Part shown: in pieces, positions 1 through 59,274 of the stretch
Layout of the letters: each line of letters starts with the position of its first letter
Position numbering within the stretch: the first letter of the stretch is position 1
Origin: an uncultured Desulfobacterales bacterium
GTDB lineage: Bacteria > Desulfobacterota > Desulfobacteria > Desulfobacterales > C00003060
Assembly: GCA_964502365.1 (NCBI GenBank)
Contig: CAZCWQ010000004.1
Location: 1 to 59,274, forward strand
Reading direction: 5' to 3'
DNA length: 59,274 nt
Made by a program: the position numbers and the translations under genes
Notes under the pieces: model-generated
What the model saw: the letters and a program-made list of their open reading frames with translations, nothing else
Databases searched by the model: none
Told to the model about the DNA's origin: nothing

Positions 1-357
<357 letters not shown>

Positions 358-515
358 AACCTATACCCGAAATTATCGGAGAGCCCAACTCGTCACAAGC
401 TCACTATTCAGTTTTCAAAGATCAACACAAAGGCCTGACCATGGCGCACAAAAGCGTAACATGCCATCCTTACCGTGTCAAGGGCCCTTCCCTTTGGTTA
501 GACAAAGTTCTTTTT

Positions 516-542
516 ATTATACCCACCTATTATCCTTGTCAA
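516..542 (-). promoter_or_regulatory. Candidate rRNA operon promoter (TTGACA-15 nt-TATAAT) with an A/T-rich upstream tract
   Basis: On the minus strand, 542-537 reads TTGACA and 521-516 reads TATAAT. The A/T-rich run AAAAAAGAAAAAAGG lies just upstream (543-560). The site is about 150 nt upstream of the 16S 5' end. The 15-nt spacer is shorter than optimal. Confidence 0.45.
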
Positions 543-577
543 TACCTTTTTTCTTTTTTTCTGTGATTAAGGGTCTG

Positions 578-1840
578 CTACTTAACGTGCATCCTTATTC
601 TGTGATATCGCTTTTTCCCTGCCCTTAGTAAGATTTCGTCTTTATTCAAGTCCTTCTCCGTAATCATCCTGTCAATAGCTTCGATTCGTCGTCCATTGAC
701 ATAGCCGCCGCCGTCTTTGATAAGCCGTCTTGCTGCGCTACTTGAATCTGCAAGACCCACCTCATGAAAGAGTTTAAAAGCTGCGATACCTTCTTTCAAT
801 CGCGCTTCATCCATAAATGAATCTGGCGTTACTGTTAAATTACCTGTAGCCTCGGTAACCCCTCCAATGGATGCTGACAGATTTACAAACTTGCTTAGCG
901 CATCGTTCCGAGCGTCTATCGCCTTTTCCTCGCCATGGGCAAGCTTTGTTGCTTCAAATGCTAGTTCGGCCTTGGCGTTGTTCAAATCGGCTCCTTGTAG
1001 CTTTTCAACCTCCCTCACTCTATCCATGCGCAAAAACGTGAAAAGGGCCATAAATCTTGCCACGTCCCGATCATCGGTATTTATCCAGTACTGATAGTAT
1101 TGTCGCGGGGTGGTCCTGTCAGCATCAAGCCAAATAGCACCTCTGGCAGTCTTGCCCATCTTATCACCCGAACTTGTTGTTATCAGTGGAAACGTAATGC
1201 CACGGGCAGTGCCCTGCTCAACGCGCCTAATAAGGTCAATGCCCGCCACAATGTTTCCCCACTGATCGCCCCCCCCCATCTGTAAGAGACAATTCTCAGT
1301 TCTGAAAAGGTGCAAGAAATCATAGGCCTGTAAGAGAGAATAGTTGAATTCGATAAAGCTGAGCCCAGTCTCGAGACGCATCCGGCAAGATTCACTGGCC
1401 AACATCCGGTTGACACTGAAGTGGCATCCTATATCCCTTAGAAAGGGGATATATTGCAGCTTTGTGAGCCACTGTGCGTTGTTCAGAAGCAGAGCCCGAT
1501 TGTTTTTAAAGTCTATGAACCTGCCCAATTGCCTCCTGAGGGCTTCGGCGTTTTCATTAACCTGTTGTTGCGTCAACATCTGACGCATTTCAATCTTCCC
1601 GCTGGGGTCCCCTACTAAGGCGGTGCCACCTCCAACCAGTGCAATCGGTCGATGGCCGTGTCGTTGCATATGGGCCAAAGCCATGATTGGAATCAAGCTT
1701 CCAACATGAAAACTGCTGGCTGTGGGATCAAAACCGATGTAGCAGGTCACGGAGTCCTCAAAAAGCCGATAGAGGTCCTCGTCGCCGGTAGTTTGCTCAA
1801 CAAAGCCGCGCTGTTTCAGTATGTCATAAACGTTTTCCAA
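578..1840 (-). CDS. tyrS: Tyrosyl-tRNA synthetase
   Basis: 420-aa ORF with a class I HIGH-region (FHVGSLIP), a KMGKT (KMSKS) motif and a C-terminal S4-like domain. The N-terminus is typical of TyrS. Confidence 0.95.
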   Translation of the reverse strand: MENVYDILKQRGFVEQTTGDEDLYRLFEDSVTCYIGFDPTASSFHVGSLIPIMALAHMQRHGHRPIALVGGGTALVGDPSGKIEMRQMLTQQQVNENAEALRRQLGRFIDFKNNRALLLNNAQWLTKLQYIPFLRDIGCHFSVNRMLASESCRMRLETGLSFIEFNYSLLQAYDFLHLFRTENCLLQMGGGDQWGNIVAGIDLIRRVEQGTARGITFPLITTSSGDKMGKTARGAIWLDADRTTPRQYYQYWINTDDRDVARFMALFTFLRMDRVREVEKLQGADLNNAKAELAFEATKLAHGEEKAIDARNDALSKFVNLSASIGGVTEATGNLTVTPDSFMDEARLKEGIAAFKLFHEVGLADSSSAARRLIKDGGGYVNGRRIEAIDRMITEKDLNKDEILLRAGKKRYHRIRMHVK

Positions 1841-1856
1841 CTGGTCAACCTATCCC

Positions 1857-3419
1857 TTATTTTGCAAACTCCACTGCTCGGGTCTCTCGAATCACAGTCA
1901 CTTTTATCTGACCTGGATACGAGAGCGATTCTTCGATCTTTCTGGCCATATCTCGACTCATCATAACCGCCTCAGCATCTGAGATTCTCTCACTTTCCAC
2001 AATAATTCGCAGTTCTCGCCCGGCCTGAATCGCGTATGACTTGCTGATTCCGCTAAATGACTCGGCGATCTTCTCCAGATCCTCCAGGCGCCTAACATAG
2101 CTCTCCAGTGTCTCTCTCCGGGCGCCTGGCCGCGCCCCTGAAAGAGTGTCAGCCGCTTGCAACAGCACAGCAAGAACCGAAGTTGGGGGGATGTCTTCAT
2201 GATGAGCGGAAATTGCATGCACCACACGGGGGGGCTCCCCGTACTTCTTTGCCAGTTTTGCCCCGATGAGGGCATGGGGACCTTCAACCTCATGGTCTAT
2301 GGCCTTGCCGATGTCATGCAGCAACCCAACCCTTTTAGCTTGCTTTATGTTCAGCCCCAACTCGGCGGCCATAATCCCACACAAAAACGCGACTTCTACT
2401 GAATGCTGCAAAACATTTTGACCATAGCTTGTTCGGAATTTCAGTTTTCCCACGTGTTGAATCAATTCCATATGAATCCCGTGCACCCCCAGGTCAAAGG
2501 CCGCCTGCTCCCCTGCCTCACGAATCTCTGTGTCTATCTCGTCAGAGACCTTCTTGACCGTCTCTTCGATTCTGGCAGGGTGGATACGTCCGTCATTGAT
2601 CAGTCGCTCAAGAGAAAGGCGGGCCACCTCACGTCTAACAGAATTGAATCCTGACAGAATGACTGCTTCTGGGGTGTCATCTATTATCAGGTCAACTCCT
2701 GTAGCAGCTTCCAGAGCCCTTATGTTACGCCCTTCACGGCCTATTATACGACCTTTCATCTCGTCGCTCGGCAAGTTCACAACCGATACCGTCTTCTCTG
2801 CCACATAATCCCCAGCATAGCGTTGTATAGCCGTGGCCATGATCTTTCTCGATTTTCGGTCTGCTTGCTCCCTACTCTCATTTTCAATGCGCTTTATCAG
2901 TTTTGCCGCTTCATAACGGGCCTCGCTCTCCATGGCCTTGATGAGAAGATTCTTGGCTTCCTCGGCCGTGAGGCCAGAGATTTTTTCCAACTGCCCCTTC
3001 TGCTCCTGAATCAGGTCTTGATACTTGGCTTCTTGATCTTGGAGCCCCGTTTCCCTCTGCGTCAACTGTTGTTCTTTCTTGGCAATGCCGGCCTCACGGC
3101 CCTCCAATTGCTCCAATTTTCCATCTATGCTTTCTTCTTTTTCCGCCAGCCTTTTTTCCCTTTTCTCAAGTCGAGCCCGCTTTTTCTTTGTGGCATCTTC
3201 GAAGTCAAGCTTCATCTGATAGAGCTGGTCTTTGGCCTGAAGCTTGGCCTCTTTCAGCACGGTCTTGCCTTCCCGTTCAGCCTTCTCAACAATGTTTCGG
3301 GCTTCCTGTTCAGCTGCCGCGATTTTTCCTGCCGTAAGTTTGCTGCGAAGCCAGAAGGCGAGCAAGAAGCCTACAGCAAAGACCATAATACTTAGAAATA
3401 TGACAGCATTAATCTCCAT
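1857..3419 (-). CDS. rny: Ribonuclease Y
   Basis: 520-aa ORF with an N-terminal TM helix, a long Lys/Glu-rich coiled coil, a KH domain ([15 protein letters not shown]) and an HD domain (LLHDIGK). Confidence 0.95.
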
Positions 3420-3784
3420 GTGTTGTCCTCAGTAATCGAATCTTTGTGAAATGAAAAAAGGTCAACGGGCGAGATAAGTGCAGCTAGGGGAAGCAGGGCG
3501 GTCAAGAACCACTGTAAGGCCCAGATCAAACTGGGCTTTCTATCTAAGGAGGCCGTATCGGCCATCAAAACATTGCTGATCGCTCGACAAGGCTGTTTCC
3601 GTTACTGTTGTCTACATTCACGCTCCGGGAATATAGCTAGCAATCACGGCTCCTTCTATGCACACCCTCAGAGGCTCTCAGTTGAAGAGGTACAGACCAT
3701 GTTTGCTCCCAATTATATCTAAGCATCTAGTGGCCTTATTCCGTTAACTCTTTTTCCATATATACACATATACCATATATTTAA

Positions 3785-3985
3785 AGGGTTACCCCCGCCA
3801 CAGTGCCGTGTCAGCAGCTTTTCCCGAACCTGTTTGCACAGGTGGGTACCTTGTTGCTCCTTTAGGCTTTTCTGTACCGAACAGAACGTGCACACCAAAG
3901 CAAGAGAAGGTTCCCGTTTCATATGTGTTGGCTCAGAGAAAATCTCCGCTGAACACAAACACGGCAGGGGTCTCACCCGCATTCC
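3785..3985 (-). ncRNA. ssrS: 6S RNA (SsrS) candidate
   Basis: It starts immediately downstream of the zapA stop, as in the conserved zapA-ssrS arrangement. The minus-strand RNA has a long closing stem (GGGUGAGACCCCUGCCGUGU pairing with ACACGGCA...GGGGGUAACCC). Its internal blocks resemble E. coli 6S: CUCUGAGCC.A.A..UGAAAC, AGAAAAGCCUAAAGG and GGUUCGGGAAAAGC. The ends are approximate. Confidence 0.7.
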
Positions 3986-3991
3986 TCAAAT

Positions 3992-4270
3992 TCATGCATT
4001 GGCATCAATATAGTCGAGCAGCCCTCTGCAACGCTGATCTATGTCCCTCAAAAGCTCCTCGCGGACACGCTTCATCCGAAAATAGTCGTTGGCAATATTC
4101 AAGGCTGCAAGAATGACTGTGTCCAGCTTGCTGGGCACCTCTCCAGAACTGCCGGCCTTTTCCACCTCTTTGACCACATAATCTGCAATTTTTTCAGCGT
4201 GAGAAGCTTCCGCGTCTGCCCTAAACGTATAAGACTGGTCAAATAGTTTTATGCTGATTAGTCGGTCCAC
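3992..4270 (-). CDS. zapA: Cell division protein ZapA
   Basis: 92-aa ORF with a ZapA-like sequence (IKLFDQSYTFRAD...LAALNIANDY). Confidence 0.85.
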   Translation of the reverse strand: MDRLISIKLFDQSYTFRADAEASHAEKIADYVVKEVEKAGSSGEVPSKLDTVILAALNIANDYFRMKRVREELLRDIDQRCRGLLDYIDANA

Positions 4271-4338
4271 AATAGCTCACACCTGCGTTTGGATACCCCA
4301 AGGGTCCTACCCCTCCTAATAGAGGTTTTTCGCAACGC

Positions 4339-4581
4339 CTATGTCGAGTCGAGAACTTCGTCTAATCTGCCCAGCAGGCTATCTATTCTTATCCGAATCA
4401 TCGATTTTTCTTCAATATAGGTCTTTGCTGCTACATCTCCAGCCCTGAGCCCCTCTTCAAGCTCCCTGATCTTTGCTTCCAACTCCGACTTGGCATGTCT
4501 AAGATCATGACATGTCCGAACCAATTGTTCAACTTTGTCTTCTAGCTCCTTGAATTGTCTTGGAATGCCGTCCTCGTCCAA
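4339..4581 (-). CDS. zapB: ZapB-like coiled-coil cell division protein
   Basis: 80-aa all-coiled-coil ORF. The pattern F.ELEDKVEQL ... LLGRLDEV parallels E. coli ZapB, and it lies directly upstream of zapA. Confidence 0.6.
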   Translation of the reverse strand: MDEDGIPRQFKELEDKVEQLVRTCHDLRHAKSELEAKIRELEEGLRAGDVAAKTYIEEKSMIRIRIDSLLGRLDEVLDST

Positions 4582-4679
4582 AACAGTCTCCTGAATCGTG
4601 TCTTGGATTCTGCCTCTTCAAACTTTATAGACAAGCCCCTGGACAAAGTCAAGGCTATTTTGGGTCCCTTAATTGCACC

Positions 4680-5405
4680 TTAAAGGTGCTTCCCCGCCTC
4701 TCTCAAGTCTTGCCTGGTGTTTACGCCGAGCACTTGAAGGGTATCATGAATCCCTATAAGGGATGCGGCACAACCTTCACGATACGCGACCCCCACCAAG
4801 TCTGTCAGATAAAACTCACCCTGGGCGTTGTCCCTGTTCAAACCAGGCAAGGACTTGTTAAGAAAATCGATGCTTATGCAATATGTCCCGGTGTTTACCA
4901 TTGTGATTTTCTTCTCTGCTTCGGTGGCATCCGATTCTTCCACTATGCGCACCACATCCCCATAAGCATCTAGTACTATTCTGCCGTATCCGAAAGGATC
5001 TTCAAGTTCTGTGACAACAAGGGTCAAGTGTTTTCTTGTCGCCTTATGCCTATCAATTAACATATGAAGCGTTTCCGGCCGTATCAAGGGCGTATCGCCG
5101 CACAAAACGACAACATCGCGGGTCTGAGCGGAGAGCTCTGGCAAAGCCGTCAATACCGCATGCCCTGTGCCAAGTACCTCTTCTTGAACTGCAAAACGAA
5201 GCATAGGGTAATGTGCGAGCACATTACGGACAGCATCGGCCTGGTGACCTATCACGACCACAACGTCTTCAACAAGATTCAGCGCAGTGTCTACGACATA
5301 CCGGATCATCGGCACACCGTCTATTTCATGAAGGACCTTGGCTCGATCAGACTTCATGCGCGTGCCCTTGCCGGCAGCTAATATGATAGCAGCTACATCT
5401 TGCAT
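4680..5405 (-). CDS. Sugar-phosphate nucleotidyltransferase (GlmU N-terminal domain-like; no acetyltransferase domain)
   Basis: 241-aa ORF with the LAAGKGTRMKS nucleotide-binding signature. It sits directly downstream of atpC, where glmU lies in many bacteria. It lacks the C-terminal left-handed beta-helix half. Confidence 0.75.
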   Translation of the reverse strand: MQDVAAIILAAGKGTRMKSDRAKVLHEIDGVPMIRYVVDTALNLVEDVVVVIGHQADAVRNVLAHYPMLRFAVQEEVLGTGHAVLTALPELSAQTRDVVVLCGDTPLIRPETLHMLIDRHKATRKHLTLVVTELEDPFGYGRIVLDAYGDVVRIVEESDATEAEKKITMVNTGTYCISIDFLNKSLPGLNRDNAQGEFYLTDLVGVAYREGCAASLIGIHDTLQVLGVNTRQDLREAGKHL

Positions 5406-5490
5406 AGTTCATTTTTACCAAAAAATAAGGGGCAAGTCAATTGACTTGCCCCTGTATGGATAGAACTTACTTGTACCAAACGCTTCCTGT

Positions 5491-5913
5491 CTAAGCGGCC
5501 CCCCTGCCCTCCGTGATCTTTATCCTGGCAATTGCCCGCTGCAATGCGACTTGGGCACGCCTAAAATCAATTTCTTCTTTCCTGCTCGTATCGGCTAAGC
5601 GATCTTCGGCCCGCTTCAAAGCAGCCTTGGCCCGCTCTACGTCTATATCTCTGCGTCGCTCGGCAGACTCGGCCAGCACTGTCACCGTGTTGAGCATAAC
5701 TTCCGCAAAGCCACCGCTCACAAATACAACCCGTTCATTACCGCCTTGGTCCTTGTACCTGATCATTCCTATTTTTAGGGTTGTCAGGAACGTTGTGTGG
5801 CCAGACAAGACACCAAATTCGCCGTATGTCCCGGGTGCGACTACAATCTGGGCCTCATCGCTGACAACCGATTTATCAGGAGTCACAACTTCCAAATTGA
5901 TATTGCCTGCCAT
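5491..5913 (-). CDS. atpC: F1 ATP synthase epsilon subunit
   Basis: 140-aa ORF; assigned from its typical AtpC sequence and its position after atpD. Confidence 0.93.
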   Translation of the reverse strand: MAGNINLEVVTPDKSVVSDEAQIVVAPGTYGEFGVLSGHTTFLTTLKIGMIRYKDQGGNERVVFVSGGFAEVMLNTVTVLAESAERRRDIDVERAKAALKRAEDRLADTSRKEEIDFRRAQVALQRAIARIKITEGRGAA

Positions 5914-5936
5914 AATGTCACCTAAACCTTATATAC

Positions 5937-7397
<1,461 letters not shown>

Positions 7398-7416
7398 TTA
7401 GACTGCCTGGACCCGA

Positions 7417-8319
7417 TTAACCCTTCAAGGCCTCTGCACCGCCCACGATATCCATGAGCTCTGCGGTAATGGCTGCCTGACGGGCCTTGTTATAGACCAA
7501 GGTGAGCGAGGTGATCATTTCCTTACAGTTGCTCGTGGCATTGTCCATAGCCTGCATACGCGCTGCATGCTCGCTGGTCGAGGTCTCCAACAGCCCGCTG
7601 AATAATTGGACGTAGACCTGGCGCGGAAGCAGTTCTGCCATCAGTTCCTCGGCCGGAGGTTCGCAGATATGTTCCGGAACATAGCCAACATCTTCGGCAG
7701 CTTGAACCTCCTCAACCGTTTCTACACTGGCAATGGGCAGCAACCGTTTCACGGTTGGTGCTTGCCTGGCCATGGAGATAAATTCCGAAAAGAGCATATG
7801 GGCCTCATCGGTTTCACCACCTAAAAAGCTGTCGATCAGGCCCTGCCCGGCAGTCACTGCGACGTTGAAGCCAAAATTTGCGCCCACAATACCTATATGG
7901 TCGCTTAGGATATTATATTTTCTGCGACGAAAGTAATCGCGTCCTTTTCGGCCCATGCAAATGAGCCGTACTTCAATACCTTGATCAGCCTTTCCCTTCA
8001 AAAAGCTTTCGGCCTTGTGTATCAGGTTCGTATTAAAGCTCCCGCACAGCCCGCGGTCTGAGGTCATAAGGACCAGATCGATGGTCTTGATTTCTGCCCG
8101 GGACGCCAGGAGGGGGGGGAGATGCTCTTCGTCTGCTTGTGTGCGTTCGGCCAAGCTTCCCAAGACCTCGGCAAATTTGCTTGCATAAGGTCTAAACGCC
8201 TCCATCTTTTCCTGGGCCCCCCTCAGTTTGGAGGCTGCCACCATGTTCATGGCCTTGGTAATCTTCTGCGTCTTCTTGACCGCTCCGATCTTTGTCTGTA
8301 TCTCCTTCAGTGTCGCCAT
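7417..8319 (-). CDS. atpG: F1 ATP synthase gamma subunit
   Basis: 300-aa ORF with the N-terminal ...IKEIQTKIGAVKKTQKITKAM and the C-terminal ITAELMDIVGGAEAL typical of AtpG. Confidence 0.95.
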   Translation of the reverse strand: MATLKEIQTKIGAVKKTQKITKAMNMVAASKLRGAQEKMEAFRPYASKFAEVLGSLAERTQADEEHLPPLLASRAEIKTIDLVLMTSDRGLCGSFNTNLIHKAESFLKGKADQGIEVRLICMGRKGRDYFRRRKYNILSDHIGIVGANFGFNVAVTAGQGLIDSFLGGETDEAHMLFSEFISMARQAPTVKRLLPIASVETVEEVQAAEDVGYVPEHICEPPAEELMAELLPRQVYVQLFSGLLETSTSEHAARMQAMDNATSNCKEMITSLTLVYNKARQAAITAELMDIVGGAEALKG

Positions 8320-8355
8320 ACCTTACCCCTGTACGGAACTGTCGCTCAGTATCAC

Positions 8356-9873
8356 TTACTTAATCGTGTCCTTGAACTCCTCATCGTATGCAGACAACGC
8401 GCCTGCCATAACCTTGTCCAGTTCGTCGCTAATTACCTTCTTTTCGGCAAGCTCGCTAAAGACTTTTGGATACTTGCTCTCCATAAAAGGGTACAGGCCA
8501 GCTTCGTATTTGCCCAGGACCTCCACGGGATACTTGTCCAGGTAGCCCCTTGTTCCAGCATATAGGATCGTCACCTGCTTTTCCATGGATAGTGGCTTGT
8601 ACTGAGGCTGTTTCAGGACTTCAACCAGACGTATCCCTCGGGCCAACTGTTGTTGGGTAGCCTTATCCAGATCGCTTCCAAACTGGGCAAAGGCCTCGAG
8701 TTCACGGAACTGGGCCAGATCGAGACGCAGAGACCCGGCCACCTGCTTCATGGCCTTAACCTGCGCCGCACCACCCACTCGAGACACGGAAAGCCCCACA
8801 TTAATGGCCGGACGGACACCGGAAAAGAAAAGGGCCGGCTCCAGATAAATTTGTCCATCCGTAATGGAAATCACATTGGTGGGAATAAAGGCAGAAACGT
8901 CGCCTGCCTGGGTTTCGATAATAGGAAGAGCCGTAAGCGAACCGGCACCCAGTTCATCATTCAGTTTAGCTGCCCGCTCCAAGAGGCGGGAGTGGTTGTA
9001 AAAGATATCTCCGGGGTACGCCTCACGCCCTGGTGGCCGTCTCAAAAGAAGGGAAATCTGACGATAAGCCGCTGCCTGTTTGGAAAGGTCATCATAAATA
9101 ATCAGGGCATGCTTGCCGATGTCGCGATAGTACTCGCCCATGGCACAAGCCGAATAAGGGGCAATATACTGCAGCGTGGCAGGATCGCTCGCACAAGCAG
9201 ATACGACGATGGTGTACTCCATGGCACCGGCTTTGGCTAAGACATCGACCACCTGAGCAACAGTGGACTTCTTTTGCCCGCATGCCACGTAAATACAGAC
9301 CACATCTTGGCCTTTTTGATTGATAATCGCATCCACCCCAATGGCCGTTTTCCCGATCTGGCGGTCCCCAATGATGAGCTCCCGTTGTCCGCGGCCCACC
9401 GGTGTCATGGCGTCAATCGCCTTGAGCCCGGTGTACATCGGTTCATTCACCGACTGTCGGGCAATGACCCCTGGAGCGACCATTTCTACACGCCGGAACT
9501 CCTTGGCGTCGATGGGCCCCTTCCCGTCCAAAGGGCTACCCAGGGAATCGACGACCCTGCCTACGACCGCATCCCCCACAGGGACCTGGGCGATCTTGCC
9601 GGTCCGTTTGCAGATGTCGCCTTCCTGGAGCTCAATATCTTCGCCCATGACCGCCACGCCCACATTGTCCTCTTCCAGATTGAGGACAAGCCCCATGATG
9701 CCATGGGGGAACTCAAGAAGCTCCATGGACATGGCCTTTTCCACGCCATACACCCTGGCAATACCATCTCCCACGGACAGGATGGTTCCTGTCTCGCTCA
9801 CGTCCACCTTCTTGTCGTAGTCCTTGATCTGCCCCTTGATAATGTCGCTGATCTCTTCCGCTCTAATTTCCAT
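8356..9873 (-). CDS. atpA: F1 ATP synthase alpha subunit
   Basis: 505-aa ORF with Walker A GDRQIGKT and overall AtpA similarity. Confidence 0.97.
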
Positions 9874-10424
9874 CAGATTCCCTCACCCCTTTGCAAAGAT
9901 TCTTTTAAACTCGTAAGTTGAGTTTTCACACTACCATCCAAGACCAAATCCCCGATCTTGGTCACAAGACCCCCGATCAAGGCCGGGTCCACTCTGGTTT
10001 CCATCCTCACCTCTTTGCCCGTTTTCTTGGACAGGGCCGCCCGGATCTTGTCGATGCTTTCTTCTGGCAGCTCCACAGCCGAGACAAGATCGGCTCGGAC
10101 GATGTTGGCGAGTTCATCGGTCAGCTTCTCATAAAAGAGATATATGTCCTTTACGTACTGAATCCTGCCCTTGTCAAATAGTAAGAGTAAAAATGACCTC
10201 ATCACCCCAGAGGGGCCAAGACGTTCCACAACCGCTCCTAAGACTTTCTTTCGACTTTCAGCATCATAGAGTGGGTTAGAGATGGCCATCTCCAGTTCCT
10301 TGTTTTCTTCAAGGAGCTTGGCAAATCCTCCCAGTTCTTCCTTATAGGTCTCTGCCTGGCCGTCTTCTCTGCCAACAGACAACAGTGCCTTGGCATACCG
10401 TCTGGCAATCCTCTGACTTATCAC
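9873..10424 (-). CDS. atpH: F1 ATP synthase delta (OSCP) subunit
   Basis: 183-aa ORF with the typical N-terminus [10 protein letters not shown]. It lies between atpF and atpA with overlapping stop/start codons. Confidence 0.9.
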
Positions 10425-11023
10425 TGGGCCACCACCACCTTTGTCAAATATTCGTCAATAATACGTTTCTGGTCTTCGTCTTTGATATTCTTCTTGATCA
10501 ATTCTTCCGCCATGGCCACGGCCTGTCCTGCCATCTCTGCTTTCAGCTCTTGCCGGGCCTTTTCAAATTCATGCTCAATATTCTTCTTGGCCTGTTCCTG
10601 AAGCTTTTCAGCCGAAGCCTTCGCCTCCTCAATGATCTTCGCTTTTATAGCCTCGCCATCCTTGACATACTCGGCAACGATTTTCTGGATTTCCTCGTCT
10701 AACCGGGTGAGTTTACTCTTGTATTCAGCAAGCTGCCTTTCCGCTTGCTGCTTCTGAAGTTCCAGCTCATTCAACTGGTCCTTGATCCCTTGTCTTCGGG
10801 CCCCCAAGCCCTGTGAAAGGGGTTTTTTCAAAAGAAAAATAAGTGCGCCAGCAAGCACGGCGAAGTTCAAAGTGCGGTAAATAAGGTCCTTGCCTTTGTC
10901 GAGGCCACCTTCGTGCTCTCCCTCAGAGGAAGCCCAAACCGATCCAAAGGCTAGGAGCACACAAACAACAGCTGACAGGGCGACAACATAGCGCGCCTTT
11001 CTCATCCCGTAAAACCCCTTCAT
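10421..11023 (-). CDS. atpF: Fo ATP synthase subunit b
   Basis: 200-aa ORF with an N-terminal membrane segment followed by a long charged helix. Assigned partly from its operon position. Confidence 0.85.
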   Translation of the reverse strand: MKGFYGMRKARYVVALSAVVCVLLAFGSVWASSEGEHEGGLDKGKDLIYRTLNFAVLAGALIFLLKKPLSQGLGARRQGIKDQLNELELQKQQAERQLAEYKSKLTRLDEEIQKIVAEYVKDGEAIKAKIIEEAKASAEKLQEQAKKNIEHEFEKARQELKAEMAGQAVAMAEELIKKNIKDEDQKRIIDEYLTKVVVAQ

Positions 11024-11448
11024 GACACAGCCCTCCCCAATATCTTCTCCGCAATCGCCGCTGAGAATGTCTCTATTTCGCCCCTCAGTTTAGCCCTGGC
11101 ACTTTCAGAATCTTTGGCAATTTGGGCGCGTATAGCCTCCAAATCCGCTTGTGCTTTCTGGCTAATTTCATCAACGAGCTGTCTCTCCTCTTCCTGGCCT
11201 GCTTGCTTCAACGCCTCTTTTTCCTGAAAGCCCTCGGTTTTGGCCTCACCAATCTTTGTTTGAAAGGTCTGCTCACTCTCGGCAGCATTCCCTTGAAGCA
11301 CCTCAATAGCCTGTTCAGCCCCCTGAATCTTTTTCTTTCTTTCGATTAGAATATTGCGGATAGGTTTATAGAGGATGCCATTTAAGATAAGGATGAGCAA
11401 AATAAAGTTTGCCATCTGAACAAACAGAAACGCACTAACACTGATCAT
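11020..11448 (-). CDS. atpF2: Fo ATP synthase subunit b'
   Basis: 142-aa ORF with one TM helix plus a charged helix. It overlaps the atpF start by 4 nt. No atpB or atpE is present in this window. Confidence 0.8.
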   Translation of the reverse strand: MISVSAFLFVQMANFILLILILNGILYKPIRNILIERKKKIQGAEQAIEVLQGNAAESEQTFQTKIGEAKTEGFQEKEALKQAGQEEERQLVDEISQKAQADLEAIRAQIAKDSESARAKLRGEIETFSAAIAEKILGRAVS

Positions 11449-11701
11449 AATAAACTCCCACTTTAGTCTTCAGGCCTTAGGAATCACAAAGGAACCCAGC
11501 AACATAGCCCCCAGAAAAGCTTTCCGTCTATACACCAATGTGGGCATCTTGTCAAAGGTTTTTTTTCCTTTCTCTATTTTGACGATTTCCCGCAGTAAGC
11601 TGGAGGGAATGTGATTGCCTAGCCAGTTCAAGCTGCCAATGTCTGGCCTCTGCAAACAGTTGATGCCACAGGAGAGAGTCTGTGAACATATAGTGGAGTA
11701 A

Positions 11702-12085
11702 TTAAGCCTGCCATTCGGCCAAGCTTATGGTTTTCCCGGCTTCCTCCTCATTAGGTTTCATGGTGCAGTTACCGTGGAAGACAACCCCGGCATCAATGAC
11801 TATTACAGGGGCATGGAGGTCACCAAAGACTCGGGCCGGCGGATGCAACTCGATCCGGTTTGTGGCCCGGATATTGCCGCTTACCTCCCCACTGACAGTG
11901 GCAGTGTGGACCAAAATATCGGCGTGGATTACAGCTTTTTCCCCAACCATTATCACCCCTTCCTTGCTTTCTATCGTCCCTGTAAAATGCCCGTCCAGAC
12001 GCACGGTTCCCTCAAATGCCAGCTTTCCTTCAAGTGTGGTTTCCAGACCCAGAAATGTCTGTATCTCGTTCTTTGGTTTTTTCAT
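11702..12085 (-). CDS. Bactofilin (polymer-forming cytoskeletal protein)
   Basis: 127-aa ORF with repetitive beta-helix-type segments (G.V.G.I..). It lies upstream of the rodA-mrdA-mre cluster. Confidence 0.85.
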   Translation of the reverse strand: MKKPKNEIQTFLGLETTLEGKLAFEGTVRLDGHFTGTIESKEGVIMVGEKAVIHADILVHTATVSGEVSGNIRATNRIELHPPARVFGDLHAPVIVIDAGVVFHGNCTMKPNEEEAGKTISLAEWQA

Positions 12086-12103
12086 ATAGGGCCTCTCTTT
12101 CTA

Positions 12104-13216
12104 TCAATCCTTAAACATAAACCTCCTCATGCTAATATTCATGAGGATCCCCATGCCAATCATGGTCGCCACCAGCGACGAACCCCCATAGCTGATAAGC
12201 GGCAGGGTTACACCCACCACAGGCAGCAGCCCCAAAGCCATTGCCACGTTAATAACAGCCTGCCAGAACATAATGCTGGTAATACCGACAGCCAAAATGG
12301 TCCCGAAAGGCTCCTTAGAACGTATTGCAATATTGAGCCCCCAGATTATTACTAACAGGTACAGAGTGACAACCAGGGCTGAGCCCACGAATCCCCACTC
12401 TTCGGCCAAGACAGAAAAGATGAAGTCCGTATGTTGCTCAGGGAGAAATGAAAGGGCATTTTGGGTTCCTTTCAAAAACCCCTTGCCAAAAAGCATCCCC
12501 GAACCAACTGCAATCTTCGACTGAATAATATGATAACCGGCACCCAAAGGGTCTGTCTCCGGATGCATAAATGCAAAGATACGCTGTTTCTGATATCCCT
12601 TCAGAAAGAACCATGCCACCGAACACCCGAATACACCACTACCGGCCAAACAAATCAAGGATCGACGCTCAATCTTTACAAAAAGAGTCACTGACCCGGC
12701 AACCAAAAGAACCACCAGACCTGTACCTAAGTCAGGCTGCCTGGCGATTAGAGCAAAAGGTACCAAGGTCCAGATAATAGGCCGCCAAAGGTTCTTGAGC
12801 ACAAAACCTTCTTCTGATGTGCGATCAGAAAAATATCGTGCCAGCATAATGACGACGGCGATTTTCACTATTTCTGAGGGTTGAAACGAGAATGCACCCA
12901 GCACAAGCCACCGCTGGGAACCAGACACCTGTTTCCCCACAAGGACCACTGCCAAAAGCAGGGCCACGGAAAAAACGTAGATGGCGACCCCCCAACGGTG
13001 CAGGCACTTATAGTTGAAGAGAAAGACTACGACCATGGCCGCGGCTCCAATGCCAAACCAATACGACTGTTTTAGATAGACTGCCCCCCCCAAATCCGCC
13101 AAATCTGCACTGGCATTCACTGCGCTGTAAAGGGTTAGGATACCGACTCCTCCGAGGACTAGTGTCAAGACCAACATGACCCAATCAAAATGCTGAACCA
13201 ACCTTCGATCAATCAT
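12104..13216 (-). CDS. rodA: Rod shape-determining SEDS protein RodA
   Basis: 370-aa polytopic FtsW/RodA/SpoVE-family ORF. It is adjacent to PBP2. Confidence 0.92.
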   Translation of the reverse strand: MIDRRLVQHFDWVMLVLTLVLGGVGILTLYSAVNASADLADLGGAVYLKQSYWFGIGAAAMVVVFLFNYKCLHRWGVAIYVFSVALLLAVVLVGKQVSGSQRWLVLGAFSFQPSEIVKIAVVIMLARYFSDRTSEEGFVLKNLWRPIIWTLVPFALIARQPDLGTGLVVLLVAGSVTLFVKIERRSLICLAGSGVFGCSVAWFFLKGYQKQRIFAFMHPETDPLGAGYHIIQSKIAVGSGMLFGKGFLKGTQNALSFLPEQHTDFIFSVLAEEWGFVGSALVVTLYLLVIIWGLNIAIRSKEPFGTILAVGITSIMFWQAVINVAMALGLLPVVGVTLPLISYGGSSLVATMIGMGILMNISMRRFMFKD

Positions 13217-13232
13217 AACATGACCCTAATCC

Positions 13233-15071
13233 CTAACTTTCCAAATACGTCCTGATCATCTCTCTGGCAATCGGTCCTGCCGCAGTGGCACCATGGCCGC
13301 CGTGTTCTACCAGCACGGCAACAGCAACTCTTGGATTTTCTGCGGGGGCGAAGGCTACAAACCATGCATGGTCGCGAAAACGAAAAGGGGTCTCCTCTCC
13401 AGATCTGTCCTGATCATCTTCTATTGCAACGACCTGGGCTGTGCCGGTCTTGCCGGCAACTTGCACACCGGCAATGCGGGCAATCCATCCGGTACCGGTG
13501 GGCTTGTTCACCGCATCAACCAGACCCCCCCTGAGAAGCCGCAGTGTCTTCTCCGATGCAGGGAGCATTCCCAGGGGCTCGGGCACACCCAGCTCGACCG
13601 TGGACCCTTCCACACTCTTGATCCGCTCGACCACCAATGGTCTGTATCTAGTTCCTCCGTTGGCCAACGCTGCCACCAAGGATACCATCTGGATGGGTGT
13701 AACCAGATTGAATCCTTGGCCTATTGCCGCGGAAAGGGTCTCCCCGGCCTGCCAGGGCGTCCCCATCTTTCTCAACTTCCAAGCTGATGTGGGTATCAAG
13801 CCAGCAGCCTCGTTGTCAAGCTGGATCCCCGTGCGCATACCCAGTCCGCACGACTTGGCAAAGTCGGCCAGACGATCAACTCCCAGTTTTTCTCCAACCT
13901 GAAAAAAAAATACGTCACACGATTCACTCAACGCGCTTACGACGTTCAAAGACCCGTGCCCTCCTCGGTTCCAGCATCGAAACATGCGGTTGCCACACCT
14001 GTATGAGCCTGCACAGTAATACTTCGTATTCTCGTGGATTGCCCCATTCTCCAGTCCTGCTATGGCCGTCACTATCTTGAAAGTGGAGCCAGGAGGATAC
14101 CGGCCCTGAATTGCCTTGTTCTCCATTGGATGGAATTCGTTGGTAGCCAGTTCGTTCCATACCTCGTGGGTCATGCCCTCCACAAAAGCGTTCGGGTCAA
14201 ATGCGGGGCTACTCGCCATGGCCAGGATATGGCCATTGGACGGATCCATGGCTACGGCTGCGCCTACTTTCCCAACGAGCATCTCTTCGGTCCTGCGCTG
14301 AAGTTGAATATCCAAAGTCAGGTACACATTTTTCCCCGGCACCGCCTCCACGGTTTCAAGGATTCTGGTTACCTGGCCAAGGGCATTGACCTGGACTTTC
14401 TGTCTCCCCGGCTTACCATGAAAGTATGACTCATAGCCTTTTTCCACTCCGAACTTTCCGATAAAATCGCCGCTTCTGCTATGCGGAAAGCCCCCGCTGT
14501 TGAGTTCCCCTTCACTGATTTCACTGAGGTATCCTATCAAGTGTGAGGCCCGGCTCCGTTCTATGTAATGACGCATTGGTTCAACTGTGACCACAATTCC
14601 GGGAAGATCCAATTTGTGAGCTTCCACAACAGACACGGCATTGCGCCTAAGGTCGCGTTTAAGAATAATCGGTCTAAAGGATGGCCACCCCCTAGCGGCC
14701 TCAAGTCTTGCCAGAAGTGCCTCCGGCTCACATTCCAGAAACTCGGCCAACTTGAACAAAACCACTCTAGGATTCTTTGCATCTTCTGGGACAATCGACA
14801 CACTAAAGGAAGGTCTATTATCTACCATGAGCGCCCCATTGTGATCAAAGATTAGACCCCGCGAGGGTGGTATGTTTCGGAGTCGAACGCAGTTGTTTTC
14901 AGACAGCTTCCTAAATTCGGCCCCTTTTATGATCTGCAAATAGTACAGCCTCACCATAAGAATCAAGAAAAGCACGGATACACAGATTACGGCTCCCGAC
15001 AACCTCTGCCTGTACCAGTCGCTATCAACCGTTCTCAGGTATGTATCATTCATTGGATCGCCAGATTCCAC
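13233..15071 (-). CDS. mrdA: Penicillin-binding protein 2 (elongasome transpeptidase)
   Basis: 612-aa ORF with the SxxK motif (STFK) and KTGT. It lies between mreD and rodA. Confidence 0.93.
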   Translation of the reverse strand: MESGDPMNDTYLRTVDSDWYRQRLSGAVICVSVLFLILMVRLYYLQIIKGAEFRKLSENNCVRLRNIPPSRGLIFDHNGALMVDNRPSFSVSIVPEDAKNPRVVLFKLAEFLECEPEALLARLEAARGWPSFRPIILKRDLRRNAVSVVEAHKLDLPGIVVTVEPMRHYIERSRASHLIGYLSEISEGELNSGGFPHSRSGDFIGKFGVEKGYESYFHGKPGRQKVQVNALGQVTRILETVEAVPGKNVYLTLDIQLQRRTEEMLVGKVGAAVAMDPSNGHILAMASSPAFDPNAFVEGMTHEVWNELATNEFHPMENKAIQGRYPPGSTFKIVTAIAGLENGAIHENTKYYCAGSYRCGNRMFRCWNRGGHGSLNVVSALSESCDVFFFQVGEKLGVDRLADFAKSCGLGMRTGIQLDNEAAGLIPTSAWKLRKMGTPWQAGETLSAAIGQGFNLVTPIQMVSLVAALANGGTRYRPLVVERIKSVEGSTVELGVPEPLGMLPASEKTLRLLRGGLVDAVNKPTGTGWIARIAGVQVAGKTGTAQVVAIEDDQDRSGEETPFRFRDHAWFVAFAPAENPRVAVAVLVEHGGHGATAAGPIAREMIRTYLES

Positions 15072-15103
15072 GGCTTCGCAAAAAGTATTTTGTGAACGAC
15101 TTA

Positions 15104-15637
15104 TTACAAAGCCGTCAGGTTGTGCCTATGTCTGTCGCCATCCAACCGTACGGCTTGCGTTCGTCCATGGACCTTTTCCAAACCCGTAACGATAGCTGGA
15201 CCCGTAACGGCAGCAAGGATGGTCTGCCATACTACAGGCCCGATTCGACAAGCCAGCACCGGGGCCACTGCACCGGGAATAACCGAAAAAACAAAAAGAA
15301 TGAGGTTCTCTGCCAACACGCAGAGAGCGATCAACATGGATCGAAACATACTGCCTTGCACGTCGAAGTAGTTTGAAACCCCTTTTACCACAACAAGTAT
15401 CCAGAAATAGATGCTCAAGTGGAGGCCAAATTGGCCCCCTGAAAAAAGATCCATAACAAAACCTATAACCAGGACCAGGATGACACTCTTCCTTCTTGGC
15501 AAATTAAGGCGAAAGAAAATCACCATTGGAACTACAAGGTCATAGAATATACCTTGAAACAACGGCAGGGCCAAAACAGTCGTCTGTGCAACAACTACGG
15601 CTAGTCCAACAATTCCATAAAGAGATAAGACTCTCAC
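15104..15637 (-). CDS. mreD: Rod shape-determining protein MreD
   Basis: 177-aa hydrophobic ORF located between mreC and mrdA. Confidence 0.8.
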   Translation of the reverse strand: MRVLSLYGIVGLAVVVAQTTVLALPLFQGIFYDLVVPMVIFFRLNLPRRKSVILVLVIGFVMDLFSGGQFGLHLSIYFWILVVVKGVSNYFDVQGSMFRSMLIALCVLAENLILFVFSVIPGAVAPVLACRIGPVVWQTILAAVTGPAIVTGLEKVHGRTQAVRLDGDRHRHNLTAL

Positions 15638-15672
15638 GTTATCCTTAGTAACATTCGTGCCACGCTATGCCT

Positions 15673-16479
15673 CTACTCGACAATAACCAAGACCTCTTCT
15701 AATCTTGCAAAATCGACAAAAGGCACAACTTTGACTACCTGGAAGATTCCAGGCTCACTCTTGGAAACCTCTTTTACAGAGCCCACACGAAGGCCTTTCG
15801 GAAAAAGCCCATCGAGTCCCGAAGATACCACAGTGTCTCCGACACTGATGTCTGCCTTTCTCAGAACATATTTGAATTGGCAATACTCATCGGTCTCTCC
15901 TTCAACAATACCTCGGGCCCTGGTCCGCTGTACAAGGGCATCAACGGCACTACTGCGGTCGATGATGAGCATCACTTTGGAGTGACGGTACGACGGGGCC
16001 ACAACTTGACCCACAATTCCTTCCGGGGCCATAACAGCCATACCCTTGCCGACACCGTCATGCGTGCCTCTGTCTATGATAATGGTCTTAAACCACCCGG
16101 AGGGGTCCAGTCCTACGACCTGGGCAGCAAGGAGCTGCTGAGGAAAGGCTGTTTTTACCTGCAAAAGCTTGCGAAGACGTTGACAACTGTGCTCAGATTC
16201 AATGTATTGACTTTTTTGAAGGTTCGCCTGAGCAAGCATCCTTGTAAGCTGATCGTTTTCTTGTCTGACAGCAACCAAGTAAAAGTAGTGACTCCAGACA
16301 TGCTCACAAAAACGGATAGCGTACATTACACCTTCCTGAAACGGTGCAATACCAGACATCACTACTCTATCAACCACCGTGCTGCCGTGACGATGCTTGG
16401 CACTTACAGAAAGGAAGATGATGTTAATCAGGACAAGCAGGATGAGACAAAGGATGCTCAGCAGTCTTTTTGAAAACAT
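15673..16479 (-). CDS. mreC: Rod shape-determining protein MreC
   Basis: 268-aa ORF with an N-terminal TM helix, a coiled coil, and the motifs SSGLDGLFPKGLRVG and V.P.VDF typical of MreC. Confidence 0.9.
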   Translation of the reverse strand: MFSKRLLSILCLILLVLINIIFLSVSAKHRHGSTVVDRVVMSGIAPFQEGVMYAIRFCEHVWSHYFYLVAVRQENDQLTRMLAQANLQKSQYIESEHSCQRLRKLLQVKTAFPQQLLAAQVVGLDPSGWFKTIIIDRGTHDGVGKGMAVMAPEGIVGQVVAPSYRHSKVMLIIDRSSAVDALVQRTRARGIVEGETDEYCQFKYVLRKADISVGDTVVSSGLDGLFPKGLRVGSVKEVSKSEPGIFQVVKVVPFVDFARLEEVLVIVE

Positions 16480-16542
16480 GGGCGCAGCCGGAATAGGATT
16501 TGAGTGGGCAGTCCGTCACAAGATGATACTGCGGCACCCCCT

Positions 16543-17679
<1,137 letters not shown>

Positions 17680-17791
17680 TTATACTATTAGCAAAGGCAA
17701 CTTCCCTTTTCAAGGCAAAAAAGCTTTAAAGCCTCTGGAGGCTGGAAAAGTATTTGAAATTTGTACTATCATGTGATTTCAAGGTTACGTT

Positions 17792-18625
17792 GTGCCATTG
17801 GTAAGCGTCATAATTCCCACCCACAATCGCGCATCTCTTGTCAAAGAGGCCATTAGGTCTGTGCAAGAACAGGACTTCAGCGATCTGGAAATCATTGTTG
17901 TTGACGATGGCTCAACTGACAATACACCACAGCTCCTCAGGTCTTATGCAAACATATATACGGTCAGACAAAACCATCGCGGGGTGAGTGCGGCACGCAA
18001 TGCCGGTATCACACAAGCCTCAGGGCAGTTTGTCGCGTTTCTTGACTCTGATGACCTCTGGTTTCCCAAAAAGCTATCGGCTCAGGTGGCCTTTTTTAAT
18101 GATCACCCAGGCGCCCTCATTTGCCACACAGAGGAGATCTGGATAAGGAACGGCGTCAGAGTGAATCCAAGAAGGCGCCACAAGAAGTATTCCGGGATGA
18201 TTTTCGAACATCTTGTAGAGCTGTGTCTTGTTAGTCCTTCGGCGGTTATGATTCATCAAAGCCTGTTTGATAAAATAGGTCGGTTTGACGAGACACTGCC
18301 TGCTTGCGAAGATTACGACCTTTGGCTAAGGATAGCCTGTCGTTATCCTATATATTTAATCAGCACACCTCTGGTTATCAAACGAGGCGGACACAAGGAT
18401 CAGCTTTCAAGGATAGCCGCGTTGGACCGTTTTCGCATCTATGCCTTAAGAAAGATTCTTGAAAATCCCCCAGAGGGCGGATTAGTCCCAGACCAACGTA
18501 CGGCGGCAATCAAGTCCTTGACCAACAAGTGTGCCATCTATGTGGCAGGATGTCTTAAGCGCGGGCGTGTGGATGAAGCAAACCAATACTTGCGGCTGAA
18601 GGCCAAATTCGAACCGGGAAATTGA
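17792..18625 (+). CDS. Family 2 glycosyltransferase
   Basis: 277-aa ORF (GTG start) with VSVIIPTHNR...VVDDGSTD...DSDD GT-A motifs. Confidence 0.85.
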   Translation: MPLVSVIIPTHNRASLVKEAIRSVQEQDFSDLEIIVVDDGSTDNTPQLLRSYANIYTVRQNHRGVSAARNAGITQASGQFVAFLDSDDLWFPKKLSAQVAFFNDHPGALICHTEEIWIRNGVRVNPRRRHKKYSGMIFEHLVELCLVSPSAVMIHQSLFDKIGRFDETLPACEDYDLWLRIACRYPIYLISTPLVIKRGGHKDQLSRIAALDRFRIYALRKILENPPEGGLVPDQRTAAIKSLTNKCAIYVAGCLKRGRVDEANQYLRLKAKFEPGN

Positions 18626-18706
18626 TGGACTCGCACAAAGTCTTTTGGGAGCGACATTGAACAAGACCGATTTTTTACGAAACCGTCAAAATTAGGGACA
18701 AGAGCG

Positions 18707-19654
18707 ATGACTAGGTTGTTTTTAGATGTCCTTGTGGCGGCGATATCGACCGGATTGTTGTGGAAAGGATCCGAATGGGTTGTTGATTCTTCAGTTCGTA
18801 TTGCGCATAAGCTTCGCATCTCCGACCTGACTATTGGGTTAACAATTGTTGCCATCGGGACATCTGCTCCTGAGTTTGCAGTCACGGTAAATGCCGCCAT
18901 TAGAGGTCTGCCAAACATATCGGTTAGCAATGTAGTGGGTTCCAACATCTTCAACTTGGGATTCATACTTGGCGGTTGCGCCGCTATCCGTACGATCAGG
19001 ACCAGCCCTGCAATTGTGTGGCGAGACGGTCTTTTCTTGCTGATTATGTCTTCCGTTTTGGTACTATTTCTCGGTGACTTAGCGCTAACCCCTAATGAGG
19101 CACTTGTACTCCTTCTTGCCCTCATCCTCTACATTACGTATCTGTTTTGGAAAAAGGTCCCCATGGAAGACCAAGATCACATTAATGAGGCCACGCGCAG
19201 AGACATCCTGCTGCTGGTCGTCGGAATCCTCGCCGTGGTGGGTGGTGGACACCTGCTTGTGTGGTCAGCGGCCTCCTTGGCACGAGGCCTTGGGTTGTCC
19301 GAGTGGGTCATTGGAGTGACCATCGTGGCAGCAGGAACCTCGGCGCCTGAATTTGCCACATCGTTTATGGCGGCTTATAAAGGTCGATATGCCATGTCCA
19401 TCGGCAACTTGATAGGCAGCGATCTGTTCAACCTCTTGGGAGTCCTTGGCTTGGCAGGCATGCTTGGCCCTCTGCGTATTAGTGCAGAGGGGCTGCAAAG
19501 CCTTTATCTCCTGGTCGCGATGATACTGCTTGTGGTTTTGTTCATGCGTACCGGTTTTCGCGTATCTCGGACCGAGGGCCTTGTCCTTATAGCGATCAGT
19601 GCCATTTACTGGATATTGTTGATTGCTCAGGGCTTCGAAACCTTCACGCTTTGA
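18707..19654 (+). CDS. Ca2+/Na+ antiporter (CaCA family, YrbG-like)
   Basis: 315-aa polytopic ORF with two alpha-repeat GTSAPEF motifs. Confidence 0.85.
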   Translation: MTRLFLDVLVAAISTGLLWKGSEWVVDSSVRIAHKLRISDLTIGLTIVAIGTSAPEFAVTVNAAIRGLPNISVSNVVGSNIFNLGFILGGCAAIRTIRTSPAIVWRDGLFLLIMSSVLVLFLGDLALTPNEALVLLLALILYITYLFWKKVPMEDQDHINEATRRDILLLVVGILAVVGGGHLLVWSAASLARGLGLSEWVIGVTIVAAGTSAPEFATSFMAAYKGRYAMSIGNLIGSDLFNLLGVLGLAGMLGPLRISAEGLQSLYLLVAMILLVVLFMRTGFRVSRTEGLVLIAISAIYWILLIAQGFETFTL

Positions 19655-19658
19655 CAGC

Positions 19659-19682
19659 CAACAAAAATAGTTGTTTTTTTTT
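19659..19682 (+). terminator. Weak hairpin plus T9 tract after the antiporter gene
   Basis: CAAC(aaaaata)GTTG is followed by nine T residues. The stem is only 4 bp. Confidence 0.3.
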
Positions 19683-19771
19683 CGAAATTCTGCTAATCCG
19701 CTACTACATCTCAGGTGCGAGCCATTCCCCAGACCCTTCACTCTTGTCCTATCAGACAGGGGGTTTTCAGG

Positions 19772-22700
19772 ATGTCGGATACCGTCCAAAAGAGCACCCA
19801 CCTTCACCTTGGAATAGATGTCGGCTCCGTCAGTGTTAACACAGTACTGGTAAGCGAACACAAAGATGTGGTCTGGGAAGACTATACGCGTACCAGGGGG
19901 CAGCCACTCAAGGCCACAGCAGCAGTTTTGTTTGAGTTAGTTGAAAAAGTTGCTGCTGAGCAAATCCTTTCATGCTCTCTTACCGGAATTGGAGCAACGC
20001 AACTTGCTGAAGCCCTTGAAGCGGTCTTCGTCAATGAAATCATCGCCCAGGCTAAGGCCATCGAATGTTTTCATCCCGAAGTTAAGACAATTATTGAGAT
20101 GGGAGGTGAAGATGCAAAACTGATCCTCGTAAATCAGGATTCCTCAGGAGATCTGGTTATTGAAGATTTCGCCATGAACAGCCTTTGTGCGGCGGGAACC
20201 GGCTCCTTTCTGGATCAACAGGCGCACCGCATGGGCTATACTATTGAAGAATTCGGTTGTCTGGCTTTAAAGTCTGAGATGCCACCCCGTATTGCCGGCC
20301 GGTGTACGGTCTTTGCAAAGACCGACATGATCCATCTTCAGCAGGGGGCCACGCCGGATTTTGAAATCATTGCAGGGCTTTGTTTTGCCCTTGCCCGCAA
20401 TCTGAAAAGCAATATCGGAAGAGGGAAAAAGATCCGAAGTCCCGTGGCCTTCCAAGGAGGGGTTGCAGCCAACCATGGTGTTCGAAAGGCATTTCAGGAG
20501 GTGTTGCGGCTCGGCGAAGATAGACTTGTTGTTCCGAAGCACTTCTATTCCATGGGCGCCATCGGAGCTGCGCTCACAACCATGGAAAAAGAATCCGCGC
20601 CACACCCTTTCAAGGGGGTTAAACGGCTGGAGGCGTACATTGCCAGCCGCTCCATCAAGACAAACCGCCTGCCCCCCCTGGGGGGTATGGTCAGTGGTCA
20701 ATGGTCGATGGTCAATGGTCAGAAAACGGACAAACCGATAAGTGGGCAAGACATCAAACAACAGGAAGTCTATCTTGGCCTTGACGTAGGGTCCATCAGT
20801 ACGAATGTCGTTTTAATAAACGACCAAAAGGAGCTTGTGGCGAAGGCCTACCTCATGACTGCGGGAAGACCTCTTGAGGCGGTGAAGCAGGGCCTGAGGA
20901 TCATCGGTGAACAGTGCGCAGACCGAGTCAAGGTCGTTGGAGCGGCCAGCACAGGTTCAGGCAGATATTTGACTGGAGACTTCGTGGGAGCCGACATCAT
21001 AAGGAACGAAATCACCGCACAGGCCACGGCAGCAGCCGATATTGATCCAAGGGTCGATACCATATTTGAGATTGGAGGCCAGGATTCAAAGTACATCAGT
21101 CTGGATAACGGCGTGATTGTCGACTTCATGATGAACAAGGTTTGCGCTGCGGGCACCGGTTCCTTTCTTGAAGAACAGGCCGAAAAGCTGGGTCTGTCCA
21201 TAAAGGAGGAGTTCGGCACCTTGGCCACGTCTGCCAAGCAGCCCGTGCGCTTGGGTGAGCGGTGCACGGTCTTCATGGAGTCAGACTTGGTGCACCACCA
21301 GCAGCAGGGATGTGCCAAGGACGACCTGGTGGCTGGTCTTTCTTACTCTATTGTGGAAAATTACCTGAATCGTGTCGTAGAGCGCCGCAAGGTGGGAAAT
21401 CACATTTTTTACCAGGGGGCTACGGCACTTAACCGTGGTATTGTGGCAGCCTTTGAGAAGGTGCTTGGAAAATCGATCACAGTGCCTCCCCACTGTGACG
21501 TGACAGGGGCCATTGGGGCCGCACTTCTTGCCATGAAGGAGCGCAACTGGAAGGAAAGCAATTTCAAGGGCTTCGGGGCCAGCGAATCCGAGTATACCAT
21601 TAAATCTTTTGAATGCAACAAGTGCCCCAACCGTTGTGAAATACGAAAAGTCACTGTGGAAGGAGGCAAACCACTTTTCTATGGGGGTCGCTGTGAGCGG
21701 TATGAAGTCTATCGCCAGGGATCGGCCAAAATCGAACTTCCGGACCTATTCGCCGAGAGGCAGGCTTGGCTCCTTGAGACCCCGTTTCAAGAAGTCGTAC
21801 ACACAGGACCGCGAGGGAGGCGTGGCACAATAGGGATTCCCAGGACGATGTTCTTTATGGAACTGGCCCCCTTCTTCATCACCTTCTTTGAACTGCTCGG
21901 CTATGAAGTCATTATTTCGGAGCAGACACACAAGCGACTCATCCACCAAGGCGTTGAACGTATCGTGGCAGAGACGTGTTTTCCTATAAAGGTTGCCCAT
22001 GGTCACATATTGGACCTTCTCGACAAAGGACTCAAGACCATCTTTCTGCCTCACGTGGTTGACATCAAGCAACCGTCCAAGTTCCCCTTCAGTTATCTGT
22101 GCCCGTATGCTCAGACACTTGCCTATACTGTGCATTCATCCATTAACTTCAAAGAAGCCGGTGCACAAGTACTGCAACCTGTCTTGTACTTCGGGCGGGG
22201 GTATTCGCGACTTCTAGCGGGGTTGAAAGTGCTTGGAAAGACTCTGCACTTAACTTCCCAAGCGGTCAGGAATGCCGCCGAAGCTGCTTGGCAGGCCCAG
22301 GAGCGGTTCTATCACAGGCTTATAAAGCGCGGAGATGAGATTTTTTCACGCCTGAGACCACACGAAAAGCTCATGGTGTTAGTCGGCAGACCATACAACG
22401 GATTTGACCCCGGTATAAACCTGAACCTTCCCAAAAAACTTCGTGACCTGGCAACACTGGCCATGCCCATGGACTTTCTACGTCTTGACGCCATGGCCAT
22501 TCAAAGTCCAGATGTGGCGAGTCAGTACTGGCGATTCGGGCAAAAAATCATGAGCGCAGCTGAAATCATCAAGCAAGACCCTCGCCTTTTTGCAATTTAT
22601 ATCACCAACTTCGGATGTGGGCCCGATTCGTTTATCTCCCACTTTTTCCAGAATCGTCTCCAAGGCAAACCGTATCTTGAGATCGAAATCGATGAACACA

Positions 22701-24010
22701 GCGCAGATGTTGGAGCGATCACTCGTCTGGAGGCCTTTTTGGACAGCTTGAATAACGTGAGACCAGATCTATGGAATGACGCTGTTGCGGTGCGCAAAAG
22801 GGGGATCAAGACAGGCAGGCGGAAGGTCTTCGTACCCCCCATGACCGATCAGGCATATGCAGTGGCCGCAGCCTTCAGGGCTTGCGGGGTAGACTCAGAA
22901 GTTCTTTCGGAGTCTGATGACGAGACATTGGCCATCGGGCGCCAACTTACTTCGGGCAAAGAGTGCTACCCATGTATTCTTACAACAGGAGACATGGTAA
23001 AACGTGTCCGCCGTTCGGACTTTGATCCTGAGAAATCAGCCTTTTTTATGCCCTCCGGCACCGGCCCTTGTCGTTATGGACAGTATCACCGTTTTCACCG
23101 ACTGATCTTGGACAGGCTCGGATATGAGGAGGTCCCAATCTATGCCCCTGACCAGAGCGAGGTCTTCTACAAGGAACTTGGGATGGTCAATGGCGATTTT
23201 CCAAGGCTGGGCTGGCAAGGGTTGGTGGCGGTGGATCTGCTGGAAAAACTGGTTCGGCAGTTCCGACCTTATGAAACCGAGCCCGGCGCCTCTGATCGGG
23301 CTTACAAAGATGGCCTTAAGGCCATCTGCCGAACCGTTGAAACACGGGGAGACCTTGTGAAAATCCTCAAAGAGATCAGGGCTTCATTTGAGACAATACC
23401 GGTGAAAGATCTCGGCAGCAAACCAGTAGTCGGAATTGTGGGAGAGATTTACACAAGGGCGAACCGATTTGCCAATGAAGATGCCATCCTGAGGATTGAG
23501 GCGCTGGGGGGAGAGGTATGGATGCCCCCGGTTGCCGAGTGGGTTTTGTACATCAATTACATTGCCAAAGAGCGGAGCCTGAGGAAACGACAGCTTAAGA
23601 CCTGGCTGAAAAATGTGTGGACCGACCGTGTCCAGCGCCGGTATGAGCACGAATACAGTGCAATCTTTGAGGGCATGCTCAGATACCTTTGGGAGCCGCC
23701 CACTGAGGAGGTTTTGGAAAACGCCCGGCCTTATCTTCATCCCTGTTTCAGAGGCGAATCTGTTTTGAGCATCGGAAAATCAGTTGACTATATCAGAAGA
23801 AAAACTGCAGGAATCGTAAGCATCATGCCCTTCACCTGTATGCCGGGGACAATTGTCAGCGCAATCTTGAAACGGTGCAAAGAAGAAAACAACAACATCC
23901 CATATCTGAATCTATCTTATGATGGGCAGGCCGAGACCAATACTATGACCCGCTTAGAGGCCTTCATGTATCAAGTGCGGCGATATGATGAAAGGCACGC
24001 GAGACCATGA
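19772..24010 (+). CDS. Large CoA-substrate-specific enzyme activase-like protein (two BcrA/BadF/HgdC-type ATPase domains plus a large C-terminal dehydratase-like/DUF domain)
   Basis: GIDVGS.S.N and NDKCAAGTGSFL-like motifs occur twice (LCAAGTGSFLDQQ and VCAAGTGSFLEEQ). A Cys-rich C-terminal ~800 aa follows. The start is set at the ATG at 19772 (MSDTVQK...). Confidence 0.85.
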   Translation: MSDTVQKSTHLHLGIDVGSVSVNTVLVSEHKDVVWEDYTRTRGQPLKATAAVLFELVEKVAAEQILSCSLTGIGATQLAEALEAVFVNEIIAQAKAIECFHPEVKTIIEMGGEDAKLILVNQDSSGDLVIEDFAMNSLCAAGTGSFLDQQAHRMGYTIEEFGCLALKSEMPPRIAGRCTVFAKTDMIHLQQGATPDFEIIAGLCFALARNLKSNIGRGKKIRSPVAFQGGVAANHGVRKAFQEVLRLGEDRLVVPKHFYSMGAIGAALTTMEKESAPHPFKGVKRLEAYIASRSIKTNRLPPLGGMVSGQWSMVNGQKTDKPISGQDIKQQEVYLGLDVGSISTNVVLINDQKELVAKAYLMTAGRPLEAVKQGLRIIGEQCADRVKVVGAASTGSGRYLTGDFVGADIIRNEITAQATAAADIDPRVDTIFEIGGQDSKYISLDNGVIVDFMMNKVCAAGTGSFLEEQAEKLGLSIKEEFGTLATSAKQPVRLGERCTVFMESDLVHHQQQGCAKDDLVAGLSYSIVENYLNRVVERRKVGNHIFYQGATALNRGIVAAFEKVLGKSITVPPHCDVTGAIGAALLAMKERNWKESNFKGFGASESEYTIKSFECNKCPNRCEIRKVTVEGGKPLFYGGRCERYEVYRQGSAKIELPDLFAERQAWLLETPFQEVVHTGPRGRRGTIGIPRTMFFMELAPFFITFFELLGYEVIISEQTHKRLIHQGVERIVAETCFPIKVAHGHILDLLDKGLKTIFLPHVVDIKQPSKFPFSYLCPYAQTLAYTVHSSINFKEAGAQVLQPVLYFGRGYSRLLAGLKVLGKTLHLTSQAVRNAAEAAWQAQERFYHRLIKRGDEIFSRLRPHEKLMVLVGRPYNGFDPGINLNLPKKLRDLATLAMPMDFLRLDAMAIQSPDVASQYWRFGQKIMSAAEIIKQDPRLFAIYITNFGCGPDSFISHFFQNRLQGKPYLEIEIDEHSADVGAITRLEAFLDSLNNVRPDLWNDAVAVRKRGIKTGRRKVFVPPMTDQAYAVAAAFRACGVDSEVLSESDDETLAIGRQLTSGKECYPCILTTGDMVKRVRRSDFDPEKSAFFMPSGTGPCRYGQYHRFHRLILDRLGYEEVPIYAPDQSEVFYKELGMVNGDFPRLGWQGLVAVDLLEKLVRQFRPYETEPGASDRAYKDGLKAICRTVETRGDLVKILKEIRASFETIPVKDLGSKPVVGIVGEIYTRANRFANEDAILRIEALGGEVWMPPVAEWVLYINYIAKERSLRKRQLKTWLKNVWTDRVQRRYEHEYSAIFEGMLRYLWEPPTEEVLENARPYLHPCFRGESVLSIGKSVDYIRRKTAGIVSIMPFTCMPGTIVSAILKRCKEENNNIPYLNLSYDGQAETNTMTRLEAFMYQVRRYDERHARP
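20688..20722 (+). repeat. Five tandem copies of heptanucleotide TGGTCRR inside the activase CDS linker
   Basis: The sequence is TGGTCAG TGGTCAA TGGTCGA TGGTCAA TGGTCAG. It is preceded by a C7-T-G6 tract at 20672-20685. Confidence 0.85.
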
Positions 24011-25494
24011 CAAGACAAAAGGAACCATACAAAATACTGATTAATGCGGTAGATCCTGAGGAATGCCGAATCGCTGTGGTGAAAGGGGGCCGCCTGGAAA
24101 ATTTCAGCATTGAGACCGCCGCCGGGGAACTGATCCGGGGAAACATCTATAAAGGGATGGTCACTAGAGTGGAACCGAGCCTGCAAGCCGCCTTTGTTGA
24201 CTTCGGAACAAACAGAAATGGTTTCTTACAACAACACGAGATACACAGCGACTACTATATTGACGGAGCCACGGCAAACAAGAAGCGGGATACTACTATC
24301 CGCCACTTGATCGAGCCCCGTCAGGAACTCCTGGTTCAGGTGACCAAAGAGCCTGTCTTGAACAAAGGGGCCATGCTCACCACTTATATCTCCTTGCCTG
24401 GCCGTTACGCGGTCTTGCTGCCAGGTGGGGAAAACTCTGGGGTTTCGAGGAAAATAGAAGACGAAAAAGAAAGGCAGCGCCTCAAGGGTATCATGGATTC
24501 ACTGAAAATTCCCGAAGGCTTTGGCACTATTGTCCGTACCGCAGGCAAACACCAGAAAAAACGGGGGATCTCCAAGGACATCCGCTACCTGCTTCGCTTG
24601 TGGGAAAATATCAAGAAACAGGGCCTTTCCAAGCCAGCGTCTTGTCTCCTTTACAAAGAACGGCATCTTGCCATTCGTGCCATCCGTGATCGTTTCACAT
24701 CAGAGGTCAACGAAATCCTCGTGGACAACAAGGAAATCTATAGGGACGTCAAGGACTTCATGCGGATCGTATCTCCGAGGCACACGAAGATCGTCAAGCT
24801 GTACAAAGATCCCCGTCCCATGTTCACCAAGTATCAACTCGAGGATCAGATTTCTTCCATCTTTGCAAGCCGGGTTACGTTAAAATCCGGCGGTCATATT
24901 GTAATCAGCCCCACAGAGGCATTGGTCGCTATTGATGTCAATTCCGGCAAGTCCACCCGGGAAGGCTCCATGGAGAAGACTGCGTACGCAACCAATATGG
25001 AGGCCGCATCGGAAATTGCCAGGCAATTGCGCTTGCGGGATCTGGGCGGACTGATCGTTATCGACTTTATAGACATGCGTGATCGCAAACATAAACAAGC
25101 CGTGTTAAGAGCCATGAACGAGCATACCAAGCTTGACACAGCCCGCGTCAGCGTTGGCATGATATCCAAGTTCGGGCTCATGGAACTGGTTCGCCAGAGA
25201 ACCAGTGCATCCATTGAGTATGGCAGCTTTATCCCGTGCCCTCATTGTCATGGAAGAGGTTTGATTGCCTCAGCCGAGAAGCTCGCATTGGAATTTTTGA
25301 GGAGGCTTCGTTCTGAGATCCTGAAGAATAACATAAGACTAGTGAAGGGCATCGTGCCTGTCAATGTGGCAGACTACCTGCTCAATAGAAAACGAAAAGA
25401 AATCCTGGATGTGGAGATAAGTCGAAACATTACTATCATAATAGAAGGGGATCCAGCCTTGCAACCTGGGGAAAGCCGTATACTTCGTGAATAA
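24007..25494 (+). CDS. rng: Ribonuclease G (RNase E/G family)
   Basis: 495-aa ORF with an S1 domain (GNIYKGMVTRVEPSLQAAFVDFG) and the catalytic region VAIDVNSGK. Its ATG overlaps the stop of the upstream gene (ATGA). Confidence 0.9.
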   Translation: MTRQKEPYKILINAVDPEECRIAVVKGGRLENFSIETAAGELIRGNIYKGMVTRVEPSLQAAFVDFGTNRNGFLQQHEIHSDYYIDGATANKKRDTTIRHLIEPRQELLVQVTKEPVLNKGAMLTTYISLPGRYAVLLPGGENSGVSRKIEDEKERQRLKGIMDSLKIPEGFGTIVRTAGKHQKKRGISKDIRYLLRLWENIKKQGLSKPASCLLYKERHLAIRAIRDRFTSEVNEILVDNKEIYRDVKDFMRIVSPRHTKIVKLYKDPRPMFTKYQLEDQISSIFASRVTLKSGGHIVISPTEALVAIDVNSGKSTREGSMEKTAYATNMEAASEIARQLRLRDLGGLIVIDFIDMRDRKHKQAVLRAMNEHTKLDTARVSVGMISKFGLMELVRQRTSASIEYGSFIPCPHCHGRGLIASAEKLALEFLRRLRSEILKNNIRLVKGIVPVNVADYLLNRKRKEILDVEISRNITIIIEGDPALQPGESRILRE

Positions 25495-25583
25495 TGAGAG
25501 GTGCCAGCTTCGACATTTCATGTTGTTTCGATCCGACCGAATCTCCTTGACCTCCACTGGGTTTTTCTGTAAAGCCCGTGCTG

Positions 25584-25614
25584 AAACACTCTGTGGGTTA
25601 CCCAGAGTGTTTTT
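25584..25614 (+). terminator. Intrinsic terminator after rng
   Basis: AAACACTCT(gt)GGG tta CCC AGAGTGTTT forms a hairpin that runs into a T5 tract. Confidence 0.65.
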
Positions 25615-25686
25615 GAATATAGAGGGCTAGTTCTTGCTGGTGTCCAAACCATTGTTGATTGACGCCATAGATGAAGGAACCGTCTT

Positions 25687-26835
25687 ATGACCTTGGACAC
25701 ATTTGTTGATGTCTTGCTGGATATTTTGACCACACAAACCGGGCTTTTCCATGTACATTATAAACTCGTTATTATGTGGGGTATTGGGCTGTTCTTTATT
25801 TATTTGGCTGTAGCAAAGAAGTACGAACCTCTCCTCTTACTGCCCATCGGTTTTGGAATCTTCCTGGTTAACTTCCCACTGACCCCGCTCATGGGCTTTG
25901 ATGCCCATGGCAAAAGGGAACTCTTCAACATATTTTATTACTACGGCGTCCAATGGGAGGTCATCCCATGCGTCATATTTCTGGGTCTGGGGGCAATGAC
26001 CGATTTCGGGCCCCTTATTGCCAATCCCAAGACCTTGATCGTGGGCGCGGGCGCACAGCTTGGGGTCTTCATAACATTCCTGGGAGTCCTCCTTTTCGGA
26101 TTTACCATGAAAGAGGCCGCATCAGTGGCAATTATCGGAGGGGCCGACGGGCCCACCACCATCTACCTGACGGCAAAGCTGGCCCCCAATCTGTTGGGAG
26201 CTAATGCCCTTGCCGCTTATTCTTACATGGCCATGGTTCCGCTGATTCAACCCCCGATCATGAAACTTCTGACCACCAAGGAACAACGGCAGATTGTCAT
26301 GAAACAGTTGAGGCCCGTATCCAAGCGTGAAAAGATATTTTTTCCCCTCATCGTGGCAGGGGTTATAGCTCTCTTGGTCCCTGCAGTAACCCCCTTGATG
26401 GGGATGTTCATGCTTGGAAACTTCATGCGTGAAAGCGGGGTTGTTGACAGGCTGGCAGGCTCCGCACAGGGCTCCCTGATGAATATTGTCACCATATTCC
26501 TCGGGATCTCTGTAGGTGCCACCATGCAAGCCGAAAAGTTTCTTACGGCCAAACCATTACTGATCTTTACATTTGGGCTGCTGGATTTCGGTGTTTGTAC
26601 TGTAGGGGGCATCCTCACGGTAAGGATTATGAACATTTTTCTCAGGGACAAGATGAATCCCCTCATCGGTTCAGCAGGTGTTTCCGCAGTCCCCATGGCA
26701 GCACGGGTTTCGCAGGTGGTGGGACAACAGGAGAATCCGAATAACTTTTTACTCATGCACGCCATTGGCCCGAACCTAGCCGGTGTCATAGGAAGCGCGT
26801 CTGCAGCCGGTATGCTCATCGCCATGTTTGGTTGA
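25687..26835 (+). CDS. Na+-translocating decarboxylase beta subunit (OadB/GcdB/MmdB family)
   Basis: 382-aa ORF closely parallel to OadB, with the blocks KYEPLLLLPIGFG, GADGPT.IY, AYSYMA.VPLIQPPIMK and SAGVSAVPMAARVS. Confidence 0.9.
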   Translation: MTLDTFVDVLLDILTTQTGLFHVHYKLVIMWGIGLFFIYLAVAKKYEPLLLLPIGFGIFLVNFPLTPLMGFDAHGKRELFNIFYYYGVQWEVIPCVIFLGLGAMTDFGPLIANPKTLIVGAGAQLGVFITFLGVLLFGFTMKEAASVAIIGGADGPTTIYLTAKLAPNLLGANALAAYSYMAMVPLIQPPIMKLLTTKEQRQIVMKQLRPVSKREKIFFPLIVAGVIALLVPAVTPLMGMFMLGNFMRESGVVDRLAGSAQGSLMNIVTIFLGISVGATMQAEKFLTAKPLLIFTFGLLDFGVCTVGGILTVRIMNIFLRDKMNPLIGSAGVSAVPMAARVSQVVGQQENPNNFLLMHAIGPNLAGVIGSASAAGMLIAMFG

Positions 26836-26893
26836 GGTAAAGCAAGTGAGCTAAAGTGCCACTTGAACTGAGATACGAAAGGACAAGTAAAGA

Positions 26894-27127
26894 ATGGAAA
26901 CTATCGACTGGAACTATGCTATTTCCACATTGGTTATACGCTTTGTAGGCATATTCATTGTCCTTGGCGTCCTCCAGGTGATCATGCAGATTACGGGCAG
27001 AGTCTTCACCCGACTGGACGCCAAGAAGGATTCGGACTCACAGAAGACTTCTGCCACTTCAGAGGGACTCACGCCGGAGGAAGCCGCCGTTGTGGGCGTG
27101 GCTTTGTACTTATGCGAGAAAGGATGA
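26894..27127 (+). CDS. OadG-like small membrane subunit of the Na+-decarboxylase
   Basis: 77-aa ORF with a single N-terminal TM helix (FVGIFIVLGVLQVIM). It lies directly after the beta subunit. Confidence 0.6.
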   Translation: METIDWNYAISTLVIRFVGIFIVLGVLQVIMQITGRVFTRLDAKKDSDSQKTSATSEGLTPEEAAVVGVALYLCEKG

Positions 27128-27372
27128 CAGTCTGGCCTCCGTCGTGGTCCGTTCCCGCCAAAGGATCTTAGAATGATTGGCTTTCCCGGAATCTTGCCAA
27201 AAAAACCATAAATAATTTGACTTCGCACAGAAAAGTGGCTTATCATAAAATCAATCAATAAAGGGCCGTCTCTATTGGCGTCCCGGTTTCGTTCCGAGGG
27301 AAGATCCATTTGTCAAGAGTGGCAACCTGAAGTTTGGAACCTTGAGAATTTTTTTGAAAGGAGGGTGTCACT

Positions 27373-27573
27373 ATGGCCGATGGAATTGTGAAGTGGTTTA
27401 ATGACCACAAAGGCTACGGCTTCATTGAGCAGGAAGATGGCCCGGATGTATTTGTTCATCATTCAGGGATCAACGCCAGCGGTTTTAAATCTCTCAATGA
27501 AGGCGACAGGGTAACCTTTGATGTCGAGCAGGGCACAAAAGGTCCTTCTGCGGTTAATGTAACTGTCGTCTAA
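27373..27573 (+). CDS. cspA: Cold-shock protein (CspA family)
   Basis: 66-aa ORF with the RNP1 motif KGYGFI and the RNP2 motif VFVHH. Confidence 0.95.
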
Positions 27574-27594
27574 GTCGCTTTTCAAACCCACAAC

Positions 27595-27634
27595 AGGGCA
27601 TTCCATCGATTCAGATGGAGTGCCCTCTTTCGTT
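27595..27634. terminator. Shared hairpin terminator between convergent cspA and the MFS gene
   Basis: AGGGCATTCCATC gattca GATGGAGTGCCCT forms 13 bp including one G-U pair. CTTTCGTT follows it. Confidence 0.55.
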
Positions 27635-27656
27635 CCCCAAGCGTGTTTCAGATTAT

Positions 27657-28973
27657 TCACTCTTCTAGGGCCAGAACGCGCGCCCTCTTCGGGTCCACGC
27701 GGCTCAACAAGATCATCCCCACTGCAAAGAATAAGACCAATGATACAATGGCGTTTCGAGGATTATCAGAAAGGTCTGTAACCAGACCAAAGGTCAGGGG
27801 TCCGAATATGGAAGCGAACTTTGCGCTGATAGTAAAAAACCCGAAGAACTCTGCCGGCCTTTGCCGTGGAATCAGACGCCCGTAAAGGGATCGACTAACA
27901 GCCTGACTGCCGCCCAAAATAAGGCCGACGAGTCCTCCGAGTATCCAGAACTCAACGGCCGATCTCAAGAAATAGGCGTATGTCACAATGCCAATCCACA
28001 ATGCCAGTGAGACCATGATCGCGCCTTTAGCCTGTACGTGTTGGGCCAGCTTGCCGAATAGTAACGCCCCTGGCAGGGCAATTACCTGTGTCATTAGAAG
28101 CGTGCCGATCAAAGTCCCAATATCAAGACCAAGGGCAGTCTTACCAAAGATGGCTGCCATGCCGATTACGGTTTGAATGCCATCGTTATAAATGAGGAAT
28201 GCGGCAAGGAACCATAGCAGATCCCGATAGTTCCCGAAAGATTTTAGCGTCTTGAAGAAGCGGATAAAGCCGTACCTAACATAAGAAAATCTTACCGGTT
28301 TCTCCTGAAGCCGCCCGGCCTCAGGAACCCACAAAAACACGGGAACAGCAAAAAGTCCCCACCAAATACCCACAGAGGCAAGGCAGATCCGAATGATCAT
28401 TGATCTGTCAGTAAATCCGAAAGTATCGTAACAACTAATCATAAGCACGTGCAGGGCCAGCAGAAGGCCTCCGCCAGCATAGCCGAAGGCATAGCCCTTC
28501 GCAGAAATCCAATCTATTTCTTTTTCAGACGCAATCTTAGGCAAGAAGGCATTATAAAAGGGCATGCCGCCGGCAAATCCTACGTTGGCAACTGCAAAGA
28601 GGCCGAGACAAAACAACCAGTCCCCTTCTTGAACACAATACAAGAGTGATGTGAACAGAGCTCCAGTGTATGTAAAGGCGCAAAGGAACTTCTTCTTGGA
28701 ACTTGAAAAATCAGCCAAGGCCCCCAGTATTGGTGCCCCCAGGGCGACCATGAGGACCGAAAAGGAGATGCCGTAGGCCCAAAGACCGCTCGCCGATGCC
28801 GTAAACTTCAGTGAGCCCCACCGCACCGTGACCCCTTCTGGCGGCACCAGCGTGGCAAAATAGACCGGCAGAATTGCTGCCAGGACACTGGTGGCAAATG
28901 CGGAGTTGGCCCAGTCATACATGCACCAGGCAAATACTGTCTGTTTTCTGGTTGGACGCAACGATAGTTTCAT
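27657..28973 (-). CDS. MFS transporter (UMF1/Atg22-like family)
   Basis: 438-aa ORF with about 12 TM segments and an N-terminus (AWCMYDWANSAF) typical of the UMF1 family. Confidence 0.8.
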   Translation of the reverse strand: MKLSLRPTRKQTVFAWCMYDWANSAFATSVLAAILPVYFATLVPPEGVTVRWGSLKFTASASGLWAYGISFSVLMVALGAPILGALADFSSSKKKFLCAFTYTGALFTSLLYCVQEGDWLFCLGLFAVANVGFAGGMPFYNAFLPKIASEKEIDWISAKGYAFGYAGGGLLLALHVLMISCYDTFGFTDRSMIIRICLASVGIWWGLFAVPVFLWVPEAGRLQEKPVRFSYVRYGFIRFFKTLKSFGNYRDLLWFLAAFLIYNDGIQTVIGMAAIFGKTALGLDIGTLIGTLLMTQVIALPGALLFGKLAQHVQAKGAIMVSLALWIGIVTYAYFLRSAVEFWILGGLVGLILGGSQAVSRSLYGRLIPRQRPAEFFGFFTISAKFASIFGPLTFGLVTDLSDNPRNAIVSLVLFFAVGMILLSRVDPKRARVLALEE

Positions 28974-28984
28974 GTTTATATACA

Positions 28985-29253
28985 GAGTTGAACCCTAATT
29001 GAGCGAAAGTCGAGGATGCCCCAGATCCAAGGCGTCGAGGGTGAAGCCGTAGTAAACTACTGCGAACCCTTGACAACACAGGAGATGGGGTATCATCGGC
29101 TTTCCCGAAGGGTAAACAAAATTAAGTTCTAAAAGACAAATTACGGCTCACTAATAGAAGAGATATGCTCCTCCAAAGGAATCTGCAAATACTCTTTGCT
29201 GTTAATATGTTACAGTATCTCTTCATTTTGTTCACGCTCATTTAGGGTTGAAG
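28985..29253. repeat. Nested inverted-repeat element in the MFS leader: 19-nt flanking inverted repeats enclosing a ~100-nt imperfect hairpin and a second hairpin
   Basis: The left repeat is 28987-29005 (GTTGAACCCTAATTGAGCG) and the right repeat is 29235-29253 (CGCTCATTTAGGGTTGAAG); 16 of 19 positions are complementary. The long hairpin spans 29005-29104 with its apex near 29055. A 9-bp stem pairs 29158-29166 with 29217-29225. Confidence 0.6.
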
Positions 29254-29357
29254 TTGGCCGCTTTGTCCGTTATTTAGAAAAGACCTCATCATCCCTCCCC
29301 AGATTGCATGGAATGTGGACTATCTGATGCACTGAGTAGCAAATGATTAGGTGATAG

Positions 29358-30233
29358 ATGCCCAAAGAATTGAGTCATATCCTGATTGCTCACAATGTCT
29401 TCGCTCAAGCGAAAGGATCTGCACAGGAATGTTTCGCCCGCGTAATTGAGAAAAACCTCTCAGCCTTTTACCTGGGAGCAATAATCCCGGATGCTTTTTT
29501 CTACGATGTAACGCCTTTTCGCAAATTTTCTCAAGACTACTCTTACATCTCTCGTGCCCTTCACCAGGAAGAAGGGTACAAGAATGACGAAAGGGCCTTG
29601 AGCCTCTTTCCCGCCATTAGATGCAATCCTTGCCATTGGCCTCTAAAAGTAGCCTTTGCTGCGGGGGTTGTAACACATACAGTAAGTGACCGTATCATTC
29701 ATGGAGTCATAGACTACTACACGACAAGCTTGGGCCAAGAGGGAAGTCTTGCCACAACAATCCACCGCGAGTTTGAGACGCTGATCGATATGGTGCTGCT
29801 GAAGCGTGTGGGCCTGCATCCAAGAAATTTTCAATGGGAAACCCTGGTAAGTGTGGATCGAACCACACGCGCTCGCCTGTTCAACTTCTATCTCACACAT
29901 TTAATGGGAGACCAGCGTGCCTTACATCCTTGTCTCATAGTCGCCCTCAGGCGGGCTTACGGCCAACAATGTTTTTTCTTGAAACTTTTTACTATGAAAT
30001 CCTTATACCACACCATGAATTTGTCAAACAGGCTCATGGGAGAGCGTGTGAGGGTATGGTCCAGTTTGTTTTATCCGGAAACGATTGGAACGGAAAATCT
30101 TAAGATTATGCACCATCTTGATTTAGACTCCCTAACGGATGGCCGTTCCTTTTTGGGACCGCTGCACGCCCTTGTAAAGGAAACCACGACCAGTGCGCTC
30201 CGCAACCTTTGTGTTGGCCTAAACAGGTTGTGA
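29358..30233 (+). CDS. Hypothetical protein, possibly zinc-dependent phospholipase C-like
   Basis: 291-aa ORF. The N-terminal SHILIAH and several His/Asp-containing helices resemble the Zn-dependent PLC fold family. The assignment is tentative. Confidence 0.5.
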   Translation: MPKELSHILIAHNVFAQAKGSAQECFARVIEKNLSAFYLGAIIPDAFFYDVTPFRKFSQDYSYISRALHQEEGYKNDERALSLFPAIRCNPCHWPLKVAFAAGVVTHTVSDRIIHGVIDYYTTSLGQEGSLATTIHREFETLIDMVLLKRVGLHPRNFQWETLVSVDRTTRARLFNFYLTHLMGDQRALHPCLIVALRRAYGQQCFFLKLFTMKSLYHTMNLSNRLMGERVRVWSSLFYPETIGTENLKIMHHLDLDSLTDGRSFLGPLHALVKETTTSALRNLCVGLNRL

Positions 30234-30599
30234 CACAGAACAATATTGCACGGCGTAGGCATACAAGGCGAGCAGATTTAGCCCAGTTTCCATCCATAAA
30301 TGGCCCTTTTTCCTCTGAGCAGCGTTCTCCGCGGGTTTTCGCCTGCGACGTACGAAAAGTACGTCTCGGCATAAACCCTTGTGCGGCCTTGCTCAGAGAA
30401 AACATTTCTCATTTCTGAACAGGAAACTAACGCAAGTGCCCATTGTTTGAAGATTCATTTATGGATGGGCACTAGCCTAAGAATATCCTTATGATATCGT
30501 AGGGGTACATGTGCCATCGCAACCCTGATTAGTGTTGACAGCACACATGTAATCCTGTAACTAGCCCATCCATGAAATGCTCGGCAAAGGCCTGGAGGG

Positions 30600-31367
30600 G
30601 TGAATTTAACGAACAAAATGCGTAAATATCTCCTTTTTGCTGCTTTCTGTGGCGTCATAATTGGGGGTGGGTCTTGGCTACTTTTGAGGCAAGCTGAACC
30701 GCCGGAGACACCGCCTGAAAGTGCAGCTGTATCAGGTAACAAGAAAAAGATACTGATTCCTCCCGAGAAGATCATTGACTACGGCAAGTTGAAAGATCAC
30801 AGTGACGAGGCGCTTAGCGATTTGATGAAAGAGCGCAAAGAAGCATACGGCATCGAAAGTAGCATTGATATGATTGTAAGGTCAGACGAATCTATCAGGG
30901 TTGGAGACAAAACCGTTCCAGTGCAAAAAATACTGGATGAAGTCCGGCTCACCCAGGGAAAAATCTTGGAGACCGACCTTACGACGGGGGCCAGAAAAGA
31001 AAAGCCCGGTGAATTTGGGATTTACGTAGTTCACCAGAACAGTAACATATGGGATATTCACTTCAAGCTTCTAAAGGACTATTATAAGCGCAAGGGGATA
31101 CAGCTTTCTCCCTTGGCCGACGAACCGGACCATGTCGGGCGCAGTTCCGGTGTTGGCAAGATATTGAAATTTTCAGAACACATGGTTCAAGTTTACAATC
31201 TTAAAGAGCACAAAGTGGAAACAAATTTGAATCAGATATACCCATTGTCTAAAATCGTAATATACAATATGGGTACCATATACGCCCTTCTGGACCGAAT
31301 TGATTACAAAGATGTTAACCGGATCGAGTTCGATGGTGAGACGTTGTGGTTACCGGCTGAGCAGTAG
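30600..31367 (+). CDS. Membrane-anchored hypothetical protein with a LysM-like segment (the ATG at 30618 is an alternative start)
   Basis: 255-aa ORF with an N-terminal TM helix (YLLFAAFCGVIIGGGSWLLL). The segment YVVHQNSNIWDIHFKLL resembles a LysM core. Confidence 0.55.
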   Translation: MNLTNKMRKYLLFAAFCGVIIGGGSWLLLRQAEPPETPPESAAVSGNKKKILIPPEKIIDYGKLKDHSDEALSDLMKERKEAYGIESSIDMIVRSDESIRVGDKTVPVQKILDEVRLTQGKILETDLTTGARKEKPGEFGIYVVHQNSNIWDIHFKLLKDYYKRKGIQLSPLADEPDHVGRSSGVGKILKFSEHMVQVYNLKEHKVETNLNQIYPLSKIVIYNMGTIYALLDRIDYKDVNRIEFDGETLWLPAEQ

Positions 31368-31405
31368 TAAAATGTAACCCTTCTGGGTAACCAACACAAT
31401 AGGCA

Positions 31406-32698
31406 ATGATCAAACGATACACCCGTGAGGCCATGGGCCTCATCTGGACAGAAGAGAACAGGTTCCAGACTTGGCTTCAGGTTGAGGTTCTGGTTTGCGA
31501 AGCATTGGCCAAGACCGGCAAGATTCCAAAGAAGGCTGCACAAAACATCCGGAAGAAGGCACAGTTTTCTGTTGAAAGGATCGAGGCTATTGAGGCCGAG
31601 ACCAAGCACGACGTGATTGCCTTTTTAACCGATGTGGCACGGACCGTTGGCTCGGATGCGCGCTACATTCATTTGGGGCTAACGTCTTCGGACGTTCTGG
31701 ACACAGCCATGGCAGTCAGGCTCCGCCAGGCATCCAACATGATCTTGAAGGGCTGTGACCGGATGCTAGCCACCCTCAAGAAAAAAGCCATGGTTCACAA
31801 ACACACCGTAATGGTGGGGCGATCTCATGGCATCCACGCGGAACCGATCACATTCGGCCTCAAGCTTGCCCTGTGGTACGACGAAATGCGGCGAAACCGC
31901 CGACGAATGAAACAGGCCATGGAAACGATCAGTGTCGGCAAGATCTCGGGGGCTGTCGGCACCTTTGCCCACATCTCGCCAAAGGTGGAAGCCCACGTGT
32001 GTCGAAAACTTGGGCTGAAGCCAGCTCCCATTTCTACACAAATCATCCAGAGAGACCGGTATGCCGAGTACTTCACAACGTTGGCCATCATGGCGTCGTC
32101 AATAGAGAAAATGGCAGTGGAAATTCGGCACCTCCAAAGGACAGAAGTTTTGGAAGCTGAGGAGTATTTTTCAAAAGGACAAAAAGGGTCTTCTGCCATG
32201 CCACACAAACGCAACCCGATCTCATCGGAAAATCTTTCCGGCCTCGCGAGATTGGTGCGCTCCAATGCGTCTGCCGCACTAAATAACATTCCCCTCTGGC
32301 ATGAGCGCGACATCAGCCATTCTTCAGTGGAAAGGGTGATTATTCCTGACAGTACAATCCTGGTTGACTACATGCTGGACCGTATGACATCGGTTATTCG
32401 TCATCTTGTGGTCTATCCTAAACGGATGCAGCAGAACTTGGAAATGACCCATGGGCTCATCTTTTCCCAAAAGATACTTCTGGCATTGGCTAAACGAGGA
32501 GTCGCGCGAGAAGAGGCCTACCGGATGGTCCAAAAGCAAGCCATGCGGGCGTGGAAGTCGAATAAAAACTTCAAAGACCTTGTGGAAAGTGATGAGGATA
32601 TTGCCAAGTTTCTTAAACGCGAGGAGATTGAAGAAGTGTTTGACATAAATTCCCAACTTAGACATGTGGACACTATCTTTGCCCGTGTTTTCAAATAG
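31406..32698 (+). CDS. purB: Adenylosuccinate lyase
   Basis: 430-aa ORF with the fumarate-lyase signature GSSAMPHKRNP and a PurB-type N-terminus. Confidence 0.95.
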   Translation: MIKRYTREAMGLIWTEENRFQTWLQVEVLVCEALAKTGKIPKKAAQNIRKKAQFSVERIEAIEAETKHDVIAFLTDVARTVGSDARYIHLGLTSSDVLDTAMAVRLRQASNMILKGCDRMLATLKKKAMVHKHTVMVGRSHGIHAEPITFGLKLALWYDEMRRNRRRMKQAMETISVGKISGAVGTFAHISPKVEAHVCRKLGLKPAPISTQIIQRDRYAEYFTTLAIMASSIEKMAVEIRHLQRTEVLEAEEYFSKGQKGSSAMPHKRNPISSENLSGLARLVRSNASAALNNIPLWHERDISHSSVERVIIPDSTILVDYMLDRMTSVIRHLVVYPKRMQQNLEMTHGLIFSQKILLALAKRGVAREEAYRMVQKQAMRAWKSNKNFKDLVESDEDIAKFLKREEIEEVFDINSQLRHVDTIFARVFK

Positions 32699-32731
32699 AA
32701 CCGCAGAACCGTATTGTGAGTTCATAAACAT

Positions 32732-33370
32732 ATGACTACTTTTCTCGGCAGGCTTAACATTTTCCTCGTGGCAACCTTGTTGTTATTTACTGCAAATTGC
32801 ACTAAAGTGAATAGGCTTGTTCAATCTGCCGACCCCTATAAGACAGAGACTTACAAGAGGATCTGTGACAAGTGGACCCGTGAAGCTCGCATTCATCGAG
32901 GGCTCGAGGTACTCCTCATTGCTTCGGCGACTTTGAAGTCTGACGAATTTCGCCGTGCCTATGCAGAGGAATACGCAGCGGCTTACGAACTAACATCAGA
33001 AGAAGAAGAACCGTATCTAGAAAACCAGGTCGATGTGTCCTGCCGAGAACACGAGTTTCTAATGGCAGGCTTTGTGCCTGAGAATAGTTGGGATGACTTT
33101 GACAAGGTCAAATCGATGTGGAAGCTCTATCTGGTTAATGACAAGAACGAACGCGTGGTACCGATTGAAGTCAGAAAGATTAAGCGACGCGACGCTGTCA
33201 TGCCTCATTTCTTTCCGTATATCACGCCGTGGAAGTCTGTCTACACTGTGAGGTTTCCTCACAACATAGGTAAAAGCGACCGGCCGATCATTGGCGGCGA
33301 CACAAAGCAAGTCAGGTTAGTCATCACAGGCGTGCTTGGTACTGCTGAGATGGCTTGGAATCTGGAGTAA
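32732..33370 (+). CDS. Hypothetical exported protein or lipoprotein
   Basis: 212-aa ORF with a hydrophobic N-terminus ending in ...LLFTANC. I recognise no family. Confidence 0.55.
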   Translation: MTTFLGRLNIFLVATLLLFTANCTKVNRLVQSADPYKTETYKRICDKWTREARIHRGLEVLLIASATLKSDEFRRAYAEEYAAAYELTSEEEEPYLENQVDVSCREHEFLMAGFVPENSWDDFDKVKSMWKLYLVNDKNERVVPIEVRKIKRRDAVMPHFFPYITPWKSVYTVRFPHNIGKSDRPIIGGDTKQVRLVITGVLGTAEMAWNLE

Positions 33371-33445
33371 TTGTGAGTTAAGAGTTAGAGCCCATATCCT
33401 TTCGTGATTTTGTGGCCAAGAATTCTATAAAAGGAGGTATTCATT

Positions 33446-33775
33446 TTGATCAATGTTGCTTATGCCTTGGGTACCGGGGGGACAGCATCAGGACAGGGCG
33501 GCGGATTTGGGGCCTTTGTTCCTCTGATCCTAATGTTTGTCATATTCTATTTCCTTTTGATTCGTCCCCAACAAAAGAAACAGAAGCAGCACCGTCAGAT
33601 GATCAGTGACCTGAAAAAAGGCGATCGTGTTGTTACCAGTGGTGGTCTGTATGGCCGGGTCACAGGGCTTACCGACGCGGTAGTGACCCTTGAGATCTCC
33701 GAGAAGGTTCGTGTCAAAGTCGCCAGAGCCAACATCTCAGGTATAGTGCAAACTGATAAGCAGAGCGCGAAATGA
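33446..33775 (+). CDS. yajC: Preprotein translocase subunit YajC
   Basis: 109-aa ORF with the motifs LIRPQQKKQK and GDRVVTSGGLYGRVTG. Confidence 0.9.
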   Translation: MINVAYALGTGGTASGQGGGFGAFVPLILMFVIFYFLLIRPQQKKQKQHRQMISDLKKGDRVVTSGGLYGRVTGLTDAVVTLEISEKVRVKVARANISGIVQTDKQSAK

Positions 33776-33791
33776 GAGTCGTCATGAGACT

Positions 33792-33856
33792 TCCCCGCCC
33801 CCTTTGCTCTTGTCTAAGGTGTGTCGTCTTAGTGGCGGGAGGGCACAGTTTTTTTT
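33792..33856 (+). terminator. Terminator/attenuator-like hairpin plus T8 tract between yajC and secD
   Basis: TCCCCGCC...GGCGGGAG forms the outer stem and CTAAG...CTTAG an inner stem. The tract TTTTTTTT at 33849-33856 follows. Confidence 0.4.
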
Positions 33857-33897
33857 GGTTGGGGGAGCTTTCTTGTGGTGTGTTAAGGAGGTATTGA

Positions 33898-35502
33898 TTG
33901 AAGCAATTTAAGTGGAAGTTGTTTCTAATTGCCGGGCTCGTGCTGGTAGCATGGATCTATGTGATCCCCTCGTTGTATTCTACGACGCCTGGGTGGTGGA
34001 CGGCCATGCGCATCCTGCCCAGGGAAAAGGTCCGTCTTGGTTTGGACCTCCAGGGAGGCGTGCATCTTGTTCTGGAGGTCCAAACCAGAAAAGCCGTTGA
34101 AAACAGGATAGAACGTACAGCCGAAGACTTGCGGGCCGCTATAAGAAGGGCGAGGATACGACATGTCGAAGTTGCCCGTGTCGAGGGGATGGAAATATCA
34201 GTCAGTATTGTGAACCAAGACAGTGTAGAGCCTTTTGACAAAATGCTCGATAAGGGCTTCGGAATGCTCCGCGTGGTGTCCAGAACCTCGGGGGGCGAAG
34301 GTCTCCTGGTACGGCTCGATCTGCCTGACCGGGAGGTCAAATACATAGAAGAAATGGCTGCAAAACAGGCCATGGAAACCATCCGGAATCGTATTGACCA
34401 GTTTGGCGTGAGTGAACCAGACATACGCCGCCAGGGAGAAAATCGCATCCTGGTACAACTGCCCGGGATCAAAGACCCACAGAGGGCCATCAACCTCATT
34501 GGAAAAACGGCTCTGCTTGAATTCAAGTTAGTGGACGAAGACCATGACGTTGAAGAGGCCTTGAAAGGACAAGTGCCACCAGGTGATGAGATCCTTTACC
34601 AAGTGGTTCAAGACAAGGCCACAGGCCGAACGAGAAAAACACCTTTGTTACTGCAAAAACGAACGTATTTGACCGGCGAGTACCTTACCGATGCGAGGGT
34701 CCAAATCGATCGCCAGTTTAATGAATCCTATGTGACTATAGACTTTGACAAGAAAGGGGCGCGGCTTTTCGAACGGATCACTGAGGCAAATGTGAAAAAG
34801 CGGTTGGCTATTGTCCTAGATGATCATGTTTACTCAGCCCCTGTAATTCAGGAAAAAATTGGTGGAGGACATGCCCGCATTACCGGTACTTTCACGACCG
34901 AAGAGGCCCATGATCTGGCCATCGTTCTGAGGGCCGGGGCACTGCCAGCCCCGGTGCAGATCCTTGAAGAACGGACTGTGGGACCTTCCTTGGGCCACGA
35001 CTCGATTCATAGAGGTCTTGTCTCCATGGTGATTGGTGGAATCATTGTGGTGCTCTTTATCAGTATCTACTATAAAGTGTCCGGTATCATCGCAAATATC
35101 GCCCTTGTGCTGAATATTATGTTCATTGCAGCCGGGCTGGCCGCATTTCAGGCGACCCTCACTCTGCCGGGCATGGCCGGGATCATTCTTACTATTGGTA
35201 TGGCCGTTGACGCCAACGTGATTATCTTTGAACGTATCCGTGAAGAGGTGCGCCTGGGCAAGACCCCCAGAGCCGCAGTGGATGCGGGCTTTTCCAGGGC
35301 TACGATGACCATTTTGGATGCCAATATTACGACGTTGATTGCAGCAGTGGTGCTCTTTCAGTTTGGAACCGGACCGGTGAAAGGCTTTGCAGTCACACTC
35401 AGTCTTGGTATTTTAGCCAGCCTTTTTACTGCTATTGTTGTGGCCAGAGTGATGCTTGATTATCTTGTGTTCTACCGACGTATAACACGTTTGAGTATTT
35501 GA
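33898..35502 (+). CDS. secD: Protein translocase subunit SecD
   Basis: 534-aa ORF (TTG start) with a large periplasmic domain and a C-terminal 6-TM bundle with SecD motifs. Confidence 0.95.
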   Translation: MKQFKWKLFLIAGLVLVAWIYVIPSLYSTTPGWWTAMRILPREKVRLGLDLQGGVHLVLEVQTRKAVENRIERTAEDLRAAIRRARIRHVEVARVEGMEISVSIVNQDSVEPFDKMLDKGFGMLRVVSRTSGGEGLLVRLDLPDREVKYIEEMAAKQAMETIRNRIDQFGVSEPDIRRQGENRILVQLPGIKDPQRAINLIGKTALLEFKLVDEDHDVEEALKGQVPPGDEILYQVVQDKATGRTRKTPLLLQKRTYLTGEYLTDARVQIDRQFNESYVTIDFDKKGARLFERITEANVKKRLAIVLDDHVYSAPVIQEKIGGGHARITGTFTTEEAHDLAIVLRAGALPAPVQILEERTVGPSLGHDSIHRGLVSMVIGGIIVVLFISIYYKVSGIIANIALVLNIMFIAAGLAAFQATLTLPGMAGIILTIGMAVDANVIIFERIREEVRLGKTPRAAVDAGFSRATMTILDANITTLIAAVVLFQFGTGPVKGFAVTLSLGILASLFTAIVVARVMLDYLVFYRRITRLSI

Positions 35503-35807
35503 GCCCTTGGTGAGGACACGTCCATAGAAGACGGTCTATGAAACATAGTCCGTTGTTTTCGTCTTAACGAATGCTTAAATATCGAAATCAATCCCATTAA
35601 CTTGAGAATACTTTGAATATCGAATAATGAACAAGGAATTTCGAACTAAGAACTTTCACTTTGATTTGCAACAGTTCGATATTCATTATTCCTTGTTCGA
35701 CATTCTGCGGTTCAAGACAATGTTTAAGTAAATGGCACTGGATCCGAATTTCGAATTTTCCGGCTTGTCCGGATGAACAACAAAAGAAAGGGATTCAAGG
35801 TCTGCGT

Positions 35808-36878
35808 ATGGAATTCATAAAACCGGACATTAACATCGACTTTATCGGAAAAAAGAAATTTGCCTTTTCGGGATCCTTGCTGTTGATTGCTGCAAGCATA
35901 TTCTCACTTGTACTGAAAGGCGGACCGAGCTATGGAATCGACTTTGCTGGGGGCACTCTTATTCAAGTCCAGTTTTCGCAGACCATATCCCCACTAGCCA
36001 TCAAGCGAGCCCTCACATCGATGGATCTGGGCATCACGTCCGTCCAGGAATTCGGAGAGAAAAAAAACAATGAGTTCTTGATTAGGGCTGCCGGATCTTC
36101 TGTGGCCTTAAAAAGTATAGGCCCTAACATCGAGGAGAAGCTCCGGGCAGCACACCCCGACAATGGTGTGGAAGTGCGTCGTGTGGAAATGGTAGGCCCC
36201 AAGGTGGGCAAAGACCTTCGCGAAAAGGCCCTGTTGGCTATGTTTTCCGCTATCCTCTTCATCGTTGTCTACATTTCGGGCCGTTTCGAACTCAAGTGGA
36301 TGTTGAGTATCATCTTGGCATTCTGCTTGTTTGTGGTTCTTTTCATCATGAAGGGATTCGGTGTCAGTATCCCTGTTCTTATTGTGGCGGCTGTGCTGGT
36401 CACTATGGCGCTGAGTTTCTACCTGAAGCTCACATTTGCCACAGGTGCAATCGTTGCATTGATCCACGATGTCATGATTACCGTCGGAGTCTTCTCGTTA
36501 ATGGATAAGGAATTCACACTCCCAATCATTGCGGCTTTGCTCACCATTATAGGGTATTCGCTAAATGACACCATTATCGTTTTTGACAGAATAAGGGAAA
36601 ACACCCGCAGATATCACCGAGAGCCTTATGATGTGATCATAAACCGCAGTATCAATGAAACCTTAAGCCGCACTCTGCTGACGTCTGCGACCACCTTGAT
36701 AGTCGTAGTGGCCCTCTTTGTGTTGGGAGGCGGCATCATACACGATTTTGCCTTTGCCCTGATCGTCGGCATCGTGGTTGGAACCTATTCATCGATATAC
36801 GTGGCAAGTCCCATTTTACTTGTCTGGCAGCAAGCCGCAATATCACCTAAGGGCCGCATCAAGGCAAGGCGGCGATAA
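35808..36878 (+). CDS. secF: Protein translocase subunit SecF (start moved to the ATG at 35808)
   Basis: MEFIKPDINIDFIGKKKFAF is a typical SecF N-terminus. The 49 upstream codons of the track ORF are AT-rich and Cys-rich with no homology. Confidence 0.93.
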   Translation: MEFIKPDINIDFIGKKKFAFSGSLLLIAASIFSLVLKGGPSYGIDFAGGTLIQVQFSQTISPLAIKRALTSMDLGITSVQEFGEKKNNEFLIRAAGSSVALKSIGPNIEEKLRAAHPDNGVEVRRVEMVGPKVGKDLREKALLAMFSAILFIVVYISGRFELKWMLSIILAFCLFVVLFIMKGFGVSIPVLIVAAVLVTMALSFYLKLTFATGAIVALIHDVMITVGVFSLMDKEFTLPIIAALLTIIGYSLNDTIIVFDRIRENTRRYHREPYDVIINRSINETLSRTLLTSATTLIVVVALFVLGGGIIHDFAFALIVGIVVGTYSSIYVASPILLVWQQAAISPKGRIKARRR

Positions 36879-36890
36879 ACGGAGGATGCT

Positions 36891-37709
36891 ATGAACGATC
36901 TCCATGCCCATCGTGCTCGGACTCATGTAACTTTGGCCCTTCTTATTGTTGCACTGCCAGCATGCGCATCATTTAAGGATATGTTTCATTCAAAGGAAGA
37001 GGCCCAAATGGCTGGACTCCAACGAGAGATGCGTCAGATTACCAAGTCGAATGTGACCACACAAAAGACCATAGAAGACATCTATGACAGGCTTGACACC
37101 CTGGAGGCAACCGTTGCCAGCCTTGAGAACACCGTTGAAGATCTGGCAACCCCACCAGAGCCTGTTGTTGCCATTGGGCCTGAAACAAAACCTTCACCGC
37201 CAAAAGTTGTCCCTCAACCGCCTGCTACTCCGACGAAAACACAGCCAACCTCCACAAAACAGGCAACGGAATTTACGCCCACAAAGCCTGTTCCAATAGC
37301 AAGGAAAAAAGCCTCTGTGTCTGCAAAGCACTCCCCTCGGCGTGAATATGACAAGGCATATGCAGCCTACACAGCACACCGCTACGATGAGGCACTGTCC
37401 CTGTTCAAGAACTTTTTGCAGCGCCATCCTCAACACCACCTTGCAGACAATGCGCAATACTGGGTTGGCGAGATTTATTATGACATTGGAAACTACCCAA
37501 ACGCCATTCTTGCCTTCAAGGAGGTCATGACTCGTTATGGAAAGGAGAACAAGGCCCCTGATGCGTTGCTCAAAATAGGTTATGCGTATATCGCTTTGGA
37601 TGATCCGAGCAATGCACGCATTTTCTTCAAAAGGGTCATCAAGAACTATCCTTTCAGTGAGGCAGAAGCCAAGGCACGGGCCAAATTGAAAGAACTCGAA
37701 AACCTGTAA
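36891..37709 (+). CDS. cpoB: Tol-Pal system protein CpoB/YbgF (coiled coil plus TPR)
   Basis: 272-aa ORF with a signal/lipoprotein-like N-terminus, a coiled coil, a Pro-rich linker and a C-terminal TPR block (YDEAL..F..FL..HP......A.YW.GE.YY). Confidence 0.85.
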   Translation: MNDLHAHRARTHVTLALLIVALPACASFKDMFHSKEEAQMAGLQREMRQITKSNVTTQKTIEDIYDRLDTLEATVASLENTVEDLATPPEPVVAIGPETKPSPPKVVPQPPATPTKTQPTSTKQATEFTPTKPVPIARKKASVSAKHSPRREYDKAYAAYTAHRYDEALSLFKNFLQRHPQHHLADNAQYWVGEIYYDIGNYPNAILAFKEVMTRYGKENKAPDALLKIGYAYIALDDPSNARIFFKRVIKNYPFSEAEAKARAKLKELENL

Positions 37710-38803
37710 TGGACACCCTCAGTTACTGGCTTGCGTTAAAAGCTGTGCCCGGCGTGGGCAATCGCCTGTTTCTACAGCTCCTGAAACAATTTGGAGAGCC
37801 GGAGAAAGTTTTCGGGGCCTCAAGAAAAGAACTCCTGAAGGTCGAGGGGGTCAGCGACAGCCTGGCATCCCTGATTGTCCACTTTACAGTTCCCAATGAG
37901 GTGGTAGAAGATCTTGCCCTTGTCCGCAAGAACGGATATAAGATCGTTACATTTTCAGATTCTGAGTACCCTGCCCTTCTGCGGCATATTCACGATCCTC
38001 CTCCTGTGCTTTATGTACACGGGAATCTGCGTTCGGATAGCCTCAACATAGCTATCGTGGGATCCCGAAATGCTACATCTTACGGTCGCACAGTAACCGA
38101 GCGCCTGAGTAGCGATCTGATAGCTCGTGGATTTACGGTAATCAGCGGCATGGCCCGAGGTATTGACTCTGCTGCGCACACGGGGGCCCTGGCAGGAAAG
38201 GGGGAAACCGTTGCGGTTTTGGGGTGCGGCCTCGGGACCGTCTATCCGGCTGAAAACAAAAGCCTGTTTCAGAAAATTGCCAGCAACGGGGCGGTAATTT
38301 CCGAGTTTCCATTTCTCGCCCGTCCTGAAGCACACCATTTCCCGATACGAAACCGGATTATCAGTGGAATGGCCTTGGGAACAGTCATTGTCGAAGCCAC
38401 CCATAAGAGCGGAAGCCTCATTACGGCCCGACTGGCCACCGAGCAAGGTCGCGAGGTCTTTGCCGTGCCAGGCAGTGTTAGATCATTCAAAAGCATGGGA
38501 ACCCACAGGCTTATAAAGCAAGGGGCAAAGCTCGTAGAGCATGTAAATGATATCATTGAAGAACTCAATATCGGTCCAGTAACGGCCCCTGCGGAACTGA
38601 AAGCCCCCTCAGGCGTAAAGCTTACGCCTGAGGAGAAAATAGTCCTCAAGCAATTGAGCCCCTATCCGACACATATTGACAGCCTGGTGCGACAGGTGTC
38701 ACTGTCTGCGGGCCATGTGTCAAGCCTGCTGCTTCAACTGGAGTTGAAGGGTCTGGTTACCCAGAGCCCTGGAAAGCTTTTTGCAAGACCTGAATCTGTT
38801 TGA
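37709..38803 (+). CDS. dprA: DNA processing protein DprA (Smf)
   Basis: 364-aa ORF with SGMARGIDSAAH and a Rossmann-like DprA core. Confidence 0.92.
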   Translation: MDTLSYWLALKAVPGVGNRLFLQLLKQFGEPEKVFGASRKELLKVEGVSDSLASLIVHFTVPNEVVEDLALVRKNGYKIVTFSDSEYPALLRHIHDPPPVLYVHGNLRSDSLNIAIVGSRNATSYGRTVTERLSSDLIARGFTVISGMARGIDSAAHTGALAGKGETVAVLGCGLGTVYPAENKSLFQKIASNGAVISEFPFLARPEAHHFPIRNRIISGMALGTVIVEATHKSGSLITARLATEQGREVFAVPGSVRSFKSMGTHRLIKQGAKLVEHVNDIIEELNIGPVTAPAELKAPSGVKLTPEEKIVLKQLSPYPTHIDSLVRQVSLSAGHVSSLLLQLELKGLVTQSPGKLFARPESV

Positions 38804-38816
38804 GAAAGGATTAACA

Positions 38817-41117
38817 TTGAGCAAATCTCTTGTCATAGTTGAATCTCCCACAAAGACCAGAACCCTCAAGAAATACCTCGGCCCCGAATATGAGCTGGCA
38901 GCAACCGTGGGGCACATCAAAGATCTTCCTGTAAAGGAACTTGGTATATGTGTTGAAGAAGGATTCAAACCAAAATACGCGACCATTGAGGGAAAGGAAA
39001 AAGTCATACGGGCGTTAAAAAAGGCGGCTTCAAACCTGACTGATATCTATCTTGCGCCTGACCCGGACCGTGAGGGAGAGGCCATAGCCTGGCATACGGC
39101 CGAAGTGCTGAAGAAAAGGGGTCGAAGATTTCATCGCGTCCTTTTTCATGAACTCACGGAAAAGGCTATACAGACCGCCATGGCCTCACCTCAGAAACTT
39201 GACAGTAACAAGTTTGAATCGCAACAGGCCAGACGGATTCTGGATCGCTTGGTAGGATATCAGATCTCGCCTGTCTTGTGGAAAAAAGTCCAACGGGGTC
39301 TGAGCGCAGGTCGAGTCCAGTCGGTGGCGGTCCGCATGATTTGCGAACGTGAAAGGCAGATACAGGCCTTCGACCCCGAAGAATATTGGAGCATCACCGC
39401 AGAGCTTGAAGGCGAAACCCCTCCAACATTTTTTGCCAAACTAACGAAAAAGAACAACAAGAAGCTCCGGATCCCCGATGAAAAGGCGGCACGGGCGATC
39501 TTGAAGCAGCTTGAAGGGGAATCCTTCAGGGTTGAAAAGATCGTCAAGAAGACCCAGCAGAAAAGACCCCTGCCCCCTTTTACTACCAGCAAACTCCAGC
39601 AGGAGTCGATTCGAAAACTCGGTTTCTCAGCAAGAAAAACTATGAGGGTGGCCCAGCAGCTCTATGAGGGCCTTGAAATGGGACCTGGAGAGCCTGTGGG
39701 CCTCATTAGTTACATGCGAACCGACTCCACCCGCATCGCCCAGGAAGCGATAGATGAAGCCCGAGAGTTGATTCAGGAAGAATTTGGCCAGGCATATGTG
39801 CCGACAAAGCCTCACGCCTTTAAGAACAAGAAAAAGGCCCAAGATGCTCACGAGGCTGTACGCCCCACGTCAGTCTTTCGAAAGCCTAAAGAGATCGCCC
39901 AATTCCTCTCCAAAGACCAGCTTGACCTGTACGAGTTGATTTGGAAACGTTTTGTAGCATGTCAAATGCAGCCTGCTCTTCTTGACATGACCTCGGTGAC
40001 CATTTCTGCCGGACCTTACATCTTTCAGGTCTCTGGATCAGTGGTGCGGTTCCCAGGCTTTATGGCGCTGTACATCTCCTCAAATGAAGGCGAGACTCAT
40101 GCAGGGAGCAATGGAGCTCTTCCTCCCCTGTCTGAGCAAATGATCCTTAGACGCCATGGCCTGGAACCGAAGCAACACTTCACGCAGCCACCACCTCGGT
40201 TTTCTGAGGCCTCACTGGTGAAGGCGTTGGAAGATAATGGCATTGGAAGGCCCAGCACCTATGCAACCATCCTTTCCACGATTAGGGGAAAGGGGTACGT
40301 AGACCTGACGAAGGGCTATTTTAGGCCCACTGAACTCGGCTTTATCGTCAACGACCTTCTGATAGAAGGCTTTCCAGATATCCTGAATGTCGATTTTACC
40401 GCACGGCTGGAGGATAGCCTCGACAAGATTGAAGAAGGAGCAACAGACTCCACGGCCGTGTTGGAAGATTTTTACCGCTCTTTTAAGAAGGATCTGGAAC
40501 GGGCGGAAAAACAGATGAGAAGTGTCAAGGGCGATGGCCTGCCGGTTAATCTACACTGCCCTGCGTGTGACAAACCTCTGAGAATCAAGATAGGACGAAA
40601 TGGTCCATTTCTCGCCTGTTCAGGGTATCCAGATTGCACCTTTACTCAGAACTACACACGCAACGAAAAAGGCGAAATCGAGGCTAGTCGCCGAACTGAA
40701 GAGAAGGCAACTGACGAGACATGCGAAAAATGTGGAAGCCCGATGGTACAAAAAGAGGGGCGTTTTGGGCCATTCCTTGCGTGCTCGGCCTATCCGGCAT
40801 GTAAGAATACGCGGTCTCTTAAAACTAGAGGCGTTTCCACAGCCGAGCATACCGGTGTTAAGTGCCCGGAGAAAGGATGTTCGGGTGAGCTTGTCTCACG
40901 CCGATCAAGGCGGGGCAAGCTTTTTTACGGGTGCAGCCGCTATCCTGCATGCACCTTTGCCGCATGGGACAAGCCCGTGCCCAAACCATGCCCCAAGTGC
41001 GGCGCCCCATTTGTTACAGAGCGTATAACCAAAAGGGACGGTCCGCACCTGAAGTGTTTTGACAAGCAGTGCTCTTACAAAGAACCGCTCAAAGATACTG
41101 TAAACGGGCATACGTAG
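38817..41117 (+). CDS. topA: DNA topoisomerase I (start placed at TTG 38817; the track ORF starts at 38781)
   Basis: It has a TOPRIM N-terminus (SLVIVESPTKTRT), the active-site region SYMRTDS and several C-terminal CxxC zinc ribbons. TTG at 38817 follows an AAAGGA site and avoids overlap with dprA. Confidence 0.94.
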   Translation: MSKSLVIVESPTKTRTLKKYLGPEYELAATVGHIKDLPVKELGICVEEGFKPKYATIEGKEKVIRALKKAASNLTDIYLAPDPDREGEAIAWHTAEVLKKRGRRFHRVLFHELTEKAIQTAMASPQKLDSNKFESQQARRILDRLVGYQISPVLWKKVQRGLSAGRVQSVAVRMICERERQIQAFDPEEYWSITAELEGETPPTFFAKLTKKNNKKLRIPDEKAARAILKQLEGESFRVEKIVKKTQQKRPLPPFTTSKLQQESIRKLGFSARKTMRVAQQLYEGLEMGPGEPVGLISYMRTDSTRIAQEAIDEARELIQEEFGQAYVPTKPHAFKNKKKAQDAHEAVRPTSVFRKPKEIAQFLSKDQLDLYELIWKRFVACQMQPALLDMTSVTISAGPYIFQVSGSVVRFPGFMALYISSNEGETHAGSNGALPPLSEQMILRRHGLEPKQHFTQPPPRFSEASLVKALEDNGIGRPSTYATILSTIRGKGYVDLTKGYFRPTELGFIVNDLLIEGFPDILNVDFTARLEDSLDKIEEGATDSTAVLEDFYRSFKKDLERAEKQMRSVKGDGLPVNLHCPACDKPLRIKIGRNGPFLACSGYPDCTFTQNYTRNEKGEIEASRRTEEKATDETCEKCGSPMVQKEGRFGPFLACSAYPACKNTRSLKTRGVSTAEHTGVKCPEKGCSGELVSRRSRRGKLFYGCSRYPACTFAAWDKPVPKPCPKCGAPFVTERITKRDGPHLKCFDKQCSYKEPLKDTVNGHT

Positions 41118-41426
41118 ACATGCGGCTCACAGTGGACAATGCTGCCAATAGCTTTTGAAGTAAACTGAATTGAGCGTTAAGAGCTTAGCCTTTTGAAAAA
41201 ACCTCGATTTTGCTCACTCCTGTGAGCAATTTTGGGATTCACTATGAGTCTGGCTAAATTGCAAAAACTCGGGCTAACGCCCTCAGACAGTTTGCAATTC
41301 TTCACGCCAGCCTCATCGTGAGTCTTTTTCCGAAATTGCTCAATGTCGTTCACAAAACGGCCTTTTTCAAACAATGCGCAATGATTTCCTTTTTGGTTCC
41401 GGCCTGTCCGGGTTAGGAGTAACCAG

Positions 41427-42008
41427 ATGATCAAGACAGGAGTTATCCACGGTCGATTTCAGGTTCTCCACAATGACCATCTCAGATACCTGATGGCGGG
41501 AAAAGCCAGATGTCAGCATCTTGTAGTAGGCATCACCAACCCTGATCCAACACTTACAAGACAAGAGAATGCGGACCCACACCGAAGCAGGTCCTTTGCA
41601 AATCCTTTGACCTATTTTGAACGTTACGCCATGGTACGGGCAGCGCTGGAATCAGAAGGTGTGAACCAAGAAGATTTCTCGGTTGTGCCCTTCCCTATTA
41701 ACTTCCCAGATCTTTACAGGTACTATGTTCCACTTGAAGCCACCTTTTTTCTCACCATTTATGACGATTGGGGCAGGAAAAAGTTGGAACGGTTCCGCTC
41801 ACTTGGACTCGCAGTGGAAGTGTTGTGGGAACGACCTCTTGGCCAGAAAGGTCTCAGTGGTGGCGACATCCGTCTTCGAATGGTCAGGGGTGAACCTTGG
41901 GAAGACTTGGTTCCGCCGAGTACGCGACAACTTATAGAAGCCTGGGATATCCCGGTTCGGCTCAAAGATCTTCACAGATCAATTGGACGGCCAGCAGCTT
42001 CTGGTTAA
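41427..42008 (+). CDS. Cytidylyltransferase-family nucleotidyltransferase (NMN adenylyltransferase-like)
   Basis: 193-aa ORF with an (H/T)xGH-type motif in GVIHGRFQVLHNDH. Confidence 0.65.
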   Translation: MIKTGVIHGRFQVLHNDHLRYLMAGKARCQHLVVGITNPDPTLTRQENADPHRSRSFANPLTYFERYAMVRAALESEGVNQEDFSVVPFPINFPDLYRYYVPLEATFFLTIYDDWGRKKLERFRSLGLAVEVLWERPLGQKGLSGGDIRLRMVRGEPWEDLVPPSTRQLIEAWDIPVRLKDLHRSIGRPAASG

Positions 42009-42082
42009 TGAACAACTCAATTGGGCATCTGACTCCGGTTCTTCACGAACCTCAAAAACAACTAATTGACTAAGAAGATTGA

Positions 42083-44056
42083 CTAAGAAAAGTGTGGAGC
42101 AGGAGTGGGATTCGAGCTGTGTCCTCGGAGTATCCGACTATCTCCCACAGGTACTGTATACTGAATACTATCCAAGTAGTCCAGCAGGGTAGCCGCACGA
42201 CTACAGTTAATTCCGGCCAACTCCTTCAAGTCGACAATAGAAATCTGGCCATGTTTTGCTACATAGCCTCCAACTATGTTCTTGATTCCTTCCAGATTCT
42301 TCCTATGCATATAAGCTCCTTTTTGTAATGGATGCCTTTTCGACAAACGAGGGTTTCTTACGAATATCAGATCCTCAACTTTTGTTAGGAACGAAACGAC
42401 ATTATGTACCTCTCTGGGGTCAGCGTGATTCATGGCTATCAGCAAGGCGTTCATGGTGAAAACTGCATTTTGCTTCTGGGTGGCAAACTCTTCTATGGCA
42501 GAACGAACAATCTCTTGCGTAGGGCTTAAATGTGCTTGAAAGTCAGCCAGCCGAACGATTCCTTTGTTTGTGAAGATAACGTCTTCTTTCAATAGTTCCT
42601 CGATAAGATGCTCAAACACACCAATATCTATGTGCCTGAAATAAGACGACCTCATGTCCTCCTTGGGGATACCCCTTTCAAGAGGATTCGTCTCGTGAAA
42701 TTGTTTGATAACATTTACCATCTGGATCTTCATTGCATCGTATTTTTCTCTATGAAAGAATTGATCATTTCCCAGTGAAACGATTCTGCATTTTTCTTCA
42801 AGACTCGTCAGGATTTTTTCTATTCTCTTCCGACTAACCCCGGTCTTGCTGCTCAAAGTCTTTATGCAGATTGGGCAGCATGTCTCCTCCTTAATTACAT
42901 TTTCTATGACCTCGTCATCTGCGCCATCCATGATAAGTCTCAAATACTGAACATTAGCTCCGCCCCCTCTTCTAAACTTCCTTCTTGCGATCTCGAGAAC
43001 AGTTCCGCCTCCAATAGTGGTCACCGGACTCAAGGTCCTAACAATATATCTATCGAAAGGAAGCGGGGTGAGTCTGTCAAGAAGGCGAAACTGCACAAAG
43101 GCACTTTCTCCCGGACGGACCACATCTTTATCCATAAAAACCATAAGCGCATTCGTTTCACTTGCACCTGTATGAAATCTGATTCTTGTCCGGTTTTGCA
43201 AGGGCTTTGTTTGAGAAGCTAAATAGTAGAATCGAGCATTTAGGAAATGAGAGGACATCAAACTTCCCGGTTCACCGACAACCATTCCCCTACAAATGTC
43301 GCTCAGTCCAACCTGAGGCAGGTTCAGTGCCACCCGCTCGCCAGCATATGCTTCATTAACCTTTTTCCGATAAACCTGGATGGAACGAACTCTGTCCCGT
43401 ATGCTTGAAGGATATATCTCTATCTCATCTTCCTTTCCAATCTTACCTGAAGCCATAGTTCCAGTCACAACAGTTCCAAATCCCCGCATATGAAACACTC
43501 TATCAATGGGAAGACAAAAAACCCCTTCAGGATCCTTTGTCAGACTAGTTTCGCCAAGTGTCTCCAAGGCAGTCTCGATCTCCGCTTTGCCTTCAAGGGT
43601 GCGTACAGAAAAAGGTACGCACGGGGCACCTTCCAAAAAGGAGCCCCTGGTTAAGTCATTGATTTCATCCATGGCCATTGCTATGAGTTCTTGATCTACC
43701 AAATCCACCTTTGAAAGCACTACTAAACCCTGCCTAATACCCAGTAGCTTGAGGATATCAAGATGTTCTCTGGTTTGGGGCATCACACCATCATCAGCAG
43801 CCACCACCAACATTGCCACATCAATCCCGCATATACCGCGAAGCATATTTTTTATGAAACGCTCATGACCCGGCACATCTATAAAGGCCATATTTTGACC
43901 AGAGGGAAGGCTATAAGGAGCAAAGCCCGGCTGTATAGTCAACCCTCTTTGTTTTTCTTCCTGCAAAGAATCTGTGTCTATCCCGGTCAGGGCCTTAACC
44001 AAGGCTGTTTTTCCATGATCAACGTGTCCAGCCGTTCCCACAACCACATGCTTCAA
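42083..44056 (-). CDS. selB: Selenocysteine-specific elongation factor SelB (start placed at TTG 44056)
   Basis: It has GTPase motifs AGHVDHGKT, DVPGHERF and SKVD, EF-Tu-like domains II/III and about 250 aa of C-terminal winged-helix repeats ending in LDYLDSIQYTVPVGDSRILRG. GGAGG (44068-44064) lies 7 nt upstream of the TTG. The 40 codons further upstream in the track ORF are the tRNA gene read as protein. Confidence 0.9.
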   Translation of the reverse strand: MKHVVVGTAGHVDHGKTALVKALTGIDTDSLQEEKQRGLTIQPGFAPYSLPSGQNMAFIDVPGHERFIKNMLRGICGIDVAMLVVAADDGVMPQTREHLDILKLLGIRQGLVVLSKVDLVDQELIAMAMDEINDLTRGSFLEGAPCVPFSVRTLEGKAEIETALETLGETSLTKDPEGVFCLPIDRVFHMRGFGTVVTGTMASGKIGKEDEIEIYPSSIRDRVRSIQVYRKKVNEAYAGERVALNLPQVGLSDICRGMVVGEPGSLMSSHFLNARFYYLASQTKPLQNRTRIRFHTGASETNALMVFMDKDVVRPGESAFVQFRLLDRLTPLPFDRYIVRTLSPVTTIGGGTVLEIARRKFRRGGGANVQYLRLIMDGADDEVIENVIKEETCCPICIKTLSSKTGVSRKRIEKILTSLEEKCRIVSLGNDQFFHREKYDAMKIQMVNVIKQFHETNPLERGIPKEDMRSSYFRHIDIGVFEHLIEELLKEDVIFTNKGIVRLADFQAHLSPTQEIVRSAIEEFATQKQNAVFTMNALLIAMNHADPREVHNVVSFLTKVEDLIFVRNPRLSKRHPLQKGAYMHRKNLEGIKNIVGGYVAKHGQISIVDLKELAGINCSRAATLLDYLDSIQYTVPVGDSRILRGHSSNPTPAPHFS

Positions 44057-44079
44057 AATGCAACCTCCATTGCAGAAGT

Positions 44080-44171
44080 TGGAAGGGGCAAGGGGAATCG
44101 AACCTCCTCCTCGTTTCTTAGACGAGGCCAACGGGTTTGCAGCCCGCGGGGCGCCCAGCACCTTTGCCCCT
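44080..44171 (-). tRNA. tRNASec-like tRNA with Cys anticodon GCA and U73 (selC*/tRNAReC-like)
   Basis: Hand fold of 92 nt. The acceptor stem is 8 bp (AGGGGCAA/TTGCCCCT) and the D arm is GGTG/CGCC. The anticodon stem GCGGG/CCCGT carries the loop CTGCAAA. The variable arm is CCTCGT/ACGAGG (6 bp). The T stem GG(A)GG/CCCC carries the loop TTCGATT. The discriminator is T and CCA is encoded. Confidence 0.85.
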
Positions 44172-44374
44172 AACAAACCATAGATACGAAAATGGATTTT
44201 GTCTCTACACTCTTTTCTCGATTGGTCGATTCGTACAGATTACGCTGCCGGAATACTGTTTGCTAATGAAAGAATCTTATGCGGCAGGTCTTCTTCTCGC
44301 CTCCGGTCTCCCCTTTTCTCGTGTTCGGGATCAGTTGAGCCTATTTTACAGACATTCTATCTGGAGAATATCAA

Positions 44375-44437
44375 TATGTCAAATAGATAATGTCAATCCT
44401 ATTGTCAGGGAAATATAGTGATAGTCTATGTCAAATA
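44375..44437. promoter_or_regulatory. Cluster of TGTCA-containing repeats upstream of the tRNA-selB unit
   Basis: TATGTCAAATA occurs twice (44375-44385 and 44427-44437). AATGTCAAT and ATTGTCAGG lie between them. AATAGATAAT is at 44382-44391. Confidence 0.4.
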
Positions 44438-44536
44438 CGATCCTGGAAGGCCTTTCGACTATCCATCTCTGAGATAGGTGCTTCATTTTGAGGCAAGAAC
44501 ATCTTTGGAGTAACCCGATTCAAGGCCGCTCCTCGA

Positions 44537-46000
44537 CTACCTGAGTTCGGCCAAGTCCCTGGATATGACAAGCAAAAACCCCAAGGGGAAGACCATCAGG
44601 AAGGGTATAGCTATCCACGTCCCTCTTTCCCAGGCAAAAAACAAGGGCAGGAGGGTGTATAAGAACAGGGCTGCATTCATGATGATGTACGACCAAGCCC
44701 GCTGACGGTAGAGATAAGCCAACTTAGGCAAAGGAGCGCCGCCGTGAACACCAAATTTCGCAGTGCGCCTAAAAATACCACCTTTACATATCATTCCTTG
44801 AACAACCGCCAGTCCCAGGCTGGGTGCCAGACCTATGGTCAACATTGGAAGGAGAAGTAGTGGAAGAAAAGGATTTCCATCCTTTTGCTTAGCAGCGTAA
44901 AGACAAAAGTAAAGCATTACAGCCCCGCTTCCAAAAAGAAGAAGGGGAAAATCAGACCGAAACAGTTGATATGGCCCTATTCCAATTCTAACATGAATCG
45001 CAGGATAAAGGGTAAGGGTCACGATGGCACCCAGCAGCCAGCCAAAGTTAGCCAATAGATGTACAGAGGCCTCAACTTTCAGCCGAAGTGGCACAGAACG
45101 GGACAGCAGGAGAGAAGGAAGGATTTTTTTTGCTGTTTGGATCGACCCTTTTGCCCAGCGCTGTTGTTGGCTTCGAAATGCGCTTAGTGTTACGGGAAGC
45201 TCGGAAGGAACGACCAGGTCGTCAACATATACGAACCGCCAACCTGCAAGTTGAGCCCGGTAGCTCAAATCCAGATCTTCCGTTACGGTGTCGGGTTTCC
45301 AGCCTCCAGCTGACAGGATGGCTTCCCGTCGCCAAATACCCGCGGTACCATTGAAGTTAAAGAAGAGTCCTCGCGTGAATCGGACCTGATGTTCGATCCT
45401 GAAATGCTGACCTAGAAGCAAGGATTGAACACCTGTAAGCCAAGAACGTTCCTTATTCAAGAAACCCCAACGGGCTTGGACCATACCAACTCTTGAATCT
45501 GAAAAGTAGGGTACGGTCCGAACCAAAAAGTCACGAGGAGGAACAAAATCAGCATCAAAAATAGCTATGAATTGCCCAGTTGCGTCGGCAAGGCCTTGGT
45601 CCAAAGCTCCAGCCTTGAAACCGTCACGGCTCTCACGACGAAATACCTTGATGTCAATCCCGTTCCCTGACCAATGTGCAACTCGCTCATCCACAATCGT
45701 CCTCGTATCGTCTGTAGAGTCATCTAATACTTGTATTTCTAACCTCCTGCGGGGCCAATCTAGTCTTGCCGCAGCGTCAATGAGACGTCCTGCCACAAAG
45801 CGTTCATTGAAAAGCGGCAACTGGACAGTTACACTACATGGCCTTGAGGCGGAAGGGCCAGCTTTTTCTGCTACGCTAGGATCGAGACGTTGTGAGCACC
45901 AACACGCAAAAAACCACAGTCTGTGCAAACCGTATAGAGCAAGACCTCCCAAGGCAAAAAGATAAACAGTTATCCAAAATTGTTCAATGCAAGAACTCAT
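44537..46000 (-). CDS. Membrane-embedded processive family 2 glycosyltransferase (cellulose-synthase-like superfamily)
   Basis: 487-aa ORF with N-terminal TM helices, DDSTDDT, DADF, a QQQRWAKG (QxxRW) motif and a multi-TM C-terminus. Confidence 0.85.
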   Translation of the reverse strand: MSSCIEQFWITVYLFALGGLALYGLHRLWFFACWCSQRLDPSVAEKAGPSASRPCSVTVQLPLFNERFVAGRLIDAAARLDWPRRRLEIQVLDDSTDDTRTIVDERVAHWSGNGIDIKVFRRESRDGFKAGALDQGLADATGQFIAIFDADFVPPRDFLVRTVPYFSDSRVGMVQARWGFLNKERSWLTGVQSLLLGQHFRIEHQVRFTRGLFFNFNGTAGIWRREAILSAGGWKPDTVTEDLDLSYRAQLAGWRFVYVDDLVVPSELPVTLSAFRSQQQRWAKGSIQTAKKILPSLLLSRSVPLRLKVEASVHLLANFGWLLGAIVTLTLYPAIHVRIGIGPYQLFRSDFPLLLFGSGAVMLYFCLYAAKQKDGNPFLPLLLLPMLTIGLAPSLGLAVVQGMICKGGIFRRTAKFGVHGGAPLPKLAYLYRQRAWSYIIMNAALFLYTLLPLFFAWERGTWIAIPFLMVFPLGFLLVISRDLAELR

Positions 46001-46191
46001 GGATACGCCACTTCGTTGGAACTGGTATCGTCCCCGCTCAAACTGTTTCTTATTTCAATTACGCTTCACAAGGAAAACCACTGCAGCCCACCGCTAGAAG
46101 CGCCTATTTCTCATTTTGTATGACATTTTATAGAAGCACTCTTTCAGAAGCAAATTGATTTTTTGAATAGAGCAGTTCAAAATGTATTGAG

Positions 46192-46216
46192 ATTATCTAT
46201 TTGCGTAATAGATAAT
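46192..46216. promoter_or_regulatory. Perfect 10-bp-arm palindrome ATTATCTATT-n5-AATAGATAAT (candidate operator)
   Basis: Read directly from the sequence. It lies in the divergent intergenic region between the GT2 gene (-) and the barrel-rhodanese genes (+). Confidence 0.5.
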
Positions 46217-46231
46217 ATTAGTGTAAAAAGG

Positions 46232-46251
46232 TATGTAATGTTAATTACATA
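46232..46251. promoter_or_regulatory. Second palindrome TATGTAAT-n4-ATTACATA
   Basis: Perfect 8-bp arms, about 45 nt upstream of the ATG at 46296. Confidence 0.4.
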
Positions 46252-46295
46252 ACAGAAGCATTAGGTGCAAAGAAGCTAAGGGGAAAGGAGTTTCT

Positions 46296-47135
46296 ATGAA
46301 AAGGAGTGTTATCATTACTGTGTTTACATCTTTAATTGTGTTGGCCTTGACAAATCAAAGTTTTGCTGGCGCTTGGACGCGAGAAAAGGGCAGTTCTTAT
46401 AACCGGCTTGCTTTCAACTATTATTACTCCAATAAGAATTACATCGAGAACAGTGACAGGGTAGCCTTCCCTAATGATGGCTGGTTTCAAGATGTGAATC
46501 TCAATTACTATGTGGAATATGGACTAGTCGACCGTACTACACTTATTGGATCCTTTTACTACAAGTGGATCAGAAAGCAAGACAGTACAATTAGAATGAA
46601 GACTTATGGAGTCGGGGATGTCGAACTGGCTGCCAAATACAGAATGCTTGATTCCTCTTTCGGTATTCTTTCAGCCCAAGGATTGATCAAGATTCCGGAA
46701 CTCTATGATGAGGACGACGCTCTTCCCCTTGGCAACGGGCAGTATGATTTCGAAGTGAAACTTCTATACGGACGTTCTCTGTGGCCCCACGTCCCTGGCT
46801 ACTGCAATTTCGAGGTCGGCTACCGCCTGAGAGCGGAAGAACCTGCCGATGAGTTCAGATTCGTTGCTGAATTGGGCCTCAACTTTGGACAGCATTTTTA
46901 CGGCCGCGTCAAGGCAGATGGCATTCTGGGCGCTGATAACGGCGAAACAATTGTTGATATTAGTGGCAATCCCTCAATTACCAATGACTTTGATCTGATA
47001 AAACTCGATATGGCGTTTGGATATAAGATCACGAAAAGTTGGGCAGTGGAAGCAGCATGTACCCCTTCGATCTATGGCGAGAACACAGCAGCCGGTACGA
47101 CTTACACGCTGGCTCTGGTGATGGAGACCTGGTAG
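46296..47135 (+). CDS. Putative outer-membrane beta-barrel protein
   Basis: 279-aa ORF with a signal peptide (…LALTNQSFA/GAW), an alternating amphipathic pattern rich in Tyr/Gly and a terminal aromatic residue (…METW). Confidence 0.65.
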   Translation: MKRSVIITVFTSLIVLALTNQSFAGAWTREKGSSYNRLAFNYYYSNKNYIENSDRVAFPNDGWFQDVNLNYYVEYGLVDRTTLIGSFYYKWIRKQDSTIRMKTYGVGDVELAAKYRMLDSSFGILSAQGLIKIPELYDEDDALPLGNGQYDFEVKLLYGRSLWPHVPGYCNFEVGYRLRAEEPADEFRFVAELGLNFGQHFYGRVKADGILGADNGETIVDISGNPSITNDFDLIKLDMAFGYKITKSWAVEAACTPSIYGENTAAGTTYTLALVMETW

Positions 47136-47292
47136 GCGCGTCCGTTCGCCTAGGGCTGATCGCCAAGATTGGGGTATTCGAAGGTCAATTCTGAAAGGGA
47201 AATCTTAACGAAAGGGGGTGTATCGATACCTTAGCACATGCTCTCATAGGCAAATGCCTTTGAGAATCTCTTCAATAATAGGAGGCGACAAA

Positions 47293-49389
47293 ATGAGGAG
47301 GAGAAACTATTACTTATTAACTTTCGTCGTGTTAATTGTTTTAGCTGGTCTCTGCCTAAACGGTTGCGGCGAGTCGGTGGACTTGGCGGAGCAAGGATCA
47401 ATATCAGGTTTGTCTGAAGAAACTCCGTCAGGTTCTGTCTTGGCTTTTGGGACAGGTGATTACCCAAACTCTGAACTTCTTGTGTCTGGAGAGGAGATTG
47501 AAGACAACCTGTCCAAGGTGCGGAAAGCGAGCCTTCAGGCCAGCCAGGCAGAGACTGCCGAATCTTATGACTTCGTCATCATTGACGCAAGAGGCGAACC
47601 ACTGCCCGACCCACAGGACCCCGATTATGACCAGCACCCGTACGTGCAAGGGCACATTCCGGGTGCTATTAGCCTAGCTTGGCAGCAGTTTGGCGCACCA
47701 AACTTGAACCCGGTGTCAGAACTTGAAGATGTCTTGACCAACACAGGTATCACCAGAGACATGACCATCGTCATTTATGATGATACGACAGCATCATGGG
47801 GTGCCGCCGGTCGCGTCTTTTGGACTCTGGAATACTTGGGGTGTGAAGATGTGCATCTTTTGCAAGGCGGCTGGGACAAATGGGTGGCCGACGGCCGGCT
47901 TACTGAAACCAGGGCCAACACTTTGCCGGATGCTCCAGCGTTTGTCGCCCAAGTCAACAATGACATCATGGCCACAAAAGAACACGTAAGTGACCGGCTA
48001 GAGGATGACGACTTCGTGATCATCGACTCCCGGACCGACGAGGAATACAACGGCTGGACGCTCTACGGTGAAGCCCGGGGCGGACACGTTTCGGGGGCCG
48101 TGCAAATCCCTTATGAGTGGTTTTTTTACGAAGACAAGACCATATTGAGCAGCGATGATCTGCAAGACCTGTTTGAGTCCAGGGGTATCACTCTGGACAA
48201 GGAGGTGAGTTCTTACTGCACGGCTGGTATCCGCAGCGGATTCGTGTACTTTGCACTCCGCCTAATGGGGTATCCGAACTGCTCGAACTACGATGGGTCC
48301 ATGTATGACTGGGCTGTTGCTTCCGTGGCTGATCCCGATGTCTACCCCATGGAACAAATGGCCAATTACCAGAAGCTTGTACATCCAGGATGGGTGAAAA
48401 ACCAGCTTATCGACGGGAACAACGCTGGCAAACCCTATGTCATCGTTGAAACGTCGTGGGGCCCTGCCGGCGACTATTATAATGACGGTCACATTCCAAA
48501 AGCAGTACACGTGAACACGGATGAAATCGAATATGACTGTTTCAACCCCCGCAATGACTGGCCTGTAGACCCCGGAGACCCTCCTTGCTGGGATCGCAGC
48601 ACCACTGAGGAGGAGGATGCCGCTAAAGGTCTAGGGCCAGATGACGCGCTCCCTAAAAACTGGTGGAATCTCTACCCAGACCAATATCTACTGCCTGCCA
48701 TCGCCTATATGGGGATTGATAAGGACACGACGGTCGTTGTGTACAGCAAAAGTTTCTCGGCCGCAGCACGGATCGTGTGGACGTTGATGTATGCGGGCGT
48801 TGAGGATGTGCGCCTGCTTAACGGCGGCAAGGACACCTGGGTAGCAGCCGGCTACACATTGGAAACCACAGCCAATGATCGCACCCCCGTGTCTGAGTTT
48901 GACCCCGAAGACCCTGGCGCAACATCAGCCCTTCACCCGGAGTACCTTGTGGATACGGCCTATGTCCTCCAGGCAACGGCCGATCCAAACAACGTCGATC
49001 CTCCTGCCGTGATTGCCGAGATTCGCAGGTGGGAGGAGTTCATCGGTGCCTCCCGTCCCTATTCCTATATCCCCGCTGATGGCCGTATTGCAGGTGCCGT
49101 ATGGGGCCACAATACAGATGCCTTTGTCGACGCTGACGGGACTCTTCGAACCTACACGGAGGTTGAGAAATTGTGGTCCGAAAATGGCATTACCTCCGAT
49201 ATGTCGGCGAGCTTTTACTGAGGGACAGGATGGAGGTCAAGTTTGGCCTGGTTTTTGGCCCACCTGATGGGCTGGGACAATATCACCAATTATGATGGTT
49301 CATGGTATCAATGGACTGAGGGGCTGGATCCGCTGGATCCCGGCTATCCCCCTAACCCCGTGGTGGATGAGGAGCCAGATCTGCCCTAG
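47293..49389 (+). CDS. Four-domain YnjE-like rhodanese lipoprotein with in-frame TGA (49219-49221) at the last catalytic Cys position; candidate selenoprotein
   Basis: The ATG at 47293 follows GGAGG, and a lipobox is present (LCLNGC). The domains run inactive/active/inactive/active, with active loops YCTAGIRS and FY-TGA-GTGWRSS. Reading through the TGA gives 55 further in-frame codons (GTGWRSSLAWFLAHLMGWDNITNYDGSWYQW...) that complete the rhodanese fold. Confidence 0.75.
49243..49272 (+). promoter_or_regulatory. Candidate SECIS-type hairpin(s) downstream of the TGA
   Basis: There are two mutually exclusive small hairpins 22-50 nt after the TGA. One is TTGGCC(tggttttt)GGCCCA and the other is GCCCA(cctga)TGGGC. 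Neither was evaluated with a model. Confidence 0.3.
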
Positions 49390-49694
49390 AAGTTAGGAGA
49401 GCGTGACTTGTTGTGCTATCAAGAAGCATCTTTGAACAATTAGTCAGAGAGGTATTGGGACCTAGGGCAAAACAACAGCAATACATGAGGCAAAAGACGG
49501 GAAGCCATGGGAGGCGTTTCAGGGTCCCCTCGCCTTCCTAGTGTATACATCCTATGGGATTCAGTTCGTTCAAGTTGGCGCACGAGTGGTCATTTTGTTT
49601 CGATTCGACGTGCCCAGCAGAGGGTTCATTATACTTCCGTAGGTTCGTGAACCCCACTGCCAGTTATGAAGCCTAGCTTCGAAGATGAGACACC

Positions 49695-51545
49695 ATGTGT
49701 CTTTACAAAACCATAGCCCCAGACTCGGTAAGAAAAGACTTGGCCCATGACGGCGTTGATTCATTACCTAGGACAGAGGCAAAAAGCATCTTTGAAAAAT
49801 GCATCAACTGTGAGCTCTGCCAAAAGGAGTGCCAACTCCTCAGAAAGTACGGCAAGCCCAAGGATATTGCAGAATCCTATAACCCTTCTGATAATGACCA
49901 TCAGGCTGTGCCCTTTGAGTGCAGCCTTTGCCAGCTTTGTGCTGCGGTGTGTCCCGTGGATGTCAATCCTGGCAACATGTTCCTGGAGATGCGCCGGGGG
50001 TTGGTAAACCAGAGGAATGGGGACTATCCAGAATATTCCACTATCCTCGGGTACGAACGGCGGGGAACGTCCCGTCGCTATACCTACTATGCTATTCCTG
50101 CTGGTTGTGACACCATCTTTTTTCCAGGTTGTACCCTCCTGGGCACCAGGCCAGACAAGACATCAGAACTCTATGATCACATGAAAAAGGACATTCCCGC
50201 ACTGGGGATCGTCCTCGACTGCTGCACAAAGCCCTCACATGACCTTGGTCGACAAGATTATTTCAATGCTATGTTTGATGAAATGAAAGGTTTTCTTATA
50301 AGAAACGGCGTTTCAAGAGTTCTCGTTGCATGTCCCGACTGTTATGATGTCTTCAGAAAGTACGGCGAGGAGCTCTCTGTCAGAACAGTCTATGAGTTCA
50401 TGGTAGAAAACGGTTTGCCGAACAAAGAAGAAGTGAATGGAACTGTGACCATTCACGATCCATGTGTTATCAGGTGGGAAGAGGCCATTCATTCTGCTGT
50501 CAGAGATCTGTGTACAAGAAAGGGACTAACCATCGAAGAGATGCCCCATCATGGGAAAACAACAATGTGCTGTGGGGAAGGGGGCGCGGTCGGTTGCGTG
50601 TCACCCCATCTTGCAAACAAATGGGGAGCTCTCATCAAGAAGGAAGCTAATGGCAGGAGGATTGTTACTTATTGTGCTGGGTGTGCAAATTTGTTAGATG
50701 CCATAACACCCACCAGCCATGTCCTGGATGTCTTATTTGAGCCGGAAACCACACTGTCTGGCAAAGCCAAGGTTTCCAAGTCGCCGGTTACCTACCTGAA
50801 CCGGCTAAGGCTGAAGAAGCGGCTCAAGAATACGGTCAATGCTTCAGTAACACGGGAGAGGACATTCACTGGGGGGGAGGAAAAGAAAAAAGGAACAGTG
50901 ATTAAGCGCGTCTTTTTTCTTTTGGCTATCCTGACTGCGATTCTGGCAGTGCGGTTCACAGGTGCAGCACATTACCTGCAACAAGAGACGCTCAGGCAGT
51001 GGATTCAGGGTTATGGAGCACTGGCTCCGGTTGTTTACATGCTCATATACACGGTTGCACCGGCCCTCTTTTTGCCTGCCCTTCCCATCACCATAGTGGG
51101 CGGAGTCCTCTTTGGCCCGTTCTGGGGCGTGGTTTACACTATCACCAGTGCTACCTCAGGTGCTTGTGTGGCCTTCATCATATCACGTTACATAGCCAGG
51201 GAATGGATCGAGGAAAAGCTGAAAAGTCCGAAATGGCATCAGCTTGACGAGGGGGTGCAACGGCATGGATGGAAGGTTGTTGCCTTCACCCGTCTGATAC
51301 CGTTGTTTCCTTTTAACCTGCTTAATTACGCCTTCGGCCTTACGAAAATAAGATTTATCCACTATGCCATAACGACATTCATCTGCATGCTCCCAGCCTG
51401 CATTGCATATGTTGTCTTTTCAAGCTCGCTGCTCGATGTGATAAAAGGAAGGATATCTCCCGCATTTATTGCCGGGATGGGTCTCATTGTGCTGGTCTCG
51501 TCAGTGCCCATTTTTTACAGACGCTACAAGGCAAAAAAAGGATGA
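49695..51545 (+). CDS. Fusion protein: 2x[4Fe-4S] ferredoxin motifs plus two CCG Cys-rich domains (HdrD/GlpC/LldE-like) plus a C-terminal TVP38/DedA (SNARE-associated) membrane domain
   Basis: The ferredoxin motifs are CINCELCQKEC and CSLCQLCAAVCP. The CCG-type motifs are ...PGCTL...DCCTKP... and HDPCV...MCCGEGG...YCAGC. From about aa 400 there are TM helices and the TVP38 signatures GVLFGPFWG and FTRLIPLFPFNLLNYAFG. Confidence 0.8.
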   Translation: MCLYKTIAPDSVRKDLAHDGVDSLPRTEAKSIFEKCINCELCQKECQLLRKYGKPKDIAESYNPSDNDHQAVPFECSLCQLCAAVCPVDVNPGNMFLEMRRGLVNQRNGDYPEYSTILGYERRGTSRRYTYYAIPAGCDTIFFPGCTLLGTRPDKTSELYDHMKKDIPALGIVLDCCTKPSHDLGRQDYFNAMFDEMKGFLIRNGVSRVLVACPDCYDVFRKYGEELSVRTVYEFMVENGLPNKEEVNGTVTIHDPCVIRWEEAIHSAVRDLCTRKGLTIEEMPHHGKTTMCCGEGGAVGCVSPHLANKWGALIKKEANGRRIVTYCAGCANLLDAITPTSHVLDVLFEPETTLSGKAKVSKSPVTYLNRLRLKKRLKNTVNASVTRERTFTGGEEKKKGTVIKRVFFLLAILTAILAVRFTGAAHYLQQETLRQWIQGYGALAPVVYMLIYTVAPALFLPALPITIVGGVLFGPFWGVVYTITSATSGACVAFIISRYIAREWIEEKLKSPKWHQLDEGVQRHGWKVVAFTRLIPLFPFNLLNYAFGLTKIRFIHYAITTFICMLPACIAYVVFSSSLLDVIKGRISPAFIAGMGLIVLVSSVPIFYRRYKAKKG

Positions 51546-51640
51546 CAGATCTTTTGTGAGATTCAACCGAGCGATTATAATACAGCCGTCGGTGCACCAG
51601 CCCCGGTAGTTTCGAATCTTGGCTTTGCAGATCACATGCC

Positions 51641-52363
51641 ATGTATTTAGGAAAAACCATAGCCCTGCTTCTTCCGGCAAGAAACGAAGCGGCTGCCTTA
51701 CCTGGCGTCCTTAAGATGGTTCCTCAACAGGTGGATCGAGTCCTAGTGCTTGATAACGCTTCCATAGATTCGACTGCACAGGTAGCAAAGGAACACGGAG
51801 CAGAGGTTGTCATAGAGAATAAGCCGGGATATGGGCGAGCCTGTCTGCGAGGGTTAAAGTTTCTCGAAACCAATCCTCCTGACATTGTAGCCTTTGCGGA
51901 TGCAGACGGCAGTGACAATCTTTCTTTCCTGCCTGAGATGCTCAAGCCCCTTGTTAAAGGAGACTCTGATCTGGCATTAGCTTGCCGGATCCCTGATAGT
52001 CACGACGCCATGAGTGCTCAGCAACGCCTGGGCAACTGGCTGGCCACTCAGCTCATACGCCTTTTCTGGCGCCATGTGTACAATGACCTTGGACCCATGC
52101 GGGCCATTGCATGGAAGGCCCTTTCTGAGCTCCATATGAGGGATCCGAACTACGGGTGGACTGTGGAAATGCAGATAAGAGCCCTCAAGAAGCGGTTGCG
52201 GGTAAGGGAATACCCAGTCTTGTACTACAAAAGGGCCGCAGGCCGTTCGAAAGTCAGCGGTTCCTTGGTGGGCAGCCTTCGGGCTGGAATAAAGATACTG
52301 TGGATCATCGGGCGGGAAGCCATTTTGAGAAAATCCAGCTGGCAACAGTGTGATGTCTCTTAA
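51641..52363 (+). CDS. Family 2 glycosyltransferase (polyprenyl-phosphate glycosyltransferase-like)
   Basis: 240-aa ORF with LLPARNE, LDNASIDST and ADADGSD motifs. Confidence 0.85.
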   Translation: MYLGKTIALLLPARNEAAALPGVLKMVPQQVDRVLVLDNASIDSTAQVAKEHGAEVVIENKPGYGRACLRGLKFLETNPPDIVAFADADGSDNLSFLPEMLKPLVKGDSDLALACRIPDSHDAMSAQQRLGNWLATQLIRLFWRHVYNDLGPMRAIAWKALSELHMRDPNYGWTVEMQIRALKKRLRVREYPVLYYKRAAGRSKVSGSLVGSLRAGIKILWIIGREAILRKSSWQQCDVS

Positions 52364-52368
52364 GTCTT

Positions 52369-53850
52369 TCATCCGGTCGTCAATAGACTATTTTGCCGTG
52401 CCACTGACCTGTAGATTGTAATAAGAACGAAGGCTGCTACCGGTCCTATCCACGTCATGAATGCAGTTACGTCACCTTCAACCCATTGTCCACCCAAGGC
52501 ATAGGGTATAAGGACACGATATCCCAGGAAGACTGACCAAGTAAATATTAATCCTGCTGGCCCTGCAACAAAAGGGAGAAAACAGACCAGATATAATGCG
52601 TACCAAGGATGAAGGGTGGGCGTGAAAAGCAAGAACGTTATCATGATATTGTATAGCACTGAAAAAAGCATTGAAATTATTTGCTTGCTGGCACACTGGG
52701 TGTCGTATTCCAATTTCTTAAGGTAAAGCTTAACATATAGAAAAATTGTCGCTGTGAGAAAGGCGGAGCCCAGAGCCAACCTAGCAGCATTTCCGGAGAC
52801 CATTAAACGCCGCAAACTTCGATAGGCAAAGCTGCCAAATTCCCAGTGCTTGGCGTATTCTCTCAGAGTGCCGAGGGCATTTAGGACATCGGGAAAGAAA
52901 GGGAGTGTCAACAATAAGAATCCAATCATGATGCCTATCATTGCAAATGTCAGGCATCGTCTAGGCAATAGGATCAGACATCCTGGTATGAAAATGAGGG
53001 CGAAGAGTTTAACGAAACCTGCACAGGCAAGAGCCAAACCTGCAAACAAAAATAAATGGATTCTAGTTGATAACAAATGACCGTGGACTAAAGAAACTAA
53101 GCCATGGGAGTTATTAGTAGACCGCAAAGCAGCTATCAAGGTCAAGAAGCCAAGAAGAAAAAACAGTAACCCGGCCCCGTCTACATGACCTGAAGCGGCA
53201 ATTTCAAGGACCGGCAGGGGGTGCCATGCATAGAGGGCGGCCCGCCAAGCTGGGAGTTCCAGAGTAGAGAGCAGCCGCAGGATTACAGCGCATGTTGCCA
53301 GGTCCATAGCCACCAGCATGGATTTAAGGCCCAGTACGCTGCTGCCTAATGCGGATCCTGCCATGAATATGAGTTGAGCCGCAGGAGGATAAATGGTGAC
53401 TAGGTCTGGGTGGTTAACTTGTTCCAACAAATTGACTAGGATGCCACCCAGAGGTTGGCTGTCTGCGGGAGGAAGAGAATAAGGATTGTGCCCTGACAGG
53501 GTCTGAAGTCCGTCCCATAAGTATCGATAGATATCATCTGAGAGTTCAGGTGATCGAAACCAAAAAATGAGGCGAAGGCATACAGCCACAAGCATGATCA
53601 TACAAGGCGTCCATTTGATTGCTTGCTTTTCTCCCAAATACAGAGCAATAGCGAGAAGAACAGTCACGTTAGCCGTGACACCAGTGAGAGTGGGAACAGC
53701 GAGCCGCAAATCTGCCTTAATAGCTAATAAACCATAGGAGGCCACGATGAGAAAAGGTATTCCCCACGTGAGCCAGAAGTTCGTCCTCATCTTATCGAGT
53801 ATTTTAGTACCGTCCATCTTGATGCCGTGCGTTTTTCCGGCAGAATGCAA
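52369..53850 (-). CDS. Polytopic GT-C-type glycosyltransferase (DUF2029/GT87-like); the true start may be an internal Met (about 53790)
   Basis: 493-aa ORF with more than 10 TM segments. The first loop has an Asp-containing motif (SDDIYRYLWDG) typical of lipid-linked-sugar-dependent GT-C enzymes. Confidence 0.65.
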   Translation of the reverse strand: MHSAGKTHGIKMDGTKILDKMRTNFWLTWGIPFLIVASYGLLAIKADLRLAVPTLTGVTANVTVLLAIALYLGEKQAIKWTPCMIMLVAVCLRLIFWFRSPELSDDIYRYLWDGLQTLSGHNPYSLPPADSQPLGGILVNLLEQVNHPDLVTIYPPAAQLIFMAGSALGSSVLGLKSMLVAMDLATCAVILRLLSTLELPAWRAALYAWHPLPVLEIAASGHVDGAGLLFFLLGFLTLIAALRSTNNSHGLVSLVHGHLLSTRIHLFLFAGLALACAGFVKLFALIFIPGCLILLPRRCLTFAMIGIMIGFLLLTLPFFPDVLNALGTLREYAKHWEFGSFAYRSLRRLMVSGNAARLALGSAFLTATIFLYVKLYLKKLEYDTQCASKQIISMLFSVLYNIMITFLLFTPTLHPWYALYLVCFLPFVAGPAGLIFTWSVFLGYRVLIPYALGGQWVEGDVTAFMTWIGPVAAFVLITIYRSVARQNSLLTTG

Positions 53851-54643
53851 TGGGGCTGCAACTTATGACCTTGCTCTTATCGAACCAGCGACTCTCAACC
53901 GCAACCTTTCAGATTGGATCGTCCTCGATGCTCGTCCGAAAACCGAATGGCGAACTTCACATATACATGGTGCCATGTCGTTTTCCTGGGAAGACTATAC
54001 TTCAACGGACAAGAAAAATATACCTTACAGGATCTGGTCGCCAGAAAAGATAGCTGCGGCCCTGGGAAACATGGGAATTAGTGAAAGCAGTCGAATCGTA
54101 GTGTATGGAGATGCGGACACAAGCTGGGGGGGAGAAGGATGGGTGTGTTGGGTATTCACATGGCTGGGGCATCAGGGACCCATCCGTGTGCTCGCCGGGG
54201 GGATCCAGTCCTGGAAAAAGCATGGCTTTCCCATGGGGCCACATGTTAGACAGACGGCAGGTGTACCAGTGGAGTACAGATTCAAAGTGAGGCCACAAGT
54301 CAATATCACAACAAATGAGATTGAGCAGGAAAAATCGAACATCGTACTGGTTGACACGCGTTCAACCCTTGAGTGGATCAAAGGACATCTCCCAGGCGCG
54401 GTTCATGTAAAGTGGAACCGATTCTACTCGGGAAAGGATCGACGTCCCCTGAGCTCCAATGAGATGAGAGACCTTTTGCACCGGCATAAGGTTGGCCAAC
54501 AGAAACCAGTAGTTTATTACTGCACGGGCGGGATTCGATCGGCATATGCTTGGCTGGTGCATACGTTATCCGGAATGCCACCAGCACGCAACTACGAGGG
54601 GGGAACGGAAGCCTGGAAGCGTCTTTCTTCCGATTCCGGTTAG
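53747..54643 (+). CDS. Two-domain rhodanese sulfurtransferase (SseA/TST-like)
   Basis: 298-aa ORF. The N-terminal domain is inactive (YGDADTSWG) and the C-terminal active loop is YCTGGIRS. A hydrophobic N-terminus suggests export. The start is uncertain because it overlaps the divergent gene. Confidence 0.8.
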   Translation: MRKGIPHVSQKFVLILSSILVPSILMPCVFPAECNGAATYDLALIEPATLNRNLSDWIVLDARPKTEWRTSHIHGAMSFSWEDYTSTDKKNIPYRIWSPEKIAAALGNMGISESSRIVVYGDADTSWGGEGWVCWVFTWLGHQGPIRVLAGGIQSWKKHGFPMGPHVRQTAGVPVEYRFKVRPQVNITTNEIEQEKSNIVLVDTRSTLEWIKGHLPGAVHVKWNRFYSGKDRRPLSSNEMRDLLHRHKVGQQKPVVYYCTGGIRSAYAWLVHTLSGMPPARNYEGGTEAWKRLSSDSG

Positions 54644-54707
54644 CTTCTTATTTTCCCATGAACCCTTCATTATTATATTACTGTTGCTTTAGTCACTTTT
54701 AACACTC

Positions 54708-54736
54708 TTGACTTGGCCTATTCAGCACCCTATATT
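54708..54736 (+). promoter_or_regulatory. Near-consensus sigma70-type promoter TTGACT-17 nt-TATATT
   Basis: TTGACT is at 54708-54713 and TATATT at 54731-54736. The site is about 55 nt upstream of the ATG at 54791. Confidence 0.55.
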
Positions 54737-54790
54737 GCGTTTCACAAAGTGCGTGAAGAACTTTTAGACTTTGGGAAAGGAGGTGTTAAT

Positions 54791-55051
54791 ATGGAAGGAA
54801 AACATGAACACAGGCACCTGCATTCTCACGAGCACACCCATCTTCACACCCATGAGCACCGGCACGGGGATGAGGTCCACAACCACGAACACTCACACGC
54901 GCACACCCACGAACACGAGCACGAACATTCCCACGAGCATTCTCATCCTGGAGACAAGCATGTGCATAACCACGATCACAGCGGAGACCACGGCACCCAC
55001 GACCATGTCCATCCAGGTCATGAAGCTGAAGTGCACGATCACACGCACTGA
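54791..55051 (+). CDS. Histidine-rich small protein (putative metal-binding or metal-storage protein)
   Basis: 86 aa, roughly 40 percent His by eye, with HEH/HxH repeats (HEHTHLHTHEHRH...HTHEHEHEHSHEHSH). AAGGAGG lies 7 nt upstream of the ATG. Confidence 0.75.
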   Translation: MEGKHEHRHLHSHEHTHLHTHEHRHGDEVHNHEHSHAHTHEHEHEHSHEHSHPGDKHVHNHDHSGDHGTHDHVHPGHEAEVHDHTH

Positions 55052-55073
55052 GTCTCTGCACAACTGGCTTTCA

Positions 55074-55110
55074 AGAAAGGGCGAACCCACAAGGTTCACC
55101 CTTTCTGCTT
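55074..55110 (+). terminator. Strong hairpin after the His-rich gene (terminator or attenuator)
   Basis: AGAAAGGGCGAACC cacaa GGTTCACCCTTTCT pairs at 13 of 14 positions. GCTT follows it. Confidence 0.5.
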
Positions 55111-55149
55111 GTGGAATACTTATTCCATTCGTAACATGGAGTGGCTAAT

Positions 55150-56169
55150 ATGCAAATAGATCCTAAGGTCACGGACATTGTTGCCAAGGTATTGGATGGT
55201 CACCTTCTTACACGGGATGAAATCGACTTTGCTCTGAAAATTCCTGCTCATTCTCCTGAGGCTGGCCTTGTAATGGCGGCTGCTGACGCAATTAATCGTG
55301 CAGCCTCAAAGGGCAAGGCTGAAGTTCACGCTCAAATAGGTGTTAATCTGTCACCTTGCCCGAACAACTGTTCATTTTGTGCATTTGCTGCCAAGAATAA
55401 GGTCTTCAAAGAAAGAAATGAACTTAGCGCAGACAATGTTACTAAACTGGCGCTGATAGCAGAGCGAGACGGAGCTAACGCGATATTTTTCATGACTACC
55501 GCTGATTATCCCTTTGGTAAATTCGTAGAGATATCAAAGGAAGTCAGGACAGTACTTGCGCCGCACACGGTCATGATAGCCAATATTGGCGACTTTAATT
55601 ATGAAGAAGGTAAGCGGCTGAAGGATGTGGGTTATGCGGGCATATATCACGCTGTGAGAATGGGCGAAGGGGAAGAAACCAAGATCGATCCCAAGACCCG
55701 ACTTAATACTCTTAGAGCTGGTCGTGACGCTGGGCTGTTGATCGGCACATGTGTGGAACCTGTAGGTCCGGAACACTCCATAGAGGAGATTGCCGAAAAG
55801 ATTCTCATAGGACGGGGCATGACACCCTGTTACAGCGGTGCCATGCGGAGAATCAGTATACCGGGCTCTGAAATGGAGAAATATGGAATGATAAGCGAGT
55901 ACCATTTGGCATTTCTGGTTGCCGTTGTTCGATTGGCCATGGGCAAGGAGGTTATTGGAAACTGCACTCATGAACCTAACGTGCTGGGGGCAACATCTGG
56001 GGCCAACCTATTTTGGGCCGAAGTAGGTGCCAATCCCCGCGATACGGAGGTTGAGACTTCCAAGGGGCGAGGATCGGGCGTGGGATCGTGTGTTAAAATG
56101 TTCAAAGAAGCTGATTTTGACATACTTCAGGGGTCATCAGTTATTTACAGCAACAACCATCGTGGCTAA
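55150..56169 (+). CDS. Radical SAM protein, BioB-like family
   Basis: It has the CPNNCSFC (CX3CX2C) motif and a TIM-barrel-like length. The ATG at 55150 lies 8 nt after GGAG. Confidence 0.85.
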   Translation: MQIDPKVTDIVAKVLDGHLLTRDEIDFALKIPAHSPEAGLVMAAADAINRAASKGKAEVHAQIGVNLSPCPNNCSFCAFAAKNKVFKERNELSADNVTKLALIAERDGANAIFFMTTADYPFGKFVEISKEVRTVLAPHTVMIANIGDFNYEEGKRLKDVGYAGIYHAVRMGEGEETKIDPKTRLNTLRAGRDAGLLIGTCVEPVGPEHSIEEIAEKILIGRGMTPCYSGAMRRISIPGSEMEKYGMISEYHLAFLVAVVRLAMGKEVIGNCTHEPNVLGATSGANLFWAEVGANPRDTEVETSKGRGSGVGSCVKMFKEADFDILQGSSVIYSNNHRG

Positions 56170-56375
56170 AAGTAAGAGTGCAAGATTCCTGGAGATCATT
56201 CCGCCATGTATGATTGGAAGGTATTCAGGGCGATCCAAACCCACGGCTATCTGAACCTAGCCCCTTATTGCCAACGAAACACTCTCTAGTTCTTGGAGCC
56301 CATGGGTAGAGTCGGCAGTCTGGACTCGGTTTAGAAGAAAGGGTTGTAGCCAAGTGCCTCTATCCCAGATGTCCA

Positions 56376-56825
56376 GTGAGCGGGACGAACATCAACTGTC
56401 CGCCTCACACGCCTGATCCAGAACGGATCAGACAAATAGTCCAAGAATTTCAATACGCTGTTTTCTTCAAAGTGGATGGACCCTATGAGAAAGACAGTGG
56501 GAGCATCCAGGAGATGAAGCTGAAGAACCTTGAGATTTTATCAAAAATCGAGGCCCAAGCATATTATGATGGCTACTATCTGGCTGTTGGGTTTGGCGGA
56601 GCATCGTGTAAAACTACCCTTTGCTCTGACGAGGATTGCAGGGCTTTGCAGCCCGGGAACTCATGTAGACATCCGTTAAAGGGAAGGCCTTCTATGCACG
56701 CAGTAGGGATGGATGCTTACAAAATGGCAACCCGGGCAGATTGGAATATCTATCCGATTGGAAAAGCGACGGTGCCATCTGAAGTACCATTCGTCTCCCA
56801 CTTGGGACTCATCCTCCTCTATTGA
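56376..56825 (+). CDS. DUF2284-like Cys-rich metal-binding protein, apparently N-terminally disrupted
   Basis: 149-aa ORF (GTG) beginning within a ...C....C........CPP motif. The two upstream Cys codons lie in frame before the GTG but behind a TAG at 56307. A plausible N-terminus (MYDWKVFRAIQTHGY...) is in another frame at 56206. Confidence 0.5.
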   Translation: MSGTNINCPPHTPDPERIRQIVQEFQYAVFFKVDGPYEKDSGSIQEMKLKNLEILSKIEAQAYYDGYYLAVGFGGASCKTTLCSDEDCRALQPGNSCRHPLKGRPSMHAVGMDAYKMATRADWNIYPIGKATVPSEVPFVSHLGLILLY

Positions 56826-56839
56826 AGAAGAAACTCCGC

Positions 56840-57124
56840 TCAGGTATTTTGAGCCAATAAGCCTGCGCCATAGGCGCCCACGATCTGCGGATCTTCTGGC
56901 ACTGCGATTGTCTTCTCCATCGTTTCTTCCAGCAGGCTGTGCATGCATACGTTTCGCCCCACGCCTCCGGCAAAGACGATGGGTTCATCCAATGAAACCC
57001 TCCTCAGCATCCCGGCCACCTGGCGCACCACGGACCGGTGCAAGCCCAGGGCTTGTTGACCAAACCGGAATAGCCCGGCGCCACCAAAACCAACGACTAC
57101 TATAATGGCGACATCGTGGTACAT
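56840..57124 (-). pseudogene. C-terminal remnant of a BcrA/HgdC-type activase ATPase
   Basis: Only the last ~70 aa (GLHRSVVRQVAGMLRRV...PIVFAGGVGRN...VPEDPQIVGAYGAGLLA) match the activase family. No ATPase N-terminal domains lie upstream. Confidence 0.6.
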
Positions 57125-57262
57125 CGCTTCCCTGAGCCTTGAAAATGTTTTTCCGCCAATATCACCTGGACCTTAAAGAAGCAGCCCACGCATAAGCAGA
57201 AAGGGCAGGAAGGACAGGTCTTGCAGTAACAGGGAAACGACTTGGGAGCAGTTGGGCGACAT

Positions 57263-57502
57263 TTACTCACATGCCATGCTAAGTCTTTGTGACCCCATCA
57301 ATCTGTGAATGATAACCTCCGGGGTCATAGCAAAGCAGTCTTCGCAGAGGCAAAGCTGAATAGGCAAGCCGTCAAGTTCAAATCTAGAAAGATGAACAGC
57401 TGGCCTTTGGCAGTCCATGTTAAAGCAACGAAGGCTAAATCCGGATCGGGGCAACTCAGAATGAAATGTTTCGATTACCATGAAGGCCTCTTTGAAATAC
57501 AT
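57263..57502 (-). CDS. Small Cys-rich hypothetical protein (weak call)
   Basis: 79-aa ORF with C..C ... C.C..C spacing suggestive of a zinc ribbon. No RBS or homology is evident. Confidence 0.3.
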   Translation of the reverse strand: MYFKEAFMVIETFHSELPRSGFSLRCFNMDCQRPAVHLSRFELDGLPIQLCLCEDCFAMTPEVIIHRLMGSQRLSMACE

Positions 57503-57560
57503 TGTTCACGCCGTAAGTCAGGCTTTGTACCATTTTGTAGGTCATATCCGCTCCGCGAAA

Positions 57561-57590
57561 GGGGCAGAACATGCGCTCATGTTCTGCCCC
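57561..57590 (-). terminator. Perfect 13-bp hairpin GGGGCAGAACATG cgct CATGTTCTGCCCC
   Basis: Read directly from the sequence. On the minus strand it is followed by TTTCG. No annotated gene ends here. Confidence 0.4.
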
Positions 57591-58073
57591 CAAGAAAGGA
57601 AAGGAGGAAGGTACTTTTGCTTCCATTACAGAATATGTCGTTGTTCTGAATATGTCAAATTGATAATTTCAATATTTGAAACGCCGAAACAAATAGGAAA
57701 TCTATACTCCTGCTTTGGGACCATATTTGTGAATCGAAGGTGCTTTGCTAGCAAGCCCAGTCCTCGACAGTTTGACCGCCCATGCCAAGCAGGGAGGTTC
57801 GCGACAAACATTGAGAATGCAGCCGTTGACGAGTGGTTCCTTTTTCTATTTGTGGCCAACGGGATGCCAACAATGGGTATTTGTTTTCTTATCACGGATG
57901 TGTTGTTGTGGAAAGTTTTGCCCAGGGTTATTCTCTAAGAACGGGTAACCTTCCAAAAAGATAAAGAATGTCTCCATCGATCGGAAACGGCACGTTTGTT
58001 GCTTATATATTTTTTGATAGTCCTAAAAAGACCGCTGAAGGGTCCTAGAGAACCATAGTACAGATACAATCCA

Positions 58074-58120
58074 GGCCACGAAGGCTATCCACCTGAAGGT
58101 GGGGTTCGTGGCCTTTTTTT
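58074..58120 (+). terminator. Bipartite terminator-like hairpin plus T7 tract, copy 1, 12 nt upstream of the methyltransferase ATG
   Basis: The outer stem is GGCCACGAA/TTCGTGGCC and the inner hairpin is CCACC tgaa GGTGG. The tract TTTTTTT follows. Confidence 0.6.
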
Positions 58121-58131
58121 GTGAGCAGAAG

Positions 58132-58830
58132 ATGGAAAAGGAAATATGGAAAAGAGCAACAACATCGTCCTTCTGGCAAGGGTATTCCCGTTGGTACCAG
58201 CAATGGATGGCCCATAGTCATTATCACGACGGGATTACAAGAATCATGACCTTCATGGCAAGGCCCACATGGCGTGTTCTTGATATCGGGGCCGGGAATG
58301 GCGTTCTTTCCATGCCCCTGGCCCGAATGGGATGCGAGGTAACAGCGCTAGAGCCATCCTCGGCCATGAGACATCTGCTCAGGCAGGCAGCAGATCGCTC
58401 CCATGGTATGCACACTGACATGCGAAGATGGGAGACGGTTCCGTGCGAAGCATTTCGTGGTTATGATTTGATTTTAGCCTGCAACAGTCTTCATCTCACT
58501 CAAATTGGCTTTACACCAGCTTTGGCAAAGGTTTTTGCTACCGAGCCGAAACGCGTAGTCGTCGTCACGGAGTTTGTCTCCCCTGAAATAAGGATTCCCA
58601 TCCGGTTAAGGAATTACTACATGGAGTATGGCAGGATAGAGCAGGTAGACAGCTCCTTTGCCTACCACAGCGTGGATGAGGCCTTGGAGCACTGGTCCGC
58701 CAATAACGGCAAGCCTCCTGACACGTGGAAGTGTGACGAGATCAAGCAAAAGCTTGTGAACAGAGGGGATCACCTGTGGATAGAGGATTCGGCCTTCGTG
58801 GGTATTTTTTGTTGGAAGGCTTTCCAGTGA
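58132..58830 (+). CDS. Class I SAM-dependent methyltransferase
   Basis: It has the motif I sequence VLDIGAGNGVLS and the acidic motif II CEVTALEPS. The start is set at the ATG at 58132, after the terminator-like hairpin. Confidence 0.85.
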   Translation: MEKEIWKRATTSSFWQGYSRWYQQWMAHSHYHDGITRIMTFMARPTWRVLDIGAGNGVLSMPLARMGCEVTALEPSSAMRHLLRQAADRSHGMHTDMRRWETVPCEAFRGYDLILACNSLHLTQIGFTPALAKVFATEPKRVVVVTEFVSPEIRIPIRLRNYYMEYGRIEQVDSSFAYHSVDEALEHWSANNGKPPDTWKCDEIKQKLVNRGDHLWIEDSAFVGIFCWKAFQ

Positions 58831-58983
58831 TTATTGAAACTCGACACGGAAACAAAACAGGTACGGCATTCATTTATTCTTGTCAGTTGTCGCAAAAGGT
58901 TCTATGTGAGTCATTGTATCTTGAAACAGGGCAGTAGAAACTGCCCGTAGGCGTCAATTCGAAGCACAAAAAATCACTATTCG

Positions 58984-59037
58984 AGCCACGAAGGCTGTCA
59001 TCCGAGAACGGATGAGATGTCTTCCTGGCTTTTTTTG
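58984..59037 (+). terminator. Bipartite terminator-like hairpin plus T tract, copy 2 (paralogue of 58074-58120)
   Basis: The outer stem is AGCCA(C)GAAG/CTTCCTGGCT and the inner hairpin is CATCCG agaa CGGATG. A T6-7 tract and then GTGAGG follow, as in copy 1. Confidence 0.55.
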
Positions 59038-59193
59038 TGAGGCAAAAGAGGTGAAAGGAGGTGGCGAGGGCTTCCTCCCCTCCAAATACTACCAATTTGC
59101 AGGGAACAATGGCCCTGAGCACCACTTCGTAGGATGCCCTCGTCTCCATTGTCCAGCAACGGATGTTTCCACCTTATAGAAAAAAAGCTTCAT

Positions 59194-59274
59194 TCAACTC
59201 TCCTGAGCCAGCAAGGCGGCTCCATAGGCACCCACCATTTGCGGGTCTTCTGGCACAGTGATTGTCTTTTCCAG
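59194..59274 (-). CDS. 3' end of a BcrA/HgdC-type activase ATPase gene (partial; continues beyond window end)
   Basis: The reverse translation reads LEKTITVPEDPQMVGAYGAALLAQES*. It is paralogous to the 56840-56915 tail. Confidence 0.6.
   Translation of the reverse strand: MEKTITVPEDPQMVGAYGAALLAQES

Follow-up and report, generated by a model that had tools for sequence, protein, structure and literature searches.

DedA (VTT) proteins are found throughout life, including the eukaryotic VMP1, TMEM41B and TVP38, and one member was reportedly linked to selenite resistance by Ledgham in 2005. A role has so far been proposed only for the COG0586 branch of the family, namely the recycling of undecaprenyl phosphate (UndP), its members being regarded as flippases of this lipid carrier and not as solute transporters (Todor et al. 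2023, PMC10127716); none has been proposed for the YdjX/COG0398 branch. The COG0398 proteins have been described as tied to aerobic metabolism, and their commonest fusion partner is a pyridine-nucleotide disulfide oxidoreductase (PMC10127716). Because such fusions have been reported, a link between DedA proteins and disulfide reductases is already known at the level of domain architecture.

A second set of described systems is built around Fe-S proteins with CCG motifs. HdrD (of HdrDE in Methanosarcina), HdrBC of HdrABC, DsrK, TmcB and HmcF all carry a domain for two [4Fe-4S] clusters followed by two complete CCG motifs, and the module serves these proteins as a thiol/disulfide active site in the cytoplasm, operating at the membrane. 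In mycobacterial EtfD (PDB 9ojn) a membrane domain, a domain for two [4Fe-4S] clusters and two CCG domains are likewise carried by one polypeptide. The membrane domain of EtfD is N-terminal and consists of five helices with heme b, and the protein wires ETF to menaquinone; one Cys of CCG1 is lost, which results in a linear [3Fe-4S] cluster, and CCG2 is His-capped and non-catalytic (PMC13083937). The NCBIfam family NF045663 ('diclust_near_Sec', pyridine nucleotide-disulfide oxidoreductase/dicluster-binding protein) couples a related module to a GltD-like NAD(P)H/FAD part.

The window, that is, the whole 59,274-nt stretch of DNA that was analysed, contains at 49695..51545 (+ strand) a gene, defined by its ORF, domains and homologues, in which a FeS/CCG reductase module is followed by a DedA (VTT) membrane domain. 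The ORF listing gives 616 aa with an ATG start and no internal stop, which bears out the sequence-only reading of a single ORF uninterrupted at the junction. The FeS, CCG and TVP38/DedA motifs quoted in that reading and its Lys-rich linker were all recovered by motif search; CCG (PF02754) and VTT (PF09335) both score above the Pfam cutoffs on the one polypeptide, and the N-terminal part is CCG/ferredoxin-like as had been claimed, with Fer4_8, Fer4_17 and CCG above cutoff.

The ferredoxin-like domain (49797..49967, +; Pfam Fer4_8/Fer4_17 at aa 34-91) holds two CX2CX2CX3C motifs, at C36-C46 (C36, C39, C42, C46) and C76-C86 (C76, C79, C82, C86), whose eight Cys are invariant among 77 species, and is predicted to bind two [4Fe-4S] clusters. 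The first CCG motif (50106..50342, +) is known as a motif, Pfam reporting only the second CCG; it follows the pattern C138/C146...C176C177...C213xxC216, with DCCTKP at residues 175-180, and all six Cys are again invariant in the 77 species. The second CCG domain (50445..50696, +) is recognised by Pfam at residues 251-334 (37.8 bits against a cutoff of 20.6) and aligns by phmmer with the CCG2 region of EtfD (9ojn_A residues 576-713), within which the cluster-D2 ligands lie; its pattern C257-C292C293-C327xxC330, including MCCGEGG at 291-297 and YCAGC at 326-330, has invariant Cys in the same species set. Both CCG motifs are intact in each fusion variant examined. With its full Cys sets the module resembles the catalytic HdrB and not the electron wire EtfD.

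The best NCBIfam match to the N-terminal module was NF045663 (E 2.3e-67, 227.7 bits, model positions 293-668), and this is the closest sequence family, although the family cutoff of 530 is not reached, compared with 607 bits for a true member (P0250). The fusion differs from NF045663 in lacking the GltD-like NAD(P)H/FAD part (model positions 1-292) and in having a C-terminal DedA domain; two NF045663 members, P0345 and P0355, also carry VTT. The module was modelled by AF2 with pLDDT mostly >85, and the Foldseek matches of the model were EtfD (9ojn, E 1.9e-11), LutA (1.1e-05) and HdrB (8rwn_B, 6.8e-05). EtfD is thus the best structural match and also the sole PDB sequence match of the fusion, which differs from it in having both CCG motifs complete and a DedA domain as its membrane part. 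Of the earlier label 'HdrD/GlpC-like', the first half holds on the grounds of motifs, Pfam domains and HdrB fold, whereas GlpC was rejected, NF008369 reaching 24 bits against a cutoff of 278 and covering residues 30-107 only. The DsrK, HmcF and TmcB models of NCBIfam likewise score far under their cutoffs on the fusion, which shares with these proteins the order of the two-cluster domain and the two complete CCG motifs. Relative to HdrDE and DsrMK, the membrane partner of the fusion is a covalently joined DedA domain without conserved His.

The two halves are connected by a K/R-rich linker (50745..50894, +; delimited by motifs, alignments and AF2), which lies before the first transmembrane helix and counts 12 K/R against 3 D/E over residues 360-402. 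It contains a conserved TRER element, of which E388 and R389 are invariant in 83 close homologues, and a strand at 385-387 in the AF2 model. The DedA membrane domain (50895..51542, +) was assigned from Pfam, hydrophobic segments, conservation and identity to YdjX/YdjZ. The Pfam VTT_dom match covers aa 460-577 (nt 51072-51425) and nearly the whole model (positions 1-122 of 123; 98.1 bits against 33.9, E 6.5e-28), and the motif search located GGVLFGPFWG at 469-478 and RLIPLFPFNLLNYAFG at 533-548. By tblastn the domain is 32% and 38% identical to E. coli ydjX and ydjZ, respectively, and its probable placement in COG0398 (YdjX/YdjZ/TVP38) is drawn from this identity and the JGI name of the homologues. 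Within the protein, conservation is highest in the DedA core (column conservation 0.77 versus 0.60-0.66 for the FeS/CCG parts, 77 species), which is therefore more than an anchor. Its AF2 model reaches pLDDT 50-80 only, and a PDB sequence search with the DedA half gave no match. Close homologues retain the two membrane Cys, C491 and C569, with at least 90% conservation each, yet both vary in distant fusions and standalone DedAs, C491 being missing from the more distant fusions examined; a DsbD/CcdA-like thiol relay through these residues is therefore unlikely and was rejected as a general mechanism. Reading through the fusion's own TGA stop yielded random-looking tails in the listed cases, and a selenocysteine extension at this codon was rejected on that account.

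The FeS/CCG-DedA fusion is real and widely conserved, an uncharacterised membrane protein found in anaerobic bacteria. Full-length homologues with the same architecture and 61-81% identity number more than 120 in NCBI, JGI, ENA and Logan assemblies. Among species-representative genomes, at least 564 of the 599 candidate stretches encode relatives, the best 80 of which are full length and 44-70% identical. Fusion relatives are present in a closed chromosome (OY970295.1) and in the isolates Geomonas paludis Red736 and Geomonas silvestris Red330. The homologue alignments are unbroken over residues 350-420, and GC content is flat throughout the gene (0.46-0.52). The fusion had been presented as unusual, which overstates the case: the FeS/CCG-DedA family is common in anaerobic Thermodesulfobacteriota and Nitrospirota, and JGI already names the homologues 'YdjX (TVP38/TMEM64 family)/Fe-S oxidoreductase', a name covering both halves. 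The remark that redox coupling had not been shown for DedA proteins was also too strong, given the published fusions of DedA with flavoprotein disulfide reductases (PF07992/PF02852; PMC10127716). The present protein follows the same logic of attaching DedA to a disulfide reductase in the cytoplasm, but here an oxygen-sensitive FeS/CCG reductase takes the place of the flavoenzyme, and the hosts are anaerobes, as opposed to the aerobic association described for COG0398. No Pyr_redox domain was matched by Pfam in the fusion protein, while PF07992 is present in its relatives P0345 and P0355. Neither a description of the FeS/CCG version nor experimental work on it was found in the literature.

The same modules also occur in other combinations. 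In P0132, P0135, P0145 and P0255 the order is reversed, VTT preceding FeS/CCG, and the DedA domains of these proteins are 23-31% identical to that of the window, compared with 61-65% for standalone DedAs. FeS/CCG and VTT were fused independently at least twice, in different DedA lineages. Triple fusions of VTT, a GltD-like NAD(P)H/FAD module and FeS/CCG were found in P0345 and P0355, and at loci L088 and L093 the differently built triple fusion has around it the same neighbour set as the fusion described here. Taken with the COG0398 flavoprotein fusions, the triple fusions indicate that DedA commonly pairs with a disulfide reductase on the cytoplasmic side that has an electron input of its own. 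Elsewhere the FeS/CCG module stands alone, is joined directly to two rhodanese domains (P0142) or is joined to an MprF-type flippase-like LPG_synthase_TM domain (P0137); VTT is joined to DUF3047 in P0253, and in 841-aa variants a second DedA-like protein (c9_219) is joined to the fusion. Functional coupling of the two halves is supported by the sequence comparisons.

Upstream of the fusion, the window encodes a multi-rhodanese protein (47218..49389, +; domain searches and active-site alignment) with a likely start at 47293, a lipoprotein-like signal and, in its active-site loop (FY-U-GTGWRSS), an in-frame TGA codon at 49219-49221. This codon is probably read as selenocysteine, judging from the active-site alignment and from the recurrence of such rhodaneses in L008, L046 and L078; a hairpin that starts 7 nt after the UGA offers no SECIS support, being energetically no more favourable than shuffled sequences (z 0.06). 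Further upstream are an XagA-like outer-membrane beta-barrel with the COG4313-channel fold (46296..47135, +; JGI name 'XagA', AF2 pLDDT 87, Foldseek match 4rl8 with TM 0.69-0.72) and an XagB-like family-2 glycosyltransferase (GT2/GT21) with C-terminal membrane helices (44537..46000, -; domain searches), of which L088 has a 44% identical copy. On the other side, 95 nt 3' of the fusion, domain searches identified a small GT2 resembling polyprenyl-phosphate hexose synthases (AglJ/DPM1-like; 51641..52363, +). The next gene (52369..53850, -) encodes a polytopic membrane protein with no direct Pfam match, probably of GT-C type (GT87/MptA_B-like) according to its 29% identical homologue in L088, which matches PF26314 MptA_B_family and, weakly, GT87. 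It is overlapped by a second rhodanese gene (53747..54643, +) with two rhodanese domains and an uncertain annotated start, and a BioB/PylB-like radical SAM gene follows at 55141..56169 (+), both assigned by domain searches. The NCBIfam family 'rhoda_near_glyco' matches the rhodaneses of the window weakly. Promoter- and terminator-like sites occur at background frequency only and say nothing about operon boundaries.

Recurring partners were found at 60 of the 76 species loci compared, the remaining 16, including that of the closed chromosome (L009), having none. A rhodanese lies within 10 kb of the fusion in 39/76 loci; sequence-called rhodaneses with an active-site selenocysteine adjoin it in the window and in L008, L046 and L078, and the periplasmic rhodanese c5_171, another of the neighbours, is similar to TsoB, a rhodanese/DsbD-like selenoprotein, over the N-terminal part of the latter. 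An XagA-like barrel adjoins the fusion in 21 loci, with XagB-like GT2 in 20 and a GT-C-like protein in 19; the small GT2 (GT2_240a) follows the fusion in 15, with a median gap of 13 nt, and any member of this glycosyltransferase set is present in 28/76. ArsS, TIGR04283, TIGR04282 or DUF3047 is encoded nearby in 24 loci, and the BioB/PylB-like radical SAM gene in 10, directly adjacent to the fusion in the closest relative (L006). Downstream of the fusion, 20 loci encode YdjY-domain proteins and the second DedA-like protein c9_219, a set that never occurs together with the glycosyltransferase set (0 loci). The E. coli locus ydjX-ydjY-ydjZ-ynjA (AhpD-like)-ynjBCD-ynjE (rhodanese) shares YdjY-domain proteins, a rhodanese and a second DedA with the fusion loci. 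In Desulfitibacter, a true NF045663 member adjoins a YedE/YeeE-type Sulf_transp gene and TusA, and a set of rhodanese, VTT and ABC genes lies about 5 kb from it. Together, the conserved neighbours restrict the chemistry to carriers of sulfur, selenium or metalloids and to a glycoconjugate pathway of the envelope.

The reading that we favour, tentatively and at a little less than even confidence, is that the fusion is a catalytic reductase of the HdrD type, seated on the cytoplasmic side of a DedA domain that is itself a working conduit, and acts on a cargo that bears sulfur or selenium; in this proposal we infer which clusters are bound, that catalysis takes place, which way transport runs and what is carried. 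Such a cargo is suggested by the rhodaneses near the fusion, some of them with selenocysteine, by the FeS/CCG-rhodanese protein P0142, by the Desulfitibacter and E. coli loci, by the YdjY/c9_219 set and by the reported tie of a DedA protein to selenite resistance. The N-terminal 390 residues would form a cytoplasmic HdrD-type module permanently tethered to the cytoplasmic face of the YdjX-type (COG0398) DedA domain, and two cubane [4Fe-4S] clusters would lead to two CCG-domain (HdrB-like, noncubane) clusters that make up a thiol/disulfide-type active site. The DedA domain would move or present the cargo at the inner membrane and exchange it with the rhodaneses of the periplasm, which in turn would exchange it with the XagA/COG4313-like channel of the outer membrane; the CCG site would then reduce a bond of the persulfide, polysulfide, thiosulfate or seleno-trisulfide type. 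Ferredoxin or a partner protein may donate electrons to the ferredoxin-like domain, and in the triple-fusion relatives they would come from NAD(P)H via the GltD-like flavin module. The sulfur/selenium uptake system YeeE/YedE (TsuA)-TusA and the transmembrane thiol relays of DsbD/CcdA also pair a membrane conduit with sulfur-carrier or thiol chemistry, a functional analogy only, as neither has a sequence relationship to the fusion.

Some observations sit less well with a sulfur or selenium cargo: the tightest-linked downstream gene encodes a polyprenyl-phosphate-type GT2 and not a sulfur protein, 16/76 loci have no recurring partner, and the COG0586 DedAs are lipid-carrier flippases. The main rival, which we consider possible though doubtful, keeps the same architecture and assumes a lipid cargo. 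That is, DedA would flip a polyprenyl-phosphate(-sugar) or other lipid-linked intermediate of an xagAB/GT2/GT-C glycoconjugate pathway, and FeS/CCG would reduce or redox-control this intermediate. With the ArsS/TIGR04282/TIGR04283 genes taking part in its synthesis, the intermediate could be a sugar lipid of the thio, seleno or arseno type. The fusion of FeS/CCG to the flippase-like domain in P0137 points to a lipid cargo, and the same can be argued from the VTT-DUF3047 protein P0253, the ArsS-type genes or DUF3047 in 24 loci, the short gap to GT2_240a in 15 loci, the frequency of XagB-like GT2 and GT-C-like genes, the existence of 'rhoda_near_glyco' with its weak match to the local rhodaneses, and the UndP flippase role proposed for COG0586 (PMC10127716). 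However, most loci lack the glycosyltransferase set, which is never combined with the YdjY/c9_219 set, and rhodanese is the more general partner. We also know of no polyprenyl-phosphate cycle that requires a disulfide reductase.

We regard it as distinctly unlikely that the fusion belongs with the quinone-linked enzymes of respiratory type, such as HdrDE, DsrMK or EtfD, with DedA serving as anchor and quinone/quinol site and electrons passing between the quinone pool and either the CCG site or a partner in the cytoplasm. Membrane-bound EtfD is the best structural match, and HdrD-like modules are classically paired with membrane subunits (PMC13083937), but no invariant His exists in the membrane domain (residues 401-612, 77 species), so that heme b ligands are lacking and HdrE/DsrM-style heme binding is not possible; a heme- or quinone-type anchor was rejected for this reason. 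Moreover, the CCG motifs are of the catalytic and not the wire type, the triple fusions have their own NAD(P)H/FAD input, and quinone binding is not known for DedA. NAD(P)H-dependent flavoprotein disulfide reductases, furthermore, make up the other common partners of DedA (PMC10127716). The alternative raised in the sequence-only reading, in which the FeS/CCG module would have no substrate of its own and would gate or regulate a DedA transporter by sensing redox or Fe-S state, is very improbable: Fe-S domains can serve as sensors, but four predicted clusters on a full HdrC+HdrB-like electron path with invariant ligands go far beyond known sensors, and the occurrence of the module alone, with the NAD(P)H/FAD module and with rhodanese fits an enzyme. 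Finally, the chance that two neighbouring genes were joined by an assembly or sequencing error, a caveat attached to the sequence-only reading, is practically nil, since the same continuous ORF occurs in hundreds of independent assemblies, a closed chromosome and isolate genomes, with conserved residues inside the linker and uniform composition along the gene.

The independent origin of the HdrD-type link in both domain orders, and its presence elsewhere with an NAD(P)H module, constitutes strong 'Rosetta stone' evidence that the COG0398 branch works with cytoplasmic disulfide/persulfide reduction, and the fixed companions of the fusion give a testable lead to the role of a DedA subfamily. In a broader and unlikely reading, the fusion would be the inner-membrane core of an undescribed envelope pathway, widespread in anaerobes, that makes or recycles a chalcogen- or metalloid-containing glycoconjugate or lipid, DedA flipping a lipid-linked intermediate and the HdrD-like site performing a reductive step. 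Its other parts would be the periplasmic (seleno)rhodaneses, the COG4313/XagA-type channel, the XagB/GT2/GT-C glycosyltransferases and the ArsS-type radical SAM enzymes. If true, COG0398 (YdjX/TVP38-type) DedA proteins would gain their first defined biochemical role, and by extension the E. coli ydjXYZ-ynjA-E locus would gain one too; any result on the fusion could also help to explain that locus (ydjXYZ-ynjABCDE). Cultured carriers exist, and the hypothesis is therefore open to direct genetics, spectroscopy and reconstitution; in one of them, Geomonas silvestris Red330, the whole cluster is present.

The FeS/CCG-DedA fusion is encoded by a single 616-aa ORF (49695-51545, + strand), in which every motif quoted in the sequence-only reading was found at its implied position. 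In Pfam, residues 34-91 matched a 4Fe-4S dicluster domain, residues 251-334 a CCG domain and residues 460-577 a complete VTT/DedA domain (E 6.5e-28), bearing out the presence of CCG and VTT domains on one polypeptide, and a motif search located a first CCG motif left unscored by Pfam (C138/C146, C176C177 and C213xxC216). The linker (aa 360-402), which sits before the first hydrophobic helix, is K/R-rich (12 K/R vs 3 D/E), and the protein also has a basic C-terminal tail. Base composition is uniform along the gene. A search of 5.8 billion proteins returned more than 120 full-length homologues of identical architecture (61-81% identity; NCBI, JGI, ENA and Logan assemblies), and a relative is encoded in at least 564 of 599 candidate stretches from one-genome-per-species contigs, the best 80 of these being full length at 44-70% identity. 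The unbroken junction that had been claimed is thereby confirmed, whereas the fusion, described earlier as unusual, is in fact common. Hosts belong to the Thermodesulfovibrionales, Desulfobulbaceae, Syntrophales, Syntrophorhabdus, Geobacteraceae, Desulfuromonas and Desulfobacterales, and among their sequences are a closed chromosome of 3.58 Mb and the genomes of two isolates, Geomonas paludis and Geomonas silvestris. Mis-assembly of two genes is excluded by the continuous architecture in many assemblies, the closed chromosome and the isolates. Among representatives clustered at 50% identity, same-order fusions reach down to about 30% identity. Homologues are named 'YdjX (TVP38/TMEM64 family)/Fe-S oxidoreductase' by JGI and 'VTT domain-containing protein' by NCBI.

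The nearest curated family is NF045663 (NCBIfam 'pyridine nucleotide-disulfide oxidoreductase/dicluster-binding protein'; E 2.3e-67), but the match spans only model positions 293-668 and scores 227.7 bits, below the cutoff of 530, indicating that the fusion contains the FeS/CCG half of that family without its flavin half. GlpC, DsrK, HmcF, TmcB, TfrB and LdhH gave only weak matches to the N-terminal module, and membership tests placed the fusion outside NF045663, GlpC, DsrK and EtfD. Thus, of the HdrD/GlpC-like label proposed earlier, the cysteine sets uphold an HdrB/HdrD type, while the GlpC part is let down by a weak match that falls short of membership. An AlphaFold model built from an 83-sequence alignment (mean pLDDT 80.9, pTM 0.74; N-terminal module mostly above 85) had as its top PDB matches M. 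smegmatis EtfD (E 1.9e-11), then LutA and HdrB; EtfD was also the sole match in a PDB sequence search. In EtfD, CCG1 lacks the second cysteine of its CC pair and holds a linear [3Fe-4S] cluster, and CCG2 is His-capped and non-catalytic, whereas in HdrB the catalytic noncubane clusters retain their full Cys sets (PMC13083937). Unlike EtfD, the fusion has complete Cys sets in both CCG motifs, as in HdrB, and across 77 species-level homologues every cysteine of the two CCG motifs (C138 and C146 included) is invariant, as are the eight of the ferredoxin domain. These Cys sets are also complete in each architectural variant examined. Judged by sequence, the module is of the catalytic HdrB/HdrD type, and the fusion protein would function like HdrD/HdrB; it carries a complete HdrC- plus HdrB-like electron path on its cytoplasmic side.

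The membrane half is probably a YdjX-type DedA, 32-38% identical to E. coli YdjX and YdjZ (tblastn). No other part of the protein is as strongly conserved: column conservation averages 0.77 over aa 440-583, with 32 invariant positions, compared with 0.60-0.66 in the FeS/CCG parts. This argues against a role as passive anchor. Furthermore, no invariant His was found in the membrane part across the 77 species-level homologues, and this rules out an anchor that binds heme as those of HdrE, DsrM and EtfD do. The membrane cysteines C491 and C569 are unconserved in distant fusions and standalone DedAs.

Other architectures were collected by an exhaustive search of representatives, followed by Pfam and NCBIfam searches of selected proteins. 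The FeS/CCG module occurs alone (about 370 aa, many clusters), with two rhodanese domains (P0142), with an MprF-type flippase-like membrane domain (P0137) and with a GltD-like NAD(P)H/FAD module, the latter being a true NF045663 member (P0250, 607 bits). Triple fusions join VTT, GltD-like module and FeS/CCG (P0345, 1097 aa; P0355, 1084 aa), and one protein joins VTT to DUF3047 (P0253). The order is reversed, VTT then FeS/CCG, in four homologues (P0132, P0135, P0145 and P0255) whose DedA domains are only 23-31% identical to that of the window, whereas standalone DedAs reach 65%; the fusions therefore arose independently. Because the FeS module is found at either VTT end in different proteins, we infer that both VTT termini lie on the cytoplasmic side. 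The commonest fusion partners of COG0398 DedAs are PF07992/PF02852 flavoprotein disulfide reductases (PMC10127716), so that DedA-reductase fusions are already known as architectures. Taken together with the FeS/CCG fusions, the domain content suggests that what DedA partners share is a disulfide-type reductase that lies in the cytoplasm and has an electron input of its own. Some homologues of 841-842 aa (P0069, P0079 and P0085) are extended at the C-terminus by a membrane region of about 220 aa, which elsewhere is a separate gene following the fusion (e.g. 12089-12745 in locus L004), with a weak VTT match. That gene is usually followed by a YdjY-domain gene, an arrangement resembling ydjX-ydjY-ydjZ of E. 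coli K-12, where the locus continues with ynjA (AhpD-like), ynjBCD and ynjE (rhodanese).

ORFs called in the window and in 86 other loci were clustered by all-against-all BLASTP; at least one recurring partner lies within 10 kb of the fusion in 60 of the 76 species-level loci. Rhodaneses of any kind, including a small periplasmic type like the TsoB N-terminus, occur in 39 loci and multi-domain rhodaneses in 25, followed by a 279-aa protein directly adjoining the fusion (21), an XagB-like GT2 (20), a 493-aa membrane protein (19), a small GT2 directly downstream at a median gap of 13 nt (15), ArsS (14), TIGR04283 (13), and TIGR04282, a BioB-like radical SAM protein, a MauE-like protein and the 219-aa weak-VTT membrane protein (10 each); YdjY-domain proteins occur in 10 + 7. 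The 279-aa protein (46296-47135, + strand; JGI name XagA), the gene most often immediately beside the fusion, has no Pfam or NCBIfam match, but its AlphaFold model (pLDDT 87) is a beta-barrel nearest to the COG4313 outer-membrane channel 4rl8 (TM 0.69-0.72), and also resembles FapF, predicting a COG4313-like outer-membrane beta-barrel. The xagABCD operon of Xanthomonas directs a biofilm polysaccharide (PMC3609779, PMC4643136). MptA_B/GT87 matches of a homologue in locus L088 indicate that the 493-aa protein is probably a GT-C glycosyltransferase. The window holds a 'glyco-rhodanese' version of the cluster: XagB-like, XagA-like, Sec-rhodanese, fusion, small GT2, GT-C-like, rhodanese, His-rich protein and radical SAM. 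In the closest relative (L006, 81% identity) the radical SAM gene and the two GT2 genes are retained but rearranged, which supports a functional rather than accidental linkage. The same partners accompany the triple fusions in L088 and L093 (XagA-like 40%, small GT2 45%, XagB-like 44% and GT-C-like 29% identity, plus rhodaneses). In Desulfitibacter alkalitolerans (KK211100.1, 8001-18199), a true NF045663 gene immediately precedes a YedE/YeeE-type Sulf_transp gene that is split in two around a TusA gene, and a LysR-rhodanese-VTT-ABC transporter set follows about 5 kb further. In the window, the 298-aa rhodanese ORF and the divergent 493-aa ORF share about 100 nt at their 5' ends (53747-53850), so translation of one or both probably begins at a more internal codon. 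Between this rhodanese gene and the BioB-like radical SAM gene, a 112-aa protein without family match (54713-55051, + strand) consists almost entirely of HxH/HEH repeats and is presumably metal-binding.

The multi-rhodanese gene upstream of the fusion (47218-49389, + strand) contains an in-frame TGA (49219-49221) that is read through to a TAG stop (49387-49389). The TGA occupies the active-site Cys position (FY-U-GTGWRSS), as it does beside the fusion in three other loci (L008, L046 and L078), and the product would by its sequence belong to the selenocysteine rhodaneses of UxxG type, a known type that appears in a 2026 selenoproteome review (PMC13188914). The hairpin after this UGA was statistically undistinctive. 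Adjoining the cluster are a tRNA-Sec-like gene (44083-44172, - strand; Rfam, 50 bits) with a Cys anticodon, GCA, by ARAGORN and discriminator base U, and, directly after it on the same strand, a SelB-like elongation-factor gene (42083 to about 44070), a pair that fits the selC* tRNA-Cys/selB* pair of Mukai et al. 2017 (PMC5389517). In locus L017, an ArsS gene (TIGR04167; 16314-17324, + strand) beside the fusion ends in ...CTAGAGFT-TGA-NGAITA where Cys forms have ...CTAGAGSSC.G, and hence represents a selenocysteine (GxxU) form.

The DedA domain is thus strongly constrained, was fused independently and stands in a sulfur/selenium-carrier context. The two cubane clusters would receive electrons from ferredoxin or a partner protein (in the triple fusions, from NAD(P)H) and hand them on to the CCG site, which may reduce a bond containing sulfur or selenium in a cargo; the DedA domain would move or present this cargo at the membrane, and the cargo would exchange with the rhodaneses of the periplasm and with the outer-membrane channel. 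The main rival leaves this coupling unchanged and proposes as cargo a lipid-linked intermediate from the neighbouring glycosyltransferase and ArsS pathways. The tight linkage of the small GT2, the flippase-like fusion P0137 and the UndP-flippase role proposed for COG0586 DedAs speak for it, but just 28 of the 76 loci contain the glycosyltransferase set, in none of them alongside the YdjY set, and none of the known carrier-lipid cycles requires a reductase. A quinone-linked role like that of HdrDE/EtfD is less likely, as is a pure sensor role of the FeS/CCG module. The literature searched gave no account of the FeS/CCG-DedA family, of its fusions in either order and in triple form, or of its conserved neighbourhood; ordinary in abundance and uncharacterised in function, the fusion offers a good way into the question of the COG0398 DedA role. 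Elsewhere in the window, the edge carries a 16S rRNA gene fragment, its 5' part (1-357, - strand), and a 6S RNA gene lies at 3788-3973 (- strand).
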